From positions 46,500,001-46,564,000 of the forward strand of contig OZ024748.1 of NCBI GenBank assembly GCA_964016885.1: 64,000 nt of DNA, written 5' to 3'. The notes beneath the pieces are model-generated. The model was not told the DNA's origin and did not search any database. It saw nothing but the letters and a program-made list of their open reading frames with translations. The stretch comes from Eledone cirrhosa. Lineage: Eukaryota. The position numbers and the translations under genes were made by a program. Below are positions 1 through 64,000 of this stretch, one piece after another (positions within the stretch are counted from its first letter, which is position 1; the number at the start of each line of letters is the position of its first letter).

Positions 1-169
1 ATATATATATATATACACACACACAACTGAATATAAAGTTAGGTTGTACTTAACATTCGCATCCTGACGTATATCATGTGTGTAGTGTTGAGGCGTACAC
101 TCAACTCTCCATTTGGATACATTGTCGGTCTGTAATATAGAAAAGGTGTTATATAGTTTATGTTTAGAA

Positions 170-630
170 GTCGAAATTTCCTCTGTTTTTTTAAAATAAA
201 AAAATACATTCATTTGCGTAAAAGATTTTCAAGGTTTCAGTAAAAATGTTTTGAGGTATTTTATTGCTGTTATTGAATCTAGTTTTACCTAGAGTCTCTT
301 ATTGTAACCTATGTCAGATCTTTTTGCTTTTTAAAATCCAGTTATTGACTGAAAGTTAAGTAAAATTCCTTTTTAAAGATGTCGAATGAATTAAAGTGCA
401 TGTATGAACGCTGCTTGAATCTATTGGATGTTAACCCTATGTAAGTCTTACTATGTATGATTTGATAGGCATTTCATCGTTTAAGAGATTAGTCCCTATT
501 ATTTCAATTGCAATTAGAAATTAGTTCAGGTTTGTTTATAATACTATAGTTAAATAAATTAGCTGAGTTAGATGGAGTAATGTTGTCTTCGACGTTGAGA
601 GTTGTAGAATAGGATATTACAAAAATGATC
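170..630 (-). pseudogene. Degenerate Penelope-like GIY-YIG endonuclease fragment (Hydra-clade-like)
   Basis: Minus strand 449-384 translates as KTYIGLTSNRFKQRSYMHFNSF, preceded by VISYSTTLNV and a broken CNC motif; many stops and frameshifts. Confidence 0.7.
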
Positions 631-902
631 CTATTGAATATCTTATATTTAGCGGAAATATACGAAGGTGAGGTCTCTTCATTGAATCAACACTACCAAA
701 AGGAATCCTGGACATACATCACTATGTCGGAGATTCGGTTATCTTAATCATGAAACGCCCCCTCTTTGGTCAGTCTCCTATCTCCCTTCCTCTACTTAAA
801 AATTTCTGGTTCACCTCCACCGGCAAAGGGTGAAAATGGTGGTACGCCGCGCCAACGAAACGTACGTTCTTGGTGTGGCTCCGTTGTATTAACTTGCCTT
901 AA

Positions 903-979
<77 letters not shown>

Positions 980-985
<6 letters not shown>

Positions 986-1380
986 ATACTTGGGGAGGGT
1001 CATATTTGCGTAATATTGCCAGAATTAATAACAGAACACACTCACTGTTTGGTTGGTTTTCGCTTCTCGCTGTCTTTTATTATATCTGCGATCTAACTTA
1101 CTCGGTCCTCAATGTTGCCATTGACTGACCGGCGGTCAAAAATAATACAGATACAATATAGACACAAACACATATATATATATATAGTTTACATAATTTA
1201 CATAAATCTTTCGTTGCACATCTGCAACATCGTCAGTGGTGTTATATTCATTGTTCCTCCTGTTGTGTTGTATGCCTACGCCATTTTTTATTCAGTCTGA
1301 ATAAGTATAACAAGTATAACAATATCTGTTTCGACACACGATTTCATATAAAAATACCTCGCAAAACTAATTCATCGCCG
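980..1380 (-). mobile_element. PLE pseudo-LTR remnant with decayed hammerhead (1200-1243), TA-flanked
   Basis: Minus-strand 3' end GACCCTCCCCAAGTATAACAATA(TA)n matches the pLTR end of the 6.2-9.5 kb PLE. Motif CUGACGA-U-GUUGCA/UGCAAC-GAAA is present but stem I is poor. Confidence 0.65.
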
Positions 1381-1936
<556 letters not shown>

Positions 1937-2020
1937 AAAAGGTAAACAGAAATAACAACACAATCCGTACAGTATATGGAAGGTATATATTAGGTTAACG
2001 GTTGATACAGCAGGAAGAGG

Positions 2021-2056
2021 GTCTTAACGTTTCGGACGCTAGTCCTTCATCAGAAA
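2021..2056 (-). ncRNA. Minimal type I hammerhead motif in pLTR-like repeat
   Basis: CUGAUGA-A-GGAC(uagc)GUCC-GAAA-CGU-UA with weak stem I. Flanking 1936-2040 has a diverged inverse copy at about 17225-17330. Confidence 0.65.
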
Positions 2057-2516
2057 AAAGAATGAGAAATAAAATAGATTAAGGGGACGGGCGGGATGGA
2101 ATTGGAAAATATGTCTTTAGATAAAAATAATAGATCCATAAATGTTGACATCTCTTGCAAAACTGTTGGTGCTGGCGTTTTGTGTATGATTTGTTTTTTA
2201 GAAAAGTGTATGATGGCGCGCGTATACAAAATATAAAACAACCAAATTTTAGTTTAATACATTTAATTGCTGACAATTGTTTCTTCCAGTACAAGTAATT
2301 ATAATCTTAGTCTTCAGAACATTGATAAAGATATTGTCAGTGATTGTCAGACATTACTACTGATAGTGTTAGTGACAACATATTGAAAAGCAGGAGTGAC
2401 AAAAAGATGTTATGTTACAGATATCACAGTATAAGGAGCAATGGTGAAGAGTGAAATATTGAGCATATTATATATAAAGATATTCTTTAAAGTAATACAT
2501 GTGCAAGAGATACCAA

Positions 2517-2579
<63 letters not shown>

Positions 2580-3036
2580 AAAGTTTTATTTAAAATTGTT
2601 GGGTTACAACGAGTAAATATTTTATAACTGATATAAAAGCAGTCAACAGGTTTTGGAGTAGGTATACGATATTAAACAAATGGAAACTATATTTATAAAA
2701 CCATATTTATTTCATTATATATATTTCAGGGATATCATATTAAAAATATGGTATGCCTTCCTCAGACAAAATACAATATATAAAACCGTTTTATAAATAA
2801 ATTTGACATACCATTAAACAGTGCAACTTCCATTTAAAAAGTTGATTTGGTACCAATCAACTTTTTAAATGGAAGTTGCACTGTTTAATGGTATGTCAAA
2901 TTTATTTATAAAACGGTTTTATATATTGTATTTTGTCTGAGGAAGGCATACCATATTTTTAATATGATATCCCTGAAATATATATAATGAAATAAATATG
3001 GTTTTATAAATATAGTTTCCATTTGTTTAATATCGT
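2580..3036. mobile_element. Fold-back pLTR/retrozyme-like element with about 180-bp perfect inverted arms
   Basis: Arms 2666-2847 and 2855-3036; related copies at 20095-20437 and 40295-40577. Confidence 0.85.
2929..2994 (+). ncRNA. Type I hammerhead (mirror copy 2708-2773 on minus)
   Basis: Stem I UAUUUUGU/AUGAAAUA, CUGAGGA, hairpin stem II, GAAA, palindromic stem III AUAUAUAU. Confidence 0.75.
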
Positions 3037-3037
3037 G

Positions 3038-3099
<62 letters not shown>

Positions 3100-3103
<4 letters not shown>

Positions 3104-3375
3104 AAAATAGTCTGGACCCCGACGGTTGAGCTCCAACCGTTTCAACAGATACATCGGAACTAAGCCACCAGTATTAGAACGGAAGGAATCTAGCAATATA
3201 TTCCCGCCGTTCTAATACTGGTGGCTTAGTTTGGATCTAAATGTCGAAAGGGTCGAGCTCAGCTGTCGGGGTCTTGACTCGTTTCATATTACCCATTCTA
3301 CTACCCTAAGTATTGAGTACTCTGATGCTTTATGGTACGCCTGGTATCTTATCACACCCTCTTTGTTATTTATTT
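3100..3375 (+). mobile_element. Fold-back 3' fragment of the repeat family at 42057-44460
   Basis: Shares GAGCTCAGCTGTCGGGGTC...ATTACCCA...AAGTATTGAGTACT...TTATGGT with 44340-44460; internal inverted arms. Confidence 0.75.
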
Positions 3376-3497
3376 TATATATAAGTTATCCCGGGTTCAA
3401 TCGGGGTAAATATTTATACTTTGCATTACATAGCAGAGTATAAATATTTAATACAGAAATGGCTTCTACGGGTCTAGAACTGTCTCATTCGGGAGAA

Positions 3498-3544
<47 letters not shown>

Positions 3545-3548
<4 letters not shown>

Positions 3549-4545
3549 TATATTGAGTTATAAACGCAAAATAGTCTTTTACAATTAAATAGCTCAAAGA
3601 AAGGAATATTTCTGTGCCGTGTAATACAAATGAATATATGATAGGGATGACCACTGATACAAGTATACATGTGTTCGAATTGTAAATGACCAAGTTAGCT
3701 AGGTTGAAAAATACTAATTTAAAATAATATGGTTTGCCTGTCTCGATTTAAAGTAGTAAATCAATAAAGATAACAAACCTATAATCGGCAATCGCCGTTG
3801 ATACCAGGACAGATTCTAAATCTGTTTCGCAACAATTATTAAGTGAAAGTCACTATCCCTGTGCTCTCCTGTGGGTATCCAGGAAATTCGTACCTTTCCC
3901 TTCAAAAGACTTACGAAGACTGAGAACTATGTGTTGTTGAACGCACGTCACAGCGCCTAACGCTTCTCATACTCGTGCCGCTTAAAATAGCAGCCTGTTT
4001 TATGGGACTAAAGTTAGCTCTACGTATGGAGCCGAAAATATCATATATTGAGTTATAAACGCAAAATAGTCTTTTACAATTAAATAGCTCAAATAATCTT
4101 TCCGAGCCGTGTAATACAATTGAATATTTGAGAGGGATGAACACCGATACAAGTATACATGTGTTCCATTTGTAAATGACCAAGATAGCTAGGTTGAAAT
4201 ACTAATTAGGCGCTGTGACATGTGCGTTCAACAACACATAGTTCTCAGTCTTCTTAAGTTTTATGAAGTGAAAGGTACGAATTTCCTGGATACCTGGAGA
4301 AGAGCACAGGGATAGTGACTTTCACTAAATAATTGTTGCGAAACAGATTTAGAATCTGTCCGGGTATCAACGGCGATTGCCGATTATAGGTTTGTTATTT
4401 TTATTGATTTACTACTTCAAATCGAGACAGGCAAACCATATTATTTTAAATTAGTATTTTTCAACCTAGCTAACTTGGTCATGTACAATTCGAACACATG
4501 TATACTTGTATCGGTGGTCATCCCTCTCATATATTCATTTGTATA
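3545..4545. mobile_element. 495-bp-period partial tandem plus inverted segment, with hammerhead-like motif
   Basis: 3545 repeats at 4040; 4205-4545 is the reverse complement of about 3625-3960; HHR-like folds at 3800-3879 (-) and 4289-4368 (+). Confidence 0.8.
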
Positions 4546-4564
4546 TATATATATATATATATAT

Positions 4565-4844
4565 ATTAAGACAGGGGGGAAGAAAAAATGGCTTCACTTG
4601 TGATTTCAACAAATTTATTTTCTTCACAAAATCCCAAAAGAATTTTTTTCCGGATTAGAAAAAAAAATTTTTTTCTTAAAACAAATTATTTTTTAAGAAA
4701 AAAAATGTTTTTTTTCTAATCCTGAAAAAAATTATTTTTGGATTTTGTGAAGAAAATAAATTTGTTGAAAGCACAAGTGAAGCCATTTTTCTTCCCCCCT
4801 GTCTTAATATACCTAACTGAACCAAGGATTACACACATTTTCCA

Positions 4845-4846
<2 letters not shown>
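4565..4846. mobile_element. Fold-back fragment of the repeat family at 9698-11460
   Basis: Inverted arms TAAGACAGGGGGA...GGATTAG; same 3' end GGATTACACACATTTTCCAA(TA)n as 11440-11460. Confidence 0.8.
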
Positions 4847-4874
<28 letters not shown>

Positions 4875-4875
<1 letters not shown>

Positions 4876-5074
4876 AAGATCAGAGCAAACAGCACGGACA
4901 CTCTATCTCAAAATTATTTTTGAAAAGCATTTAGAAATGCGCAACCGGTAAAAACTTAAAAACTTAAAACCACAACTGAATACTAACCCATACAATCACT
5001 AATACTCTTTTATTCCTAATTAAACCATTTTTCAACTGTGAACAATTTGTCAGCATTTTCTATTCCGTTTACCA

Positions 5075-5076
<2 letters not shown>
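4875..5076 (+). mobile_element. TA-flanked dispersed repeat with hammerhead-like motif
   Basis: Reverse complement of 30975-31165; contains UUGAAAA-GCAUU/AAUGC-GCAA-CCGG-UA. Confidence 0.7.
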
Positions 5077-5106
<30 letters not shown>

Positions 5107-5402
5107 TGTCTGCAGATATTTGGGTTTCATGTAATGAATCTCACTACCTATAGGTACAAGTTAATGTCTTATTCCATCGAACCCCCGGGGAAGATAGAAC
5201 CCGACTCATAACAGAGTTCATTTGAACTTGGGATACATAAATTAAAGTATCATCACTTCTCTACACCACCACATGATATTTTGTTGATTTTTGGCATTTT
5301 GACATTTTATCTGGCAATCTGCTAATGATTCGGCTCCCCGCTATGCCACCGCCTTCGTTCACACACACACACACACACACACACAAATACATACATATAT
5401 AC

Positions 5403-5474
<72 letters not shown>

Positions 5475-6081
5475 AGACATTTAAAAGTGCTACTCGTTAA
5501 ATCCTTACGCTGTCTTCGCTTGCGTCGCTATCAACATTTATTACGTGTCAAAGTAATCTACAGGTAAACTTAAAGGGTTTTTTTCTTATACCAATAAATA
5601 TAGGTGTTGGTCGAATATTCATTTGCGTAACTTCTTTATAAATTATGTTTATTTGCGTTTTTTATTGAAATTTTTAGTAATTTTATACTTTATAAGACTG
5701 TAGCAGTAAGACGATCGACATATCTCCGGGGTAGAGGTAATTATTGTATAATTTATTGCATATTAATGTAGCATAGCGTATTGTTGTTACAATAATCGGC
5801 TAACATTACATTTTAGTAGAGGCTAAGTTATGTAACTGGAAAGAAAAAAACATGGCTTCTTTGTTAACGTTATACGTATATTATTAACACTTATAAGTAT
5901 ACAGGGATATTCCCATACACCACACACACACATTATATATATATATATATGTATATATATACGCACATACACATATATATATTTATTTATACACAATATA
6001 TATATACATATAGAGTATATAATATATATATAAATACATATACACAATATGTAATATATATATAAATACATACACAAAATG

Positions 6082-6175
<94 letters not shown>

Positions 6176-6380
6176 CGTTTCTGAATTTGTTTAGCAAGAT
6201 TCTTTATCTGAAAACGTGTGTTGAAACCGATATTGTTATACTTTGGGAGGGTCATGTTGCCAATAACAAACACATGCACCAGTTGCTTTCACTTCAATTT
6301 ATTATAATAAATTTATAAATTTAGGAATTTATAAATTTCCGTTTGGTTGGTTGGTTCCACAACCAGATGATTGTTTATAT

Positions 6381-9064
6381 AAGAAGATTACAGCTCACCA
6401 AAAAGCAAGCAGACAGGCTAAAACTAACACTAATTCTAAACATAAAAAAGAAGATTTATATAGAATTAAGTCATCAAGAAAAACATAAGCGTAACCTAAT
6501 ACAAAAAATAACTAAGATCACCACACCAAGAGAAAAATTAATATTTATAAACCTTATATGTCTTGAAGAAAAGTACATTGTTCAAGGATGTGACAAGCAC
6601 TTTAACAAGAAACTAAAGTGGCTCAAACAGATAAAACTAAATCAAGATACTTTAGAGATTATCGATAGATATCCCGACAAAATTGACGGTATAAATATGG
6701 CCAACATCTCATTAACAGATGAATACAACAACAACAACACAAATATATACGGCAACACTACGGTCGACTCTGATGAATTATCGATATTACAACTACCACG
6801 CAATTGCCGTCGCAGGTCGATGAACAAACAGAAGCACAATTTAGTATAACTAGATCTAAACTTAGAAATATTATAGAACAGTATAGCAAGAAGCATAATA
6901 GAATGGAGGCCCAACAACTGGGAGAAAAGTCTGCAAATGGCTTGCGTAAGCTCATGCAGCGCTCGCGTAATGGAGAGATTGCATGCTTTCCAACAGACAA
7001 GTCTGGCAGAATGTCGATTGACAGTCTGTCAAACGACATCCAGGCAATGCAACCCCACCTCACTAACACAAGAGAAGTAACACTACAAGAGCATGAGGAT
7101 AGAGAAAAAGCCCTCAATGCCCATATGGTGATGTGGACAAATATAATGCAGCCCAACAAAGAGACTGCCAACAACTTCCAGGCCTGGAACAATGACGTGC
7201 CAGCGTTGTATGGGCTTCGAAAAGACCATAAAACGAACAGTGACCCTGTCACAGGACCACCAACACGGCCAGTCTGTGGAGCTAACATTGCTAGTAACTA
7301 CAGACTTTCCTACTTCCTCTCCCTGATCATACGCCCCATCATTGAAATGTCTCCAGATATATGTGACAGCACGAAGGACCTCTTCAGCAGAATCTGCGAG
7401 AGTAACCGATCTAGGGACCTAACAAACTGCATAATAGGTAGTATGGATGTTGTGTCCCTATATCCATCTATTGACGTGGATTTTGCTGTGGAGAAATGCG
7501 TAGAAATGATCAGTGAGAGCAATGTTGAATTCCGTGGGATTGATACCAGTGAGCTGGGACTCCTACTTAAACTTACCTATAGTAATAATTATCTAGATAC
7601 ATATTGCCTTAGCAACCTGTGCCCTACAAGACCAGCAAGAGGCAGACCACCTACCATTACCTCAATGGCCAAGAAAACCCACACTGATAGATGGAACGGG
7701 TGGACCAGAGCCATACGGACCCCCGAAAACCACGATGAACTAAAGAAAATGATTGCACATGCGGTGGGGGCCAGCATAAAATTAAGCCTTAAGGAACATA
7801 TGTTCAAATTTAATGAAAAACATATGCCGAAGAGGAGGGAGCAGCCATTGGTGTTAGCATTGCAGGCGACATAGCTAACCTATTCATGGTATGCTGGGAC
7901 AATAGACTTAAACTTAAACTTAAAGAACAGTTAGAAGACCCCTTAACCCTGATAATGTACTCCCGCTACGTTGTAAAAACACCCCCACTAGAGAACAGTC
8001 AGGAATTAGAGAAAAACACCATGGAAAGCATCCAGCAAATAGCTAACTCCATCCACCAGAGTATTAGAGTTACTATAGACTACCCAAGCAAACACCCCAA
8101 CCATCGATTACATGTACTAGACACAGAGCTCTGGTTAGATACCATTAATAACAAAAAACAAATCCTCCATTCCCATTATGCCAAACCCATGACTTCCAAA
8201 TATCTGATCCACCGAAACTCAGCTGTTTCGGACCATACCAAAATCAACATACTGATTGCGGATTTGGTACGGGTGATGAGAAACGTGTCCCGCATGGGCA
8301 CCACAAAGAACTAGAGAGACACATACAACACTTCATCCACCGTATGCAGTTCTCTGGTTACAATCAGAGAGATAAAATCAGAGTATATAGAGGAGCCAGA
8401 ACCAAATGGGAAAAAATGGTAAATAATGACACAAATGGGACCTGACCCTTGTATAGGAGCAAATTTTGGAACTAGGAATAAGGTTAATAGAATAAACTCA
8501 TGGTATGATAGCAATACATACCAGAGTGTAATGTTCATTGATACAACCCCTAGAGGTGAATTAGCTTACAAATTCAGAAGGGCCGTAGATAAACATAAAC
8601 TCAATATTAGGATAGTAGAAAGACCAGGTACCTCCGTAAAAGCACTTATTAACAATACATATCCTTTTCAAAGACCTCCCTGTATAGATAAAAAATGTAT
8701 AATCTGTAAATTAAGCCCTCATATTAACTGTAAAACTAGAAATGTAGTATATAGCATAAGATGTACCGAAGGACAATGTAGAGAAAAGAATATAGTGTAC
8801 ATAGGTGAGACAGCACGTAGTAGAGGGGAACGGATAAATGAACACTCGCGAGACCTTCAAGATAGTAAAGAATCATCTGTACTCTACCAACAAGCTAAAA
8901 TAGAACATAAGGGTAAATTAGAGAACATAGAAATAAAAATAGAATTTACACACAGAAAAGACGCAATGTTTATACAAATCACAGAGGCAATAAACATAAA
9001 TGAACTCCAACCAAAATTAAATAGAAAACATGAATGGAACAGCAACATCACAACTTACAATTAA
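6381..9064 (+). pseudogene. PLE reverse transcriptase + C-terminal GIY-YIG endonuclease, frameshifted
   Basis: PTDKSG, PALYGLRKDHK, PTRPVC, motif A SMDVVSLYPSI, motif B EGAAIGVSIAGDIANLFM (after frameshift near 7818), YSRYV lacking DD, VLD; EN CxxxxCxxC...NVVYSIRC...YIGETARS...RINEH. Split over ORFs 6343, 6804, 7886 and 8426. Confidence 0.92.
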
Positions 9065-9261
9065 GGACAAAATGAAAACACACACGCACATAGAACAAAC
9101 AACCAACCAGTAACATGTAAATAAACGATAAATAAACAAATATAAACACACACAGACACCCGGATGTAACACATGCGCAAATTACCCACACAACATACAC
9201 AAAAACAAGATGGCGTAGGACAGAACAAAGGAGAGGCACAAATACAAAGAAAAGAATCCCC

Positions 9262-9305
9262 AGTCACTGAAGAGGTCACATAATGTGTGACGAAATAACT
9301 TTGAC
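9262..9305 (+). ncRNA. Type I hammerhead in PLE pLTR
   Basis: GUCA-CUGAAGA-G-GUCACA/UGUGAC-GAAA-UAAC-UU^UGAC; a second copy at 16369-16413 (-) has a CUA site. Confidence 0.8.
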
Positions 9306-9451
9306 AATATATAAACAATCATCTGGTTGTGGAACCAACCAACCAACCGGAAATTTATAAATTTATAAATTTATAAATTTATTATAATAAATTGAAGTGA
9401 AAGCAACTGGTGCGTGTATATCTTATTGGCAACATGACCCTCCCAAAGTAT

Positions 9452-9532
<81 letters not shown>

Positions 9533-9636
9533 AAATGTAATATATACATAATTCTTATACATATTTAACAGAAATATATACATTTAATTAACTTCCAAAC
9601 TCTCTCTCTCTCTATATATATATATGGTAAAGACAC

Positions 9637-9697
<61 letters not shown>

Positions 9698-9702
<5 letters not shown>

Positions 9703-10071
9703 GACAGGGGGGAGAAAAAAAATAAAATGGCTTCACTTGTGCTCTCAACAAATTTATTTTCTTCACAAAATCCCAAAAGAATTTATTTCCGAATTAGTAA
9801 ACATTTTTTAAAAAACATTTTTTAAATTAAGTCGTTGGTTGTTGGTTAGGTCTTAGGAGTTCTTGTTAACGTAGGAGGTATTGTTTCGTTTTTAGAAAGA
9901 CCTTTCACGCTGAGGTGCGCTTGTCAAACTGATGTGTATGTGGTGTGTCGTTCTATATATAGGGATTTAACATGTTCTATATATAGGGATTTAATAAGTG
10001 TAGGAGTGTAGGTGTGTTGAAAAAATGTTAATAGCTGTAATGAGTTGAGACAGTGAGTAGAGTTGGGTGGG

Positions 10072-10134
<63 letters not shown>

Positions 10135-10235
10135 GAGAGGTATAGAGATTGTTTTAGCAAGAAGCTGACGGCATTCTATAACATATATGCGACTATAACG
10201 TCAAGAAGGGAAAAGTAGTTAACGAAAGATTTAGG

Positions 10236-10289
<54 letters not shown>

Positions 10290-10445
10290 GTGTCTTTATG
10301 TGTTTGTGTGTACATATATATATATATATATGTATATGTATGTATGTATGTATATGTATATATATATATATATGTATATGTATGTATATGTATGAGTATG
10401 TATGTATGTGTTTGTATGTGTATGTGTATGTGTATATGTATATAT

Positions 10446-10497
<52 letters not shown>

Positions 10498-10594
10498 TTG
10501 TACATGTGTGCGTGTGTGTGTGTATGTATGTGTGTGTATGTGTATATATGTATATTTAGTTATGTATCTTTATGTGTGTATATATATGTATATG

Positions 10595-10666
<72 letters not shown>

Positions 10667-11454
10667 CATGTGGAGGTATGAGTACATATTCGTGTGTGTA
10701 CGTATGTGTATATGTGTTTTTGTATGTGTCTTTATATGTTTCTGTGTATGTATGTGGATGTATATGTACATGGGTGTGTGATTGATGGTGTGTGCCTATA
10801 TATTCCTACATATGCCCATGTGTGTATGTACGTATATACGCACATATGTGTGTGTTGAACAAAGGACTAATTTTGGGATGGACGTAGAAAAATTCTTCAG
10901 AAAATAATTGTTTACAAGCTTGGCAGGTGCGGTTTGCCTATGACCATTTTCGATACAAAGGAATACTAAAAGCTTTTTCCCCTGAATTTTTCGGGAATGA
11001 CTGGGGCAGGCCGCGCTTGCTACATTTCTCCCCACCAAACCCTACTCACTGTCTCAACTCATTACTGCTATTAACATTTTTTCAACACACCTACACCCCT
11101 ACACTTATTAAAGAGGGAGAAAAAAAAACCCACCGCACCACAAACATGTTAAATCCCTATATATAGAACGACACACCACATACACATCAGTTTGACAAGC
11201 GCACCTCAGCGTGAAAGGTCTTTCTAAAAACGAAACAATACCTCCTACGTTAACCAAGAACTCCTAAGACCTAACCAACAACCAACGACTTAATTTATAA
11301 AATTAAAAAAAATTTTTTTTAACTAATCCGGAAAAAAATTCTTTTTGGATTTTGTGAAGAAAATAAATTTGTTGAAAGCACAAGTGAAGCCATTTTATTT
11401 TTTTTCTCCCCCCTGTCTTAATATACCTAACTGTACCAAGGATTACACACATTT

Positions 11455-11460
<6 letters not shown>
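9698..11460. mobile_element. Fold-back repeat, arms about 9698-10074 and 11026-11421, interrupted by microsatellite-rich DNA
   Basis: Arms are reverse complements with small indels; TA-flanked. Confidence 0.8.
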
Positions 11461-11507
<47 letters not shown>

Positions 11508-11559
11508 AACGAAATCACTAAGACAACAATATTACTAAACCGACTACCGTCGGTTTAGG

Positions 11560-11667
<108 letters not shown>

Positions 11668-12393
11668 CTGCCAATTCCCCGCCTCACATCTGTAATGTAA
11701 TGTGCCGTAACCCTTTCACCTAAATTAGATTATCCATGAAGTTATTTCATTAATTCTTAAAAATTGATCGATTTTGAAGTTTCTTTAGTATATTGGCTAT
11801 CTGTTCTGGTTCTCTGAAAATTGAGTTCGATTTCAGCTTAGATAAAAACATTTTCTTCCATCCTTTCAAGTGATGATTAAGGAAGTATCAGCCCAGGGTT
11901 GTTATGTCACTAAATCCTTCTTTTACTGCGACATCTCCGATGTTCCGTTAGAACAAGATAAAGAAGGCTGCTCGAGGGGGTTGACTATGCTTGATCGTGA
12001 TTATATAAGCACTTAACAACCTCGATGAAGCTATGGTACATACTATCATATTTCAATCGATTGTGAAGGCATGAAAAACTATGCTCAAGGCCACAATGTG
12101 TGATACGTTTTGGTAAACAAACTCACGTCATTATTGCCAGTAACGGCAGTCGTTGTCAACGATCAAACATGGAGAGCCTACCAAAACTAATTTCGTATTT
12201 ACGCGTAATCTGTCAACTGTTTTAACCCCACCATCTGGCACTCGTGTACGTCTAACGGAACCCAAACTGCTGCAAGTATTCGGGTCAAGTCTCCGGCCTT
12301 ACTTATCTTTCTTCCTCACACGCTTCTATTAGTCTCGATGGCCCAGAAAAGGTGACATGGGCATTGATCTTCTCTTCCCGACTAAATAGAAAA

Positions 12394-12583
12394 TAATTGT
12401 TTCTACTTTTGGCACAAGGCCAGCAATTATCTCAGTGTATTACTGGTACCTTATTTTATCGACCCCGTAAGGGTGAAAGGCAAAGTTAACCTCGACGAGA
12501 TTTGAACTCAGACAATAAAGGGCCGTAACTATGCTACAAAGCATGGTGTCAGACCCTCTACCGATACTGCCAATCCACGGCCC
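12394..12583 (-). mobile_element. SINE family A
   Basis: Reverse complement of the 1697-1885 type sequence. Confidence 0.9.
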
Positions 12584-12603
12584 TCTAAATAGAAAATAAT
12601 ATC

Positions 12604-12810
12604 GATTTCTGGTTTCGGAACAAAGCCAACAATTTGAGGGGAGGAGAGGGGAAAGTCGATTAAATCGACCCCAGTGGATAACTGGTGTTTTATTTTATCG
12701 ACCCCATAAGGATGAAAGTTAACCTAGGCAGGATTTGAACTTAGACCGTGAAGTGTCGTAACTCTGTCATATAGTATGTTGTCCGACGCTCTACCGAGAC
12801 TGCCGATCCA
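12604..12810 (-). mobile_element. SINE, family A relative with longer tail
   Basis: Same head and core; extra GGGGTCGATTTAATCGAC tail segment. Confidence 0.8.
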
Positions 12811-12907
12811 TGAAAAAATAATAAGTGAAACTATGTCTTACTTCTATTAACTGCGAAGTTAATTTAAATTGAAACAAATATTTAATCGTTATATTAGACA
12901 CATCATA

Positions 12908-13096
12908 GGGCGGTGGATTGGCAGTATCGGTAGAGGGTCAGACACCATGCTTTCCAGCATAGTTACGACGCTTTACGATCTGAGTTCAAATCCCGCCGAG
13001 GTTGACTTTGCCTTTCATCCTTACGGGGTCGATAAAATAAGGTACCAGTAATGCACTGGGTAATTGCTGGCCTTGTGCCTAAAGTAGAAACAGTTA
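12908..13096 (+). mobile_element. SINE family A with target-site duplication
   Basis: Full head and tail; TTATATTAGACACATCATA is repeated on both sides. Confidence 0.92.
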
Positions 13097-13156
13097 TATT
13101 AGACACATCATATATTCCTTTAATTACTATATTCAGTATACTAGACCTCTCTTTGC

Positions 13157-13745
13157 GTGAGGGAGCATGGCCTAATGGTTACAGTGTTGGTCTTACAGTC
13201 GGTTCATCTCATTTCATCAGCTGAGTAAACTGGAGCAACGGGAAATAAAGTGTCTTGCTCAAGGAATTACTAAGTTAGTAATTTAATGTAAGGAACTTAC
13301 ATAAAATTATTTTGGAATATCTTAATTTAAATTGGAAACTTTTAAATGAGTATTTTATTCCATAGAATCAGAACCGGTTTTGGCCGGGTTGATAACTAAA
13401 GGGTTAAGTGACTGAGTGTACATGATCCCTCACTCCCACTGGACAGGTTGCAGGGGTAGCTCAAAGTATCTGCTGGTATTCACTCAGTGTGTGTGAGTGT
13501 GACAGCTCGCACCTATGCAGGTTCAACTGGTCTCCTCCAAGGTATATCTCGTTCGAGGTGTCTTAGGTGATTTTTAATGATAGGCACCCCAGTCCTATCA
13601 TCTCATTTCTACAGCTGAGTAAATTGGAGCAACGTGAAATAAAGTGTCTTGCTCAAAGAAAACATCACATCATCCGGTCCGAGAATTGAACTCACAACTT
13701 TTCGATTGCAAGCCCAATGCTCTAACCACTAAGCTATGCGCCTTC
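13157..13745. mobile_element. Composite repeat containing SINE family B pieces
   Basis: Minus-strand tRNA-like head TAGCTTAGTGGTTAGAGC...GAGTTCAATTCT and TTGAGCAAGACACTT core; block duplicated at 24816-25370. Confidence 0.8.
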
Positions 13746-14228
13746 ACTGGAGTCTACTAATTCAGTTTTAGTAACGAGGGGGCAGTAATGGAGAAAAGTT
13801 GATATGCCTATAAAAGCAATTGAATTCATCTTTCAGCACTGACTTGAGATAGTTTTAAACTGTTATCTACCTTTCATCTAGCAGTTTCGTAAGACTTGAA
13901 GGTAGGTCAGACTCACTGACAATAGAGAAAACAAAACTTAAGTTTACTTGTACTCGCTGTCAATGTAATTTTCATTGTATTAAATTACATTTGTTATACA
14001 AATGCCTCTCTCCTTCCCACCTCCCAGCTTGCCCTTCCTACATGTCCTGTAGGCCTTGAAAAGGGGTCACAAACATTGACTTACCCAAAATGTCAAAAAA
14101 TATGCAGCCCTTTTACCCCCATGCCCTAGGCCTAAAACCCAACCACCCTCCCCTACCTGATCTTTTTTCATTCTTTTTCCTTTTTCTCTATATTTTCCTA
14201 TTCTTTTTTTCTTTTGTTTCCTTTCTTT

Positions 14229-14765
14229 GGTGGTTTGGCAGTATCGAGAGAGCATCAGACACCATACTTTGCGACATAGAGTTATGGCCCTTTGTGCTCT
14301 GAGTCCAAATCCGCCGAAGTTAACTTTGCCTTTCATCCATAGGGTCGATAAAATAAAGTACCAGTGATGCACTGGGGTAATCGCTGGCCTTGTGCCAAAA
14401 GTAGAAACGCTATTATAGTTGTCATTATTATTTTGGCAATATCGGTTGAGCGTCAGACGTCATGTTTTGCAGCATAGAGTTACAGCCCTTTACTTTCTGA
14501 GTTAAAATCCCACCTGGGTTAGCTTTGCCTTCCATTCTTACGGTGTCGATAAAATAAAGTACCAGTAATGCACTGGGAGGTGGATTGGCAGTATCAGTAG
14601 AGGGTTGGACGCCATGCTTTGCAGCATAGATTTACGGCCCTTTACGGTGTGAGTTTAAATCCCGCTGGGGTTAGTTTCGCCTTTCATCCTTACGGAGTCG
14701 ATAAAATAAGGTACCAGTAATGCACTGGGGTCATTTCTGGGTTTGTTCAAAAGTAGAAACAATTA
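14229..14765 (+). mobile_element. Three consecutive SINE family A copies (14229-14416, 14433-14576, 14577-14765)
   Basis: Three repeats of the head, B box and core. Confidence 0.88.
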
Positions 14766-14888
14766 TATCTGAAAATAAAAGGTTAACCAATTATCTAAAC
14801 CAATATTTCTTTTTCCTCACTTTGCTTTCTTTCATACTTTGGAGCCAATAAATGACATGACAGACCGTCAAGCACTGGGGACAGCCCC

Positions 14889-14923
<35 letters not shown>

Positions 14924-15729
14924 AATAGTTTATGTGAAATGGGGCCCGAAAAACACGTATTTCAAATCACGGACCCAACAATCCTTTCACCAAAAACACT
15001 GTGTTTTCGGTGAAAGGATAAAGAAAAAAGAAAAAAATATAACTACAAAAATAATTTTAAGTTTATTATTTAGAATTTTAAACTATTTTTGCTCACTAGA
15101 TGAAATATATAACTCACTCACAGCTCCCTCCCCGTGTCCCTTTCACGTGTCTGAGGAGCCGTGAAAAGGGTCATATCCATATTGTGCCTCCATCCCTGAC
15201 TAAACACAAAATAAAATAAAATAAATAAATAAGCAAATAAATATAATACATAAATAAATAAGTAAATAAATAAGTAAATAAGTAAATAAAAAAGACAAAG
15301 CTAAATAAATAAAGATAAATAAATAAATTTCTCATAAAATCTTCCGAGAACACTGCACTGTACAGTCACAAAAAAGACGGGTTTTTTCCACTAACTAATT
15401 TAGTCACACTTCAATGCCACCACAGTCACTGAAGGACTAAAACACTAAAACAAAGTGAACAAAATAAAATTGAAAATAAAAGATACCTTCTCAAATAACA
15501 CAGCGAGATTTGATCGTGTTATTGCCAGACATAGAATTTGATATTAATCACAGCAAGTAGGCGCTTTACATAATGCTTTGTTATCAATTTTTATGAAATC
15601 TCAAGGACTCCAATGGTATTATATCAATAGTAAATGGTCGCTGAATCTAATTTTCTATTTTTCATTTTTCCCTACCTTCTATTGTATATTTGGGTTCAAC
15701 GTAATCCTGTTACATAATTCTGCAGATGA

Positions 15730-15802
15730 CACCTGATGAGGTCGTCGTGTCTTGCATCATAATCAGATGATGCAGCTGGGCCATCGAAATATGTATATAG
15801 TG
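15730..15802 (+). ncRNA. Type I hammerhead motif
   Basis: CAC-CUGAUGA...UGCAUCAU/AUGAUGCA...GAAA-UAUGUAUA-UA^GUG; stem I only 3 bp. Confidence 0.6.
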
Positions 15803-15994
15803 ATTTCGTGGAATGAAAATTCTAAAGTAAATTTTCCAGTCTGAATACTTTACTCCAATCCTGAACCAACCAGTGGATGCCACACCTACGATGGGTGACT
15901 TGCATAACGTTGAGTGCTTTAATTAATGTGTTGCCTCATCGTTACTAGACTGAACCACCGGTTCTACCCATTGGTAAACAACCTAACATAAATG

Positions 15995-16042
<48 letters not shown>

Positions 16043-16125
16043 TTAGTAATTATCGTCTTCCTGTCTTCCTCCGGTTGCAACGTTTTTTAAAATATCCAGT
16101 TCTACGTTTACAGATTGACTTTGTT

Positions 16126-16176
16126 AGTTTCAGAAGATCCCGTTAAGGGTGAAAGCAGCGATTCTTTGCTTAAACT
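16126..16176 (+). ncRNA. Hammerhead with CAGAAGA (U4A) core
   Basis: Stem I AGUUU/AAACU, stem II CCC/GGG, GAAA, stem III AGCAG/UUGCU; same core in the copy at 41865-41915. Confidence 0.6.
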
Positions 16177-16192
16177 TTAATCTGTTATTTTA

Positions 16193-16228
<36 letters not shown>

Positions 16229-16234
<6 letters not shown>

Positions 16235-16537
16235 ATACTTTAGGAGGGTCATGTTGCCAATAAGAAACACACGCACCAGTTGCTTTCACTTCAATTTATT
16301 ATATATTTATAAATCTATAAATTTCTGGTTGGTTGGTTGGTTCCACAACCAGATAGTTGTTTATATATAGTCATAGTCATTTCGTCACACACTATGTGAC
16401 CTCTTCAGTGACTGGGGATTCCTTTCTTTGTTTCTGTGCGTGTGTTTCTTATTGGCAACATGACCCTCCCAAAGTATAACAATATCGGTTTCAACACACG
16501 ATTTAAGATAAAGAATCTTGCCAAATAAATTCAGAAA

Positions 16538-16541
<4 letters not shown>
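16229..16541. mobile_element. Solo fold-back pLTR of the 6.2-9.5 kb PLE family with HHR (16369-16413, minus)
   Basis: High similarity to 9240-9459 and 6175-6381; TA-flanked. Confidence 0.88.
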
Positions 16542-16589
<48 letters not shown>

Positions 16590-16857
16590 GGTTGACTGAA
16601 CTGGCATGGGTATCACTGCTAGGCCCGGTTGCATCTGAGCATATTCAATACGTAATGTTAAATTAACTCCCAGAGTATACACATAGTTATTCGCTTCGAT
16701 ACATCGCACATAAACGGGTACCTTAGAATTCCGACAATCATTTGATTCCAGAGTCGGGCCCGATCGATACAAGTTGAACGTTGAGCTGATCAATAGCGAA
16801 ACGCACACGACACACCTCAATAAATCTAATGAAGATTTAACACCTCGTCCCCCTTAT

Positions 16858-16899
<42 letters not shown>

Positions 16900-17912
16900 A
16901 TATCTTTTTTAAAATACCGTTGTGCAGATATTTAAATTAATCTTGAAATGTTAAATAGTTTTTAAATATTTACTTCTACAAAACGTTTCGATCGATCGGT
17001 TTCGTCTAGCATCATTAACAAATGCCTTATTGATGAATGTGTTTATACTACCAGACTGGATTTGGAAACGAGGTCCTATATGTCTAAACTGAAGTTAATA
17101 ACATTATTAACAACAAATTCCTTAGCGAAATCAATAAGATACTTGATGACAAGCAGATATCAAACAGACAGAAATCTAGTATGAATGTAAATATAGGTAT
17201 ATACCTTAAGAATGTCTCTTAGCGTTCGAAACGTTAAAACCCTCTAACTGCTATATCAAGCGTTAACCTAACATATCCCTTCCATATACTGTACCGATTG
17301 TGTTGTTATTTCTGTTTACCTTTACACACATATATATAGGAGGAAATTGTAGTTTACTTGAAGCATTGCGTAATGAGGTATAAAGGTTTGGAGTTAGAAG
17401 GCCAAAACAATGCAGGTATGGATATAGAATATAAATACAAATGCCAAAGATATTGCTGCCAATTAGTCTTTTACCTTAAATTTATTTGAATATCCTTATT
17501 TTTCGAGATATCTCTTCTTCGGGGGGAAGTAAAGGGGTTAAACCGGTGTTCTAATTAGCTTGCCAAGTCATGCTGACAGGAAATGGTATAGAAAATCCAT
17601 TCAATTTCTAATGTCAAAGAGTGAAGTTTAGGTGGATAAAGAGTTGTCTCCCTTTAAAAAGGTGTTTGGACATGTATGTTAAAGTGTGTGTGGGAGAATA
17701 CGTGAAGGTGTAAGCATGCATGTGTGTGTGCGTGTGTGTGTGTGTGAGTGTGAGAGGATATGTTTATATGTAAATGTGGGGGCTAGATGCTCTATCATGT
17801 TAACACTGGTCTTTGTGTGTGTGTGAGAGAGAATACGTGGAGGTGTAAGCGTGTGCGTGTGTGTGTGAGAGAGAGGGTACGTGGAGGTTTAAGTGTGGGG
17901 CTAGGTGCTCTA

Positions 17913-18623
17913 TCATGTTAAAAATTGTGTGTTGAGTTCTAGTCTGTTATTGATTGGTGGTTGTGTTTTGTCTATAATCAGTGCTTCTTTAATTCTAAGA
18001 TTGCCGAGGTTTCTTTCCTTAGCTTCCCTCCTAACTATTATGTTTTTGTCAGTGTTGTTGCATTTCACTAGGTGTTTCTTAAATGAGGAAGCGTTAGTAT
18101 TGAGGTGTTCTTTCATTCTTATGTGAAGTGGTCTGGTGGTGCTACCTACGTAGAAGTTGCTGCATTTGTCGCACTCTAGTACGAGGTAAGCCTGGTGGCA
18201 TAGGTCTGTGTCGTTGATGGGGCAGTTGGCTAGCCTGCAGCGGCTGTCATGTCTGGTGGAGTGTCTTTTGGTTAGCTGTCCGCGTAGAGAATGTCCTGAG
18301 TGGGCTAGTTGGATATCTAGTCCCTCTCGTCTGATAGCTCTGCGGATGGCTGTTGTTGTTTCGTCACTGAAGTGATGGAGCTTCAGGAAGCAAGTGTTAG
18401 TGCCTCGGGTGTGGTGTACGCTGTTGTTTCTGGCACGGTTCGCGGTGGACGTCGGGTATCCGTTCAGTTTGTGTATCTCGGTGTGTGTATCTCGGGCTCC
18501 AGCGTCAGTGCATTTGTTCTGGATACGTGTTAGTTCGTTCCTTATGTATCCGAACTTAGCGCTGGTTGGAAGGGCCGAACTGAAATGTACGAACAGGTCC
18601 CTGCTGGCGGCTTTTTTATAGAA

Positions 18624-18625
<2 letters not shown>
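17913..18625 (-). pseudogene. 5'-truncated PLE: RT thumb + GIY-YIG endonuclease
   Basis: FYKKAASRDLFVHFSSALP, NGYP, CxxxxCxxxxxxxC, CDKCSNFYVGSTTRPLHIRMKEH, LRIKEALII...PPIN; begins at a TA tract. Confidence 0.9.
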
Positions 18626-18699
<74 letters not shown>

Positions 18700-18891
18700 A
18701 AAACGAAGAAAGTGTGGTAAGGAACCAGATGGACCATAACGCACCAGAGTACTCAATACTTAGGGTATTAGAGTGGGTAACAGGAAAATGTTTGACCCCG
18801 AGGGTAGAGTTCAAGCTGTTTCGATGGCTATTTTTGGACTAGAAATAGCCGTCGAAACGGCTTGAACTATGCCGTCGGGGTCAAACATTTT

Positions 18892-18893
<2 letters not shown>
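18700..18893 (-). mobile_element. Fold-back 3' fragment of the 42057-44460 family
   Basis: Matches 44330-44460 in reverse; hairpin centred near 18836. Confidence 0.8.
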
Positions 18894-18984
<91 letters not shown>

Positions 18985-19398
18985 GTATATATATATATAT
19001 AATACATACATACATACACACATACACGTACATAGTACATATATATATTCACACATACATGTATATACACATATATATACATATACATATACACACACAC
19101 ATACATCATACATACATATATACACACATATACACACATATATATACACATATACACATACATACATATATATACACATATACACACATACATATATATA
19201 TACACATAGACACATACACATACATACACACATACACATATATACACATATGTACGCACACATACACATACATCACGGGGTATAAAAAAAATTTCATTTG
19301 ACGAAAAGAATTTATAACGAGTTTGACCGAAACAAATCCAACGTTGGCATCTCGGGGATTGAAAGAAAAAGATTCGTTATAGTGAAACATTCATTATA

Positions 19399-19762
19399 AT
19401 AATTATTTCTACTTTTGGCACAAGGCCAGCAATTATCAGTGCATTACTGGTACTTTATTTTATCGACCCCATAAGGATGAAAGGCAAAGTTAACCTCGGC
19501 GGGATTTGACTCAGAATGGCAAAGGTCGTAACTCTATGCGTCAAAGCATGGCGTCCGACCCTCTAGCGATACTGCCAATCTACTCATTATAATAACTGTT
19601 TCTACATTTGGCACAAGGCCAGCAATTATCCCAGTGTATTACTGGTACTTTATTTTATGGACCCCGTAAGTTAACCTCGGCGGGATTTGAACTCAGAATG
19701 GCAAGGGCCGTAACTCTATGCGTCAAAGCATGTCGTCCGATCCTCTACCGATACTGCCAATC
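19399..19762 (-). mobile_element. Two tandem SINE family A copies (19399-19582, 19591-19762)
   Basis: Each copy is bounded by CATTATAATAA. Confidence 0.9.
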
Positions 19763-20326
19763 TACTCATTATAATAATATTCGTTGTAACGGAATTTTCC
19801 ATCTACTTGTAGATGTCAATATTTTGAATATATCTTTACAATTGAAACTCTACATAAGAGATTAGTAAGCCGCAAAAATCTTAATCTGATGTTTTCACAC
19901 ACTAAACAAAGTGTTGGGTGGTACCTCTGTTGAATTGATACAGGTCTAAACTAGGCCACACCTATATCTCATGTTCAACCATTCAGTAATTTGATATAAT
20001 GTCGTTCAAGTTACTCAGTGACTTCAAAAATTCGATCCATACCAGCGTATGAAAGAAAAGGAGCAGAATATATATATATATATATATATATGCAGAGGTT
20101 ATATTTAATTTGTTGGGATTCAACAGGCTTAACATTTTTTATAACTGATATAAAGCACTCAACAGTTTAGTGGAGTAAATATACCATACAATATATTAAT
20201 AAATGGAAACTATATTTATAAAACCATAGTTATTTTATTATATATATTTCAAGGGCGGCCAACAGCGAATTTCAACCGTTGAGGTTGTCTTTTTTCCGGG
20301 TCAATATTTATTTAAAAACAAATTTG

Positions 20327-20392
20327 TATTTTATCTGATGAAAGCGCACCATAATTTTCCTTGGTCGCCCTTGAAATATATATAAGAAAATA
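20327..20392 (+). ncRNA. Type I hammerhead (family of 2929-2994) in fold-back element 20095-20437
   Basis: UAUUUUAU-CUGAUGA...GAAA-UAUAUA-UA-AGAAAAUA. Confidence 0.65.
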
Positions 20393-20430
20393 ATTATGCT
20401 TTTATAAATATAGTTTCCATTTATTAATAT

Positions 20431-20468
<38 letters not shown>

Positions 20469-20508
20469 TATAAATATTAATAAAATAGATGTTCTTTTGA
20501 TCAATTAC

Positions 20509-20561
20509 ATTTTATTATACATATTTCGGATGTACAAAAGTACGTCCTCATCAGACAAAAT
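20509..20561 (-). ncRNA. Type I hammerhead
   Basis: AUUUUGU-CUGAUGA-GGACGUAC/GUACAUCC-GAAA-UAUGUA-UA^AUAAAAU; second copy at 57669-57721 (+). Confidence 0.8.
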
Positions 20562-20941
20562 ATAATGATAATTGACATACCCTGAGATGTTAAATGGTTA
20601 ATATTTAATCAAGTTAGTGATTAACCTAAGAGAAAATTGAACATATATACCCTAATTATGAGAAAATGCGAAAACGTAATAAATTCATTAGAGAATGTGT
20701 GAGTAAGAAAAACGTTGCTTAATGTAACTGTTATAGAGATTTTATAATGTATGATACTACAATATATCTAGGAAAACATCTGATGAATCATAACAGCCAG
20801 TGATAGCCACTGGAAAAGGATTTATAAAGACGGAAAGATAAGGGGGGAGGGGGGGGGGGGGGGGTGATATATGCAGAAGGAGATTTTTCCCGAAAATTAA
20901 ACGGTTAAATTTGAAAATTTTTAATTTTTAATATTAGGGTG

Positions 20942-21016
<75 letters not shown>

Positions 21017-21144
21017 TTTATATATATATACACACATATATGTATATATATACACACATACATGTATATATATATATATACACATATATGTATATTTTTA
21101 TATATATACACAAATACATGTATATGCATATATACACATATATG

Positions 21145-21553
21145 TAATTCTTTTCTTTCGCACTCTTGGTCTAGCAGGTCGTTCTTTTTCTCTCTCTCGT
21201 CTACGATTTCACAGAACTCACGTTCACCGAAATCACAGACTAGATCCATTCTTCCTCCCGTTAGACCTGTACGGAATTCCTTCCTTGCTTACATTCCAAC
21301 CAGGTTTGATGGTCTTTATTCTCTCTCGTTCACGATTTCACCGAATTTAAATTCATAGAAATTTGGGACTTGACTTCTTCTTCCTCACTTTTCGTTGCTC
21401 ACCATTTTTGTTGTTTACACTCTTGTCCCCTTTATTTACGTGTCCCAACGACTTTTTTAGCCGTTGCTCGCACCAACCGGAGGTATATGGTCTTTAAAGC
21501 AATGAAATACCAATGATGGTTGGAAGATCACTGATGAAGGACTAACTTTATTC

Positions 21554-21555
<2 letters not shown>
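21145..21555 (+). mobile_element. TA-flanked repeat ending in a rearranged hammerhead (21467-21540)
   Basis: Close copy at 56850-57410; diverged inverse copy at 27075-27650. Confidence 0.85.
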
Positions 21556-21587
<32 letters not shown>

Positions 21588-21651
21588 ATGTATATATATA
21601 TACACATATATGTATATATATATATACACATACATGTATATATATATACAC

Positions 21652-21699
<48 letters not shown>

Positions 21700-21917
21700 G
21701 TGTGTGTGTGTATGTATGCATGTATGTATATGTCTGTGTATGTATATATGAAAGAATACACGTGATCTATAAATATAGCACTGATTCTATTCAATATTGT
21801 TGTTGTTGGTGATGGTGTTGTTGGTAGTTTTGGTGGTAGTAGTGTTGATGTTAGTGTTAGTGTTATTGATGTACTCGTGTTGTTTTTATTGTGACATCTT
21901 TGTTGTTTGCCTTTCAT

Positions 21918-22090
21918 AATTGTTTCTATTTTTGGCACAAGGCCAGCAATTACTCAGTACATTGCTGGTACTTTATTTTATCGACCCAGTCAGGATGAAA
22001 GGCAAATTTAACCTCGGCGTATTTAAACTTAGTCCATAAAGAGACGTAACTGTGCTGCAAAGCATGGCGTCCGACACTCTGCCGATACTG
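21918..22090 (-). mobile_element. SINE family A, head-to-head with a LINE fragment
   Basis: Reverse complement of the family A sequence. Confidence 0.88.
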
Positions 22091-22091
22091 T

Positions 22092-23000
22092 CCAGCGGGC
22101 TACGGCAATCAGTGGAGACTCCACTTCGACATTATATAGAGGGTTAGTACGTCACAAGGGCGACGACGTGCTCGGCGAGACTCTATGTGTCGAAGACGAC
22201 GAACTCACCAGTCTGTTTGGTAGGACTTTCCGCCCGGGACCTATGGACAACTTCCAGAGGTCCCTGGCCTGGCAGTGCTACCGAGGAGCTCTACCAGTTC
22301 GAAACAAGATCTACAGGCACGGACGCCCGGCAGGGATCCTTCCAAGATACGAGCAGGACATTGAAACCGTCTTGCACGGAATTGTACACTGCCCGGGCGT
22401 AACCGACCTGTGGAACTACGCAGAACCACTGCTGTCGGGTATGGGGCAAATCCAGTTGACTGCCGAGTCCATAGTAAGGATCAAACCGCCAGCTTCTTTC
22501 AAAAACGAAAGAGAGGTATTTATCATCTGTATAGTGGTTTTGGTGAAAGAGGTTATATGGTGGACGAGATTGAGAAGACTGAGGACAGATGCCTTTCTCT
22601 CCGGACAACAACTCATTCCCTTCTTTAGGTACCACTTGAGAAGGAGAATCAGAGTGGAGAGAGAGGCACTGCACCCCAGTAAATTTACTGAAAGGTGGGT
22701 GAATGTGGCAAAAATGGCCCGAGTCAGTGGGCCTTCTCTGTATATAAACCTGTAGGTTGAAGATGAGAGCAAAAGTAAGAAAGGAGTACTTGCACCACAC
22801 GGTCCTGAAGCTGAGGGTTATTCTATCTAGGGGGTATTAAACAACGCATTTGTGGCGCCTCCCCGCTATTGAGGATTTCGATTGTTATAATTATTTGTTT
22901 GTTTCAAAATGTTTACAAGATTCTATGTAAAATCCCGGCATGTGTCTTTGATTTGTCCCCTTTTCTTGTGCGCCCTTGTGGCTAATAAAGAAATATATCT
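22092..23000 (+). mobile_element. 5'-truncated Tx1/L1-like LINE (ORF2 C-terminus + 3' UTR)
   Basis: ORF 22168-22755 is homologous to 60042-61130 (PMDNFQRSLAWQCYRGALPVR; degenerate CCHC ETVLHGIVHC); 3' end AATAAAGAAATATATCT. Confidence 0.85.
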
Positions 23001-23185
23001 TTCATAATGTTGTTCTAAGTGATGTTGTAGTTGTTGGTAGTTAGGTTGGTGTTGTTGGTAGTAGTATTGTTGTTGTTAGTGATGTTGTTGCTAGTGTTGT
23101 TGTTGTTAGTGATGTTGTTGTTGGTAGTGTTGTTGTTGGAGGTGGGGTAGTTGCTAGTTGTCTTGTTGTTGTTAGTGATGTTGTA

Positions 23186-24816
23186 GTTGTTGGTAGTATT
23201 ATTTGTGGTGTTGTTGGTAGTGTTATTGGTGGTGTTGTTGGTAGTGTTATTGGTGGTGTTGTTGGTAGTGTTATTGGTGGTGGTGTTGGTAGTGTTACTG
23301 GTGGTGTTGTTGGTAGTGTTATTGGTGGTGTTGTTGGTAGTGTTATTGGTGGTGTTGTTGGTAGTGTTATTGGTGGTGTTGTTGGTAGTGTTATTGGTGG
23401 TGTTGTTGGTAGTGTTATTGGTGGTGTTGTTGGTAGTGTTATTGGTGGTGTTGTTGGTAGTGTTATTGGTGGTGGTGTTGGTAGTGTTACTGGTGGTGTT
23501 GTTGGTAGTGTTATTGGTGGTGTTGTTGGTAGTGTTATTGGTGGTGGTGTTGGTAGTGTTACTGGTGGTGTTGTCGGTAGTGTTATTGGTGGTGTTGTCG
23601 GTAGTGTTACTGGTGGTGTTGTTGGTAGTGTTATTGGTGGTGTTGTTGGTAGTGTTATTGGTGGTGTTGTTGGTAGTGTTATTGGTGGTGTTGTTGGTAG
23701 TGTTATTGGTGGTGGTGTTGGTAGTGTTATTGGTGGTGTTGTTGGTAGTGTTATTGGTGGTGTTGTCGGTAGTGTTACTGGTGGTGTTGTTGGTAGTGTT
23801 ATTGGTGGTGTTGTTGGTAGTGTTATTGGTGGTGTTGTCGGTAGTGTTACTGGTGGTGTTGTTGGTAGTGTTATTGGTGGTGTTGTTGGTAGTGTTACTG
23901 GTGGTGTTGTTGGTAGTGTTATTGGTGGTGTTGTTGGTAGTGTTATTGGTGGTGTTGTTGGTAGTGTTATTGGTGGTGTTGTTGGTAGTGTTATTGGTGG
24001 TGTTGTTGGTAGTGTTATTGGTGTTGTTGTTGGTAGTGTTATTGGTGGTGTTGTTGGTAGTGTTACTGGTAGTGTTGTTGGTAGTGTTATTGGTGGTGTT
24101 GTTGGTAGTGTTACTGGTAGTGTTGTTGGTAGTGTTATTGGTGGTGTTGTTGGTAGTGTTATTGGTGGTGTTGTTGGTAGTGTTATTGGTGGTGTTGTTG
24201 GTAGTGTTACTGGTAGTGTTGTTGGTAGTGTTACTGGTGGTGTTGTTGGTAGTGTTACTGGTAGTGTTGTTGGTAGTGTTATTGGTGGTGTTGTTGGTAG
24301 TGTTATTGGTGGTGTTGTTGGTAGTGTTATTGGTGGTGTTGTTGGTAGTGTTATTGGTGGTGTTGTTGGTAGTGTTATTGGTGGTGTTGTTGGTAGTGTT
24401 ATTGGTGGTGTTGTTGGTAGTGTTATTGGTGGTGTTGTTGGTAGTGTTATTGGTGGTGTTGTTGGTAGTGTTATTGGTGGTGTTGTTGGTAGTGTTATTG
24501 GTGGTGTTGTTGGTAGTGTTATTGGTGGTGGTGTTGGTAGTGTTACTGGTGGTGTTATTGGTAGTGTTATTGGTGGTGTTGTTGGTAGTGTTATTGGTGG
24601 TGTTGTTGGTAGTGTTATTGGTGGTGTTGTTGGTAGTCTTACTGGTGGTCTTGTTGGTAGTCTTACTGGTGGTCTTGTTGGTAGTGTTATTGGTGGTGTT
24701 GTTGGTAGTGTTATTGGTGGTGTTGTTGGTAGTGTTATTGGTGGTGTTGTTAGTAGTGTTATTGGTGGTGTTGTTGGTAGTGTTATTGGTGGTGTTGTTG
24801 GTAGTGTTACTGGTGG
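23186..24816. repeat. 24-bp minisatellite (GTTGGTAGTGTTATTGGTGGTGTT)n
   Basis: Direct reading; source of the spurious poly-VL ORF. Confidence 0.97.
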
Positions 24817-25410
24817 TGAGGGAGCATGGCCTAATGGTTTCAGTGTTGGTCTTACAGTCCTATTATCTCATTTCAACAGCTGAGTAAACTGGAGCAACGG
24901 GAAATAAAGTGTCTTGCTCAAGGAATTACTAAGTTAGTAATTTAATGTAAGGAACTTACATAAAATTATTTTGGAATATCTTAATTTAAATTGGAAACTT
25001 TTAAATGAGTATTTTATTCCATAGAATCAGAACCGGTTTTGGCCGGGTTGGCAACTAAAGGGTTAAGTGACTGAGAGTAGATGATCCCTCACTTCCACTG
25101 GACAGGTTGCAGGGGTAGCTCCAAGTATCTGCTGGTATTCACTCAGTGTGTGTGAGTGTGAGTATGCAGGTTCAACTGGTCTCCTCCAAGGTATATCTCG
25201 TTCGAGGTGTCTTAGGTGATTTTTAATGATAGGCACCCCAGTCCTATCATCTCATTTCTGCAGCTGAGTAAATTGGAGCAACGTGTAATAAAGTGTTTTA
25301 CTCAAGGAAACAACACATTACCCGGTCCGACAATTGAACTCACAACCTTTCCATTGCAAGCCCAATGCTCGCCATCGAAAGGTTGTGAGTTCAATTATCA
25401 GTGTTATCAC
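24816..25410. mobile_element. Second copy of the composite SINE-B block
   Basis: Colinear with 13157-13722. Confidence 0.85.
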
Positions 25411-25770
25411 TAATGGAGTGAATGAACTCAAACAAATCATACTACAATCTCTTTTCTAGAATATATAGCCTCCTTCATCATTTAGGTTTGGCTCAAATAC
25501 TCTCGAAAAAACACAATGTGATAAACTTATTGTGTGTTTTAGTTTAAACAATTCATTGTCGAAGAAAGGTAAAATAGAAAAGACTGGAAACGAAACACGT
25601 AACACCACGCACAATATATAATAAAGCAAAGTAAAATGAAAAGGAAACGGAACGAAACGCAATAAAATGTAGAAATTATTTCTGATATAATATAGAAACT
25701 GAGAACATAGAATGTAACCTATAAATTTCAGAATATATATATATATATACAGCGAGAGAAAGAGAGAGGG

Positions 25771-25811
<41 letters not shown>

Positions 25812-25812
25812 C

Positions 25813-25885
<73 letters not shown>

Positions 25886-25974
25886 AGATGTATCTATAAG
25901 TTTCGTCGTATTGGTATTCAGAATTACAAAAGAATATTTTAAAACTTTATTGCCAAAGATATTAAAATTCCAAT

Positions 25975-26013
<39 letters not shown>

Positions 26014-26146
26014 CACACACATATACACACACACACACACACATATACACATATAGACACACATATACACATATACACATACAGGCACACACACATACAG
26101 ACACACACACATATATACACACACACACACATATAGACACACATAT

Positions 26147-26191
<45 letters not shown>

Positions 26192-26574
26192 AACACACTC
26201 ACATATATATTTGATGCTCTGTTACTGAATAAATCTAAATATATTTTCCGTCACCGAAAACAGAGGAAAAGGAATAGCTAGAGCTGAATTCCAAAATATT
26301 AACTATTTTATAATATTATGGACAAGTCAATAAGAACATGAAATGGAATGAAATAAAATAAAATAAAATAAAATAAAATAAAATAAAATAAAATAAAATA
26401 AAATAAAATAAAATAAAACAAAATAAAATAAAATAAAATAAAATAAAATGAAATAAAAATAAAAGAAATATGATAAAATAGATAAATAAATAAGAGCGGG
26501 AAATGAAATCTTGGAAACGAGGATGAAAAATCAATAAATCTGAGAACTGTGATAGCAATATTTAGGACTATTCT

Positions 26575-27066
<492 letters not shown>

Positions 27067-27074
27067 TATAGATA

Positions 27075-27650
27075 TATATGAAAAATATGGGGAGAAGAAT
27101 ACTGCATGGTTGCACATGGATAACATGTTATAAAATGAGTCCCTCATCAGTGATTTGCCAACGATCATTGGTATTTCATCGCATTAAAAATCATATACCT
27201 CACGTTGGTGCGAAAATAACTAAAATAAGTTATTAGGACAATTGAAACGCGTAAAGCGAGTGAGACAAGTAAAGAACACAGGGGAAAGCTAACCGAAGAT
27301 GGAAAGAAACACAAGCGACATGGTTATTCTAGCAGCATAAGCTGTGTGAATATATGAGCGAGTAAGAAACAGACCTTCCGCTAGTGAATCCGATGTTAGA
27401 AAGAAGGAAAATGGTTTTCGTAGCGAACGGGAGGAAGTAAGAAGGGGAGAAACAGAGAGTGAGTGAGTGGAAGTGCGAGGAAGAGGTCAGTAGAGAGAAA
27501 GTGTTAACTGACAGGACAGAGGGGACGAAAGAAAGTAAGAACAGAGAGAACGAGGGAGCAGTAGAGAGAAAGAGAGAAACACAGAATCTCAGTTTAGGTA
27601 AATATATGAAAAATATGGGGAGAAGAATACTGCATGGTTAACATGTTATA
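27075..27650 (-). mobile_element. About 526-bp unit with terminal direct repeat and rearranged hammerhead (27141-27213)
   Basis: ATATGAAAAATATGGGGAGAAGAATACTGCATGGTT occurs at both ends; TA-flanked. Confidence 0.8.
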
Positions 27651-28019
27651 TATATATATATATGATGGTGCTGTTAAGGTGTGTATTTATAAATGATAGA
27701 TCTTCCGTCTGTGATCGACGATTTTAAATGGATAGCTTATTGGCGGTACTGGTGATATTAAGGCATATATAGATGACGGATCCTCTGTCTATATTTGACA
27801 GTGAGAGTTCAGCTGCAATATTTTAGACCTGGCATGGACAACCTTTTTCGAGCAGTGGGCCGCAGACGATGTGGCTCTTCATGAGTTGCGTCGAAAAAGA
27901 TATTTCAGACGTGACCATCTCCACTTTCTGTTTAATATATTGGATATTACAGTGTCTGGGACGTGTGTGTGTGTGTGTGTGCGTGTGTGTGTGTACGTAC
28001 GTGCATGTGTATATATATG

Positions 28020-28105
28020 AATGCATGAGGTTGTGAGTTCGATTCCTTCCTGGATCGGGCGATGTGTTACGTCCTTAAACAAGACACTTCATTACACGTT
28101 GCTCC
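28020..28105 (+). mobile_element. SINE family B fragment
   Basis: GTTGTGAGTTCGATTCC B box and AACAAGACACTTCATTACACGTTGCTCC core. Confidence 0.7.
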
Positions 28106-28659
28106 TTCTACCTAGATTTGCGACCGGTGGAGAGTATTAGCAATTGGAAGCCCGAATGGAAACATTGTTTCTTCGGTCCGATTTGACGAAAGTCGATCGA
28201 CTGTCGATATCACAAACCCTCCATCTCAATTCTACTTTTGAAAAGCATAAGGACTGTGAAACCGGTAAAGGAAACAAATAAATATTCAAAACAACGAACA
28301 GCGGAGGACGCGTTTCGCACCTTTCCGACAGACAACCTTTCCCCCACCCCGGAAAAAACCCCAGTTGATGGATGTGAATCCGAAATATATAGGGACAATT
28401 AAATCTCTCCCAAGGTAACTCTCTCTCGTGTTGTTATTTTAATTTTATCCTTTATGCTCTTTCCTTCATTCCTCTACACGTTACAGTCTTATACACGCCA
28501 CGCATCTCAATGTACACCCACTTACATTTCTCTCTCCACCACCGGATCTTGTTACCCGGATATTTACCCATTTGCATTGTCGAGGCTTCAAAACGACTTA
28601 AATAAATTTAAATAAATATTCTTTAAAAGACTCCAGTTGCATTTTCGATTTCTTTTCCT

Positions 28660-28856
28660 TATAAGTTTATCCCGAGTTGAATCGGGGCTAACCACAGTAA
28701 GTAAGGTACTCAATACGAATCAGAGTATAAATATTTAATGTAGAAAGGCTTCTACAGGACTAGAACTGTTTAATTCCGCCGGAGAAATCATCAAGAAACC
28801 CTGATGATTGCTCCGGAATGAAACAGTTCTAGTCCTGTAGAAGCCTTTCTACATTA
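28660..28856. mobile_element. Fold-back repeat with truncated hammerhead core (28801-28835)
   Basis: Inverted arms; CUGAUGA-UUGCUCCGGAAU-GAAA; related fragments at 3380-3500 and 31380-31570. Confidence 0.65.
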
Positions 28857-29364
28857 TATATATATATCATCTTGATGATTTCTTCTTAGTGAAACATTTG
28901 AATGAAGCATCAGTGCTCTACTACCGTAGTACGATCTATGTACACAAGGAATACACCAGTTTTAAGCTAGTAAGACCATCATTCAGTGGAGTACTTGATA
29001 CGTGGGAAGTAAGGTGTAAATATACTTATATTTCTCACTCTATTTCTCAAGTATTGAGTTCTCTACCAAGTAATGATCTAACTAGTTTAAAAACAGTGTA
29101 TCCCTTCCTTCTCTCTTCTCTCTCTGCCTGTATATATATAACAAACAATATGCAGAGAAAGAAAGAGTATCTTGTATAAAGCTATAGTAAAAAAATCGCA
29201 TTCACATAGACATGAAAATGAGGACATCTAAGATATTTTTCTGTAAAACCACTAAGGGAGGTAACAACGAGAAAACATTAAATGGAGTTATTTCCCCAGA
29301 AAAAAGTATTTTCTATATATTCCTCTAGCTTAAGGAAGCTGAATATGGTGTACAATGAATGACC

Positions 29365-29366
<2 letters not shown>

Positions 29367-29411
<45 letters not shown>

Positions 29412-29532
29412 GGTGGTAGTAGTGGTAGTGGTTGTAGTAGTGGTAGTGGTGGTAGTGGTAGTAATAGTACTAGTAGTAGTAGTGGTGGTAGTGGTAGTAG
29501 TAGTGGTAGAAGTAGTAGTGGTGGTAGTGGTG

Positions 29533-29595
<63 letters not shown>

Positions 29596-29767
29596 CTAGT
29601 AGTGTAGTGGTAGTGGTAGTGGTAGTATTGGTAGTGGTAGTAGTAGTGGTAGTAGTAGTAGTGGTGGTAGTGGTGGTAGTAGTAGTGGCAGTGGCAGTGG
29701 TAGTAGTAGTAGTGGTAGTAGTGGTAGTAGTTATAGCCGCAGTAGTAATAGTAGTAGTAGTAGTCTC

Positions 29768-29834
<67 letters not shown>

Positions 29835-29881
29835 ATCGCAGTATTATTATTATTAGTAGTAGTAGCAGCAGTAGTAGCCGC

Positions 29882-29958
<77 letters not shown>

Positions 29959-29962
29959 CCGC

Positions 29963-30030
<68 letters not shown>

Positions 30031-30034
30031 CCGC

Positions 30035-30093
<59 letters not shown>

Positions 30094-30097
30094 CCGC

Positions 30098-30183
<86 letters not shown>

Positions 30184-30187
30184 CCGC

Positions 30188-30226
<39 letters not shown>

Positions 30227-30247
30227 CGCAGTATTATTATTAGTAGT
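29367..30247. repeat. (TAG/TGG)n compound trinucleotide array with GCCGCA interruptions
   Basis: Direct reading. Confidence 0.97.
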
Positions 30248-30429
30248 GGCGGAATATTTTAGTAGAAATGAAACCAACATTATATGCTGTGTTTGCTGTT
30301 CTGTTACATAAATTGGGGAAAAAAAGTTTTTTTCTAGAATTGACGAAGAGTTTAGAATAATAAAATACAGGCCAGCGGCAAAACATCTAATTTCATAGAC
30401 TCACACACACATACATATAGACATGTGTC

Positions 30430-30727
30430 TTCAAACTTGATATTCGAGATAAATTATATATATATATTTAAATGGAATAGATATTACAATACAACGAGAG
30501 GAAACATAATAGTACAACTGATGATGCCATAGCTGTGTGATGAATGAACTTTGATAGACTATACATATATTTATCTGTTGGCCAATCAATGATAAACATT
30601 GCTTGCCAGATAATTTAACTATAGGGATATTTAAATATACAGAAGCGAAAAGCAATCCAAACCAAACAGTAAGTGTATTTTATTATTATTTCTGGTAATA
30701 TTGTAACAATATGACCCTCCCAAATAT

Positions 30728-30735
<8 letters not shown>
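30430..30735 (+). mobile_element. PLE pLTR remnant related to 980-1300
   Basis: Ends ATATGACCCTCCCAAATATAACAA(TA)n; decayed CUGAUGA at 30519. Confidence 0.65.
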
Positions 30736-30798
<63 letters not shown>

Positions 30799-30891
30799 CA
30801 ATATCGGAGAAAGCTTTTTAGCGATACTCCGGCCACTAACCAATACTATTACCAATTTTTACTTATTCCTAATTAAACTATTTTTCACTGG

Positions 30892-30974
<83 letters not shown>

Positions 30975-30978
<4 letters not shown>

Positions 30979-31380
30979 TAAACGGAAAAGAAAATGCTGA
31001 CAAATTGTTCCCAGTGATATATAGTTTAATTAGGAATAAGTAAAAATTAGTAATAGTATTGGTTAGTATTCAGTTTTGGTTTTAAGTTTTACCGGTTGCG
31101 CATTTCTAATGCTTTTTCAAAAATAATTTTGAGGTAGAGCGCCCGTGATGTTTGCTCTAATCTGATTAGTTTTGGAAATTCTACCTGTTTTATGTGAAAA
31201 AAGTGGCTCCAGATGTATTAAAATAAGTTTCGCGCCAATTCGTGTTGCAAAAAAATTCTTGTGGTCAAAACAATTTTGATTGGTCGGTAGAGGTCATGTG
31301 AATGTTAAAAATTGATTTTGCGCCAAATGTAGGTTTGTGTCGGCTGATTGAGAAGTCACTGAAAAATAAGTCTTTCAAAA
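30975..31380 (-). mobile_element. TA-flanked repeat (family of 4875-5076)
   Basis: Reverse-complement match; short inverse piece at 30835-30895. Confidence 0.7.
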
Positions 31381-31392
31381 GGACTTCTACAG

Positions 31393-31468
<76 letters not shown>

Positions 31469-31730
31469 CTGTAGAAGCCATTTCTTTATTAAATATTTAT
31501 ATTCTGTTATGTTTTGGGTATCTTACCTACTGTGGTTACCCCGATTGAACTCGGGATAAACTTATATATATAGGCGAAGAGTAACCTGGAAAGTAGGGCA
31601 TACAGTCCACTCGCGATGGAGGAAAGTGGGGCTGTGCAGCCTTACCCCCCACCCCCCACCCCAATTCCCTCTAAATGACCATCCCGGTCAAAGCCGCATT
31701 TAGTATTATCTAGTGTTTGTGTGTGTGTGT

Positions 31731-31770
<40 letters not shown>

Positions 31771-31773
<3 letters not shown>

Positions 31774-31924
31774 CTTTTTATGTGTCTACGATTTAGCAAG
31801 CAGCCAACATTCTGCTTGCTTCAACCAACGCTGTCGTGTGTATGTGTGTGTGTGTGTGTGTTATTTTTTTATGTGTCTACGATTTAGCAAGCAGCCGAAA
31901 TTCTGCTTGCTTCAACCGACGCTG

Positions 31925-31984
<60 letters not shown>

Positions 31985-32050
31985 TGTATGTGTCTACGAT
32001 TTAGCAAGCAGCCAAAATTCTGCTTGCTTCAACCGACGCTGTCGTGTGTT
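31771..32050. repeat. Three about 67-bp hairpin-containing units separated by (GT)n
   Basis: AGCAAGCAG-N8-CTGCTTGCT in each unit. Confidence 0.9.
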
Positions 32051-32102
32051 TGTGTGTATAACGCATGCACTGCATGCGTTGCATGCACGCACTCTTCGGC
32101 CT

Positions 32103-32144
<42 letters not shown>

Positions 32145-32161
32145 GTGTGTGTATGTATATA

Positions 32162-32382
32162 TACAAGAGTCGGCTGAAAAGTTCATACACTGACTATTAA
32201 GGAGTGGTGCCAGAGCTGTGAAATCTTGCATGCGTTAATTTCAAACCTTCTTGATAATAACTGCATTGTTTCATCCCAGGGACTTTGTTAAAAAATAAAC
32301 CTCATTTGGTCATTCCATGAGAGAGATTTTTAAGGCGATGGGAGGAGTGTGTTAATACACTTGTAGGTTCTGTCAGCCACTG
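32162..32382 (+). mobile_element. Mariner-like MITE
   Basis: TA-CAAGAGTCGGCTGAAAAGTTCAT end resembles mariner TIRs; inverse copy at 32913-33312. Confidence 0.55.
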
Positions 32383-32390
32383 TGTGTGTG

Positions 32391-32454
<64 letters not shown>

Positions 32455-32912
32455 AGTGAGTTTACCCACGTACATACATTGATACACACACACTTAAACA
32501 TAAAGTGATATAGTAGATTTCTGAATGTTGTGTCTGCTATGCGTGTGTATATATATATGTGCTATCGTTTGTCTATACGTTTATGTGACTGTGTGCACGA
32601 GTTTGGGTGACAATACAAGAACATAATAACCATTCCGCTAACGGTTTTATGACATATCAATTACGTGACCAACTCTACAGAAGAATGAGGAGGACAGCAG
32701 ATTGCCAATAGATGGAAATATTCCACACCATTTTCACATTGTTTCTAATCAACTCACAACAGAAGTCTGCCTAAAAATTCTATAGAAAATTCTTTATAAA
32801 TAATACTATTACTATTTCTAATTTTTTAGTTCTTTGACCAATAAGGAAATCGATTCTATGAGCTGATTTGGCACATTGAACGAATAGAAAATTCCCTGGA
32901 ATATATATTTAT

Positions 32913-33312
32913 ATACGAGCGATGGCTGAAAATTCATATGCTGACAAAGATACTCTCATGAAATGACCAAATGAGGTTTATATATCTACTTAGTTCATCG
33001 CAAAGAAATAATACAGTTATTAACAAAAAGGGTTGAAATTAATTATTTCTACATTTGGCACAAGGCCAGTAACTTTCCCAGTGTATTTCTGGTACTTTAT
33101 TTTATCGACCCCGTAAGGATGAAAGGCAAAGTTAACCTCGGCGGGATTTGAACTCAGATCATAAAGGGGCGTAACTCTATGCTTAAAAGCATGGCGTTTG
33201 ACTCTCTACCGATATTGCAAATCCAGTGTTGAAATTAATGCATGCAAGACTTCACAACTCTAGCATCAAGCCTTCATAGTTACCCTAACACCTTTTCAGC
33301 CGACGCTTCTAT
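32913..33312 (-). mobile_element. Mariner-like MITE interrupted by a family A SINE (33044-33227)
   Basis: Ends TACGAGCGATGGCTGAAAA ... TTTTCAGCCGACGCTTCTA; SINE flanked by 12-bp TSD GTTGAAATTAAT (33032-33043, 33228-33239). Confidence 0.7.
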
Positions 33313-33751
33313 ATATATTTCTGTGTGTTTGTACTGCGGAACAAGTAGGACAGAACCAGTTAAAGACTATGAGACCATTACTCAACTGAGTACTCAATAC
33401 TTGGATGAAGTAGAGTATGGGTTGCCGTTTCAACATCTTGTTCCGAAGCTTTATTGTATAGATAAATATATATTATAAAGAAGAGAAACGTTATTATGTG
33501 TACATTCTCTGATTATCATATATCAGTAATCTACTGGGTTATTGCCGGCCTTGTGCCAAAAGTAGAAACAATTATATATCTAATAAATAGAGGATGTAGA
33601 GTTATAACACTCTCCCTTATTTATAATATTAAAACTCCGCTTGATTCCTTTTCGATAATATTCTAATGAATACAAATCGTAGAGAGCTTTACATGTTTAC
33701 AAAAAAATCGGTGGATTATCTGATCAAATAATTTTCCTAAATAGAATAATA

Positions 33752-33789
<38 letters not shown>

Positions 33790-33800
33790 TATATATATAT

Positions 33801-33841
<41 letters not shown>

Positions 33842-34199
33842 AGTATGTATGTATGTATACGTACATGGTGGCTGCCAACTCGTTTTCGAGTATGGCCACT
33901 ACTTTATATCCATGTAGGAGAACCCCTGCTGATGCGCTGAACGAGTGTCACTTTTTAGTCCAGCCAGCGACTTGATCACTCTGGTACAAACACTACACTT
34001 GCGACAATTATTGACACATAGTGCTGGTCCCATGGTACCATGTGACGACAAGTGCAGAGAGATCTCCAGATATAAAGCAATGCCTGTGCCGTGAAGCTTT
34101 TATAGTGAGCAAAGGCACTGCACAGAGCCAGTCCCACTCTCTTAACCAAGATGATATTTATCAACAAGAAGAACAAATCAACATCATTGGATACCATCA

Positions 34200-34425
34200 G
34201 GGTTGCAGGTGTTATATCAGAGTTTTCCTTCTCCTAGAATTCTGCCTTGACAAAGGCTAAGGGGTCATCTCTCCCGGTGATTTTGGATGGCCATTGACTC
34301 TTAAGAGTTCCTTTGCCCTTTGACAGGCTTTATTTTTAGTCCTGCAGGATGTCCAAAGTCACACTCCTCACCAAGAAATCTTGGTGGGGTTGCCAGTTTA
34401 GTCGCCAACGACCCGACCATGAGAC
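34200..34425 (-). mobile_element. Possible RTE-type LINE 5' UTR remnant
   Basis: Minus-strand CTAGGAGAAGGAAAACTCTG and GGCGACTAAA resemble RTE leader motifs (recalled, not searched). Confidence 0.35.
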
Positions 34426-34519
34426 AGGTTGTACTGTGATACATGTTACCATTAGCACCAACCGGTGACCTGACATACATATATGTATACATATATGACC
34501 TCACATACATATATGTATA

Positions 34520-35238
34520 CCTGACATACATATATGTATACAGACGTACAGTAGTATGTATATATATATACATACATGCATACATATATATATATATGCA
34601 CGTTTCGGTTTACCGAACATTTATTATAATGCTCGGTTTGTTTGTTTGTAATACATACTACTTGTTTGAAATACATACTACTGTACGTCTGTATACATAT
34701 ATGTATGTACGTATATATACATACATACTTACATTTAAGTAAGTGCCGTAGTAAGAGTGAGAAATAAAATTTCGTTTCATTCTATTCCATTTATCGTTTT
34801 CGGTGCGCCGAGCTGATTGAACTCACTCGATATTCAAATTAGGCTGATCAGCCGTTAATATGCATAAGGAAAGTATATACATTCAGACGTTCAACCATCT
34901 GGCAGGAAGGTATACGATGCTGACGATAGCTAATATAGCTTGAAACTAGTACATCGTTCCTGTGTCAGTGTTGAACAAAAAGGTGACGTGGTTGCCTAAA
35001 CGCTGTACGGCGTAATCCGGGCTGTTTGTTTGTCTACAAACAAACAAAGCAAGCATTATAATAAATGTTCGGTAAACCGATACGTGCATATATATATATA
35101 TGTGTGTGAATTGTATGTATATATATACATACTACTGTACGTATGTATACATATATGTATGTACGTATACATACATACTTACATTTAAGTAAGTGCCGTA
35201 TTAAGAGTGAGAAATGAAATTTCGTTTCATTCTATTAC

Positions 35239-35243
<5 letters not shown>
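34520..35243 (+). mobile_element. 450-bp-period partial tandem with inverted 5' piece (retrozyme-like)
   Basis: 34731 repeats at 35181; 34595-34650 is the inverse of 35035-35090. Confidence 0.8.
34914..34957 (+). ncRNA. Type I hammerhead
   Basis: ACGAUG-CUGACGA-U-AGCUA/UAGCU-U-GAAA-CUAG-UA^CAUCGU; perfect stem I, palindromic stem III ACUAGU. Confidence 0.85.
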
Positions 35244-35284
<41 letters not shown>

Positions 35285-35311
35285 TATTTGTTTTGCGAGA
35301 CCCTCCCCAAG

Positions 35312-35389
<78 letters not shown>

Positions 35390-35435
35390 TATACATATAT
35401 ATATAATTTATTTGTTTTGCGAGACCCTCCCCAAG

Positions 35436-35497
<62 letters not shown>

Positions 35498-35525
35498 TAT
35501 ACATATATATATATACATATATATT

Positions 35526-35577
<52 letters not shown>

Positions 35578-35590
35578 CATATATATATTT

Positions 35591-37872
35591 TATATTAGAA
35601 AGATCGAGTATCGAAAAATCGGCGCACGAGTTCACGAAAAACGAAATTCGATATGAGCGGCAGAGGGCTCAATAATTCAGATGAATCAGAGCTATAACTA
35701 TCGTTAAAATACCGTCACATATAGAACAAGTCTACAATCAACCATACGATTTAAAATCGATAAAGGAAGATTCGGGCCAAACAGATAAAAAATATCAATA
35801 AAACAATACGTCAATAATTTAAATGAATGTAAAATCATACCCGGACCCACTAGAAAGGTGTTAAATCTAGCTTCATGGGTTTCTGTAAATCCTTAGACTG
35901 TACTCTATCAGCTCACATATAAATATAAAAGCCTACTAGAATAAGTGGAATGGAGTTTACGTTGTCAACGAGTTTTTTCCTGGCGGCAGAGGAGTCAACT
36001 AGCGGTGAAAAACGCACATGGCATTAGACAAGGGAGATGACCCCTATATCCGCGAAAACAATTCGAGTGAATGTGGAAATACACATATCGAATTAGAGTG
36101 CTCAATAGACATGTTAAAATAAAACAAAAGCTATTCATCACTCAATAGAATCGACAAAAAATGAGCAATAAAATTAACTGGTGGATAGCTATGTCCAGAG
36201 CTAAATATATTAGAAAGATCGAGTATCGAAAAATCGGCGCACGAGTTCACGAAAAACGAAATTCGATATGAGCGGCAGAGGGCTCAATAATTCAGATGAA
36301 TCAGAGCTATAACTATCGTTAAAATACCGTCACATATAGAACAAGTCTACAATCAACCATACGATTTAAAATCGATAAAGGAAGATTCGGGCCAAACAGA
36401 TAAAAAATATCAATAAAACAATACGTCAATAATTTAAATGAATGTAAAATCATACCCGGACCCACTAGAAAGGTGTTAAATCTAGCTTCATGGGTTTCTG
36501 TAAATCCTTAGACTGTACTCTATCAGCTCACATATAAATATAAAAGCCTACTAGAATAAGTGGAATGGAGTTTACGTTGTCAACGAGTTTTTTCCTGGCG
36601 GCAAAGGAGTCAACTAGCGGTGAAAAACGCACATGGCATTAGACAAGGGAGATGACCCCTATATCCGCGAAAACAATTCGAGTGAATGTGGAAATACACA
36701 TATCGAATTAGAGTGCTCAATAGACATGTTAAAATAAAACAAAAGCTATTCATCACTCAATAGAATCGACAAAAAATGAGCAATAAAATTAACTGGTGGA
36801 TAGCTATGTCCAGAGCTAAATATATTAGAAAGATCGAGTATCGAAAAATCGGCGCACGAGTTCACGAAAAACGAAATTCGATATGAGCGGCAGAGGGCTC
36901 AATAATTCAGATGAATCAGAGCTATAACTATCGTTAAAATACCGTCACATATAGAACAAGTCTACAATCAACCATACGATTTAAAATCGATAAAGGAAGA
37001 TTCGGGCCAAACAGATAAAAAATATCAATAAAACAATACGTCAATAATTTAAATGAATGTAAAATCATACCCGGACCCACTAGAAAGGTGTTAAATCTAG
37101 CTTCATGGGTTTCTGTAAATCCTTAGACTGTACTCTATCAGCTCACATATAAATATAAAAGCCTACTAGAATAAGTGGAATGGAGTTTACGTTGTCAACG
37201 AGTTTTTTCCTGGCGGCAGAGGAGTCAACTAGCGGTGAAAAACGCACATGGCATTAGACAAGGGAGATGACCCCTATATCCGCGAAAACAATTCGAGTGA
37301 ATGTGGAAATACACATATCGAATTAGAGTGCTCAATAGACATGTTAAAATAAAACAAAAGCTATTCATCACTCAATAGAATCGACAAAAAATGAGCAATA
37401 AAATTAACGGGTGGATAGCTATGTCCAGAGCTAAATATGTTAGAAAGATCGAGTATCGAAAAATCGGCGCACGAGTTCACGAAAAACGAAATTCGATATG
37501 AGCGGCAGAGGGCTCAATAATTCAGATGAATCAGAGCTATAACTATCGTTAAAATACCGTCACATATAGAACAAGTCTACAATCAACCATACGATTTAAA
37601 ATCGATAAAGGAAGATTCGGGCCAAACAGATAAAAAATATCAATAAAACAATACGTCAATAATTTAAATGAATGTAAAATCATACCCGGACCCACTAGAA
37701 AGGTGTTAAATCTAGCTTCATGGGTTTCTGTAAATCCTTAGACTGTACTCTATCAGCTCACATATAAATATAAAAGCCTACTAGAATAAGTGGAATGGAG
37801 TTTACGTTGTCAACGAGTTTTTTCCTGGCGGCAGAGGAGTCAACTAGCGGTGAAAAACGCACATGGCATTAG
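35591..37872 (-). mobile_element. 615-bp tandem array (3.7 copies), one hammerhead per unit
   Basis: Units start at 35591, 36206, 36821 and 37436, nearly identical; TA-flanked; no meaningful ORF. Confidence 0.92.
35839..35973 (-). ncRNA. U3-A8 variant hammerhead with expanded stem II loop (also 36454-36588, 37069-37203, 37684-37818)
   Basis: ACUCG-UUGACAA-C-GUAAAcUCC...GGAUUUAC-A-GAAA-CCCA..CUAGA/UCUAG-UGG-GUC^CGGGU; covaries with 52975-53110. Confidence 0.75.
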
Positions 37873-37873
37873 G

Positions 37874-37965
<92 letters not shown>

Positions 37966-38192
37966 CATATATACATATATATATATACATATATGTATAT
38001 ATATATGTATATATATATATATATATATGTAATTATATATATATATGTATGTATATATATATATGTATATATATATAAATATGTATGTATATATGTATAT
38101 GTATGTATATATGTATGTATGTATGTATGTATATGTATATATATATGTATGTATATGTATATATATGTATGTATATGTATATATATATATGT

Positions 38193-38243
<51 letters not shown>

Positions 38244-38473
38244 CATACAAATGTGTATATATATATACATACATACATATATATCTACATACATACAAAT
38301 GTGTATATATATATAAATGTGTATATATATACAAATGTGTATATATATACAAATGTGTATATATATATAAATGTGTATATATATACAAATGTGTATATAT
38401 ATACAAATGTGTATATATATACAAATGTGTATATATATACAAATGTGTATATATATATATATATACATACATG

Positions 38474-38621
38474 ATTATTTCTGAAGACGGCATATATATG
38501 AGTTGGTATGTATATTTAATTTTGATAGTTTGTATAATTTTGTATAATTTTGTACATAGATCTGTTAAATATACATGCCAATTCTAACACATATATATCC
38601 CAGAAACGATCGTTAAATAAT
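38474..38621 (+). ncRNA. Type I hammerhead with about 115-nt stem II
   Basis: AUUAUUU-CUGAAGA-[long hairpin]-GAAA-CGAUCG-UU^AAAUAAU; stem III palindrome ACGAUCGU. Confidence 0.75.
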
Positions 38622-38847
38622 GAACTTTTTTTGTTTAATATAAGGAACTGTTTCATTGTTTTATTCATTATTTTTTTTATATTTTATCTTGACTCTGTAT
38701 TCCGTTTATCTTTCACCGAAAGTGATTTTTCAGTGCATCTCTTCTTTCCATGATATCCGGATTACATTGAGTTCTTCATACGGATTGGACACTACCGTAA
38801 ACTCTTGGTAGATTTATCTACATATATATACATACATATATATTTAC

Positions 38848-38924
<77 letters not shown>

Positions 38925-38991
38925 TACACACACAATATACTGTGTATTCTCTCGATATACGATTCATTCTCATATATCTCCTACTTTTGAA

Positions 38992-39034
<43 letters not shown>

Positions 39035-39583
39035 ATTCTTGGGGAGGGTCTCGCAAAACAAGCAAATATATATTTATATATGTATAGATAATGTGTAGAT
39101 AATGTGTTTCATGATACAAATGAATGGCGCAACCTAGAGTTTGGTCGATATTTTAGTGATTCTATAAAATTTAACACTTGTGAATTATTCTGAAGCAATA
39201 TGAGACTTATAAGGTTTGATATAATGAAGAATCGTTCTGTTACATGTTGCAACTCGGTTCTGGTATTTTAGGAGAAATCTCTGCTGAAAGAAACGCTAAC
39301 TAATTCTAACACTTCACTTCAATATGTCAACGTTTGTTAGTAGAATGTTTGATGAGTATATCACCCACTGTGTATTGGTGTGTATCCTGAGTTGGTGTGT
39401 GTTGTGTGCGTGTGTGAATATACGTGTGTGTCTGTGTATGCGTATATGTGTGTGTGAGAATACGTCTGCATGTTTGTGCGTCTGATTAAATTGTATTCGT
39501 TTTTACTCACTCCACCCCTCTCTCTCTCTTTTTCATTGTCTCCATATGTATGTATATATGCGCACATAATCATAGACACACAC

Positions 39584-39632
<49 letters not shown>

Positions 39633-39729
39633 GGTACTAAAATACATATGTACGGGTGTATGTTTACATATATATAGGTACATACAGGTACGTGTGTGTG
39701 TGTATGTGTGAGTGTGTATATATACATAC

Positions 39730-39767
<38 letters not shown>

Positions 39768-39874
39768 ATACATATATAGATACATATGTATATATGCACG
39801 TATACATACATGCATATATATTCATTCTGTATCTCCACATTAATCGAGTGCTCCCCATGAATCTCACCACCTCA

Positions 39875-39966
<92 letters not shown>

Positions 39967-40173
39967 TTCAGAAAGATGTGACTATTGACATCTGTACATT
40001 AGTTAATTCAAGACAGTTACGAGAAAAAACACGGGATATTGTTGAAGTACGAGATGTCGTCTGGTAACCTCACTGTCGTTGCTGAAATGAGGGGAAGCAG
40101 ACGACAGCTTTATTTAAATGCTTCAATTGCTCGCACCTAATATGGCCACATGTGATATGTACGCACACACATT

Positions 40174-40288
<115 letters not shown>

Positions 40289-40469
40289 AATATATGGAAA
40301 GTTATATTTAAATTGTTGGGTTAACAACAAGTAAATATTTATAACTGATATAAAAGCACTCAACAAGTATTTGGAGTATATTTATGATATTAAATCCAAA
40401 TCAACTTCCCAAATGCAAGTCGATTGAAAGGTATGTCGTATCTATTTATTTATAAAACTGTTTATATTG

Positions 40470-40535
40470 TATTTTGTCTGAAGAAGGCATAACATATTGT
40501 TAATATGATATCCCTGAAATATATATAATGAAATA
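40470..40535 (+). ncRNA. Type I hammerhead (family of 2929-2994)
   Basis: UAUUUUGU-CUGAAGA...GAAA-UAUAUA-UA-AUGAAAUA. Confidence 0.72.
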
Positions 40536-40598
40536 AATATGGTTTTATAAATATAGTTTCCATTTATTTAATATCATATATATAAATATATATATATA

Positions 40599-40692
<94 letters not shown>

Positions 40693-40739
40693 CATATAAA
40701 AGTTTACATATATATATACATACATATACGTGTTTTGCA

Positions 40740-41255
40740 ACTGGTCACTTTGTGGCTCAAATGAAAAATTAATAAATTAAACAATCAGAGCTGTATATCA
40801 TAAATCATGTCTATAGAATCACAAGATAAAATATATACTATTTCCTCTCCCAATTAGCATAATTAACTATATAAAAAATCGAATAGACCAGGCTATAAGA
40901 ATGAGGCTTCTATGAAGAAATCTCCGACAAATAACCGAACCTAGCGTTTCGCGTCGGCCGTAGCGGGATATTTATCGAATATTTCGACAGCGTAATCGCC
41001 CAGATACAGTCAACTAAACAGAATTAGGTGTAAAATAAAGTAGGAGAAAATAGAATACATTTACGCTGTCGAAATATTCGATAAATATCCTGCTATGGCC
41101 GACGCGAAGCGCTAGTTTCTGTCTTTTGTCGGAGATTTCTTCATAGAAGCCTCATTCTTATAGCCTGGTCTATTCGATTTTTTATATAGTTAATTATGCT
41201 AATTGGGAGAGGAAATAGTATATATTTTATCTTGTGATTCTATAGACATGTTTTA
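40740..41255. mobile_element. Fold-back element, arms about 40805-40996 and 41061-41250
   Basis: Reverse-complement arms with a few mismatches; TA-flanked. Confidence 0.8.
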
Positions 41256-41266
41256 TGATATATATA

Positions 41267-41460
<194 letters not shown>

Positions 41461-41579
41461 GTGTGTGTGTATATATATATATGAGGGTATATATATAAAC
41501 ATATGTATACATATATATATATGTGTATATATATATATATTTATATATATATATATTTATATATATATATATATGAGTG

Positions 41580-41643
<64 letters not shown>

Positions 41644-41723
41644 CATATATATATGTATATATATATATATAAATGTTTATATATATATATGTGTATATAT
41701 ATATATGTGTATATATATGTATA

Positions 41724-41754
<31 letters not shown>

Positions 41755-41864
41755 GTGTATATAGATATATATATATATAAATGTATATATATATATATAT
41801 ATATATATGCCGGTTGCAACGTTTTTTGAAATATCCAGTTCTGCGTTTACAGATTGACTCTGTT

Positions 41865-41915
41865 AGTTTCAGAAGATCCAGTTAAGGGTGAAAGCAGCGA
41901 TTCTTTGCTTAAACT
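41865..41915 (+). ncRNA. Hammerhead with CAGAAGA core (second copy)
   Basis: Near-identical to 16126-16176. Confidence 0.55.
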
Positions 41916-42022
41916 TTAATCTGTTTATTTTAATAAATATTTGCTCTACGGTTCTTATATATTTGATATATATTTTCCTTATCGAGCCCTGTTTGGATTT
42001 TAGTCTTCAATTTTATTATTAT

Positions 42023-42061
<39 letters not shown>

Positions 42062-43044
42062 AACCAGTAAGACCCCGACAGCTGAGCTCAAGCCGTTTCG
42101 ACGGCTAATTCTGGACTAAATGAACATTTATCCTGGTATTAAAATAGCCGATCTTCTCAAGGGGTAATTCCATATATGGTCAAAGTGATTGTCAAAAATC
42201 AGTAGTAATTCTGTGGTTGCAAATTAGTAGGGGAGATGGTGGCTAAACCTGCCAGTAGGAGAAAGAGGGGAGGGGGTGGAGTAGACCCAATCAAGCGTTG
42301 GTAGTGCCAGCTACAGCTGGGCATGAGGTCAAAGAAGATACAGGGGAGGGGGAGGGGGAGGAAGTCGGAACGGTAGGTAGAACAATGGGGGGTAAAAATA
42401 GGAAAGAAAAAATACTGAGAGTGAAGAAAAGCAAATAAGTGTAAAGAAAAAATTAAATTCTACGACCTAGGTGTCAGGCTATTGTTAGGCGAGAATAAAA
42501 TAAAGAAAGAAAGAAAGAAGTAAATAAATAAATAAATAAATAAATAAGGAAATAAGTAAAAGAACTAGGTGGGACGAATTAGGCAAGGACCCTTTTAAGA
42601 GGTATAAGTACGTAAATGATACGGTGACTGGTCAACAAAAGGGGCCAAAATACTAAAGAGACTACCACGAAATAAACAATAAAGGTTTCCATCCCGGGCC
42701 GGCAACGACCCAGTGCAGCAAAGTGAACTTGTACGACATAATAATTCTGAGTCCCGGGAAAATATAACTAATGCTAACTCTAAAAGATCTAAAACAAGCT
42801 ACATGAAAGTTCGTACGAAATAAAGGTAGAATACGGAGAAATAAGTTCAGAATCCACCCCGCCCAGAAGAAAAGCGAAGCAAGAAATACTGAAACGAAAA
42901 AATAAGGCATAAGTGCCACTAAGAAATATAGAGGGCACAGAGAATAGTGGGAGCGGTCGGAAAAGGGGGGCAAGTATCCGGGGTCTAAGCCAACTGCTAT
43001 AAAGGGCGGAGTCCGCCAAATCTATCAAAGACTAGGGGAGGGGG

Positions 43045-43176
43045 GAAGAAACTTTACAAATGCTGTTTTCGACGGACCAACTCCTAAACAAGAAAGATGA
43101 ACTGGTTACTGCATGTAAACATAGATTGCGTAGGACTTACCTCGCCCTCAAACCCCATAATGACCCGGGGGGGTAG
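43045..43176 (+). pseudogene. C-terminal tail of PLE endonuclease (Hydra-clade-like)
   Basis: Translates EETLQMLFSTDQLLNKKDELVTACKHRLRRTYLALKPHNDPGG*, resembling the recalled LLNKRxELxxxCRH motif. Confidence 0.6.
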
Positions 43177-44272
43177 ACTAGGGCTATAACACCCCAGTTG
43201 CCGATTTTGCAATGGGTAACCCCTGCTTGCCAAGGAAGACGTAAGATCTTCTTTGTATTCTTTTATCGCATCCTTTATTTCCTTCCCCCCTCTCTCCTTT
43301 GTCCTTCTACCCCAGCTCTTCTCCTTTGTCGGCGTCTTTTCTCGCCCACCCGAGGCTGCCCTTTGGCCCCATGTAGCCTTAGTACCCCCACTCCCCCCTC
43401 CCCTAGTCTTTGATAGATTTGGCGGACTCCGCCCTTTATAGCAGTTGGCTTAGACCCCGGATACTTGCCCCCCTTTTCCGACCGCTCCCACTATTCTCTG
43501 TGCCCTCTATATTTCTTAGTGGCACTTATGCCTTATTTTTTCGTTTCAGTATTTCTTGCTTCGCTTTTCTTCTGGGCGGGGTGGATTCTGAACTTATTTC
43601 TCCGTATTCTACCTTTATTTCGTACGAACTTTCATGTAGCTTGTTTTAGATCTTTTAGAGTTAGCATTAGTTATATTTTCCCGGGACTCAGAATTATTAT
43701 GTCGTACAAGTTCACTTTGCTGCACTGGGTCGTTGCCGGCCCGGGATGGAAACCTTTATTGTTTATTTCGTGGTAGTCTCTTTAGTATTTTGGCCCCTTT
43801 TGTTGACCAGTCACCGTATCATTTACGTACTTATACCTCTTAAAAGGGTCCTTGCCTAATTCGTCCCACCTAGTTCTTTTACTTATTTCCTTATTTATTT
43901 ATTTATTTATTTATTTACTTCTTTCTTTCTTTCTTTATTTTATTCTCGCCTAACAATAGCCTGACACCTAGGTCGTAGAATTTAATTTTTTCTTTACACT
44001 TATTTGCTTTTCTTCACTCTCAGTATTTTTTCTTTCCTATTTTTACCCCCCATTGTTCTACCTACCGTTCCGACTTCCTCCCCCTCCCCCTCCCCTGTAT
44101 CTTCTTTGACCTCATGCCCAGCTGTAGCTGGCACTACCAACGCTTGATTGGGTCTACTCCACCCCCTCCCCTCTTTCTCCTACTGGCAGGTTTAGCCACC
44201 ATCTCCCCTACTAATTTGCAACCACAGAATTACTACTGATTTTTGACAATCACTTTGACCATATATGGAATT

Positions 44273-44366
44273 ACCCCTTGAGAAGATCGGCTATTTTAAT
44301 ACCAGGATAAATGTTCATTTAGTCCAGAATTAGCCGTCGAAACGGCTTGAGCTCAGCTGTCGGGGT
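44273..44366 (+). ncRNA. U3-A8 variant hammerhead (mirror copy 42072-42165 on minus)
   Basis: ACCCC-UUGAGAA-GAuCGGCUA...UAGCCGUC-GAAA-CGGC..GCU-GUC^GGGGU. Confidence 0.8.
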
Positions 44367-44486
44367 CTTACTGGTTCCTATTACCCACTCTACTACCTCA
44401 AGTATTGAGTACTTTGGTGCGTTATGGTCCACCTGGTTCCTTACCACATTTCCTTCGTTATATATATATATATATATATATATTAT

Positions 44487-44662
44487 TGGCAGTGTCAGTA
44501 GAGGGTCGGACGCCATGCTTTGAGCATAGAATTGCGGCCCATGCTACATTCTGAGTTCCAATCCCGCCGAGTTTAACTTTGCCTCTCATCCTTACGGGGT
44601 CGATAAAATAAAGTACCAATAATGCACTGGGTAATTGCTGGCCTTGTGCCAAAAGTAGAAAC

Positions 44663-44666
<4 letters not shown>
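44487..44666 (+). mobile_element. SINE family A
   Basis: Head, core and tail match. Confidence 0.9.
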
Positions 44667-44711
<45 letters not shown>

Positions 44712-45011
44712 CACAAACAAAAGCGTCGTCATCATTATCAGCATCATCATTATTGTATTCTCAATATATAATCCGCACTACCAACACCACCATTATACTT
44801 ACCACCATCATGATCACCTCCCCCGCCACCGCCGCCATCACCACGAGCATCGCCAACACAAGCGATATTTTTACCACAATCATTTTCATAAATATCATGA
44901 CACACACCACCACCACCACCATCATTAACACTACAACCACCACCACCACCATAAACACTACAAACACCACCACCTCCACTACCACCACCACCATCATACA
45001 CCACCACCACC

Positions 45012-48000
45012 ACGTTATTATTATTGAATAGCGTTTACGTTATTATTATTGAATAGCGTTTACCTTATTATTATTGAATAGCGTTTACCTTATTATTATT
45101 GAATAGCGTTTACCTTATTATTATTGAATAGCGTTTACCATATTATTATTGAATAGCGTTTACCTTATTATTATTGAATAGCGTTTATGTTATTATTGAA
45201 TAGCGTTTACCTTATTATTATCGAATAGCGTTTACCTTATTATTATTGAATAGCGTTTACCTTATTAGAGGGTTGGACACCATGCTTTGAATCATAGAGT
45301 TACGGCCCTTGCCATTCTGAGTTCGAATCCCGCCAAGGTTAACTTTGCCTTTCATCCTTACGGGGTCGATAAAATAAAGTACCAGTAATGCACTGGGTAA
45401 TTGCTGGCCTTGTGCCAAAAGTAGAAACAATTATTGAATAGCGTTTATGTTATTATTGAATAGCGTTTACCTTATTATTATTGAATAGCGTTTACCTTAT
45501 TATTATTGAATAGCGTTTACCTTATTATTATTGAATAGCGTTTACCTTATTATTATTGAATAGCGTTTACCTTATTATTATTGAATAGCGTTTACCTTAT
45601 TATTATTGAATAGCGTTTACCTTATTATTATTGAATAGCGTTTACCTTATTATTATTGAATAGCGTTTACCTTATTATTATTGAATAGCGTTTACCATAT
45701 TATTATTGAATAGCGTTTACCTTATTATTATTGAATAGCGTTTATGTTATTATTGAATAGCGTTTACCTTATTATTATTGAATAGCGTTTACCTTATTAT
45801 TATTGAATAGCGTTTACCTTATTATTATTGAATAGCGTTTACCATATTATTATTGAATAGCGTTTACCTTATTATTATTGAATAGCGTTTATGTTATTAT
45901 TGAATAGCGTTTACCTTATTATTATTGAATAGCGTTTACCTTATTATTATTGACTAGCGTTTACCTTATTATTATTGAATAGCGTTTATGTTATTATTGA
46001 ATAGCGTTTACCTTATTATTATTGAATAGCGTTTACCTTATTATTATTGAATAGCGTTTACCTTATTATTATTGAATAGCGTTTACCTTATTATTATTGA
46101 ATAGCGTTTACCTTATTATTATTGAATAGCGTTTACCATATTATTATTGAATAGCGTTTACCTTATTATTATTGAATAGCGTTTATGTTATTATTGAATA
46201 GCGTTTACCTTATTATTATTGAATAGCGTTTACCTTATTATTATTGAATAGCGTTTACCTTATTATTATTGAATAGCGTTTACCATATTATTATTGAATA
46301 GCGTTTACCTTATTATTATTGAATAGCGTTTACCTTATTATTATTGAATAGCGTTTACCATATTATTATTGAATAGCGTTTACCTTATTATTATTGAATA
46401 GCGTTTACCTTATTATTATTGAATAGCGTTTACGTTATTATTATTGAATAGCGTTTACCTTATTATTATTGAATAGCGTTTATGTTATTATTGAATAGCG
46501 TTTACCTTATTATTATTGAATAGCGTTTAACTTATTATTATTGAATAGCGTTTACCTTATTATTATTGAATAGCGTTTACCTTATTATTATTGAATAGCG
46601 TTTACGTTATTATTATTGAATAGCATTTACCTTATTATTATTGAATAGCGTTTACCTTATTATTATTGAATAGCGTTTACCTTATTATTATTGAATAGCG
46701 TTTACCTTATTATTATTGAATAGCGTTTACGTTATTATTATTGAATAGCGTTTACCTTATTATTATTGAATAGCGTTTACCTTATTATTATTGAATAGCG
46801 TTTACCTTATTATTATTGAATAGCGTTTACCTTATTATTATTGAATAGCGTTTACCTTATTATTATTGAATAGCGTTTACCTTATTATTATTGAATAGCG
46901 TTTACCTTATTATTATTGAATAGCGTTTACGTTATTATTATTGAATAGCGGTTACCTTATTATTATTGAATAGCGTTTACCTTATTATTATTGAATAGCG
47001 TTTACCTTATTATTATTGAATAGCGTTTACCTTATTATTATTGAATAGCGTTTACCTTATTATTATTGAATAGCGTTTACCTTATTATTATTGAATAGCG
47101 TTTAACTTATTATTATTGAATAGCGTTTACCTTATTATTATTGAATAGCGTTTACGTTATTATTATTGAATAGCGTTTACCTTATTATTATTGAATAGCG
47201 TTTATGTTATTATTGAATAGCGTTTACCTTATTATTATTGAATAGCGTTTAACTTATTATTATTGAATAGCGTTTACCTTATTATTATTGAATAGCGTTT
47301 ACCTTATTATTATTGAATAGCGTTTATGTTATTATTATTGAATACCGTTTACCTTATTATTATTGAATAGCGTTTACCTTATTATTATTGAATAGCGTTT
47401 ATGTTATTATTATTGAATAGCGTTTACCTTATTATTATTGAATAGCGTTTATGTTATTATTATGGAATAGCGTTTACGTTATTATTATTGAACAGCGTTT
47501 ACCTTATTATTATTGAATAGCGTTTACCTTATTATTATTGAATAGCGTCTATGTTATTATTATTGAATAGCGTTTACCTTATTATTATTGAATAGCGTTT
47601 ATGTTATTATATTTGAATAGCGTTTACCTTATTATTATTGAATAACGTTTACCTTATTATTATTGAATAGCGTTTACGTTATTATTATTGAATGGCGTTT
47701 ACCTTATTATTATTGAATAGCGTTTACGTTATTATTATTGAATAGCGTTTACCTTATTATTATTGAATAGCGTTTACCTTATTATTATTGAATAGCGTTT
47801 ACGTTATTATTATTGAATAGCGTTTATGTTATTATTATTGAATAGCCTTTACGTTATTATTATTGAATAGCCTTTACGTTATTATTATTGAATAGCCTTT
47901 ACGTTATTATTATTGAATAGCGTTTATGTTATTATTATTGAATAGCCTTTACGTTATTATTATTGAATAGCGTTTACGTTATTATTATTGAATAGCGTTT

Positions 48001-48482
48001 ATGTTATTATTATTGAATAGCGTTTACCTTATTGTTATTGAATAGCGTTTACCTTATTATTATTGAATAGCGTTTACGTTATTATTATTGAATAGCGTTT
48101 ACCTTATTATTATTGAATAACGTTTACGTTATTATTATTTAATAGCGTTTACCTTATTATTATTGAATAGCGTTTATGTTAATATTATTGAATAGCGTTT
48201 ACCTTATTATTATTGAATAGCGTTTACGTTATTATTATTGAATAGCGTTTACCTTATTATTATTGAATAGCGTTTATGTTATTATTATTGAATAGCGTTT
48301 ACCTTATTATTATTGAATAGCGTTTATGTTATTATTATTGAATAGCGTTTACCTTATTATTATTGAATAGCGTTTACCTTATTATTATTGAATAGCGTTT
48401 ACCTTATTATTATTGAATAGCGTTTACCTTATTATTATTGAATAGCCTTTACTTTATTATTATTGTATAGCGTTTACGTTAT
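45012..48482. repeat. 25-bp minisatellite (CCTTATTATTATTGAATAGCGTTTA)n, roughly 130 units
   Basis: Direct reading; 22-bp variants occur. Confidence 0.97.
45267..45433 (+). mobile_element. SINE family A inserted in the minisatellite
   Basis: 5'-truncated head; tail merges into ATTATTGAATAGCG. Confidence 0.9.
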
Positions 48483-48486
48483 TATA

Positions 48487-48675
48487 GAGGCCGGTGGATT
48501 GGCAGAATTGGTAGAGGGATGGACATGCTTTCCAGCATAGTTACGTCCCTTTACGATTTGAGTTCAAATTCCGCCAAGGTTAACTTTGCCCTTCATCCTT
48601 ACGAGGGCGATAAAATAAAGTACCAGTAATGTACTGGATAATTGCTGGCCTTGTGCCTAAAGTAGAAACAATTAT
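48487..48675 (+). mobile_element. SINE family A at the minisatellite end
   Basis: Full head; followed by ATTATTGAATAGCGT. Confidence 0.9.
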
Positions 48676-48751
48676 TGAATAGCGTGTGGTGTTTGTGAAT
48701 GTATCATCAATGTTAAAAATGTTCTCTATTTTTCTTTAGTGATATATAGTT

Positions 48752-48786
<35 letters not shown>

Positions 48787-48991
48787 CATATATGTGTGTG
48801 TAACTATATATATATATATATATATATTAGAAATTGGAATAAATGCTCTGAAATAGCGATATATATGTGAATATAGACATAGAATATTCGAAAATATTCT
48901 GTATGTTTATAATAAACATTTTGAAGACCTAATCGCTATAGAATAGAATACGTCACGTATTACAATTAGATTCTCGATAAAAGCAAGGGAA

Positions 48992-49034
48992 GTAATCTAC
49001 GCGTTTCATTCTCGTTAGAAATCATCAGGACTAC
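48992..49034 (-). ncRNA. Type I hammerhead, first of 7 minus-strand copies at 310-bp spacing
   Basis: GUAGUC-CUGAUGA-U-UUCU(aacg)AGAA-U-GAAA-CGCG-UA^GAUUAC. Confidence 0.85.
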
Positions 49035-51211
49035 ATATCCAGTGCTTTTATCGAGAATGACACAGCTAGAGACTTATAGAATACTTAGCTGTGTACAGGA
49101 ACTGGTTTGAAAGAGCGGTTGCCGGTCCGGCAGAAATTAGAAATTGGAATAAATGCTCTGAAATAGCGATATATATGTGAATATAGACATAGAATATTCG
49201 AAAATATTCTGTATGTTTATAATAAACATTTTGAAGACCTAACCGCTATAGAATAGAATACGTCACGTATTACAATTAGATTCTCGATAAAAGCAAGGGA
49301 AGTAATCTACGCGTTTCATTCTCGTTAGAAATCATCAGGACTACATATCCAGTGCTTTTATCGAGAATGACACAGCTAGAGACTTATAGAATACTTAGCT
49401 GTGTACAGGAACTGGTTTGAAAGAGCGGTTGCCGGTCCGGCAGAAATTAGAAATTGGAATAAATGCTCTGAAATAGCGATATATATGTGAATATAGACAT
49501 AGAATATTCGAAAATATTCTGTATGTTTATAATAAACATTTTGAAGACCTAATCGCTATAGAATAGAATACGTCACGTATTACAATTAGATTCTCGATAA
49601 AAGCAAGGGAAGTAATCTACGCGTTTCATTCTCGTTAGAAATCATCAGGACTACATATCCAGTGCTTTTATCGAGAATGACACAGCTAGAGACTTATAGA
49701 ATACTTAGCTGTGTACAGGAACTGGTTTGAAAGAGCGGTTGCCGGTCCGGCAGAAATTAGAAATTGGAATAAATGCTCTGAAATAGCGATATATATGTGA
49801 ATATAGACATAGAATATTCGAAAATATTCTGTATGTTTATAATAAACATTTTGAAGACCTAATCGCTATAGAATAGAATACGTCACGTATTACAATTAGA
49901 TTCTCGATAAAAGCAAGGGAAGTAATCTACGCGTTTCATTCTCGTTAGAAATCATCAGGACTACATATCCAGTGCTTTTATCGAGAATGACACAGCTAGA
50001 GACTTATAGAATACTTAGCTGTGTACAGGAACTGGTTTGAAAGAGCGGTTGCCGGTCCGGCAGAAATTAGAAATTGGAATAAATGCTCTGAAATAGCGAT
50101 ATATATGTGAATATAGACATAGAATATTCGAAAATATTCTGTATGCTTATAATAAACATTTTGAAGACCTAATCGCTATAGAATAGAATACGTCACGTAT
50201 TACAATTAGATTCTCGATAAAAGCAAGGGAAGTAATCTACGCGTTTCATTCTCGTTAGAAATCATCAGGACTACATATCCAGTGCTTTTATCGAGAATGA
50301 CACAGCTAGAGACTTATAGAATACTTAGCTGTGTACAGGAACTGGTTTGAAAGAGCGGTTGCCGGTCCGGCAGAAATTAGAAATTGGAATAAATGCTCTG
50401 AAATAGCGATATATATGTGAATATAGACATAGAATATTCGAAAATATTCTGTATGTTTATAATAAACATTTTGAAGACCTAATCGCTATAGAATAGAATA
50501 CGTCACGTATTACAATTAGATTCTCGATAAAAGCAAGGGAAGTAATCTACGCGTTTCATTCTCGTTAGAAATCATCAGGACTACATATCCAGTGCTTTTA
50601 TCGAGAATGACACAGCTAGAGACTTATAGAATACTTAGCTGTGTACAGGAACTGGTTTGAAAGAGCGGTTGCCGGTCCGGCAGAAATTAGAAATTGGAAT
50701 AAATGCTCTGAAATAGCGATATATATGTGAATATAGACATAGAATATTCGAAAATATTCTGTATGTTTATAATAAACATTTTGAAGACCTAATCGCTATA
50801 GAATAGAATACGTCACGTATTACAATTAGATTCTCGATAAAAGCAAGGGAAGTAATCTACGCGTTTCATTCTCGTTAGAAATCATCAGGACTACATATCC
50901 AGTGCTTTTATCGAGAATGACACAGCTAGAGACTTATAGAATACTTAGCTGTGTACAGGAACTGGTTTGAAAGAGCGGTTGCCGGTCCGGCAGAAATTAG
51001 AAATTGGAATAAATGCTCTGAAATAGCGATATATATGTGAATATAGACATAGAATATTCGAAAATATTCTGTATGTTTATAATAAACATTTTGAAGACCT
51101 AATCGCTATAGAATAGAATACGTCACGTATTACAATTAGATTCTCGATAAAAGCAAGGGAAGTATTCTATAAGTCTCTAGCTGTGTCATTCTCGATAAAA
51201 GCACTGGATAT

Positions 51212-51254
51212 GTAGTCCTGATGATTTCTAACGAGAATGAAACGCGTAGATTAC
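51212..51254 (+). ncRNA. Type I hammerhead, first of 3 plus-strand copies (also 51522-51564, 51832-51874)
   Basis: Same motif as 48992-49034. Confidence 0.85.
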
Positions 51255-51994
51255 TTCCCTTGCTTTTATCGAGAATCTAATTGTAATACGTGACGTATTC
51301 TATTCTATAGCGATTAGGTCTTCAAAATGTTTATTATAAACATACAGAATATTTTCGAATATTCTATGTCTATATTCACATATATATCGCTATTTCAGAG
51401 CATTTATTCCAATTTCTAATTTCTGCCGGACCGGCAACCGCTCTTTCAAACCAGTTCCTGTACACAGCTAAGTATTCTATAAGTCTCTAGCTGTGTCATT
51501 CTCGATAAAAGCACTGGATATGTAGTCCTGATGATTTCTAACGAGAATGAAACGCGTAGATTACTTCCCTTGCTTTTATCGAGAATCTAATTGTAATACG
51601 TGACGTATTCTATTCTATAGCGATTAGGTCTTCAAAATGTTTATTATAAACATACAGAATATTTTCGAATATTCTATGTCTATATTCACATATATATCGC
51701 TATTTCAGAGCATTTATTCCAATTTCTAATTTCTGCCGGACCGGCAACCGCTCTTTCAAACCAGTTCCTGTACACAGCTAAGTATTCTATAAGTCTCTAG
51801 CTGTGTCATTCTCGATAAAAGCACTGGATATGTAGTCCTGATGATTTCTAACGAGAATGAAACGCGTAGATTACTTCCCTTGCTTTTATCGAGAATCTAA
51901 TTGTAATACGTGACGTATTCTATTCTATAGCGATTAGGTCTTCAAAATGTTTATTATAAACATACAGAATATTTTCGAATATTCTATGTCTATA

Positions 51995-52086
<92 letters not shown>

Positions 52087-52193
52087 TGTAATATTGTAAT
52101 ATGTGTGTGAAACATTGTAATCACGAAGGAAAGAGTTCTCAATAGGAGTACCTAGGATATACGCCAGTTTGGCATGCATTTCAGATAAAACAG

Positions 52194-52267
<74 letters not shown>

Positions 52268-52410
52268 TATATGTATATCTATATATATATGTGTGTGTGT
52301 GTGTGCGTGTGTGTGTATAAGTGTGTGTGAGTTTCATGGAAACGATAAAAGAGAAGTACAAGAAGTATTATTAGTTTCACGCTTTATATGAAAGCGTGGA
52401 AAGAAAGTTT

Positions 52411-52445
52411 GACGATGTATCGGGCTTTAGCCCTTCTTCAAGATA
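52411..52445 (-). ncRNA. Decayed minimal hammerhead
   Basis: UUGAAGA-A-GGGC(uaaa)GCCC-GAUA; related to 56608-56640 but with core substitutions. Confidence 0.4.
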
Positions 52446-52791
52446 ACAAATATGGAGACAGGATCACAAAGGATAGATACAGCACATAAAAAGCGAAGAA
52501 GAAGAATAAGACAAAGGAAAAGAAGAAGAAAGCGAAGAAGAAGAAGGAGAAGGCGAAGAAGAAGGCGAAAAAGAAGACGAATAAAAAAGCGAAGACGAAG
52601 AAGATGAAGTAGAAGATGTAAATGCTACACCATCATATACACAGACAGATTAATTCATTTAATAAGAATGGTTTTATATCTTCACTGTTGGATTTAGTTG
52701 AATATTTCATGAAGGGTAGATAACTGTTTACCTGTGAATCAGAGAATGATTATATTCATTGTCATTCTCTGTAAAACATGTAGATATATAT

Positions 52792-52828
<37 letters not shown>

Positions 52829-52929
52829 AATATACATTATATACGTATTTAGATATGTATTTAAATATATAATATATATGTATTATATACGTATATATAT
52901 GTATATATATATATATATGTATTATATAC

Positions 52930-52965
<36 letters not shown>

Positions 52966-52974
52966 TGAACTAAA

Positions 52975-53110
52975 ACCTGTTGAGAAAGTGGCTTCCTTGC
53001 TCAATCATCTAACCAGAAGCCTGACATTATTTATGTAAGCGGATGGTACTTGATTTAGGAGCCGCAGAAACCCAAATACTGGATTTTACCAACCTTCCAG
53101 GGGTCCGGGT
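52975..53110 (+). ncRNA. U3-A8 hammerhead in a diverged relative (52962-53310) of the 615-bp unit
   Basis: ACCUG-UUGAGAA-A-GUGGCUuCC...GGAGCCGC-A-GAAA-CCC..CUGGA/UCCAG-GG-GUC^CGGGU. Confidence 0.75.
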
Positions 53111-53334
53111 AAATTTTTCAATACCCGAATTACTTGATCGTTTTTTTTGGCTATGCGAATGATTGTTTAACTATCGTCTCATTGTGTTTGGCCTTTAACG
53201 TTTGTTATAGCTCTGGTTCATCTGAATCATTGAGCACTTGCCTCACATCTCGGAGGTTGTTTTTCGTTATTTCGTGGGCCGAAATGCGAATCTCGATAAT
53301 TTATGTTTTTATATATATATATATATACATATGA

Positions 53335-54205
53335 AAAAGAAAATTTCGCCCTACATGGCTGAATACAATAAATGTAATCTGAGTTTTTCGAATGTTAATA
53401 ATAACATTCGATTCATTTGCAATTTTGCAAACAAGCCTCAATTTTATAGCCATGTCAGGAGAATGAACACTTCAGGAGAGTGAACGATGAGCTGTACTGA
53501 TGAAGGGTGATACCCAGAAACATTAGTGTCTGCAGTTCTGTTCGCATACCAACACAAGAGCAAGAATGAAGTGTTCATTCTCCTGACATGGCTATAAAAT
53601 TGAGAATTGTTTGCAAAATTGCAAACGAATCGAATGTTATTATTAATATTCGCTTTCCAGCAGAGTTACGTCTCTTTACGGTTTGAGTTCAAATCCCGCC
53701 GAGGTTAACTTTGCCTTTCATCCTTACGGGGTCAATAAAATAAAGTACCAGTAATGTACTGGGTAATTGCTGGCCTTGTGCCAAAAGAAGAAACAATTAT
53801 TAATATTCGAAAAACTCCGATTACTTTTATTATATTCAGCCATGTAGAGCTAAATTTTTTTTTTATTTCAATTTGGCAAAGCCGGCCATTTATCGCTCGT
53901 ATACAGGAAACTGACTGATCAGCCAGTGTGGTAATATGCAAATCAGGCCGATCAGTCACTGTGTAATTTTGAAAATAGCATATATTTTCACTAGCTCTGA
54001 CAGCTTGGTAGGTGAACAGTGAGCTGTACTGATGAAGGGTGATACCCAGAAACACTAGTGTCTGCAGTTCTGTTCGCACGCCAACATAAGAGCAAGAATG
54101 AAGTGTTCATTCTGCTGACATGGCTATAAACTTGAGACTTGTTTGCAAAATTGTAAACGAATCGAATGTTATTATTAATATTCGAAAAACTCCGACTACA
54201 TTTAT
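53335..54205 (+). mobile_element. 375-bp-period dimer with inverted 5' piece, two hammerheads (53489-53538, 54021-54070) and a SINE insertion
   Basis: GAGCUGUA-CUGAUGA-A-GGGU/ACCC-A-GAAA-CACUAGUG-UC^UGCAGUUC; SINE 53653-53795 flanked by ATTATTAATATTCG TSD. Confidence 0.88.
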
Positions 54206-54723
54206 TCGTTCCTGTGTGATTATCTGTATGAATCTGTGTGTACGAGGTATGTGTTGATACACATGAAACTATAGAAAGTATTACTTAGCAGAAGACATAT
54301 GTAAATACATATGTAAAGACAATACTAAAGATTGTTAGAGTGAAGGTTTAAAGAACGTTGGTGTAAATGAAGAGATGTATACCTTGTATATCGATTTTGG
54401 AATCTCGTTTGCTTAGGAAACGGTTTTATAAAATCTAATGAAACTGAGAATGTTTATTGTTACGTTGATTTTTTTGTTGTTTTATGAATTGTTTGTTTGT
54501 TGTTTGTTTTAAAAAGATATTTATATTTCTGTTGTTTGCCTGTTTTTGTTGTTGTTGTTGTTGTTGTTGTTGTAGATTGTGGCGGTTTTGTTGTTTTTTT
54601 AGTTTTGTACGGTTGGTTTTGGTTAAGATACGGAAAAAAAATTTATATATATATATATTAATTTTTATACCTTTATATCATGCAGTCACTCGGTGGGTGT
54701 AGATAGATAGATAGAGCGAGCGA

Positions 54724-54770
<47 letters not shown>

Positions 54771-54847
54771 AGAGAGAGAGGGAGAGAGAGCTAGAGAGAG
54801 AGGAGAGAGAAAGATCTCTCTCTTTCTGTAAGTATATATGAGTGTAT

Positions 54848-54884
<37 letters not shown>

Positions 54885-55284
54885 GAATATTTAGAGAAAG
54901 ATATCTCTTTCTGTGTGTGTGTGTATATATACATATATATGCATACATACATACCTATATATATATATGTATATACACATATATATGTGTGAGTGTAATG
55001 AATATTTATGCTGAACACAGCGTATATTGAAAAATCGAAGATAAATTTAATGTAGACATAGCTACAGTTTATACGACTCGCTGTGAAAATGTATTGGAAC
55101 GTGAAAAATATTCCGTTATTCCCTATGTACACAGTAAAATAGTGGCGATTGCCTTTAAATGTTTCACGTCTAACTGGCCGTTCATCTGTAGACAAAGCTC
55201 TTTATCATTCACTCCACAAAATAGAGCTCGCTGCCTTGTACAAACATATATCGCAAGGAGCACAGAGAGAGAGAGAGAGAGGGT

Positions 55285-55368
<84 letters not shown>

Positions 55369-55369
55369 A

Positions 55370-55452
<83 letters not shown>

Positions 55453-56516
55453 GGAGAGAGAGAGAGAGAGAGTGTGTGTGTCAGAAACATACGCACACAC
55501 AGGATGCGTGGTAAACTCTATTTATAATGTTCGGTTTAATACTCCCACATAGTTCTTTGTTGCTTTTCATACAGACCACTCTGCTCCAAACCTGGTCTGG
55601 TTTCCAGTCTGTGAATACATTTCCACTTCACTCACTCCCACATTGTTGGAAACCCTGAAAAGTTGCCATGAGCAATGTTCTTTCCTACTTAATTAAACAT
55701 TAGAAACATATATAAAACACATACCCGAGAGACATTGCTATAATTTGGTTCCCGATTGTTTTGTGGTGGGGCTAACTAATATTCTGCGTCGGTACCCTAT
55801 CGCAAGGAACGTGTTTAAGTGGTGGGGAGTGATATTTAAAAAAAACTTTTTGTAAACTCATTATCGAAATCTGAGGATGCACTATGGAAAACATGTGTGT
55901 GTGGGGTGGGGAAGCAATGCCACCCAATGCCCATTCTTAGGGACGAGCCCGACGCGCGCAGACTGACCCCCCCCCCCCCCAGATTTCATATATAAAGAAT
56001 CCACGGTGTTCTTTGCTTTAAGTATTTTCTGTTGTCCATCATTTTAAAAATAAGTGTCTTTTGTGGTTATGAAAACGGAAAAGGAAGAGAAAGGCAAGAA
56101 CTCTAGGATAACAGAAGAATGGGCGGGGAGGAGAAAGATAATGGGCCCTAGGCCTAGGGCGCAGCTGTATTGGGGCTGCGTCCTTCAGACAAGACCGCAA
56201 AATCATTCCCACGAAATATTATTGAAAAAATATATTTGCCGAAGCAACTCTGTCGGGATTCGAACCCGGAACTTGAGGAATTACGGTAAATACTTTGAAA
56301 CTCACGTCAATCGTAATAGCAATTCAATGAACCGAATCTGTCCAATTCTAATGGCAATGAAATGTTATTGTTGTCATTTTTCACGATCCAAACTATTGCA
56401 GGGAAATATGCTGTAATTCTTCACATATATCCTGCTCAGACACTCACACCTATAAGCGTACATCTCTCTCTCCCTTTCCCCTCTCTCTCTTTATATATAT
56501 ATATATATATATATAT

Positions 56517-56808
56517 AATGTAAAAATTTGAACAGGGACAAGACAGAGAGGCAGTACAATAAATGTTTATTAATTTCACGCTCAGGAGAGTGGGGGGTAG
56601 GTGGGGGACGACGTTTCGGGCATAAGCCCTTCCTCAGGTGAGAAGTGTGTGGACCAAGTGTGGGAAGGTGTGTAAAGTTCGGAGAAAGGTCACGGCGGAT
56701 TAGATCGGGGTTGAGCCAGTTGTTAAGTTATGTTCCAAGGATGGAAGCCGTGTGAGCGTGTATTATATATAATGGAAAAATTTGAACAGGGACAAAACAG
56801 AGAGGCAG

Positions 56809-56810
<2 letters not shown>
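56517..56810 (-). mobile_element. 254-bp-period unit with terminal direct repeat and minimal hammerhead (56608-56640)
   Basis: AAAAATTTGAACAGGGACAARACAGAGAGGCAGTA at both ends; CUGAGGA-A-GGGC(uuau)GCCC-GAAA-CG-UC. Confidence 0.75.
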
Positions 56811-56849
<39 letters not shown>

Positions 56850-56852
<3 letters not shown>

Positions 56853-57405
56853 CGTTCTTCTGCCTCTCCTCTTTCTCTGTATCTTTACCCTCTCTAACAG
56901 TCACTCTCTCTGTTAGCCTCTTCCTCACCCTTCACTCACTCACTCTCTGTTACTACCTCTCCTCCTCCTCCTTCTTCCCGTTTGACCTGTGCGTAATTCT
57001 TTTATTTCGCACGCTTGGCCAGGCTGGTTCGCCTTTTTTCTCTCTCTCGTCTACGATTTCACAGAATTTATGTTCACCAAATTCACAGACTAGATTCCTT
57101 CTTCCTCCCGTTAGACCTGTACGGAATTCCTTCCTTGCTCACATTCCAACCAGGTTTGATGGTCTTTATTCTCTCTCGTTCACGATTTCACCGAACTTAT
57201 ATTCATGGAAATTTGGGACTTGACTCCTTCTTCCTAATTTTTCGTTGCTTCACCATCTTTGTTTGTTTACACTCTCGCTGTCCCCTTTATTTACGTATCC
57301 CAACGACTTTTTTTAGCCGTTGCTCGCACCAACCGGAGGTATATGGTCTTTAAAGCGAAGCAATACCTGTGATGGTTGGAAGATCACTGATGAAGGACCA
57401 CTTTA

Positions 57406-57410
<5 letters not shown>
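56850..57410 (+). mobile_element. Copy of the rearranged-hammerhead repeat
   Basis: Colinear with 21145-21555; GAAA is GCAA in this copy. Confidence 0.85.
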
Positions 57411-57448
<38 letters not shown>

Positions 57449-57547
57449 GTGTTAAACAATATTCAATGAGTATGTCAAGGAATGAATTAGATTGGAAGCA
57501 CTCTACGAGAAAAAAATTTAATTTTCCGGAGTTATTAATATTAAAAA

Positions 57548-57761
57548 ACAAATATTAATAAAATAGATGTTTTTTTGATTAATTACATTTTATTATACAT
57601 ATTTCGGATGTACTACCTTGATTAAATCTTAACCATTTAACATCTCAGGGTATGTCATGTATCATTATATTTTGTCTGATGAGGACGTACTGTTGTACAT
57701 CCGAAATATGTATATTAAAATGTAATTGATCAAAAGAACATCTATTTTATTAATATTTGTA

Positions 57762-57768
<7 letters not shown>
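57548..57768 (+). mobile_element. Fold-back element with hammerhead 57669-57721
   Basis: Inverse of 20460-20625. Confidence 0.8.
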
Positions 57769-57834
<66 letters not shown>

Positions 57835-57923
57835 TGTTTCATGTGATTACTCATCGTAAGAGTTCTATATCAGATAGTGTTTTACCAATATATCACAAAA
57901 CGTTATATAATAAACTAAAATAT

Positions 57924-58067
<144 letters not shown>

Positions 58068-58220
58068 TTATATATATATATACTTATATATATATACTTA
58101 TATATACTTATATATATATATATATATGTATATACTTATATATATATACATATATATATATAGACTTATATATATATATATATATATATACTTAGTTATA
58201 TGTATATACTTATATATATA

Positions 58221-58303
<83 letters not shown>

Positions 58304-58365
58304 ATATATATTTATATATATATATATATATAAATGAAAGGTATAGAAAACATTGTTGCAAAAAG

Positions 58366-58410
<45 letters not shown>

Positions 58411-58736
58411 ACACATAAATGAGTAGGGGAAATGACGTGTTAAGTCATATGTGCCTCTATTCTCACCTTTGTATAGACACACACACACACACACACACGC
58501 AGACACACACAGATACACACACACACACGCAGACACACACAGATACACACACACACGCAGACACACACAGATACACACACACACAGACACACACACATAT
58601 ACATAATGTACGTGTACGTGTATGTGTGTGTGTTGTTGTTGTTGTTGCCGTTATAGTTCCTGCGCCATTTATTTTTTCACCGGCATCACAATCCAATCGA
58701 ATACCAGTCGATATCGAATATCTCGAATATAGCTGA

Positions 58737-58779
<43 letters not shown>

Positions 58780-59401
58780 ATTCTCTTTCTCTATTCTCTC
58801 CACACTCTCTCACTATTCACCATCCCCCTCTCTCTATTCTCCCCATCTCCACCGCTCCCTCTCTCTCCTATTTCTCCCTCCCAATTCCCTTTCTCTATTC
58901 TCTTCACTCCCTCTCTCACTATTCACCCCTCCCTCCTCTCCCCGAATTCTCTTTCTCTATTCTCTTCACTCCCTCTCTCGCACTATTCCCCATCCCACCC
59001 TCACTCTTCCTCTCCTATTTATCCTCCCAATTCTCTTTCTATTCACTCCCTCTCTCACTATTCCCCATCCCCCCTCACTCTCTCTCTCCTATTTATCCTC
59101 CCACTTCTCTTTCTCTATTCTCTTCACTCCCTCTCTCACTATCCCCCCTCTCCCTCTCCTATTTCTCCCTCCCAATTCTCTTTCTCTATTCTCCTCTCCA
59201 CCCCCACCCCCGTCCTCTATTCTCCCCATCCCCACGGCTACCCCCCTCTCTCTCTCTGTCTTTGATCTATGCCAATTACCCAATGGACAATACCGTTACC
59301 AATAGAATAGATAGGAAGCTGATGGAATTGGAAGCCTTTTGAAGGTGAGTTTATTTAGATGACAGAATCAGCAATCTGTGTGACAATCCCACACACACAC
59401 A

Positions 59402-59446
<45 letters not shown>

Positions 59447-59519
59447 CCACACACACTCTCTCATGTATATAAACCTATATATATATAAACATATATATAT
59501 ATAAACATATATATATATA

Positions 59520-59562
<43 letters not shown>

Positions 59563-59854
59563 ACACATATATATAAGACTAATATACATATATATACACA
59601 CACACACATATATATATATATGTGTGTGTGTGTGTGTATATAATGTATATTACTCTTTATCTTTCTATCTATTTATCCCTCTAGCTATATATCAATCACT
59701 CTCTTCACACCTCTCTCTCAATCGCATCACCTCCTCCCATTTTCTCTCTTTTCACATCTCCACTGACTGTAACTCTCGCCCTCTCTCTATCTATCTATCT
59801 ATCTCTCACCCCCTCTCATTTCCTTTTTCTCTCCTGTTACGTATTCACTGGCTG

Positions 59855-59894
<40 letters not shown>

Positions 59895-59898
59895 CTCA

Positions 59899-59948
<50 letters not shown>

Positions 59949-60003
59949 CACTCACTGTCTTCACTTCTCTCTCCTTCTCTCTCTCTCTCACACACACACA
60001 CAA

Positions 60004-60057
<54 letters not shown>

Positions 60058-60102
60058 ACTCACTGTCTTCACCTCTCTCTCCCTCTCAATCTCTATCTAT
60101 CT

Positions 60103-61398
60103 ACTACCGCCTGACCGTAGTGCCCTGCCCAAGGGAAACCCTCACCAAGATGGAGCGCGCGCTCTTCCAATTCCTTTGGAAGAGGCGGGCTCCTATGGTG
60201 AGGAGATCCATCTGCTGTCAACACCCTTCGAAAGGAGGGCTGGGGATGCCGTGGCTAATGATGCGTAAACACGCATTAAGGCTACGGCACCTCTACGTAT
60301 TCCTCACCGGACAACCGGTGTGGGCCTCGTTTGTGAGACGAACCTTTCCCAGACTCGTCTCACTCACCGAGCTGCAATCCTGGGTCAAGCAAAGACCGAG
60401 AAAACTGGGCGCCTGGCACACTGAGTGTGCCCAGGCGCTCACCGCCCTCTGGCAGGCGGATCCGGTTATCAGTGGAGACTCCACCGCAACATTCTATAGA
60501 GGGCTGGTACGCAGCAGGTGCGACGACGCCCTCGGAGAAGCCCTAGACATGGAGGAGGACGAACTGGCCAGCCTGTTCGGTAGGACATTCAGCCCGGGAC
60601 CTATGGACAACTTCCAGAAGTCCCTGGCCTGGCAGTGCTACCGAGGGGCTTTACCCGTTCGAGAAAGGCTCTACAGACACGGGCGCCCGGGTAGGGACCC
60701 CGCCAAAAAGATCTGTCCCAGATGCGTGTGCGACGAGGAAACCGTTGCACACGCATTGTTACACTGCTCGGGCGTAGCCGATCTGTGGGGCTATGTCGAA
60801 CAACTGCTGTCAAGGGTGGGACCGATCCGGTTGACCACCGAGTCTATTGTAATGATCAAGCCGCCTCCCCCCTTCAAAGATGAAGCAGAGGCGGTGTTTC
60901 TGTGCGTAATAGCCATGGCGAAAGAGGTTGTATGGCGGACGCGTCTGAAAGGACTGAGGTCAGGCACCTTTCTCTCTGGCCAACAACTGGTGCGTTTCTT
61001 CCGATATCATTTCGGAAGAAGGATCAGGATGGAGAGAGAGGTGCTGCACCCCAGCCGTTTCTATGAAAGATGGGTGAAAGTGGCGAGAATGGCCCGTGTG
61101 AATGGGCCTTCACTCTACATCAGACTATAGGTGAGGAAGATGAAAGACCAAGGGAGCACCCCTTCTCTGTGCTCCTGAGGAGAAGGGTTGCACACTTTTT
61201 TCGGGGGTGTGTGCGACCCCCCAAGGCGCCTCCTCTCTATTGAGGATTTTGTTAAACATTTTATTTTTTGTTATATCTTATTTTATTTTTATATTTTGTT
61301 ATTGCCTCCTCCTTATTGAGGACGCCTTTTTGTGTAAACTCCCCCCTTTGTACTTGTCCCTCTTTTGATGCCCTAGTGGCAAATAAAAGAAACATATC
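60103..61398 (+). mobile_element. 5'-truncated Tx1/L1-like LINE (ORF2 post-RT region, CCHC zinc knuckle, 3' UTR)
   Basis: Open frame to 61130: FQFLWK...GGLGMP, CPRC...EETVAHALLHC; 3' end AATAAAAGAAACATATCT. Confidence 0.9.
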
Positions 61399-61654
61399 TA
61401 ACTATGTACCCCTCTCTTTACCTCTCTCACCCTCTCACTTCTCTATCATTACATATCCTCTAACTGTAACACTCCCCCTCTCTATCTCTATCAGTCTATC
61501 TATCTACGTATCTATTTACCTCTCTCACACTCTCGCTCCCCCTCTCTCTATTCATTGCATCTGTTTTTTTGTTTTTTATTTTTGTTCAGGTTATATTGTG
61601 GGTATATTTGTTAAGAGGTGTTGGCGGTAGTTTACCTGTGGTGATACCTGTGTG

Positions 61655-62445
61655 TGTTGTTGGTGGTGGTGGTGGTAGTGGTGGTAGTAGTAGAGCTGGT
61701 AGTGGTGGTGTTGGTGGTGGTAGTGGTAGTGGTGGTGGTGGTGGTGGTAGTAGTGTTAGTGGTGGTGGTGGTGGTGGTGGTAGTAGAGCTGGTAGTGGTG
61801 GTGGTGGTGGTGGTAGTAGAGCTGGTAGTAGAGCTGGTAGTGGTGGTGGTGGTACTAGAGCTGGTGGTGGTGGTGGTAATAGAGCTGGTAGTGGTGGTGG
61901 TGGTGGTGGTAGTACTGCTGGTGTGATGGTGGTGGTGGTGGTGGTGGTGTGAGTACTGGTGGTGGTAGTAGTGGTGGTACTGGTAATGTGATGGTGGTGG
62001 TTGTTGTTGTTGTGGTGCTAGTGGTGGTGGTGGGGCAGGAGGTGCTAGTGGTGGTGGTGGGGCAGGAGGTGCTAGTGGTGGTGGTGTGATGGTCGTGGTG
62101 GTGTGGTGGTAGTAGAGCTGGTAGTGGTGGTGGTGGGTAGTACTGGTGATGGAGGTGGTGGTGTGGTGGTGGTGGTAGTGGTTGATGCTGTGGTGGTGGT
62201 TGTGGTGGTGGTGCAGGAGGTGCTAGTGGTGGTGGTGGTGGCACTAGTGGTGTGATGGTGGTGATGGCTGTGTGATGGTGATGGTGATGGTGGTGGTGGG
62301 GGTGGTGATACCTGGGCGTGTTCGTGGTGGTAGTAGTACTGGTGGTGGTGGCGGTGCAGGTGGTGGTGGTAGTAGAGGTGTTGGTGGCGGTAATGGTAGT
62401 GGTGGTGATGGTGGTGGTAGTGGTGGTGATGGTAGTGGTGGTGCT
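61655..62445. repeat. (GGT)n-rich low-complexity tract
   Basis: Direct reading. Confidence 0.95.
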
Positions 62446-62519
62446 GGGGAAAAGATTATATTACCTGTGTGTATGTGAGATAGCCGTTCTGGGTTATAAT
62501 ACCTGCGACGACACGGAGT

Positions 62520-64000
62520 GGTGTATAGGTGTGTGTTGGCGTATAGGTGTGTGTTGGCGTATAGGTGTGTGTTGGCGTATAGGTGTGTGTTGGCGTATAT
62601 ATATGTTGGTGTATATGTATGTTGGTGTATATGTATGTTGGTGTATATGTATGTTGGTGTATATGTATGTTGGTGTATATATGTATGTTGGTGTATATGT
62701 ATGTTGGTGTATATGTATGTTGGTGTATATGTATGTTGGTGTATATGTATGTTGGTGTATATGTATGTTGGTGTATATGTATGTTGGTGTATATGTATGT
62801 TGGTGTATATGTATGTTGGTGTATATGTCTGTTGGTGTATATGTATGTTGGTGTATATGTATGTTGGTGTATATGTATGTTGGTGTATATATGTATGTTG
62901 GTGTATATATGTGTGTTGGTGTATATGTGAGTTGGTGTATATGTATGTTGGTGTATATGTATGTTGGTGTATATGTATGTTGGTGTATATGTATGTTGGT
63001 GTATATGTATGTTGGTGTATAGGTGTGTTGGTGTATATGTATGTTGGTGTATATGTATGTTGGTGTATATGTATGTTGGTGTATATATGTATGTTGGTGT
63101 ATATATGTGTGTTGGTGTATATGTGAGTTGGTGTATATGTATGTTGGTGTATATGTATGTTGGTGTATATGTATGTTGGTGTATATGTATGTTGGTGTAT
63201 ATGTCTGTTGGTGTATATATATATGTTGGTGTATATGTATGTTGGTGTATATGTGAGTTGGTGTATAAGTATGTTGGTGTATATGTCTGTTGGTGTATAT
63301 CTATGTTGGTGTATATGTGTGTTGGTGTATATGTGAGTTGGTGTATATGTATGTTGGTGTATATGTCTGTTGGTGTATATGTATGTTGGTATATATGTAT
63401 GTTGGTGTATATGTATGTTGGTGTATATGTATGTTGGTGTATACGTAGGTTGGTGTATATGTATGTTGGTGTATATGTATGTTGGTGTATATGTATGTTG
63501 GTGTATATGTATGTTGGTGTATATGTATGTTGGTGTATATGTATGTTGGTGTATATGTGAGTTGGTGTATATGTATGTTGGTGTATATGTATGTTGGTGT
63601 ATATGTATGTTGGTGTATATGTATGTTGGTGTATATGTATGTTGGTGTATATGTGAGTTGGTGTATATGTATGTTGGTGTATATGTATGTTGGTGTATAT
63701 GTATGTTTGTGTATATATATGTTGGTGTATATGTGTGTTGGTGTATATGTATGTTGGTGTATATGTATGTTGGTGTATATGTATGTTGGTGTATATGTAT
63801 GTTGGTGTATATGTGTGTTGGTGTATATGTATGTTGGTGTATATGTATGTTGGTATATATGTATGTTGGTGTATATGTATGTTGGTGTATATCTATGTTG
63901 GTGTATATATGTGTGTTGGTGTATATGTGAGTTGGTGTATATGTATGTTGGTGTATATGTGAGTTGGTGTATATGTCTGTTGGTGTATATCTATGTTGGT
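62520..64000. repeat. 16-bp minisatellite (GTTGGTGTATATGTAT)n running off the window
   Basis: Direct reading. Confidence 0.97.

What the first reader, a model, noticed from the sequence alone, without database searches (positions are those of the whole stretch)
21467..21540. Hammerhead with its three strands in reversed (non-circularly permuted) order, supported by covariation
Seen: the order is GGUAU-A^UGGUCUU (cleavage strand), then GAAA-UACC, then AAGAUCA-CUGAUGA. This is the reverse of the cyclic order shared by HHR types I, II and III. Stem III is GGUAU/AUACC, extended by CCAACC/GGUUGG, and stem I is UGGUCUU/AAGAUCA. The diverged copy at 27141-27213 (minus) has compensatory versions CCAACG/CGUUGG and UGAUUU/AAAUCA with an unchanged core. 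An upstream UCGC could pair with GCGA just before GAAA (27k and 57k copies) and replace stem II. Known: natural non-circularly permuted HHRs have been reported (Eckert et al. 2023, from memory) and are rare. Inference: a pseudoknotted or inter-unit ribozyme in a roughly 526-bp retrozyme-like family that standard HHR models would miss.
Basis: partly seen in the sequence, partly recalled or inferred. Interest (0 to 1): 0.9.

Follow-up and report, generated by a model that had tools for sequence, protein, structure and literature searches.

The report
Rewired hammerhead ribozyme in animal retrotransposons
This high-copy animal repeat carries the parts of a hammerhead self-cutting RNA in a rare scrambled order, held together by extra conserved helices, and the same design ends a group of LINE jumping genes in several animals, where it likely cuts their transcripts and would point to copying through circular or multi-unit RNA.

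Summary
The cleavage, GAAA and CUGAnGA blocks lie in the order S-G-C (Eckert's type SGC), in a non-coding tandem repeat with about 11,000 pattern matches in this 3-Gb animal genome. CUGAnGA is not followed by stem II. Stem II is completed by an upstream strand, and two extra helices (a, b) form a four-way junction at the A9-10.1 link. The claimed stem III extension is better read as the stem I-II contact helix, folded back by a kink-turn or bulge. All six helices covary across families, and the catalytic core is conserved in copies retrieved without it. The same architecture, with unrelated helix sequences, follows the endonuclease ORF of R2-superfamily (HERO/Zebulon-like, name recalled) LINEs here and in other animals' DNA, often in partial tandems. 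I found no description of this. Published SGC ribozymes came from metatranscriptomes and have an unbroken stem II. Cleavage is untested, no RNA run was listed, and the focal copy is slightly damaged. Verdict: new structural variant of the hammerhead ribozyme, in a new genomic setting.

The parts
21144..21555 (+). 5'-truncated copy (about 410 nt) of a non-coding ~634-nt tandem retrozyme-like unit, set between TA-rich microsatellites
21442..21445 (+). helix a, 5' strand (pairs with 21539-21542 and closes the whole motif)
   Evidence: G-C/A-U double change in 7 of 20 rows
21446..21466 (+). hairpin b, between helix a and stem II (arm of the four-way junction)
   Evidence: (5 of 8 pairs with double changes)
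21467..21471 (+). stem II 10.x strand supplied from upstream (10.1 = C21467, unpaired with U21503 in this family; G-C in the G, J, H, M families)
21473..21479 (+). helix d, 5' strand (inferred equivalent of the stem I-II interaction helix)
21480..21481 (+). kink-turn-like G-A, non-bulged strand
   Evidence: G in 169 and A in 171 of 177 copies; k-turn consensus recalled
21482..21494 (+). block S: stem III 5' strand, U16.1-A17, predicted cut 3' of A21487, stem I 5' strand
   Evidence: cut site inferred by analogy with hammerheads
21495..21498 (+). 4-nt linker from stem I to stem II (U-A-A conserved in 173-177 of 177 copies)
21499..21511 (+). block G: stem II 11.x strand, G12-A13-A14-A15.1, stem III 3' strand; position 21501 differs from the common family sequence and breaks one pair
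21512..21523 (+). 3-nt bulge, kink-turn-like G-A, helix d 3' strand
   Evidence: G in 175 and A in 176 of 177 copies
21524..21537 (+). block C: stem I 3' strand and C3-A9 core
21539..21542 (+). helix a, 3' strand, one nucleotide after A9
27069..27639 (-). copy of the related ~531-nt family; motif at 27139-27239 with all six helices
56850..57410 (+). third copy (focal-type family); motif at 57297-57398 with A13 changed to C, so probably inactive

Best explanation
This is a conserved six-helix RNA motif with the hammerhead core in S-G-C order that likely folds within one molecule into a self-cleaving ribozyme, predicted to cut 3' of A21487, and likely trims multi-unit transcripts of a non-coding retrotransposon into unit-length RNAs that would be closed into circles and copied back into (TA)n repeats. 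Shown from sequence: block order; six covarying helices; a conserved core; zero to one nucleotide at each arm of the a/b/II junction; tandem, 5'-truncated and inverted copies; 3' ends that lie past the predicted cut; and the same motif after the ORF of R2-superfamily LINEs. Inferred: C11.1-G12 stays continuous, so stem II can stack on the G12.A9 pair as usual, while A9 crosses into helix a and hairpin b crosses into 10.1 (a stacked four-way junction). The kink-turn or bulge folds helix d back so that it can clamp stems I and II. Because genomic copies run across the cut site, the template must be re-closed, multimeric or uncut. The focal copy itself is a truncated, slightly damaged member and may cleave poorly. 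Which enzyme copies this non-coding family is open: its insertion signature is Penelope-like, but its ribozyme is shared with the LINEs.
For: Covariation: 16 of 21 pairs with double changes and 92% of cells paired against 74% shuffled (24 rows); 18 of 33 pairs and 97% paired over all six helices (20 rows); 0 of 500 shuffles reached these in either call. 19 of 20 hand-picked representatives form II, d, b and a in strict geometry, against 0-9 of 100 upstream shuffles each; own-family pairing is 0.91-1.00 and cross-family pairing 0.51-0.82. Core-free retrieval (9,418 matches): in 28 colinear copies of the first 30, the 11 core positions differ in 6 of 308 cells, against 134 of 896 paired and 135 of 532 unpaired cells; position 17 is A or C and position 7 is U or C. 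Independent lineages: families H (34 loci) and M (2 loci) among 63 metagenome matches have all six helices with other sequences. Retrieval by protein alone gave family J in 21 of 30 own-genome loci and a complete motif with kink-turn in L412. Type SGC cleaves in vitro (PMC10085705).
Against: No cleavage or expression data: no RNA holder was listed. No sharp pile-up of 5' ends at the predicted cut (5 of 18 nearby ends, p = 0.11), and many arrays read through it. In the focal family group the 10.1-11.1 position pairs in only 4 of 11 representatives. The focal copy's nested minimum-energy fold is a competing structure (z -1.0). Shuffle controls ignore relatedness and R-scape was not available. 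Representatives were chosen by hand. Stems I and III and part of stem II were in the search patterns or the selection. Eckert et al. state that known alignments have at most 1-2 nt inserted beside CUGAnGA, so activity of this wiring has no precedent in that paper. In family K helices a and b are unclear in decayed copies.
Confidence: 0.74

Rival explanations
1. The same helices form between two units or two molecules (a strand-swapped dimer), so the ribozyme cuts only in tandem or paired RNAs.
For: Units occur in tandem. Helices I, II, III and d are joined by very short linkers. Vertebrate retrozyme hammerheads need dimers for faster cleavage (PMC7229834 passages).
Against: A kink-turn or a 3-5 nt bulge between III and d is kept across families, which is what a fold-back within one molecule needs. 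LINE copies carry the motif about 4 kb apart at best. Monomeric type SGC constructs cleave in cis.
Confidence: 0.12
2. The motif is a hammerhead-derived fold kept as a recognition or priming signal for reverse transcriptase and no longer, or only rarely, cuts.
For: Copies end 10-90 nt past A9 (136 of 177 meet (TA)n there) and read through the predicted cut. The 10.1-11.1 pair is often lost in the focal group.
Against: The catalytic positions are the least variable ones, while positions 7 and 17 vary as they do in active hammerheads. The autonomous families keep G10.1-C11.1 (9 of 9 G, J, H, M representatives).
Confidence: 0.1
3. It is a box C/D snoRNA-like or other kink-turn RNA whose UGAUGA and CUGA words only resemble a hammerhead core.
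For: A tandem G.A kink-turn-like loop is present and conserved.
Against: No Rfam match at gathering score in 6 loci. There is no 5' box C. Three helices covary in exact hammerhead register around U16.1-H17, GAAA and CUGAnGA. Position 7 varies among U, C and A.
Confidence: 0.02
4. The arrangement is chance complementarity in a young AT-rich repeat.
For: Many copies are 98-100% alike.
Against: Double-sided changes occur in all six helices, and the same geometry appears in unrelated sequences from other animals.
Confidence: 0.02

Closest known systems
Type-SGC hammerhead ribozymes (HRIMA-1 and variants; Eckert et al. 2023, PMC10085705)
   Same: Block order S-G-C; short linker from stem I to stem II (3 nt there, about 4 here); an extra helix tying stems I and II; a link from stem III to that helix; an intact core.
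   Different: There CUGAnGA is followed directly by stem II. Here a contiguous stem II reaches at most 2 bp in 9 of 9 families printed. The 10.x strand comes from upstream through a four-way junction with two extra helices, and helix d is also tied to stem III on both strands. That paper found none in genomes of known organisms; here there are thousands in animal DNA, tied to retrotransposons.
Non-LTR retrozymes of animals (Cervera and de la Pena 2020, PMC7229834; bioRxiv 10.64898/2026.07.22.740005)
   Same: Non-coding tandem units with one hammerhead each, dispersed at high copy number.
   Different: Those are defined by type I hammerheads, and the preprint searched only type I models. Units here are about 470-800 nt and carry the SGC four-way form. 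Circular RNA is not shown here.
Penelope-like elements with pseudo-LTR hammerheads (Craig et al. 2021, PMC8557442)
   Same: Partial tandems, 5' truncation, 5' inversions (35 of 137 ends flagged), (TA)n targets and two alternative 3' ends about 40 nt apart.
   Different: No reverse transcriptase or GIY-YIG ORF is linked to the focal family. None of 30 GIY-YIG loci carried this motif convincingly (one weak candidate). Their hammerheads are type I.
R2-superfamily RLE LINEs with ribozymes (R2 and its 5' HDV-like ribozyme; HERO/Zebulon clade, name recalled for accessions AAN12398.1 and BAC82599.1 seen)
   Same: The motif-bearing ORFs are related to that Tetraodon polyprotein (57% identity over 91% of the query), whose best solved relatives are R2 proteins. 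A cut in a tandem would create the 5' end of the next unit, as the R2 ribozyme does.
   Different: The ribozyme is a hammerhead, not HDV-like, and lies about 55-270 nt after the ORF end, about 100 nt before the element's 3' end.

Membership tests
Hammerhead ribozyme | Conserved core C3-A9, G12-A15.1 and U16.1-H17 | tested here: met
   Intact in the focal copy; 6 of 308 core cells differ in copies retrieved without the core
Hammerhead ribozyme | Stems I, II and III in register around the core, with covariation | tested here: met
   stem II is completed by an upstream strand
Hammerhead ribozyme | R10.1-Y11.1 pair closing stem II | tested here: inconclusive
   G-C in 9 of 9 G, J, H, M representatives; paired in 4 of 11 of the focal group; C.U in the focal copy
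Hammerhead ribozyme | Site-specific self-cleavage 3' of H17 | not testable with these tools
   No assay; no RNA holder listed
Hammerhead types I, II, III (circular permutations) | Cyclic block order C-G-S | tested here: not met
   Order is S-G-C; no Rfam match at gathering score in 6 loci
Type SGC (Eckert 2023) | 5'-to-3' order S, G, C | tested here: met
Type SGC (Eckert 2023) | Block C uninterrupted: stem II strand directly after CUGAnGA | tested here: not met
   At most 2 contiguous bp in 9 of 9 families printed; helix a follows A9 instead
Type SGC (Eckert 2023) | Interaction helix joining the far ends of stems I and II | tested here: met
   Helix d starts 0-2 nt after the 10.x strand and pairs with the strand before stem I 3'; covaries. 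Equivalence to Eckert's helix is inferred from position.
Non-LTR retrozyme | Non-coding tandem units, each with a hammerhead | tested here: met
Non-LTR retrozyme | Type I hammerhead | tested here: not met
   S-G-C order with a four-way junction
Non-LTR retrozyme | Expressed as unit-length linear and circular RNA | not testable with these tools
   No RNA holder listed
Non-autonomous Penelope-like element | Partial tandems, 5' inversions, microsatellite target | tested here: met
Non-autonomous Penelope-like element | 3' end shared with an autonomous Penelope-like partner | tested here: inconclusive
   No fixed linkage in fetched loci or in 30 of at least 150 GIY-YIG loci, mostly one family
Kink-turn | Three-nt bulge followed by tandem G.A/A.G pairs between two helices (consensus recalled) | tested here: met
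   The four G/A positions are kept in 169-176 of 177 focal-group copies and in L412; families G1, G2, H and M have a plain bulge or loop instead

The most novel reading that the evidence does not exclude
A fourth natural wiring of the non-circularly permuted hammerhead, opened inside the CUGAnGA block by a four-way junction, is the standard 3'-end module of HERO/Zebulon-like LINEs across animals. It cuts tandem transcripts into unit RNAs that are closed into circles, so these LINEs would be reverse-transcribed from circular RNA, which explains their partial tandems. The module has also been taken over by over ten thousand non-coding retrozyme copies in this genome.
Probability: 0.45. Interest if true: 0.93.

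Novelty: new variant of a known kind. Interest (0 to 1): 0.86.

Why it matters
It breaks the stated rule that the hammerhead's three blocks cannot be interrupted, and so adds a topology that current descriptors and Rfam models miss. It moves non-circular permutations from rare metatranscriptome contigs into animal genomes at high copy number. It gives a LINE clade a hammerhead at its 3' end and a testable reason for its tandem structure, namely a circular or multimeric RNA template. It also suggests rechecking elements reported to lack hammerheads, such as the Naiad 'half core' cases. A ribozyme with a free two-helix port at A9 may be a useful scaffold for RNA switches.

Tried and rejected
Expression: no RNA holder listed. 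Contigs of two runs of unrecorded kind were laid. Organism B (run X4) holds relatives of the focal group with paired stem I changes; nothing of X4 lay on family J, which proves nothing. Viral contigs: 9 and 11 pattern matches. The 11 had stem I pairing of 3 of 5 or less and the 9 showed no such fold by eye, so all were taken as chance. No RLE relative was found there. Of 63 metagenome matches, 26 with stem I pairing of 3 of 5 or less were set aside as chance and one (L268, 4 of 5) was not followed. Rfam E-value scan of the window: the 150 of 396 rows shown were microsatellite hits and the rest were not seen. First 5'-end map was spoiled by microsatellite hits and redone. Long arrays end more often in the 81 nt from the predicted cut onward (23) than in the next 140 nt (12, p = 0.0005) or the 79 nt before (9, p = 0.012), but TA microhomology, stalling at structure and locus selection could each cause this, so I do not count it as evidence of cleavage. 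My early ideas of a stem II from the linker and a downstream U-rich tract, of a standard hammerhead across tandem units, and of a snoRNA were dropped. No Penelope partner was found. The Zebulon paper is not held, so that name and its tandem structure are recalled. Nested folding cannot show stems I and II; it recovers a, b, d and III for 4 of 6 motifs folded, but not for the focal or 27k copy.

Full report
1. Observation. The sequence at 21482-21537 holds the three hammerhead blocks in the order cleavage site (S), GAAA (G), CUGAUGA (C), with stems III and I as described. The window has two more copies: 27139-27239 on the minus strand with all helices, and 57297-57398 with A13 changed to C. The window lies in a 3.0-Gb animal genome. 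My impression that it is a cephalopod is recalled from its repeats and was not tested. Three mutually exclusive patterns gave 6,282, 1,024 and 3,711 matches against 0, 2 and 1 for the reversed patterns, about 11,000 as a lower bound.

2. The element. The motif sits near the 3' end of non-coding, pyrimidine-rich units that occur singly or in direct tandems. Most units are 470-800 nt; the focal family is 630-637 nt and the 27k family 523-533 nt. Of 137 mapped 5' ends, 58 abut (TA)n and 35 were flagged as inverted, and they are spread over the unit. In 136 of 177 unique copies (TA)n follows within 90 nt of A9, mostly at two preferred ends; many of the other 41 run on into a next unit. This matches the insertion signature that Craig et al. 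give for Penelope-like elements (PMC8557442, passages). The focal copy is a 5'-truncated piece, 21144-21555.

3. The full fold. Laying out diverged families shows six helices. From 5' to 3': a, hairpin b, the 10.x strand of stem II, d, III, the cut site, I, a 4-nt linker, the 11.x strand, GAAA, III', d', I', CUGAnGA, a'. In 20 hand-picked representatives, 19 form II, d, b and a in strict geometry: a abuts b with 0-1 nt, b abuts 10.1 with 0-1 nt, and a' starts 0-1 nt after A9. Shuffling the upstream 70 nt met the same test in 0-9 of 100 trials each. Own-family pairing is 0.91-1.00 per helix and cross-family pairing 0.51-0.82. Pair counts on MAFFT alignments gave 16 of 21 pairs with double changes for II, d, III and I (24 rows) and 18 of 33 for all six helices in the focal group (20 rows), with 0 of 500 shuffles as high. 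These shuffles ignore relatedness, and the measure of further pair types did not exceed them (133 and 461 of 500). A contiguous stem II after A9, as in published SGC ribozymes, reaches at most 2 bp in the 9 families printed.

4. Core conservation without circularity. A pattern built from a, b, II and d, with no catalytic nucleotide, gave 9,418 matches. Of the first 30 loci, 28 were colinear; two had lost the region and were dropped. The 11 core positions differ in 6 of 308 cells, against 134 of 896 paired and 135 of 532 unpaired cells. Position 17 is A or C and position 7 is U or C. Copies are not independent, and five rows with a one-base deletion inflate the last columns.

5. Geometry (inferred). 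C11.1-G12 stays continuous, so stem II can stack on G12.A9. A9 crosses into helix a and hairpin b crosses into 10.1, as in a stacked four-way junction. Helix d follows the 10.x strand and pairs with the strand in front of stem I', which is where Eckert et al. place the stem I-II interaction helix (PMC10085705, parts 1-6 of 8 read, supplements not read). Here d is also tied to stem III on both strands, which needs a sharp bend. In the focal group that loop is a 3-nt bulge plus tandem G.A pairs, kept in 169-176 of 177 copies, matching the kink-turn consensus as I recall it. Other families have a plain bulge or loop. So all three inter-block links of the non-circular family are closed, and the chain is opened inside block C instead.

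6. Beyond this repeat. A metagenome scan for the S, G and C blocks of one diverged family gave 63 loci. Of these, 34 from two assemblies (family H) and 2 from a third (family M) are animal repeats with all six helices in other sequences; 26 look like chance and 1 was not followed. In H and M the motif follows the end of an ORF related to the Tetraodon polyprotein Q7T1J8, whose best solved relatives are R2 proteins. I recall this as the HERO/Zebulon clade. Searching by that protein alone found 150 scored matches in this genome. Of the top 30 loci, 21 carry family J of the motif about 95 nt after the match (14 with an intact core by regex) and 6-8 carry a decayed family K with S-G-C order but unclear a and b. 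The same protein search in prokaryotic assemblies returned three apparent host contigs among 8 loci. L412 has the complete motif (III 5, I 6, II 5, d 8, b 11, a 3 bp, with kink-turn), L411 a decayed one, and L413 a possible plain SGC form. In L260, L281, L316 and L411 the motif runs on into a zinc-finger ORF start, and L296 and L329 show the same run-on by eye: these are partial tandems.

7. How it likely works. In a tandem transcript, a cut at position 17 makes the 5' end of the next unit, and two cuts release a unit-length RNA. Genomic copies end about 60-140 nt past the cut site and often read through it, so the template cannot be a simply cut linear monomer. It must be re-closed, as shown for animal retrozymes (PMC7229834, passages), or multimeric or uncut. 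5' ends are modestly enriched just after the cut but show no sharp peak, and this has other explanations. No RNA run was listed. The focal copy has C.U at 10.1-11.1 and one broken pair in stem II, and its nested fold prefers another structure, so family-typical or LINE copies are better test constructs. The enzyme that moves the non-coding family is unresolved.

8. Novelty. Type SGC is known and active in vitro, from 583 predicted sequences, with none reported in genomes of known organisms. Nine literature searches and passages or sections of PMC3088659, PMC13725137, PMC10162972, PMC10294476, PMC13580325, PMC2684134 and bioRxiv 10.64898/2026.07.22.740005 (parts 1-2 of 5) showed no four-way-junction SGC form and no hammerhead at the 3' end of these LINEs. 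Subscription papers and Eckert's supplementary alignments were not seen and may bear on this. PMC13725137 mentions hammerhead variants with additional helices without detail in the passages I saw. Rfam gave no match at gathering score in 6 loci. Verdict: a real, conserved, probably catalytic new variant of the hammerhead ribozyme in a new genomic setting, awaiting a cleavage assay.

Noticed in passing
window 48826-52007: A 310-bp tandem array, in two opposed blocks, carries a canonical C-G-S (type I-like) hammerhead in each unit (10 hits): an ordinary non-LTR retrozyme beside the SGC family.
   Followed up: partly
window 53491-53536 and 54023-54068 (+): Two canonical type I-like hammerheads 532 bp apart, with an A.A mismatch at 10.1-11.1, suggesting this position tolerates a mismatch in this genome.
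   Followed up: partly
window 57670-57720 (+), 34914-34957 (+), 20510-20560 (-), about 56605-56642 (-): Further canonical hammerhead-like motifs in other repeats.
   Followed up: no
window 6325-9470 (+): Decayed Penelope-like element (RT-like frames, GIY-YIG at E 3e-4) with an inverted 5' repeat, a (TA)n 3' end and a C-G order hammerhead core in its 3' repeat.
   Followed up: partly
L413, about 390 nt after the ORF match: Possible plain Eckert-type SGC hammerhead (contiguous stem II 3 bp, III 4 bp, I 3 bp, interaction helix 6 bp) behind a distant RLE ORF and before a trinucleotide repeat; one sequence only.
   Followed up: partly
L411, L412, L413: Contigs filed in prokaryotic genome assemblies hold animal-type retrotransposon sequence and look like host contamination.
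   Followed up: no
PMC8557442 supplement 1: Eight Naiad elements are marked 'HHR_half_core', including one from an octopus; they could hide permuted hammerheads. I did not examine their sequences.
   Followed up: no
L383, L386, L398: A subfamily with no extra nucleotide after A9 and C at 11.1, which could allow a different pairing at the junction.
   Followed up: no
window 42057-44381 and 45015-48485: A perfect 990-nt inverted repeat and a 25-bp satellite of about 139 copies.
   Followed up: no

Follow-up and report, generated by a model that had tools for sequence, protein, structure and literature searches.

What process builds a tandem array that reverses its orientation partway along? The question is raised by a locus within the window examined here, the whole 64,000-nucleotide stretch of Eledone cirrhosa contig OZ024748.1 from position 46,500,001 to 46,564,000, where a 310-bp unit is repeated in two arms set in a (TA)n microsatellite, 7.55 units on the minus strand and 2.71 units on the plus strand. 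Tandem-repeat detection returned the 310-bp period in 7.6 copies (48826-51169) and 2.7 inverted copies (51160-52007) with 99% matches, and two single-unit substitutions only were present in the whole array, bearing out an initial annotation of about ten near-identical non-coding units. That annotation had the left block stop at 51164, 3 nt short of the cleavage site predicted between 51167 and 51168 and with an AAGTA overlap, which we confirmed, and took the cleavage site to have placed the inversion. Because the 5-nt overlap makes the exact point ambiguous, the true break lies 3-8 nt short of the predicted site. No ORF of at least 100 aa, no ORF combining RT and GIY-YIG endonuclease (the criterion for an autonomous PLE) and no terminal repeats besides the 310-bp units, LTRs included, were found within the window array, and its GC content was 33-35% (retrozyme criterion <50%). 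Units were numbered from the predicted cleavage site, position 1 being the G of GAUUAC, and the features of the array are as follows.

48770..48825, no strand: left (TA)n target microsatellite
48826..51164, minus strand: arm A, 7.55 units with the hammerhead on the minus strand; outer end at position 172 (48826), which is site A, with the tail present; inner end at position 4 (51164), or 4-8 given the overlap with the other arm
51160..51164, no strand: AAGTA, the 5-nt overlap common to both arms at the head-to-head joint
51160..51998, plus strand: arm B, 2.71 units with the hammerhead on the plus strand; inner end at position 222 (51160; range 222-226), ~85 nt from the cleavage site; outer end at position 130 (51998), which is site B, with the tail absent
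51188..51276, plus strand: perfect 16-bp helix around the hammerhead, arms 51188-51203 and 51261-51276
51212..51254, plus strand: type I hammerhead motif, example copy, repeated every 310 bp, activity predicted; core 51218-51224, GAAA 51239-51242, predicted cleavage after 51248
51378..51387, plus strand: site B, internal copy, ATATATAT, unit positions 130-139; nearly every insertion has one arm ending here
51388..51420, plus strand: tail between sites B and A, internal copy; only one insertion end carries it
51413-51420, plus strand: site A, internal copy, unit positions 165-172, at the tail end
51999..52044, no strand: right (TA)n target microsatellite

Every unit could be parsed into the core CUGAUGA, GAAA, GUA before the site, stem I GUAGUC/GAUUAC and the palindrome ACGCGU, so that the annotated type I hammerhead with its palindrome and perfect 16-bp enclosing helix stands. 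Identification was by motif parsing together with covariation across related families, which keep the hammerhead pairing despite differing stems, including a swap of C3-G8 to U3-A8; a search of Rfam at the gathering threshold returned no hammerhead. In folding models the predicted hammerhead is structurally weak. Stem III is a single base pair with the palindrome ACGCGU, a U-U mismatch lies at the base of stem II, and the minimum-energy fold of the monomer lacks the full hammerhead core (-20.2 versus -31.9 kcal/mol over the same 105-nt stretch). A 2-bp stem III within the monomer was rejected because it cannot close, which is consistent with the annotated proposal of dimeric cleavage through the palindrome, whose self-pairing was computed at -7.5 kcal/mol. 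According to the accessible text of PMC7229834, axolotl retrozyme hammerheads with these two weak features cleave better as dimers, the 1-bp stem III with palindromic loop being that of HHR_Amex1 and the U-U pair in stem II that of HHR_Amex2. We make no claim of selection on the catalytic core within the 310-bp family, since array-wide core changes numbered 0 among 27 variant types where about one is expected.

The window array is one insertion of a non-coding 310-bp hammerhead repeat, a non-LTR retrozyme as the initial annotation had it; by our analysis its units are non-coding, low in GC, dispersed and furnished with a type I hammerhead. Metazoan non-LTR retrozymes are described as non-coding tandem repeats whose 150-450-bp units each contain a type I hammerhead and whose GC content is <50% (PMC7229834; Li et al. 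2026, as far as accessible), and the 310-bp family resembles them in each of these respects. It is known here from genomic sequence alone, whereas expression and circularisation have been demonstrated for published retrozymes (accessible text of PMC7229834 and Li et al. 2026). The 310-bp unit was present in public runs of four studies, none on record as RNA and one of which may be the assembly source; two runs of unknown kind (X1 and X2) each yielded one self-looping 340-nt contig, in which a circle and a tandem array are indistinguishable.

A hammerhead 22-mer of one haplotype had 4,583 exact matches in the 3.0-Gb genome and was present in 237 of 838 sampled units, giving an estimate of ~16,000 units or, at ~9 units per insertion, ~1,500-1,800 insertions genome-wide; a pattern search for exact outer ends returned 1,240 A ends and 1,262 B ends. 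Our sample, all from a single contig (C1), comprised 10 arrays from the first 100 22-mer matches, 60 loci from the first 100 site-B matches and 20 loci from site-A matches with no listed B partner. From the parse we removed anything shorter than 60 bp (L083, for instance) along with five groups that were duplicates or fragments of sister families. The resulting 91 insertions, including that of the window, were classified as 75 simple head-to-head, 14 single-arm and 2 complex, with a mean arm length of 4.6 units. At a divergence of ~4e-4 per base the insertions are nearly unmutated and the arrays young.

The outer ends of these insertions are fixed and paired, and their turning points are scattered. 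Among the 75 simple insertions the A end lay mostly at position 165 (48), 167 (9), 170 (5) or 172 (5) and the B end at 130 (39) or 139 (21), so that site A (~165) and site B (~130-139) are separated by a 35-nt gap matching the PLE tail length of 30-40 nt. One A end was paired with one B end in 91 of the 94 two-arm insertions with both ends visible, a count that sets aside 7 insertions cut by the locus edge, 20 single-arm insertions and 4 complex groups. In two of the remaining three, whose haplotypes are mutated at B, A was paired with a shifted B; the third (L160) was A+A. Selection on B ends cannot detect A+A insertions; the fair test is given by 32 loci chosen via internal sequence rather than by their ends, in which 30 were A+B, one A with shifted B and one A+A (p=8e-9 versus free choice). 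Either arm can be longer, arm A being so in 39 of 72 insertions, and arm lengths are correlated (rho 0.30, p=0.011, n=72).

At least four TA in 12 nt were found on both flanks in 60 of 75 insertions, many of these loci having been selected with TA in the pattern; among 11 loci selected without TA, all 10 two-arm ones were TA-rich on both flanks. L031, L032 and L036 each carry recurring imperfect TA motifs on either side, and the (TA)n masks any target-site duplication. The TA register at B ends was left unused as evidence, as the loci overlap and the selecting pattern forces the register. No poly(A) ends were found in the arrays inspected. Mobilisation by PLEs, as annotated, fits the A+B ends, the tail and the (TA)n target, and two PLE-like elements in the window have the same one-sided extension as the 310-bp arrays. 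We consider it probable that a PLE enzyme cuts the target, primes twice, once from each broken end, on one monomer RNA circle and rolls.

The same genome contains PLEs, RT and GIY-YIG pieces of which occur both in the window and in sampled loci, with a Pfam GIY-YIG match just under the cut-off (E=3e-4). From their Cys motif we take them to be 'Neptune-like', a label supported by a passage in PMC8557442. No PLE ORF joined to the 310-bp unit tail appeared in the listed results over L031-L140. A search for an autonomous partner, using low-stringency BLAST with the unit and tblastn with the PLE pieces in sampled loci, together with 20 of the 3,793 genome-wide matches to a tail pattern passing over most of the 310-bp family's internal units, returned only older non-coding relatives and no autonomous PLE in those loci. 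In these older families the unit measures ~321 bp and is ~77% identical to the 310-bp one over unit positions 59-235; their insertions are likewise built of two arms with matching ends and carry different hammerheads.

These insertions can be compared with three known systems. EN+ PLE insertions are described, in the accessible parts of PMC8557442 and PMC3846280, as carrying an inverted 5'-truncated copy head-to-head, a 30-40-bp tail that is often one-sided, and microsatellite targets; the same sources give MRC1 as a non-autonomous multicopy head-to-tail PLE derivative. The 310-bp arrays share the head-to-head inversion, the one-sided tail and the microsatellite target, but have no RT-endonuclease ORF, and both their arms are multi-unit tandems. 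For the anole element Poseidon PAc, the accessible text of PMC11167929 reports in vitro that the PLE protein, predicted to be a dimer, cuts and extends both target strands, with reverse transcription starting at two internal sites that bound a 30-40-nt tail. Hammerhead cleavage was not needed and unprocessed RNA was the main substrate; the same text covers linear templates only and gives start sites as equal between strands, with no pairing rule (PMC11167929). Sites A and B of the 310-bp unit are like those start sites in bounding a tail, in lying 3' of the hammerhead site and in the AT-rich target. Unlike Poseidon PAc, the 310-bp insertions pair one A with one B each. In L1 twin priming, two target-primed cDNAs meet head-to-head via short overlaps. 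The 310-bp arrays differ in having no poly(A) end and a fixed site as the second start, and the stop of the first arm does not lie at the start of the second, inner ends being scattered. The accessible parts of the retrozyme papers contain no head-to-head two-arm build, fixed A+B ends or array-wide haplotype evidence, although Supplementary Figure S9 of PMC7229834 draws an integration model that may already contain part of the two-arm scheme. A search of the literature outside most subscription journals returned no published description of two-arm retrozyme arrays with paired ends.

The variants carried by the units bear on the template. Among 47 insertions with more than two units in each arm, 44 were identical in haplotype between the arms, compared with a match of 0.154 between arms of different insertions (21 haplotypes); the exceptions were L105, L119 and L059, the last of which has its variant hidden by an alignment gap. 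Variants in unit length (311 bp and 308 bp) likewise extend through both arms. Judged from these sequences, each insertion appears to have had one template. In four arrays, on four backgrounds, position 310, the last base before the cleavage site, was changed in every unit of both arms (14/14, 4/4, 9/9 and 20/20), to T in L159 and L160 and to G in L161 and L162, and with all genome matches listed each change proved unique to its own array. A G before the cleavage site should not cleave under the NUH rule, and the hammerheads of L161 and L162 are therefore predicted to be dead. The change 176T>C was array-wide in L154 and L164, on differing backgrounds. Twelve further arrays of the 210A lineage were uniform for 210A with no common single-unit variant, and three of them carried an extra variant in all units, two of these three being only 2 units long. 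We do not claim position 310 as a ligation-scar hot spot, the number of such arrays being 4 there, 0 at control position 199, 2 at 176 and 4 at 88.

Where both arms cover a register position, single-unit variants occurred in one arm only in 57 cases and in both arms in 9, a ratio weakened by the fact that unshared variants may be post-insertion changes or assembly errors. Across 821 passes over the cleavage site a single change was found at positions 308-310 or 1 (1G>T, in two L050 units), and this scar-free crossing favours a sealed circle over end-to-end jumps. In L070, L080 and L093 individual units carry variants that recur at the matching register of the other arm, which argues against a monomer circle in these three arrays since such a circle cannot give in-register unit variants, and L105, L169 and L174 switch haplotype along an arm. 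We infer that circles were the usual template, with multimers and template switches in a minority. Variants seen once in the sample are not private, as had been supposed, but belong to small lineages (88A>T in 4 arrays and 1 lone unit, 210C>A in 327 units), so that the 11 of 57 arrays with a sample-singleton variant overstate the bottleneck per birth. As sources of these lineages, the long mosaic L157/158 was rejected for 210A since in L157 its 210A units have 14A as well, and the lone 88T unit in L141 is doubtful for the 88T arrays because it also carries 309G.

A fuller reading, held more tentatively and as one joint proposition, is that a dimeric PLE RT-endonuclease grips one circle at two sites, one per active site, primes from both (TA)n ends and rolls twice, and that a dimer-dependent hammerhead cuts multimers and is silent in the lone circle. 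PLE RT is not known to have RNase H. Arrays would be transcribed as multimers, the weak hammerhead would cleave once dimerised via ACGCGU, and monomers would be closed by a host ligase; a lone circle, having no dimer partner, would stay closed. The dimeric enzyme would then bind sites A and B of one RNA and extend both target strands, both cDNAs would roll with strand displacement and halt at random (mean 4.6 units per arm), and repair would join the two cDNA ends. In the accessible text of PMC7229834, conversion of a circle to tandem cDNA by PLE RT is a stated hypothesis for retrozymes.

The same two-site priming could instead use an uncleaved linear multimer transcribed from a parent array as its usual template, with no circle, which we regard as unlikely. 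It is suggested by the in-register variants of L070, L080 and L093, by a stepwise haplotype change in L169, by the weak hammerhead and by the preference for unprocessed RNA in vitro (accessible text of PMC11167929), and the correlated arm lengths fit a shared finite transcript. However, the array-wide changes confined to single arrays (four at 310 and two at 176) are hard to create from a multimer, and the twelve uniform 210A arrays with no common single-unit variant, the 57 unshared against 9 shared variants, and the length of L100, which at 11+13 units exceeds every other 88T array, also count against it.

Another possibility is that two-arm insertions started short, each from one template, and later grew in place through unequal crossover, a satellite-birth route discussed in the accessible text of Li et al. 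2026 (10.64898/2026.07.22.740005). Lengthening in place would also account for the array-wide variants, and variants are repeated within arms of L047, L050, L051, L074, L157/158 and L164; in the longest of these (L047, L050, L051, L074 and L157/158) the repeats indicate that part of the length arose after insertion. As a general explanation it is nevertheless improbable, given that most arrays, among them L095 (24 units) and L054 (14 units), carry their variants in a single unit or carry none, and that the low divergence leaves little time.

The joints bear on whether a single cDNA could have folded back or switched strand to copy itself, as in the PLE self-priming model of PMC3846280 (accessible text). 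Inserted bases (1-272) were found in 27 of 75 joints. Among the 48 joints free of inserted bases, 4 share a 5-nt overlap, so that of the window is ordinary, and 10 have no overlap at all compared with 53% at random. By sequence the joints bear apparent signatures of repair. They are not symmetric hairpins and are non-palindromic, unlike the joints behind the self-priming model in the accessible part of PMC3846280. Fold-back would account for haplotypes common to both arms and for variants in register, as in L070, L080 and L093, and it would suit the enrichment of short overlaps and the near-perfect hairpin of L163 with its 5-nt spacer. Against it, the inner ends of the two arms are unrelated (within 10 nt of each other in 6 of 75 insertions, ~5 expected), either arm can be longer, and the end of the second arm at the other fixed site is left with no reason; we judge it improbable to about the same degree as lengthening in place. 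The initial annotation had combined iterative or rolling reverse transcription of a monomer with one strand switch. Repeated copying of a monomer length agrees with our data, but a single switch fits worse than two primings because the outer ends are both of 3' type and lie at two fixed sites, the longer arm may be either one, the joints are asymmetric and neither arm of L105 can be a copy of the other.

The annotated role of the cleavage site, in which RT would run off at a cleaved 5' end and then switch, can be assessed family-wide from the inner ends. Four of 150 inner ends fell in positions 1-10 against 4.8 expected (binomial p=0.72), and two of these four (L087 and L120) are parser artefacts in which variant units read through the site. 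The 150 ends spread over ten bins with no departure from uniformity (p=0.11), and those of A arms occupy all ten. A genome-wide pattern with a non-A base before position 1 had 62 matches, 47 in the four array-wide-changed arrays and 15 isolated, against 27 isolated matches to a control pattern at position 199. Arms ending exactly at the cleavage site with non-A before it numbered 7 in 6 loci (L141, L163 with both arms, L169, L170, L171 and L173) against about 5-6 expected. Breakpoints are thus scattered across loci, the outcome that the annotation had set against its own claim, and the rule as a family-wide one is refuted and very improbable. What speaks for it is that arm A of the window ends 3-8 nt from the site, only one of the two window arms ending near it, and that in L163 both arms, on first reaching position 1, halt exactly there, with 5 bases joining them. 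The stop of arm A in the window is most likely due to chance, although run-off from a cleaved RNA 5' end is possible there. At L163 such run-off may have occurred; by our own arithmetic the chance of one such double end, given about six single-end loci, is ~2%, and the locus weakly suggests in vivo cleavage at the predicted site while fitting fold-back too. Its sequence hints, again weakly, that a cleaved template occurs, if rarely. An assembly or read fold-back artefact is next to excluded, the window joint being known from assembly sequence alone but the same build recurring at >90 loci with the non-random A+B rule, with asymmetric joints and, in the window, flanks that are not mirror images of each other.

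That the element is a retrozyme, inserted with a signature already known from PLEs, is ordinary; the value of the family lies in the A+B rule and in the evidence for a single template, which make rolling-circle integration directly testable. Re-entry of retrozymes into the genome is hypothesised in PMC7229834 and its mechanism is called unresolved by Li et al. 2026, and the origin of tandem, inverted and tailed PLE insertions is named as an open task in PMC8557442, each in its accessible text. With ~1,500-1,800 nearly unmutated insertions, a strict end rule and variants that mark lineages, both questions become countable tests, namely of the A+B rule, of template genealogy and of arrays whose hammerheads are all predicted dead, and sites A and B supply exact RNA start sites for an in vitro assay. 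If the dimeric enzyme does prime twice on one circle and roll, as we tentatively propose, these arrays would preserve in the genome the traces of target-primed reverse transcription in rolling-circle mode, and a single step would explain why PLEs in general have tandem copies, an inverted arm and a tail on one side.

Penelope-like elements (PLEs), an insertion with inverted arms, tandem repeats and hammerhead motifs accompany the 310-bp retrozyme array in the window, at the following positions.

6170-9455, plus strand: broken PLE, with RT and GIY-YIG split over three ORF pieces
17913-18752, minus strand: C-terminal piece of a further PLE-like ORF, with a GIY-YIG-type motif
23047-24818: long 24-bp minisatellite, 74 copies
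35591-37872: 615-bp tandem array, 3.7 copies, 99.7% identity, flanked by (TA)n tracts
42057-44458: two-arm insertion, inverted arms of 990 bp (100% identical) around a 345-bp centre
45015-48485: long 25-bp minisatellite, 139 copies
53497 (plus), 54029 (plus), 34920 (plus) and 20554 (minus): hammerhead motifs of three additional families

The broken PLE contains a Cys motif of the Neptune-like kind and has (TA)n tracts on both sides, its 3' repeat includes a hammerhead-like core, and its inverted 5' arm bears an extension of approximately 58 nt, the 3' end being without one. The other PLE-like ORF piece has a 79% identical copy at L112, one of the loci fetched from the same genome. The insertion at 42057-44458 carries approximately 80 additional bases on its right arm ahead of the (TA)n; it is of the two-arm PLE type, is very young and represents a family other than that of the 310-bp retrozyme. 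A hammerhead pattern search of the 615-bp array returned no match. The 25-bp minisatellite adjoins the 310-bp array, with a SINE-like repeat (~48488-48675) lying between the two.

Across the fetched loci we recognised at least eight hammerhead motif families. These loci also include older sister families of the 310-bp retrozyme with units of approximately 321 bp, which share its ends and have a different hammerhead, with a U3-A8 core in some of them. The positions of these families and of further arrays are listed below.

L101:591-1123, L119:4966-5769, L079:3015-3518 and L033:3860-4220: older ~321-bp sister families
L157/L158 (genome G000, contig C1, 217.795-217.810 Mb): one arm of ~47 units, many recurring variants
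L163:2294-2596 (G000, contig C3, near 172.484 Mb): first-pass stop of both arms exactly at the predicted cleavage site
L041, L046, L087, L111, L084 and L096: array-wide indels

The array at L157/L158 is turning into a satellite that expands locally, and at L051 the joint between the arms has captured 272 bases of unrelated sequence (1349-1620). The two-arm copy at L163 is adjoined by a second, rearranged copy fused to PLE-like RT sequence. A G precedes the cleavage site in every hammerhead of the arrays L161 (9 units) and L162 (20 units), and all these hammerheads are predicted to be unable to cleave. The sample contains three types of array-wide indel, of which two add a single nucleotide no more than 4 nt from the cleavage site; these 1-nt insertions are possibly ligation scars.
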